Shown: one piece after another, positions 1-5,856 of the stretch | Layout: each line of letters opens with the position of its first letter | How positions within the stretch are numbered: the first letter of the stretch is position 1 | From: a virus | Direction: 5' to 3' (one strand) | DNA: 5,856 nucleotides | IMG/VR virus record: IMGVR_UViG_3300007766_000052 | Translations under genes and position numbers: made by a program | Notes under the pieces: generated by a model | What the model saw: only the letters and a program-made list of their open reading frames with translations | What the model was told of the DNA's origin: nothing | Database searches by the model: none

Positions 1-66
1 GTTCGATTGCATCACGCTCGGCCAGTGCGTGATTGAGGGGAATACGCAGTTCGGACCGGCGTTGAT
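1..66. repeat. Terminal direct repeat, left copy (identical to 5791-5856); circular-genome overlap
   Basis: Base-by-base comparison: gttcgattgcatcacgctcggccagtgcgtgattgaggggaatacgcagttcggaccggcgttgat occurs at both ends. The offset of 5,790 is divisible by 3, so the capsid reading frame is preserved across the junction. Confidence 0.95.
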
Positions 67-151
67 CGAAGCTCTGCCGGTCAGCGATTACGATGCCGTG
101 ATGGACAAGGTTGATCTGGAGCGCATCGACAAGCAGCCAGTGGCCCCATAA
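1..151 (+). CDS. 3' end of the major capsid protein gene (wrap-around continuation of 4280..5856); codons start at position 2, stop TAA at 149-151
   Basis: The frame starting at position 2 reads FDCITLGQCVIEGNTQFGPALIEALPVSDYDAVMDKVDLERIDKQPVAP*. This is the same frame and the same residues as the end of the ORF that is still open at 5856. Confidence 0.85.
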   Translation, partial: FDCITLGQCVIEGNTQFGPALIEALPVSDYDAVMDKVDLERIDKQPVAP

Positions 152-174
152 GGGCAGGGAACCCCACGGCAGTC

Positions 175-191
175 CTTTTGCGGAGCAAAAG
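175..191 (+). other. Stem-loop (7-bp stem, 3-nt loop) in the large intergenic region
   Basis: ccttttgc-gga-gcaaaag pairs c175-g191 through c181-g185. It is nested inside a 6-bp outer pairing, ggaacc 158-163 with ggttcc 206-211. No T-tract follows. Confidence 0.5.
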
Positions 192-221
192 CGCCTCTTG
201 AGGACGGTTCCTAAACCGATA

Positions 222-254
222 AGGGCGCTTAACCCGAATAGGGTGTAGCGCCCT
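222..254 (+). other. Bipartite stem-loop (8 bp + 4 bp) in the large intergenic region
   Basis: agggcgct 222-229 pairs with agcgccct 247-254. Inside it, accc 232-235 pairs with gggt 241-244 around a 5-nt loop (gaata). No T-tract follows. Confidence 0.55.
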
Positions 255-307
255 CTACGATAACTCCCGCCTCATAAGCAAAACAACGGTCAAGAAAGGC
301 CAATACC

Positions 308-865
308 ATGATTACATTGAATGACATTCATAGCTGGGAAAAGCTACCGGCTGGCGAAATTATGCCGTTTGATAACGATTATGCGCGTCCAGTGACGCTC
401 GATATCAACACGAGCAAAGAGGTCGCGCTTTTCATCATGCTCGCCGGTGAAGGCGATCTACGTTTGCTGGCTCTGGTCAAGGGCCGGGAAACGTTGAAAC
501 TCGTCGTTCCCGGCGCATATGCGATTACGCACAATGATCCCGAGGCGTACGTATATTTCTATACTCGTGACGGGTCGGTGCAGCACCGCGAGGCGCTGGA
601 CGAAGAAAGTTACACGACACATCATGAGTTCGTGGAGCGCGATCCCGCGCTTGTGGCCATCGAAGAAAAAATGATGCGCCGCTTCCGTCGTCGTGAAAAA
701 GAACTGGAGCAAACATATGCAAGGGTCAACGCAGCAAAGCCAGTCGATACAGTTCCAGTTGATACAAGCGGTAGCGAACCGGTGGCCGACGAAGGAGCCG
801 TTGAGCCTGTCGCACCCGTGTCCGACGACGAGGGGGCTGTGGTACCGGATGACGGAACAAAGTGA
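308..865 (+). CDS. Hypothetical 185-aa protein: beta-rich N-terminal part, basic helix (RRFRRREKELEQ) and acidic Pro/Val-rich repeat tail; possibly a scaffolding or other structural accessory protein
   Basis: This is a complete ORF on the coding strand, first after the large intergenic region. A weak SD (aaagg) ends 8 nt before the ATG. Its stop overlaps the next gene's start region. I recognise no motif that assigns a function. Confidence 0.65.
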   Translation: MITLNDIHSWEKLPAGEIMPFDNDYARPVTLDINTSKEVALFIMLAGEGDLRLLALVKGRETLKLVVPGAYAITHNDPEAYVYFYTRDGSVQHREALDEESYTTHHEFVERDPALVAIEEKMMRRFRRREKELEQTYARVNAAKPVDTVPVDTSGSEPVADEGAVEPVAPVSDDEGAVVPDDGTK

Positions 866-1367
866 CGTTGATACGGGCGAGGTCAGCCGGGACAGTGTTC
901 CCGGCGACATGCAAGACGCTCTGAGAGCGTTACAGGATTGGCCCTTTTTGGGCCATCCACGCTATCAAGAGCAACAGTGGAGGGCGCATAGGGAAAACGC
1001 GCACCTCTTGATACTGGAGTTTGAGAAAGCCATGGTAAAGAGGTGTTCCGAGCTGGGGATACCCATGTTCGCGCAAACCGTTGTGCGCACTCGCAAGATG
1101 CAGGCGCACCTTTACCGCAACGGCCTCTCCAAAAGCGATGGTACAAAGGAGTACGCGCATCAGCATTGCGCAGCCGATATTGTTCATAGCAAATTTGCGT
1201 GGAACATTTCCAAGGACCAGTGGAAATTACTTGGCCATATTGGAAAAGAGGTTGCGCATTTGCGCGGTATCGCTATAGTGTGGGGTGGGGATTGGAAAGA
1301 CCCATATGACCCCGCGCATTGGGAATTGGCCCAATGGCGAGAACGCGCAAAGGAAGTGCTAACATGA
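849..1367 (+). CDS. LAS-superfamily zinc metallopeptidase, peptidase M15-like (D-Ala-D-Ala carboxypeptidase / L-Ala-D-Glu peptidase fold); putative endolysin or entry-associated cell-wall hydrolase
   Basis: Motifs read directly from the translation: RTRKMQAHLYRNG, YAHQHCAAD (an H-x3-5-D zinc-ligand block, nt 1158-1178), and VWGGDWKDPYDPAHWEL (WGGDW...D..H.E, last His at 1317-1319). These match the hallmark layout of M15 peptidases. I chose the start at ATG 849 because GAGGGGG (830-836) lies upstream and the overlap with the previous gene is 17 nt. ATG 909 is an alternative. The track's 693 start would overlap the upstream gene by about 170 nt and has no SD. Confidence 0.75.
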   Translation: MTEQSDVDTGEVSRDSVPGDMQDALRALQDWPFLGHPRYQEQQWRAHRENAHLLILEFEKAMVKRCSELGIPMFAQTVVRTRKMQAHLYRNGLSKSDGTKEYAHQHCAADIVHSKFAWNISKDQWKLLGHIGKEVAHLRGIAIVWGGDWKDPYDPAHWELAQWRERAKEVLT

Positions 1368-1552
1368 AAAAGCTGGACAATCGTCAACGCCTCGTCGTGA
1401 AAGGTGCAATTAATCAATTGCAGCTGGCGCTGATCGATGCTGACCCGACGCATGCGCTCGGGCAGGCGGCAGGTTATGTCAATACACTGCTGCAGATGGC
1501 GGCGGTGGACAAGCCGTCCGCCGATAAGCTTCCCGCCGCTCCCGGTAAATAA
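1364..1552 (+). CDS. Small 62-aa hypothetical protein, translationally coupled to the peptidase gene
   Basis: The ATG at 1364 overlaps the peptidase TGA (ATGA, 1364-1367). AAGGAAG (1350-1356) lies 7 nt upstream. The ORF ends 13 nt before a strong terminator. There is no clear transmembrane segment, lipobox or recognisable motif. Confidence 0.6.
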   Translation: MKKLDNRQRLVVKGAINQLQLALIDADPTHALGQAAGYVNTLLQMAAVDKPSADKLPAAPGK

Positions 1553-1564
1553 ACCGGGACGGCA

Positions 1565-1600
1565 GAAAAAAGCCCCTAGAGAAATCTAGGGGCTTTTTTC
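1565..1600 (+). terminator. Rho-independent terminator
   Basis: agcccctag (1571-1579) pairs perfectly with ctaggggct (1586-1594), giving a GC-rich 9-bp stem with a 6-nt loop. A T-run at 1594-1599 follows immediately and an A-run at 1565-1570 precedes the stem. Confidence 0.8.
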
Positions 1601-1614
1601 GGACCACGTCTTCC

Positions 1615-1645
1615 CTTGAGTAAGTATGCAGCTACTGACTAGAAA
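1615..1645 (+). promoter_or_regulatory. Candidate promoter for rep (-35-like CTTGAG, -10-like TAGAAA/CTAGAA)
   Basis: TTGAGT (1616-1621) and TAGAAA (1640-1645) are 18 nt apart. They sit between the terminator and the rep SD (GGAG 1651-1654). Both hexamers are only partial matches, so this is speculative. Confidence 0.2.
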
Positions 1646-1662
1646 CGAATGGAGTTCATTGA

Positions 1663-2697
1663 ATGTGCAGGAATCCTACCACACTCCCCGAGGGAACAAT
1701 CGTTGCTTGTCGTAGCTGCGATATATGCACCGACAATCTAACCAATGATTGGGTAGGGAGGTGCTTGGCTGAAAGCCGTACCGCCGTAGGAACGCATTCG
1801 GTGACGTTGACCTACGGGCGGGACAAGGACGGAATAGACCGCCATGAGCGGACGACCGTCCTCACATACTCGGACATTCAGATTTGGCTCAAGCGTTTGC
1901 GGAACCATGGGTTCCCAGCGCGGTATCTGATTGCGGGCGAGTATGGCAGTTTGAAGGGTCGTGCCCATTGGCATGCGATCATTTTCTGGCAAGAAAAAGT
2001 AATGCCCGTAAAAATGTACCAGCGATATTGGGATGATCTGTGGGGACATGGTCATCAAGTGTGGAAGCGTCCAGAACCGTCCCACGTGAAATATTGCTGC
2101 AAGTATATCCGTAAGGATCAAAAAGACACGAACGCGCAAAGCAAGTTCCAGTTTTCCAAGGTTCCGCCGATAGGCGCTCATTATTTCGTCAACAAAGCGC
2201 GAACGATGGTAGAGAACGGCCTAGTCCCGCAGGATAGGTTTTATACGTTCCCAGAGGCCCGCCGCAAGAAATCAAGGGAACTGATAAAGTTCTATCTCAA
2301 AGGCGCGACATGGGATTTATTCATGTCCGCCTATTGCGATGCTTGGGAAAAAAAGCATCCTTGGAAAGACTTCCCGCCATCTGAGATACTTCATGAATGG
2401 GCGGACAAACATTGGCACAATAGGCAAATGTTTGTTGCGAATCCGAAAACGTACAGGCCTGTTGATGAGGCGTTGGTACGTGAGGCGCAGAAGAAAGAAG
2501 AGTACAGGAAAGCCCACGAACTGTATCACTTCGGAAAAAATAGAGTTGGGTTCTTTAACGCAGACTGGACACCAGATGAGCAAAAAGAAATCGGGCCGTT
2601 CCTCGGAACGGAGTTCTACGATCCGCAAGACCAAGTCGCAGACCTGGTCGCGGCCACAGCCGGTACAAGGTCGCTCGCGTCAGAGTTATACGACTGA
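1663..2697 (+). CDS. Rolling-circle replication initiation protein (HUH endonuclease; Microviridae VP4 / gpA-like)
   Basis: The N-terminus is MCRNP with Cys pairs (CRSCDIC). RCR motif I is SVTLTYG. Motif II (HUH) is RAHWHAIIF (HWH at nt 1966-1974). Motif III is VKYCCKYIRK, with the tyrosine at nt 2092-2094. GGAG lies 8 nt before the ATG. The 344-aa length is typical of microvirus Rep proteins. Confidence 0.9.
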   Translation: MCRNPTTLPEGTIVACRSCDICTDNLTNDWVGRCLAESRTAVGTHSVTLTYGRDKDGIDRHERTTVLTYSDIQIWLKRLRNHGFPARYLIAGEYGSLKGRAHWHAIIFWQEKVMPVKMYQRYWDDLWGHGHQVWKRPEPSHVKYCCKYIRKDQKDTNAQSKFQFSKVPPIGAHYFVNKARTMVENGLVPQDRFYTFPEARRKKSRELIKFYLKGATWDLFMSAYCDAWEKKHPWKDFPPSEILHEWADKHWHNRQMFVANPKTYRPVDEALVREAQKKEEYRKAHELYHFGKNRVGFFNADWTPDEQKEIGPFLGTEFYDPQDQVADLVAATAGTRSLASELYD

Positions 2698-2713
2698 GCG
2701 AGTGCCGACAAAG

Positions 2714-3025
2714 ATGGAGAGTCTAGTTGACGCCATCTTTTCCGGCTCCCCCGTGAACATGGTCACGCGAGACGCGCTTGCGAAGCAAGCGTCTATCAAA
2801 GCGGGGCCAATACCTGCGCAACATGTTGCGAAAGCAACACAGCAGCCAGTAATAAAAAAGCCGCAGGCCAAAAACAGACCGGTACAAAAACTAACTGAGC
2901 CTGCACCGCAGTCGCTCTCGGCGCGCGAAGAGAAAAAAAAGGTATGTAAATCAAGGCCGGACAGGCTAGCGCCACGCCGTGCAGGCGGTGGCGCAAGTAA
3001 AGACTGGGTGCCATGGTGCAAATAG
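2714..3025 (+). CDS. Very basic 103-aa Lys/Arg/Pro/Gln-rich protein; possible DNA-binding/packaging protein (functional analogue of phiX174 J / gokushovirus VP8)
   Basis: This is the first ATG after the rep stop (16 nt downstream) in an open frame. I count about 20 K+R against 8 D+E. The sequence looks low-complexity. There is no obvious SD, and the same frame stays open upstream back to 2339, so the start is uncertain. Confidence 0.5.
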   Translation: MESLVDAIFSGSPVNMVTRDALAKQASIKAGPIPAQHVAKATQQPVIKKPQAKNRPVQKLTEPAPQSLSAREEKKKVCKSRPDRLAPRRAGGGASKDWVPWCK

Positions 3026-3047
3026 GCGCCCTCTTGTAAAAGGGCGC
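3026..3047 (+). other. Stem-loop immediately after the stop codon of the basic-protein gene
   Basis: gcgccct (3026-3032) pairs with agggcgc (3041-3047), a 7-bp stem with an 8-nt loop (cttgtaaa). No T-tract follows, so it is not a canonical terminator. Confidence 0.5.
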
Positions 3048-3086
3048 AAATCAGTGCAAGGAACTGGAACGAAAGGGGGTGATAAA

Positions 3087-3296
3087 ATGGATAAAATAGA
3101 GGTCATCGGTTCGATTGGGCGTGAGTTGCTCGCGCCTGTCGTTCGACGCGCCGGGCTATATATAGCCGGAGTGCTTGTGACCTATGGGGTGGCCGCAGAC
3201 CATGCGGACACTTTCGTAAATCTGTCCGGGGCGCTTTTGGCGGTCACGTTGCAGATTGGTGCAGTCCTGTATAAGAGGAGAAAGAGAAATGCATGA
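3087..3296 (+). CDS. 69-aa membrane protein with two predicted transmembrane segments and a basic C-terminal tail; holin/pinholin-like candidate
   Basis: A strong SD, AAGGGGGTGA, ends 7 nt before ATG 3087. The hydrophobic stretches are AGLYIAGVLVTYGVAA and FVNLSGALLAVTLQIGAVLY, followed by KRRKRNA. Size and topology resemble class II holins. The stop overlaps the pilot gene start (ATGCATGA). Confidence 0.6.
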   Translation: MDKIEVIGSIGRELLAPVVRRAGLYIAGVLVTYGVAADHADTFVNLSGALLAVTLQIGAVLYKRRKRNA

Positions 3297-4188
3297 TGTC
3301 ATTTTCGACGCTCTTCTAGCCAACGGTGCGCCGGAAATGCATCAAGCATTTCTTGGCGCATTGATTGGCGGGTTGCTCGGACGAAAGCAGGCCAAGAAAA
3401 ACGCGAAGTTGATGGAAGAGGCGGCTAAGGTGCCGGTCGTTTCCACCAACGTCGCGAACTTGGCAGAAATGAATAAAGCGGCGCTGGCGAATGGTTATAA
3501 TCCAATGACCATTTTGCAAGCCGGGGGATTGTCGGCGTTCTCTACGACGACAACCACGGGCCATAATGCAATGGCCGCCGCGCAAGCTCGCGGCGCTGTC
3601 CCCTCGGTGGGGAGCGTCATAGCGGGCGCTATAGGCGGAACGCTCGATAATTTGGCGGGGTCACTCTTTAAGAGTGCGCTGCCAAATTCGAAGAGTTATT
3701 TTCCGCCTGCGCCCTCTGCCGACTTTGGGATGGCAGGGGCGCTAGGATGGACAAGCGGGGGCGGAAAGCCAACCGCGAGTTTTAGCGCCGTTGCTGGCGT
3801 CCCATCCTTCAAATCGGCACGATTGGCTACTAACGCAGGTGCGCCAATGTTGCCGAACTTTGCGCCTGCTGACACGGTTAATCCGTGGGTGCAGTATGGC
3901 GTCGATCCGACGACAGGCGGCGCGGAGCCGTTCGCAAATCGCTATGGCGAGAGTGAACTGGTGGAAATGGTCGCGGGCGTTTATGCCGGATGGGATGATA
4001 TCTGGTATAACGTCACCGGGATGACGAGTCAGGAACGTTATAAGTCGATGGGGCAACCCATCGCGAAAAACGTGACAAACGCATTCGATAGCGTCAAAGC
4101 CGGGGTCCTTACAAGAGACCCGAAGAAAGACACACTGTCCTTCGGAAAGGCGGTCTTTGAATTCTTCGAACCATGGATGGGGCCGTGA
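3289..4188 (+). CDS. Putative DNA pilot / minor capsid protein (phiX174 H / gokushovirus VP2-like), 299 aa
   Basis: AAGAGGAG (3273-3280) lies 8 nt before ATG 3289. The N-terminus has a Gly-rich hydrophobic segment (AFLGALIGGLLG), and the rest is Ala/Gly/Ser/Thr/Pro-rich and low in complexity. It sits directly next to the capsid gene and is about 300 aa. The function is assigned from composition and context, not from a recognised catalytic motif. Confidence 0.6.
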   Translation: MHDVIFDALLANGAPEMHQAFLGALIGGLLGRKQAKKNAKLMEEAAKVPVVSTNVANLAEMNKAALANGYNPMTILQAGGLSAFSTTTTTGHNAMAAAQARGAVPSVGSVIAGAIGGTLDNLAGSLFKSALPNSKSYFPPAPSADFGMAGALGWTSGGGKPTASFSAVAGVPSFKSARLATNAGAPMLPNFAPADTVNPWVQYGVDPTTGGAEPFANRYGESELVEMVAGVYAGWDDIWYNVTGMTSQERYKSMGQPIAKNVTNAFDSVKAGVLTRDPKKDTLSFGKAVFEFFEPWMGP

Positions 4189-4207
4189 AAAAAAGGCCTT
4201 GTAAAAC

Positions 4208-4234
4208 TTGCCGACGCGCTAGACGGGTCGGCAA
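4208..4234 (+). other. Stem-loop in the pilot-capsid intergenic region
   Basis: ttgccgac (4208-4215) pairs with gtcggcaa (4227-4234), an 8-bp stem with an 11-nt loop. No T-tract follows. Confidence 0.5.
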
Positions 4235-4279
4235 AATCGCGATAAAAGAAAGTGTCACCATTTTGAAAGGTTTAAAAAA

Positions 4280-5856
4280 ATGGCTCCGATAAAAACAAGA
4301 CATGCAACAAACCCGATTGCGGTGCCTCGCACCCGCAGAAATCATATGCTCCGCAATATGACGTCGCTGCCTGCCGGCAAGGTCGTACCTGTGGCGACGA
4401 TCCCGCTACTACGTGAGGATAGTATGCGGGGCCGGTTTGCCTTTGCATTCGAGATGCAGCAAACAGTAGAAGTTCTGTTGAACGGCATTGATGTGGTGTG
4501 TGAGGCGTGGCTAGTGCCGAATTTGGCTATGCCCGAATTTCGCACCGCAGACGATCTTGACCTTGCTTATACGGGTCGTAAGCGTGACGGTGAGGCGGCA
4601 CCGACGCCGTATTTCGTGACGCAGCCAGCCGGTGCGCCGGAAACTAATCAGGTGCACCAGCGGCTCGGCAAGCATAGGCGGTCAACGCAAATGGCCAACA
4701 TGTCCTATGTTCGGTCTTATAATGCGTTGGTCAATTTTGCCCGCGCTGAGGTGTCGGCAAACATTCCGCAGCGTGAGCTGCTCGATAAGACGCTCGCGCA
4801 AGCGATGTGGCCGAAAAATATGTTCTCGCATATTGTGCCTGATTTTGATCAGGCGGTGATGCAAGGCGAGGTAGCGTTGAGCGTTGCCCAGCAAAATCTC
4901 GCTATACAAGGCACGCTGAATGGCGGTCGCTATGTTCCGGTTTCCGGCCAGCCTAAATATGTGGCAGGCACGCAAGAGTTCGGCTCTTTCGTGGATAGCT
5001 CGAGGTTGAATAAGTTCGACACAAATGCGCCGGTGGGCAGCCCTATTTCTGACCTGAAAAACCTGAAAGCGGATTTGCAGGGCGCTGTAGCCGTATTGCA
5101 GGATAACGGTATCACGATCTCGCTGGCGAACATTGAGACTGCGAGAAAGGCGCAGATATTCGCGAATATCCGCAAGCGCTATAATGCGCATGAGGAGATG
5201 ATTATCGACCTGTTGATGGATGGTATTCACGTCACAGAGCAGGCGTGGCGGCAGCCAATCCTGCTGCGACGTGGCGATACCCGCTTCGGCATGTCCAAGC
5301 GGTATTCATCTGACGCCGACGCAATGACAACATCGATTGTCGAAGGCGCGGCAGCGATTGAGTTCGATCTAAATGTGCCTCGTGTACCCGGTGGCGGCGT
5401 TGTCATGATCGTCGCTTATTGTGCGCCTGAGCAGTTGTTCGAGCGCATGGAAGACCCCTATCTGGCGGCGCTGTCGCCGGATGATCTTCCGGCGTTTCTG
5501 GAGGATCATCTTGATCCAGAAGCGGTGGAGATCGTGAAGAATGATTACATCGATAATGACCATGATCAGCCGGATGACATTTATGGCTATGGACCGAAGA
5601 ATTTCCGGTGGAATTTCGTGCCTCCCGGCATCGGCGGGCGGTTCCATAGACCGGAGGTCGATGCCGGTTTCGATGAAGATCGTAACGCTATTTGGGCTGT
5701 AGAAACCCAAAATCCGAGGCTTACGAAAGACGCCTATCTCGTACCGGCGGACATTCACCTCAAGCCCTTCTGGACGTCCACAATTGACCCGTTCGATTGC
5801 ATCACGCTCGGCCAGTGCGTGATTGAGGGGAATACGCAGTTCGGACCGGCGTTGAT
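4280..5856 (+). CDS. Major capsid protein (Microviridae F / VP1 family), 5' part; the ORF is still open at the window end and continues at 1..151 (553 aa when joined)
   Basis: I translated this frame by hand from ATG 4280 and found no stop through 5856. The N-terminal pattern TSLPAGKVVPVATIPLLREDSM ... VVCEAWLVPN parallels the conserved G-x-hydrophobic-P ... PGD ... FFVP-x-R blocks of microvirus capsid proteins. It is the largest gene. A weak SD (aaagg) ends 9 nt upstream. It is absent from the ORF track only because it has no in-window stop. Confidence 0.85.
   Translation, partial: MAPIKTRHATNPIAVPRTRRNHMLRNMTSLPAGKVVPVATIPLLREDSMRGRFAFAFEMQQTVEVLLNGIDVVCEAWLVPNLAMPEFRTADDLDLAYTGRKRDGEAAPTPYFVTQPAGAPETNQVHQRLGKHRRSTQMANMSYVRSYNALVNFARAEVSANIPQRELLDKTLAQAMWPKNMFSHIVPDFDQAVMQGEVALSVAQQNLAIQGTLNGGRYVPVSGQPKYVAGTQEFGSFVDSSRLNKFDTNAPVGSPISDLKNLKADLQGAVAVLQDNGITISLANIETARKAQIFANIRKRYNAHEEMIIDLLMDGIHVTEQAWRQPILLRRGDTRFGMSKRYSSDADAMTTSIVEGAAAIEFDLNVPRVPGGGVVMIVAYCAPEQLFERMEDPYLAALSPDDLPAFLEDHLDPEAVEIVKNDYIDNDHDQPDDIYGYGPKNFRWNFVPPGIGGRFHRPEVDAGFDEDRNAIWAVETQNPRLTKDAYLVPADIHLKPFWTSTIDPFDCITLGQCVIEGNTQFGPAL
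5791..5856. repeat. Terminal direct repeat, right copy (identical to 1-66)
   Basis: Same 66-nt string as 1-66. Confidence 0.95.

Follow-up and report, generated by a model that had tools for sequence, protein, structure and literature searches.

The locus described here raises the question of how a phage with a genome of less than 6 kb breaks out of its host cell. One open reading frame in the window (the whole stretch of 5856 nt that was analysed) had been proposed to encode an M15/LAS zinc peptidase, which would hydrolyse peptidoglycan instead of, or alongside, single-gene lysis. Apart from a 66-bp assembly repeat at its end, the window corresponds to one complete, circular microvirus genome (5790 nt), with genes in the order VP1-ORF-peptidase-ORF-Rep-...-VP2 (Table 1). 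The VP1 capsid protein shares 58% identity with the capsid protein of Rhizobium phage RHph_Y2, and the host is probably an alphaproteobacterium of the Hyphomicrobiales. We put the probability of the whole picture developed below, i.e., a signal-less M15C-like endolysin with a 69-aa membrane protein as the best candidate for its holin-like exporter, at roughly three in four.

Table 1. Positions of the features discussed, in window coordinates, with the evidence or remarks for each.
Feature	Position	Strand	Evidence or remark
66-bp terminal direct repeat	5791..5856	.	identical to 1..66; assembly overlap of the circular genome
Major capsid protein VP1	4280..5856, continuing 67..151	+	junction-spanning ORF
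Acidic ORF185 (185 aa, pI 4.6)	308..865	+	conserved, upstream of the peptidase; no assigned function
M15 (M15_4 / M15C-like) zinc peptidase, putative endolysin	849..1367	+	ORF, profiles, AF2, Foldseek, dN/dS
R80-x4-Q85 motif	1086..1103	+	invariant in 52/52 aligned sequences, pattern in 121/121; aligns to R41/Q46 of RB49 endolysin (23ri)
H104-x5-D110-x2-H113	1158..1187	+	H104 and D110 are predicted zinc ligands; H113 invariant in the family
WGGDW...D154-P-A-H157-W-E block	1281..1325	+	alignment to RB49
Small basic ORF62 (62 aa, pI 9.6)	1364..1552	+	downstream of the peptidase
Replication initiator, VP4-like (Rep)	1663..2697	+	Pfam REP_ORF2-G2P 3e-15; PHROG 942 3.8e-30
69-aa two-helix membrane protein, candidate class II holin-like partner	3087..3296	+	RBS, hydrophobicity, co-occurrence
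VP2-like (pilot) protein	3289..4188	+	position only (synteny with relatives)

The peptidase ORF, lying within a maximal ORF of 693..1367, begins with an ATG at 849 and ends with a TGA at 1365-1367, and its product of 172 aa has a mass of 20.0 kDa and a pI of 6.8. This start is common to close relatives, whose proteins likewise have 172 aa, with the N-termini MTEQSDVDTGE and MTNQSDIDTGE. The original prediction gave the gene about 9% of the genome, and this figure is correct (519/5790, or 9.0%, terminal repeat excluded). Against relatives the dN/dS values range from 0.05 to 0.14, with dS up to about 2; the gene is kept under strong purifying selection. The claim that the protein has neither a signal peptide nor a transmembrane segment extends well beyond the window: a scan for hydrophobic N-termini found neither in the window peptidase nor in any of its 120 homologues, the single exception being one hydrophobic stretch within the core of the peptidase fold. 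On the upstream side, ORF185 shares its last 17 nt with the peptidase gene, and syntenic coding sequences are present in RHph_Y2 (1849..2400) and in the Flyfo microvirus (1829..2392). On the downstream side, the start of ORF62 overlaps the peptidase stop codon (ATGA), which suggests translational coupling; syntenic ORFs exist in relatives and are weakly conserved. A scan for promoters and terminators returned fewer sites than in shuffled sequence, and family searches with the VP2-like protein gave no match.

Assignment of the protein to the M15/LAS peptidases (MEROPS clan MD) holds by sequence profile, by predicted fold and by conservation of the active-site residues, and the resemblance goes well beyond chance. 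The window protein itself matches the endolysin family PHROG 465 (E 5.9e-13) and, as a single sequence, PDB entry 8q2g (E 4.4e-4; 4e-10 to 1e-9 with the family profile). A protein database search yielded 158 homologues. When a profile of 52 homologues was compared with the PDB, it matched Ply500 (4.2e-10), LysB4 (5.9e-10), LysECD7 (1e-9), RB49 (2.2e-9), ChiX (9e-8) and EndoT5 (0.008). Three Pfam families had been suggested for comparison, and they fared differently: Peptidase_M15_4 (PF13539) was the best of them, being matched by 30/52 relatives at E <= 0.001 (best 2.1e-10), VanY was matched by 4/52, and M15_3 was never matched among the 52 relatives. Many of the database homologues also bear a precomputed PF13539 match. 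The window protein reaches 15.6 bits against Peptidase_M15_4 (E 0.025), which lies under the gathering threshold of 25 bits, and an NCBIfam search with it gave nothing meaningful. The case for its membership thus comes from the family profile together with the predicted structure, and by transitive homology we classify it as a divergent member of Peptidase_M15_4, below Pfam's own cut-off.

Structure prediction, which had been proposed as a check, gave an AlphaFold (AF2) model with a pLDDT of 91.9 and a pTM of 0.87. Besides helices, the model contains strands at residues 73-77, 108-113, 143-145 and 157-160, and it qualifies as a LAS fold, in which helices pack on a central antiparallel sheet. 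M15 endolysins occupy ranks 1-6 of the Foldseek comparison with the PDB (8q2g, 5opz, 2vo9, 23ri, 6akv and 2mxz, probability 1.00), followed by LdcB, VanY and VanXY, and far lower by Hedgehog N-domains. By profile and by fold alike, the six best PDB matches are characterised L-Ala-D-Glu endopeptidases. The Foldseek E values of the endopeptidase endolysins (1e-6 to 1e-3) are better than those of the carboxypeptidases (3e-3 to 8e-2), and their TM scores are higher. Judged by the profiles and the model together, the peptidase has its nearest relatives among the single-domain L-alanyl-D-glutamate endopeptidase endolysins (M15C, Peptidase_M15_4), and by analogy with them it would be expected to cut the L-Ala-D-Glu bond.

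The three motif blocks on which the original prediction was built are all present in the translation of 849-1367: RTRKMQAHLYRNG (R80..G92, nt 1086-1124), AHQHCAAD (A103..D110, nt 1155-1178) and WGGDWKDPYDPAHWE (W145..E159, nt 1281-1325). The pattern R-x4-Q ... H-x5/6-D-x2-H ... D-x2-H-[WF] is kept in 121/121 family members. Residues D154, P155, A156, H157 and W158 are invariant (52/52 aligned sequences), and W149 is common in the family, though not invariant. In EndoRB49, zinc is coordinated by H62 and H117, and W109 is critical for catalysis (PMC10487532). The HMMER alignment to this enzyme pairs H104 with H62, D110 with D69 (with a one-residue gap), W149 with W109, D154 with D114 and H157 with H117. 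On this alignment, H104, D110 and H157 would hold the zinc, in agreement with the M15/LAS pattern of H-x(3-6)-D and a C-terminal His. D154, at the place of the acidic residue in D/E-x-x-H, is the probable catalytic (general) base, and W149 is predicted to be the counterpart of the catalysis-critical Trp of M15C enzymes. R80 and Q85 may bind the substrate or the transition state, lining the substrate site together with W149. Four zinc ligands had been named previously, and H104, D110 and H157 agree with our assignment; H106, which is found in just 26/121 sequences, was ruled out, and the likely catalytic D154 had been missed. Between the first and the second ligand, the loop of the window protein lacks one residue relative to the canonical H-x6-D (H-x5-D occurs in 50/121 sequences and H-x6-D in 71/121).

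These properties suggest the following course of events. The soluble zinc metallopeptidase would be made in the cytoplasm and, late in infection, it would act as an endolysin, cutting the peptide stems of the host peptidoglycan and letting the progeny escape; in this way it would replace the MraY-blocking protein of the phiX174 type. Having no export signal, it must be let across the inner membrane, and this step may be provided by the 69-aa protein, acting in the manner of a class II holin. The lysis role agrees with the annotation of the homologue as endolysin in 27 cultured lytic Rhizobium microviruses and as M15 metallopeptidase in Roseobacter microviruses, and with the literature, in which the microvirus M15 peptidase is assigned to lysis (PMC9512667, PMC11499846, PMC9239249, PMC3394797). 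It also agrees with the nearest solved relatives of the peptidase, which are endolysins or the holin-dependent ChiX. Our literature search returned neither biochemistry on an M15 peptidase from any microvirus nor any described holin of a microvirus.

The original prediction stated that an export or permeabilisation partner would be needed, and it overlooked the conserved 69-aa two-helix ORF, which we consider a candidate for this role. This ORF is preceded by a strong RBS (AAAGGGGGTGATAAA, then ATG), and it is the sole coding-strand ORF with membrane-like segments, besides a marginal internal stretch in ORF185. The protein is laid out as RR - helix 1 - DHAD - helix 2 - KRRKRNA; its two hydrophobic helices obey the positive-inside rule, the tail carrying KRRKR, and AF2 models it as a helix-turn-helix (helical hairpin) with a pLDDT of 78. 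Among relatives gathered in public contigs with a capsid alignment, the family occurs in 73 of the 81 near-complete genomes that bear the peptidase and in 0/2 of those without it, kinship being uncorrected in these counts. Peptidase-less microviruses have also been reported as subgroups 6 and 7 of the Occultatumvirinae (PMC11499846). Its lysis-related family matches are to holins only, all of them weak and below curated thresholds (phrog_6116, E 0.003; Phage_holin_10, best 0.0055), and they may reflect hydrophobic composition. The family was seen only in microviruses, hence no tailed-phage lysis cassette vouches for a holin role. Contigs of >10 kb bearing the family were considered as tailed-phage cassettes, and they proved to be microvirus concatemers, with a genome unit of roughly 5.3 kb.

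The gene of the 69-aa protein lies approximately 1.7 kb downstream of the peptidase, past ORF62, Rep and a basic ORF, so that the putative lysis genes are not clustered, and its 3' end is overlapped by the start of the VP2-like gene. Given this coupling, the 69-aa protein could also serve the pilot protein or entry. It is our tentative proposal, plausible yet short of an even chance, that this clade of alphaproteobacterial microviruses runs a two-component holin-endolysin system within less than 6 kb, consisting of the peptidase and an unannotated family of two-helix proteins of 56-80 aa, with no spanin. In such a system the peptidase and the membrane protein would be encoded apart, and the membrane protein would be co-translated with the pilot gene. 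If true, ssDNA phages would thereby gain their first described holin family.

As the original prediction had noted, there is no gene of the spanin or lipoprotein type: a scan for a signal peptide plus lipobox found none among coding-strand ORFs of at least 25 aa. Two lipobox pattern matches occur on the coding strand, both without a hydrophobic leader. No outer-membrane disruptor other than a spanin was found either. The peptidase ORF was also examined for an overprinted lysis gene of the E type, which was rejected, as the alternative frames are not open across relatives, where synonymous divergence is high.

Several other explanations of the lysis genes have to be weighed. The peptidase might reach the wall without any phage holin, by host secretion, by membrane damage due to the accumulation of virions or by a triggered host pathway, and the 69-aa protein would then be structural or pilot-associated. 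We regard this as possible, although rather doubtful. It would fit the overlap of the 69-aa gene with the VP2-like gene, with which (and not with the peptidase) it is probably co-translated, as well as the sub-threshold holin matches and the 8 peptidase-bearing genomes in which the 69-aa family is missing. However, in several of these 8 genomes the same place is taken by another small membrane ORF, which suggests a need for some membrane protein, and a signal was acquired in 0/120 peptidase homologues. Moreover, endolysins of the T5 type and ChiX use holin-type partners. It is less probable still that the 69-aa protein lyses the cell alone, either like E or through a lethal membrane lesion, while the peptidase just hastens or finishes the breakdown of the wall or has another purpose, e.g., as a VanY-like remodeller of stem peptides; among the readings considered here, we give this one the smallest chance. 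The established model for microviruses is lysis by a single gene (phiX174 E; PMC3394797), Pfam's own name for both Peptidase_M15_4 and VanY is D-Ala-D-Ala carboxypeptidase, and LdcB, VanY and VanXY do appear among the lower-ranked structural matches. Yet a gene that takes up this share of the genome under such strong purifying selection argues against a minor part for the peptidase, endopeptidase endolysins match it well ahead of carboxypeptidases, the critical M15C Trp is present, and E has a single N-terminal helix, in contrast to the two helices and basic tail of the 69-aa protein.

The lack of an export signal would pose no problem if the enzyme were delivered from outside, i.e., if a few packaged copies of a virion-associated peptidase opened the peptidoglycan locally at genome delivery. 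Such an entry role finds a parallel in phage Ebor, where traces of the peptidoglycan hydrolase Gp7 turned up in purified virions (PMC11980548). We nevertheless consider it unlikely, since Gp7 belongs to another class of enzyme and was present as traces only, the nearest solved relatives of the window peptidase are endolysins and not virion proteins, and a T=1 capsid offers little space inside. In addition, microvirus pilot proteins, such as protein H of phiX174, are believed to traverse the periplasm unaided by a hydrolase, and an entry role would leave the clade without any other recognisable lysis gene.

The novelty of the peptidase is low and had been overstated, because reports of M15 peptidases in microviruses go back to 2012 (PMC3394797), and the same gene family, already annotated as endolysin or M15 metallopeptidase, is known from cultured Rhizobium and Roseobacter microviruses (PMC9512667, PMC11499846). 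The window peptidase is one more divergent sequence in this recognised lysis-enzyme family, and it indicates that the clade probably does not use phiX174-style lysis. The 69-aa protein, in turn, offers a concrete candidate for the passage of a soluble endolysin through the inner membrane in a phage of <6 kb. Small signal-less L-Ala-D-Glu peptidases are also of interest as enzybiotics against Gram-negative bacteria.

The closest known systems are those of the Rhizobium and Roseobacter microviruses (proposed 'Occultatumvirinae'; RHph_Y2 QIG69940.1, CRPss-151), to whose enzymes the window peptidase is homologous over the full length, with 53-54% identity to Rhizobium phages and 42% to Roseobacter phages. 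In these phages, too, the peptidase gene has VP1 on one side and Rep on the other, the small ORFs flanking it are the same, and the VP2-like gene is again preceded by the small membrane ORF; the enzymes differ in sequence divergence only, the H-x5-D variant of the window being shared within the family. The position of the peptidase between VP1 and VP4 has been described for microvirus Families 7 and 14 (PMC9239249). The M15C endolysins (T5 EndoT5, RB49, LysECD7) and Serratia ChiX share the fold, the zinc triad, the catalytic Asp and the conserved Trp with the window peptidase, and they too are small, soluble and signal-less and rely on a holin-type partner, although identity is just 18-24%. 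Compared with the M15C endolysins, the microvirus enzyme has about 60 additional residues at its N-terminus, folded into a structured helical region (conserved motif EQQWRA.R..AH..ILEFE), as well as the invariant H113 and, here, the shorter ligand loop, and no holin adjoins its gene. M15_3 peptidases of human-gut Gokushovirinae and Alpavirinae have been proposed as endolysins, horizontally acquired (Roux et al. 2012, PMC3394797). These belong to PF08291, in contrast to PF13539 here, and to different microvirus lineages, and the two types are probably independent acquisitions.

Ebor (Tainavirinae) is a microvirus of Alphaproteobacteria, as here, and its Gp7, the one peptidoglycan hydrolase of an ssDNA phage with demonstrated activity (PMC11980548), is an accessory wall hydrolase encoded likewise between VP1 and VP4. 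We did not take Gp7 as experimental support for the M15 enzyme, as it matches 6SSC, the LysC amidase, which has a different fold. Ebor also encodes a small membrane protein, Gp1 (45 aa), upstream of its pilot gene, similarly to the 69-aa ORF. Protein E of phiX174 serves the same purpose, i.e., lysis of the host by a microvirus. It is an overprinted membrane protein which blocks MraY and has no enzymatic activity, whereas in the genome analysed here no overprinted frame is conserved and a dedicated enzyme gene is present.

The predicted open reading frame was found with its ATG at 849 and all three quoted motif blocks, and both this start and the 172-aa length are common to close relatives. Its assignment as an M15/LAS zinc peptidase was borne out by the family profile, the predicted structure and the active-site pattern; the single sequence gave moderate evidence, matching PHROG 465 endolysin (E 5.9e-13), LysECD7 in the PDB (8q2g, E 4.4e-4) and, under threshold, Pfam Peptidase_M15_4 (E 0.025). 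We found 158 homologues, almost all of them encoded by contigs close to 6 kb in length. A profile built from 52 homologues matched the PDB entries for Ply500 (4.2e-10), LysB4 (5.9e-10), LysECD7 (1e-9), the RB49 peptidase (2.2e-9), ChiX (9e-8) and EndoT5 (0.008). As to the Pfam families suggested originally, Peptidase_M15_4 was matched by 30 of these 52 homologues and VanY by four, while M15_3 was matched by none. The AlphaFold2 model made with the family alignment reached a pLDDT of 91.9 and a pTM of 0.87. Its top six Foldseek matches in the PDB were the endolysin or ChiX structures of the profile search, followed by the LdcB, VanY and VanXY carboxypeptidases and, far down, Hedgehog N-domains. 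Among the predicted viral protein structures collected in BFVD, the top matches were unnamed (TM up to 0.86), and named tailed-phage M15 peptidases and endolysins came next. The family-level sequence evidence thus argues strongly for an M15/LAS enzyme, and the predicted structure agrees.

In the family alignment R80, Q85, D110, H113, D154, P155, A156, H157 and W158 are invariant, and a pattern search recovered R-x4-Q ... H-x5/6-D-x2-H ... D-x2-H-[WF] in 121/121 sequences. The spacing is the canonical H-x6-D in 71 of them and one residue shorter in the other 50, the window included; the HMMER alignment to the RB49 endolysin, EndoRB49, puts a gap at this shortened loop. The same alignment pairs H104/D110/W149/D154/H157 with EndoRB49 H62/D69/W109/D114/H117; in that enzyme H62 and H117 coordinate the zinc, and catalysis depends critically on W109 (PMC10487532). 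Among the ligands proposed originally, H104, D110 and H157, aligned with H62, D69 and H117, remain the candidate zinc ligands, whereas H106 was rejected, as it is present in only 26/121 sequences.

The gene occupies 9.0% of the genome, as had been estimated (about 9%), and shares 17 nt with the upstream ORF; it also overlaps the downstream ORF. Against relatives at 75–97% protein identity its dN/dS was 0.05–0.14, with dS up to ~2, and neither of its two alternative frames stays open across relatives. It can be concluded that selection keeps the gene for the protein it encodes. A gene like phiX174 E hidden inside the peptidase ORF is ruled out by the same loss of open frames.

Positions 1..66 of the window are identical to 5791..5856, an exact terminal direct repeat of 66 bp, and the record is therefore a circular assembly of 5790 nt. 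Every recognisable gene lies on the + strand.

Predicted genes of the window
Feature	Position	Strand	Remarks
Major capsid protein	4280..5856, then 67..151 across circular junction	+	58% identity to Rhizobium phage RHph_Y2 capsid
Acidic ORF, 185 aa, pI 4.6	308..865	+	D/E/P/V-rich tail; clade-wide between capsid and peptidase genes
Peptidase	849..1367	+	M15/LAS
Basic ORF, 62 aa, pI 9.6	1364..1552	+	ATG overlaps peptidase stop codon (ATGA)
Rep/VP4	1663..2697	+	Pfam REP_ORF2-G2P 3e-15; PHROG 942 3.8e-30
Basic ORF, Lys/Arg/Pro-rich	~2576/2714..3025	+	start within or just past Rep 3' end
Membrane ORF, 69 aa	3087..3296	+	two predicted helices, basic tail
VP2-like ORF	3289..4188	+	preceded by 69-aa membrane ORF

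The acidic ORF had no match in Pfam and PHROG searches and may encode a scaffolding-type protein. A family search with the 62-aa ORF gave no match; weakly conserved syntenic ORFs are present in Rhizobium phage RHph_Y2, the Flyfo microvirus and the related locus L004. The Lys/Arg/Pro-rich ORF may specify a virion protein that neutralises DNA charge, comparable to Ebor Gp10 or VP8/J. Syntenic ORFs of 135–155 aa overlap the end of Rep in relatives (L002 4138..4605, L004 4248..4655).

The nearest records at the DNA level, with ~68–70% identity over genome parts, are Flyfo microvirus Tbat2_108 and a set of 25 Rhizobium microviruses. The window's VP1-peptidase-VP4-VP2 order is that given in the literature for Families 7 and 14 of the microviruses (PMC9239249). 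A prophage of Devosia sp. YR412 (FOFL01000005.1; locus L003, 4353..9839) has the window's gene order: small membrane ORF, VP2-like, capsid, a 211-aa ORF, M15_4 peptidase and Rep. This points to Hyphomicrobiales hosts and suggests temperate relatives. A Mesorhizobium protein (P0086) is also among the homologues. Three metagenome contigs of 14–19 kb (L155, L157, L158) are head-to-tail concatemers, with 2.5–3 copies of a ~5.3-kb microvirus genome, and represent either assembly artefacts or rolling-circle products.

We infer that the peptidase serves host lysis. Its nearest solved relatives are endolysins and ChiX, which is holin-dependent. In 27 cultured lytic Rhizobium microviruses the homologue bears the annotation "endolysin", and in Roseobacter microviruses that of "M15 family metallopeptidase"; papers on these phages regard it as the gene responsible for lysis (PMC9512667, PMC11499846), and the window holds no other lysis candidate. 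A virion-associated entry enzyme is a possible alternative: traces of Gp7, the peptidoglycan hydrolase of microvirus Ebor, were detected in Ebor virions. Gp7, the only ssDNA-phage wall hydrolase with shown activity, matches a different enzyme, amidase 6SSC.

The peptidase was predicted to have no signal, and a hydrophobic N-terminus was seen in 0/120 homologues. As in the original reading, our search of the coding-strand ORFs found no spanin-like or lipoprotein gene that might serve the outer-membrane step. The 69-aa gene is the only coding-strand ORF with membrane-like segments if one marginal stretch within the 185-aa ORF is set aside. Its ribosome-binding site is strong, the protein is laid out as RR - helix - DHAD - helix - KRRKRNA, and the AlphaFold2 model has helices at 3–32 and 37–68 joined by a turn (pLDDT 78). 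It belongs to an unannotated family of two-helix proteins of 56–80 aa with a basic tail, which an iterative search found at 63 loci out of the first 85; its members always lie directly upstream of the VP2-like gene and overlap it.

Further relatives were gathered via the capsid protein, so that the peptidase played no part in their selection. Over the 83 near-complete genomes of the combined loci, 73 carry both genes, eight the peptidase only, two neither, and none the small protein alone; the family is thus present in 73 of 81 peptidase-bearing genomes. Several of the eight have a different small membrane ORF at the same position, which suggests that one small membrane protein can take the place of another at this locus. 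Single-helix ORFs of this kind (L016 2221..2376, L117 702..839, L053 3458..3757) have in common the C-terminal motif W/H-P..Y/F.S/A-F-C, and L150 has a 47-aa lipoprotein-like ORF there (LIITGGC, 662..805). Holins are the only lysis-related families matched by the small protein, weakly and below threshold (phrog_6116, E 0.003; phrog_565, 0.008; Pfam Phage_holin_10 in 4/18 members, best E 0.0055). The family is confined to microviruses, the longer contigs bearing it being concatemers, and our literature search found no description of a microvirus holin. Given this co-occurrence, the weak matches, the microvirus-only spread and the lack of a described precedent, we consider a holin plausible, with a probability of roughly 0.35–0.4.

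M15-clan peptidases of microviruses were reported in 2012 as probable endolysins (PMC3394797). A 2022 paper described peptidase genes associated with lysis that lie between VP1 and VP4 (PMC9239249), and the window's exact family is already annotated in cultured phages. The window's enzyme, 53% identical to its closest annotated homologue, is thus a divergent addition to a known type, a correct but ordinary finding. What modest interest remains concerns the unannotated family of small membrane proteins and the microvirus M15 enzymes, for none of which our literature search found a biochemical test. These enzymes differ from the T5/RB49-type enzymes in a confidently modelled N-terminal helical extension (residues 1–60, window 849..1030), which carries a near-invariant motif of its own (Q42, R45, A46, R48, A51, I55, F58), and in the invariant H113, both of which the T5/RB49 type lacks.

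Follow-up and report, generated by a model that had tools for sequence, protein, structure and literature searches.

A small membrane protein encoded beside the DNA pilot gene of a microvirus as a candidate holin, with relatives in the lysis cassettes of tailed phages

The stretch of DNA considered here (the window) is 5,856 nt long and its first 66 bases are identical to its last 66, so it is a complete circular microvirus genome of 5,790 nt with a G+C content of 53.7%. All of its genes lie on the + strand. In order from the start of the numbering these are a 185-aa ORF (orf185, 308-865), a signal-less M15 peptidase of the LAS type (849-1367), which is recognised by phrog_465, by a clade profile and by its zinc-site motifs and is the presumed endolysin partner of the protein discussed below, a 62-aa ORF (orf62, 1364-1552), Rep (1663-2697), a basic protein (2714-3025), the gene for a 69-aa holin-like membrane protein (3087-3296, stop codon included), the DNA pilot (VP2/H-like) gene (3289-4188) and the major capsid protein gene, which starts at 4280 and wraps round to 151. 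A terminator-like hairpin found by folding lies between orf62 and rep at approximately 1571-1599 on the same strand, and the gap between the basic-protein gene and the 69-aa gene holds a short GC hairpin (3026-3047, +) that does not reach significance (z = -1.5), lacks a T-run and has no conserved counterpart in relatives. Among annotated genomes the nearest are those of Flyfo microvirus Tbat2_108 and of cultured Rhizobium microviruses, which have the same gene order and carry a 66-69-aa 'hypothetical protein' directly 5' of the pilot gene. The pilot gene itself is assigned from its sequence and from this conserved gene order, and its homologue in the cultured phage CRPss-154 carries the annotation DNA pilot protein. 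The window phage is a relative of the Rhizobium and Roseobacter phages for which the subfamily 'Occultatumvirinae' has been proposed (PMC9753089, PMC11499846, PMC9512667).

The gene of interest runs from an ATG at 3087 to a TGA at 3294-3296 and its product is MDKIEVIGSIGRELLAPVVRRAGLYIAGVLVTYGVAADHADTFVNLSGALLAVTLQIGAVLYKRRKRNA. Read from the sequence, a near-consensus Shine-Dalgarno site, AAGGGGGTGAT (3073-3083, +), precedes it with the end of the G-run 7 nt 5' of the ATG, and the element GAAAGGGGGTGAT is also found upstream of the homologous gene in two other genomes (L001 and L019). At its other end the gene overlaps the pilot gene, whose ATG is at 3289, by the 8 nt ATGCATGA (3289-3296). 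A protein of 69 aa identical to it is among the JGI gene calls, and comparison with close relatives gives dN/dS values of 0.04-0.15, which mark the ORF as a protein-coding gene under purifying selection. Its position is kept in 47 genomes of the survey described below (window included) and in four further genomes, and across the clade a gene of this type directly precedes the pilot gene, with an overlap of 1-14 nt in some relatives and a gap of tens to a few hundred nt in others; an integrated prophage (L095) has the small gene and then the pilot gene, as in the window. Small size alone would speak for a chance ORF or an annotation artefact, but that reading is already refuted by the conservation data, namely the dN/dS values, the strong Shine-Dalgarno site, the conserved position and the 152 homologous clusters introduced below. 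A preliminary description of this DNA had given the coordinates 3087-3296, the length of 69 aa, two hydrophobic helices and a KRRKRNA tail, all of which are confirmed from the sequence and its hydrophobicity, and the 8-nt overlap that it reported was verified. It had left conservation and synteny in related microviruses to be checked, and the gene proves to be conserved just 5' of the pilot gene. The coupling to the pilot gene that it stressed is also real and conserved, though overlaps are common in this genome (orf185/peptidase at 849-865 and peptidase/orf62 at 1364-1367).

Across the whole genome the 69-aa ORF is the only one on the + strand with a transmembrane-grade hydrophobic stretch. 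Its product has two hydrophobic stretches, at aa 22-35 and aa 43-62, and AlphaFold2 (AF2), supplied with a 133-sequence alignment, models a two-helix hairpin of H3-32 and H37-68 with a mean pLDDT of 90.9. Residues 1-21 (3087-3149) form an N-terminal amphipathic helix that is supported by AF2 helix 3-32 and ends in a P17-x-x-R-R motif conserved in alignments A1 and A3; this segment is predicted to be cytoplasmic by the positive-inside rule. The alignments and hydrophobicity place the first membrane helix, AGLYIAGVLVTYGV, at aa 22-35 (3150-3191), a weakly hydrophobic, Gly/Ala-rich segment with conserved residues G23, A27, L30 and G34. It is followed in the AF2 model by a short acidic turn, AADHADT (aa 36-42, 3192-3212), which is predicted to be periplasmic. 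The second membrane helix (aa 43-62, 3213-3272), placed in the same way as the first, is more hydrophobic; G48 is conserved in it, and its middle has a polar residue, Q56 in the window and D or E in most relatives. The sequence closes with a basic C-terminal tail, KRRKRNA (aa 63-69, 3273-3293), which is kept across the family and predicted to be cytoplasmic. The distribution of charge, in which helix 1 is preceded by RR, helix 2 is followed by KRRKR and the turn between them is acidic, fits an N-in/C-in arrangement. Helix 1 has only 13-16 residues and is marginally hydrophobic on a crude Hessa-scale sum, so the topology with two transmembrane domains (TMDs) is not secure. When the AF2 model was compared with BFVD by Foldseek, one microvirus homologue was matched and the other matches were helical hairpins without significance, so that the comparison was uninformative. 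The protein has the size and helix number of class II holins (about 60-100 aa, two hydrophobic helices) and the charged, basic C-terminal tail typical of them.

The M15 peptidase matches phrog_465, labelled 'endolysin', at E = 5.9e-13, its zinc-site motifs are intact, and the profile of the clade's peptidases matches the solved L-Ala-D-Glu endopeptidase endolysins 8q2g, LysB4, Ply500 and that of T5, together with ChiX. M15 peptidases of microviruses were already proposed as endolysins in 2012 (PMC3394797), and a peptidoglycan hydrolase from the related microvirus Ebor has since proved active (PMC11980548). On these grounds the window enzyme is a credible candidate for that role. The enzyme had been described as signal-less, and it has no hydrophobic N-terminus (the maximum Kyte-Doolittle 17-residue average is 0.8); among 66 clade peptidases no hydrophobic, signal or signal-anchor-release (SAR) segment is found, the corresponding maximum being 1.34. 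A cytoplasmic muralytic enzyme must cross the inner membrane, and therefore a holin would be needed, for which the 69-aa protein is the genome's only candidate.

The end of the peptidase gene and the 69-aa gene are 1.72 kb apart with rep in between, matching the earlier estimate of about 1.7 kb, and the arrangement of a lysis cassette with the holin gene beside the endolysin gene is thus not found in the window. The hairpin at approximately 1571-1599, GCCCCTAGA...TCTAGGGGC followed by T6, is a convincing terminator-like element (folding of 1553-1620 gives -33.7 kcal/mol, z = -5.4), in agreement with the terminator previously placed at 1565-1600; a consensus terminator scan did not flag it. The preliminary description took the two genes to lie in different transcription units separated by this terminator, a conclusion that does not follow once the genome is read as a circle. 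On the path from the small gene through the pilot, capsid and orf185 genes to the peptidase no comparable terminator is crossed, and both genes could share one transcript ending at about 1599. The gaps between genes at 150-295 and 4180-4285 do fold into structures but contain no T-runs. Separate units are no more plausible than one long transcript that starts past 1599 and continues round the circle until it ends at 1599. That the small gene does not adjoin the peptidase gene in the window is a point against a holin; adjacency of this kind is found for the tailed-phage homologues described below and is not universal among holins.

To see how the two genes are distributed, 80 IMG/VR contigs retrieved by their capsid protein (32-94% identity) were scanned gene by gene with HMMs. 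Where a survey genome covered both positions, both genes were present in 47 cases, the peptidase alone in three (L023, L053 and L086) and neither gene in two (L025 and L054), while the small gene without the peptidase was found in none. One contig, L012, was considered as a genome with the small gene only and was rejected, its peptidase region lying across the ends of a linear contig. The zinc-site motifs H...D and DPAH are gone from the peptidases of L023 and L086 but are retained by all scorable (non-truncated) genomes with the small gene. The exception to the coupling is L053, in which an unrelated 45-aa ORF with a single TMD occupies exactly the slot of the small gene. Of the cultured phages, peptidase and small gene are both present in CRPss-151 and RHph_TM24 and both missing from CRPss-154, which has been reported to lack the peptidase (PMC11499846). 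Once the cultured phages, a prophage and a concatemer are added, the tally becomes 51 genomes with both genes, 3 with the peptidase only, 0 with the small gene only and 3 with neither (n=57), for which Fisher's exact test gives p = 7e-4, or 1.4e-6 when intact peptidases alone are counted, in both cases ignoring kinship. On a neighbour-joining tree of capsid proteins the absences are scattered over five or more distinct positions. In the microvirus clade the small gene and an intact peptidase go together.

This distribution also bears on a possible partnership with the pilot protein. If the 69-aa protein were a membrane- or virion-associated aid to the insertion of the pilot protein, in DNA delivery or assembly, this would account for the conserved coupling of its translation to that of the pilot gene and for the position directly 5' of that gene clade-wide, prophage L095 included. 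In its distribution, however, the gene matches the peptidase and not the pilot gene, and six genomes (L023, L025, L053, L054, L086 and CRPss-154) keep the pilot gene without it; gene overlaps, moreover, are general in this genome, as at 849-865 and 1364-1367. As an analogy only, mass spectrometry of Ebor virions did not detect the small membrane protein whose gene lies 5' of the pilot gene in that microvirus (PMC11980548).

Searches with profiles extend the family well beyond the survey. With a profile built from 14 microvirus proteins only, 152 representative clusters were found at E<=1e-3 among 1.84 billion proteins, with nearly all members 58-110 aa long and matched over their full length. 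The consensus consists of a PLxRRxGT motif, a short helix 1 (LVAxGV), an acidic turn, a helix 2 with a conserved mid-helix Asp, which in the window protein is replaced by Gln, and a basic tail. Those members whose genomic setting could be traced all came from a contig of microvirus size, a concatemer or an integrated microvirus prophage, and each time the gene stood immediately 5' of the pilot gene. One Pfam family recurs among the matches, PF23987 (Phage_holin_10), which is matched at E<=0.1 by 44 of 133 family members (best E = 5.7e-7) over nearly the whole 52-position profile and in register, and no other Pfam family was matched by more than five of the 133. Individual scores are low: the window protein matches PF23987 at E = 0.17 and 12.4 bits, below the gathering threshold of 27 bits, and no other holin Pfam family at E<=1; ten other microvirus members reach at most 17.3 bits, with four giving no match; and the tailed-phage relatives described below score 12-22.7 bits. 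The window protein also has a weak match to phrog_6116 'holin' (E = 0.003), and a search of NCBIfam gave no meaningful match for any member. Because the signal appears at the level of the family and the individual scores lie below threshold, the family is, as judged from these profiles, a distant relative of Phage_holin_10 and not a member by Pfam's rule. In the literature searched we found no experimental paper on Pam3 gp28, the protein for which that holin family is described.

The relationship extends to tailed phages. The microvirus-only profile (A2, and earlier A1) retrieves from a database of 5.8e9 sequences, at E = 6.8e-5, a 61-aa protein (P0018) encoded on a 32.5-kb tailed-phage contig, and adding it to the query brings in further relatives of 61-67 aa. 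Three checks support the homology of the microvirus and tailed-phage proteins. An hhalign comparison of the two profiles gives a probability of 95.8% and E = 7.9e-9 over 52 columns; the window protein and P0018 are 46% identical; and their alignment stands at z = 9.4 against shuffles that keep segment composition, none of 3000 reaching its score, and at z = 15 against full shuffles. A tblastn search of GenBank phages with P0018 and a second tailed-phage relative (P0025) found nothing, and a genome scan with a narrower alignment (A7) found a single prophage. Two Rhizobium siphoviruses, P11VFA and L338C, were considered as relatives from tblastn matches to the window protein at E about 2 and rejected, since the match is on the strand opposite the annotated gene and is attributed to chance.

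In every locus recovered from tailed phages the homologue's gene lies directly 3' of an endolysin gene, with a 4-nt overlap. Upstream is a GH19 endolysin in L004, where the next gene downstream encodes an Rz-like i-spanin (phrog_1026, E = 4.5e-8) and has a lipobox o-spanin-like ORF embedded in it, and a GH19-like enzyme in L018 (homologue at 7004-7207), followed by i-spanin-like and lipobox ORFs recognised by eye. The group L006-L010 has an Amidase_2 enzyme upstream (E = 5.9e-15) and a 72-aa ORF, i-spanin-like by eye, downstream; in a Pseudogemmobacter humi prophage (L094, homologue at 1967-2152) the upstream gene is Amidase_2-like by eye only, and downstream are a 121-aa ORF and then i-spanin-like and lipobox ORFs, again by eye. 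In L102 a Phage_lysozyme (GH24) gene precedes the homologue, and an incomplete 98-aa ORF with a hydrophobic start and a coiled-coil-like region follows it. The endolysins paired with the homologues (GH19, Amidase_2 and GH24) all lack a signal or SAR segment at the N-terminus. A holin is expected to show just such a pattern, in which one small membrane protein accompanies enzymes of three unrelated catalytic classes and, in three loci, its gene stands shortly before spanin-like genes, and the tailed-phage relatives may thus be holins, a label that is drawn from gene position and weak profile similarity.

Since these tailed phages and prophages have no pilot protein, the family is not restricted to pilot-encoding viruses, and clear homologues in lysis cassettes make a pilot-anchoring role unlikely. 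The preliminary description had ranked membrane anchoring of the pilot protein, or a part in DNA delivery, as equally valid; with such homologues known, and with gene overlaps so general in this genome, that ranking is not supported, and we consider a partnership with the pilot protein very improbable.

The same loci raise a different possibility. Further small membrane proteins are encoded nearby, as ORFs of 65, 114 and 135 aa in L004 and of 83-85 aa in L006 and L094, any of which might be the true holin, so that the family could instead supply an antiholin or another accessory lysis protein. On this account the 69-aa protein would be an antiholin, a regulator of lysis timing or a membrane protein with another function, such as superinfection exclusion, and not the hole-former itself, and it is in keeping with this that the matches of microvirus members to holin families all fall below curated thresholds. 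On the microvirus coding strand, however, there is no other membrane-protein candidate for it to regulate, and its loss together with peptidase activity suits an essential partner better than a modulator. We regard an accessory role as unlikely.

The type of holin has also to be considered. Pinholins form small depolarising channels and are partnered by endolysins with an N-terminal SAR segment. Were the 69-aa protein a pinholin, its SAR-like helix 1 would leave the membrane and the peptidase would reach the cell wall by some other route. The size, the two helices and the basic tail do resemble those of the phage 21 pinholin S21 68, the small residues G23, A27 and G34 are conserved in helix 1, and on the crude Hessa scale the helix 1 of family members, at +3.5 to +6.3 kcal/mol, is comparable to the SAR helix of S21 68 at +4.9 to +6.4 kcal/mol. 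Yet a SAR endolysin is absent from the window, from the 66 clade peptidases and from among the GH19, Amidase_2 and GH24 endolysins beside the homologues; a local alignment with S21 68 scores 23 against a shuffle mean of 22-26 (z about 0); and no Pfam holin family other than Phage_holin_10 is matched. As both a SAR endolysin and similarity to S21 68 are absent, the pinholin reading is not favoured, and the resemblance of the weak, Gly/Ala-rich helix 1 to a SAR helix on that crude scale keeps it as a minor and improbable rival. The broader proposal of the preliminary description, a holin-endolysin strategy, has gained support from the lysis-cassette homologues, the recurrent Phage_holin_10 matches and the co-occurrence with the peptidase, while its pinholin component has lost ground because the peptidase has no SAR segment and the protein no similarity to S21 68.

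Given the kinship of the 69-aa protein to proteins of tailed-phage lysis clusters, it is probably the missing holin partner of the peptidase, and we favour, with reasonable though far from complete confidence, a class-II-type holin that releases a cytoplasmic peptidase in a two-component lysis system. In such a scheme the protein would be produced along with the structural genes and would enter the inner membrane as a two-helix hairpin of N-in/C-in orientation, its acidic turn on the periplasmic side and both the RR motif and the KRRKR tail on the cytoplasmic side. It would build up and then trigger to form holes, through which the folded, signal-less M15 peptidase of L-Ala-D-Glu type (849-1367) could reach and cut the peptidoglycan, leading to virion release. 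The membrane topology, the formation of holes, a hole size sufficient for a peptidase of about 19 kDa and the timing of expression and triggering are all inferred. A search of the window for a component that would disrupt the outer membrane (spanin) found none.

Lysis by a single gene is the usual description for small phages, for want of coding room. If the reading above is extended to the whole lineage, this ssDNA microvirus group ('Occultatumvirinae' and neighbours) would instead lyse by a two-component holin-endolysin pathway, with a holin family that is mainly microviral and is held in common with tailed phages of Alphaproteobacteria, a wider claim to which we would give an even chance. 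As a class-II-type holin with kinship to one of Pfam's holin families, the protein is of a kind already known, and what is new is its identification in an ssDNA phage and the link between microviral and tailed-phage proteins. A recent survey mentions only 'unidentified lysis genes' (PMC11499846), and in the searchable literature we found no holin proposed in Microviridae and no inner-membrane crossing component named for the signal-less enzyme. The present analysis offers a specific holin candidate conserved over 152 protein clusters. If it is correct, a widespread unannotated family in tailed-phage lysis cassettes would acquire a functional label, and lysis modules would be seen to pass between ssDNA and dsDNA phages, adding one more case of gene sharing between the two. 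At 46%, the identity of the window protein to P0018 from tailed phages exceeds that to its Rhizobium-microvirus homologues (28-36%), which hints at recent exchange. As the gene is present in cultured Rhizobium and Roseobacter phages, the question is open to direct genetics.

Among known systems, Phage_holin_10 (PF23987, the family of the Pam3 gp28 holin) has its small size and two-helix layout in common with the window protein, and differs in that the microvirus members have approximately 12 extra N-terminal residues and the PLxRRxGT motif. The proteins of alphaproteobacterial tailed phages and prophages (P0018-P0025, L018 and L094), which are unannotated, are 42-48% identical to the window protein, have a RYIAGVLVAYGV / LYIAGVLVTYGV block and have the same helix-turn-helix layout and basic tail; their genes follow an endolysin gene in dsDNA genomes, whereas the window gene is 1.72 kb from the peptidase gene and coupled to the pilot gene. 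The class II prototype S21 68 of phage 21 is likewise a protein of 68-69 aa with two helices, the first weak and Gly/Ala-rich, and a basic tail; the window protein has neither sequence similarity to it nor a dual-start motif, and its partner enzyme has no SAR domain. Holin genes far from their endolysin genes have precedents in T4 (t/e) and T7 (17.5/3.5), and in Serratia the holin-like ChiW works with an M15 L-Ala-D-Glu endopeptidase, ChiX. The T4, T7 and Serratia holins are functional parallels only, with no sequence relationship to the window protein.

Two further comparisons lie within the microviruses. In Ebor ('Tainavirinae'), an alphaproteobacterial microvirus, the lysin Gp7 is an experimentally active peptidoglycan hydrolase, and the gene for Gp1, a predicted membrane protein of 45 aa for which no role or holin was proposed, follows a basic Gp10-like gene and lies upstream of the pilot gene with gp2 between (PMC11980548). 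Gp1 thus occupies a genomic slot similar to that of the window gene, a likeness drawn by description between proteins of 45 and 69 aa. The E protein of phiX174, one of the 'amurins', is a small lysis membrane protein of a member of the Microviridae, as is proposed here for the window protein, and has a single N-terminal TMD, is encoded out of frame within gene D and inhibits MraY with no endolysin (PMC3394797). The E-type combination of one TMD, an embedded gene and no muralytic enzyme is not that of the window, where the gene stands alone between those for the basic protein and the pilot protein, encodes two putative membrane helices and co-occurs with a peptidoglycan peptidase.

In the tailed-phage and prophage loci, the gene for the holin-like protein follows directly after an endolysin gene, and the endolysins concerned (L004 5315-6004, L018 6396-7007, L006 874-1416, L094 1335-1970, L102 1346-1987 and L103 1-312) belong to three catalytic classes, namely GH19, Amidase_2 and GH24. 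None of these endolysins has an N-terminal signal. Their C-termini all carry a similar tail, hydrophobic or amphipathic in character and in several cases preceded by a Pro-rich linker (for example PWAALITAILSIFRKVKA, GWLARIVEIISNLLWRSK and ALGRFFAALFSIFARKK); this tail may be a shared membrane-targeting module. The M15 peptidase of the microvirus, unlike the tailed-phage endolysins of these classes, has no such tail.

Among the microviruses, an integrated prophage (L095 7001-12781, inside a 608-kb bacterial contig) has an unchanged gene order of small gene, pilot, capsid, two ORFs and Rep; the second of the two ORFs between capsid and Rep is matched by the peptidase HMM, and the small protein is extended C-terminally to 94 aa. 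Two related microviruses, L023 and L086, combine the absence of the small membrane gene with a peptidase homologue (core coordinates 5049-5597 and 1358-1879, respectively) from which the zinc-binding H...D and DPAH motifs are gone. Related microviruses that do not carry the family member have short membrane-type ORFs of other kinds, which may have replaced it as lysis genes: the one in L053 (702-839) encodes 45 aa with a single TMD and occupies the small-gene slot, that in CRPss-154 (L099 1657-1761) is a 34-aa TM ORF, that in L023 (4257-4439) has 60 aa and a TMD at its C-terminal end, and that in L086 (662-805) has 47 aa and a lipobox. A soluble, helical 62-aa ORF (window 1364-1552), overlapping the peptidase stop by 4 nt, could also be lysis-related because its gene directly adjoins that of the peptidase on the 3' side; in Rhizobium phages the ORF in the equivalent position resembles it (RQRLVVKGAINQLQLAL versus RTRVLVANAIGNLKLSL).

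The leader of the small gene (window 3040-3086; L002 4695-4770) contains a conserved element, GCAAATCAG, and a very strong Shine-Dalgarno site. In the Rhizobium microvirus RHph_N2_10 a hairpin of high stability (z = -4.8) buries this site and may exert translational control; no significant equivalent leader structure was found in the window or in other relatives. Elsewhere in the window, two intergenic regions, one following the capsid gene (150-295, z = -3.2) and the other following the pilot gene (4180-4285, z = -2.9), fold more stably than shuffled controls. Their GC-rich hairpins lack T-runs, and the structures could serve to stabilise RNA, act as partial terminators or be elements of an ssDNA origin.

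Upstream of the leader, window 2714-3025 encodes, in a frame overlapping the 3' end of rep, a basic protein of 103 aa, whose strongly conserved C-terminus, RRAGGGASKxxVPWCK, recurs in the relatives Tbat2_108 and RHph_X92. This is probably a DNA-binding, charge-neutralising virion protein, and in that presumed role its counterparts would be Gp10 of the alphaproteobacterial microvirus Ebor and phiX174 J or VP8.
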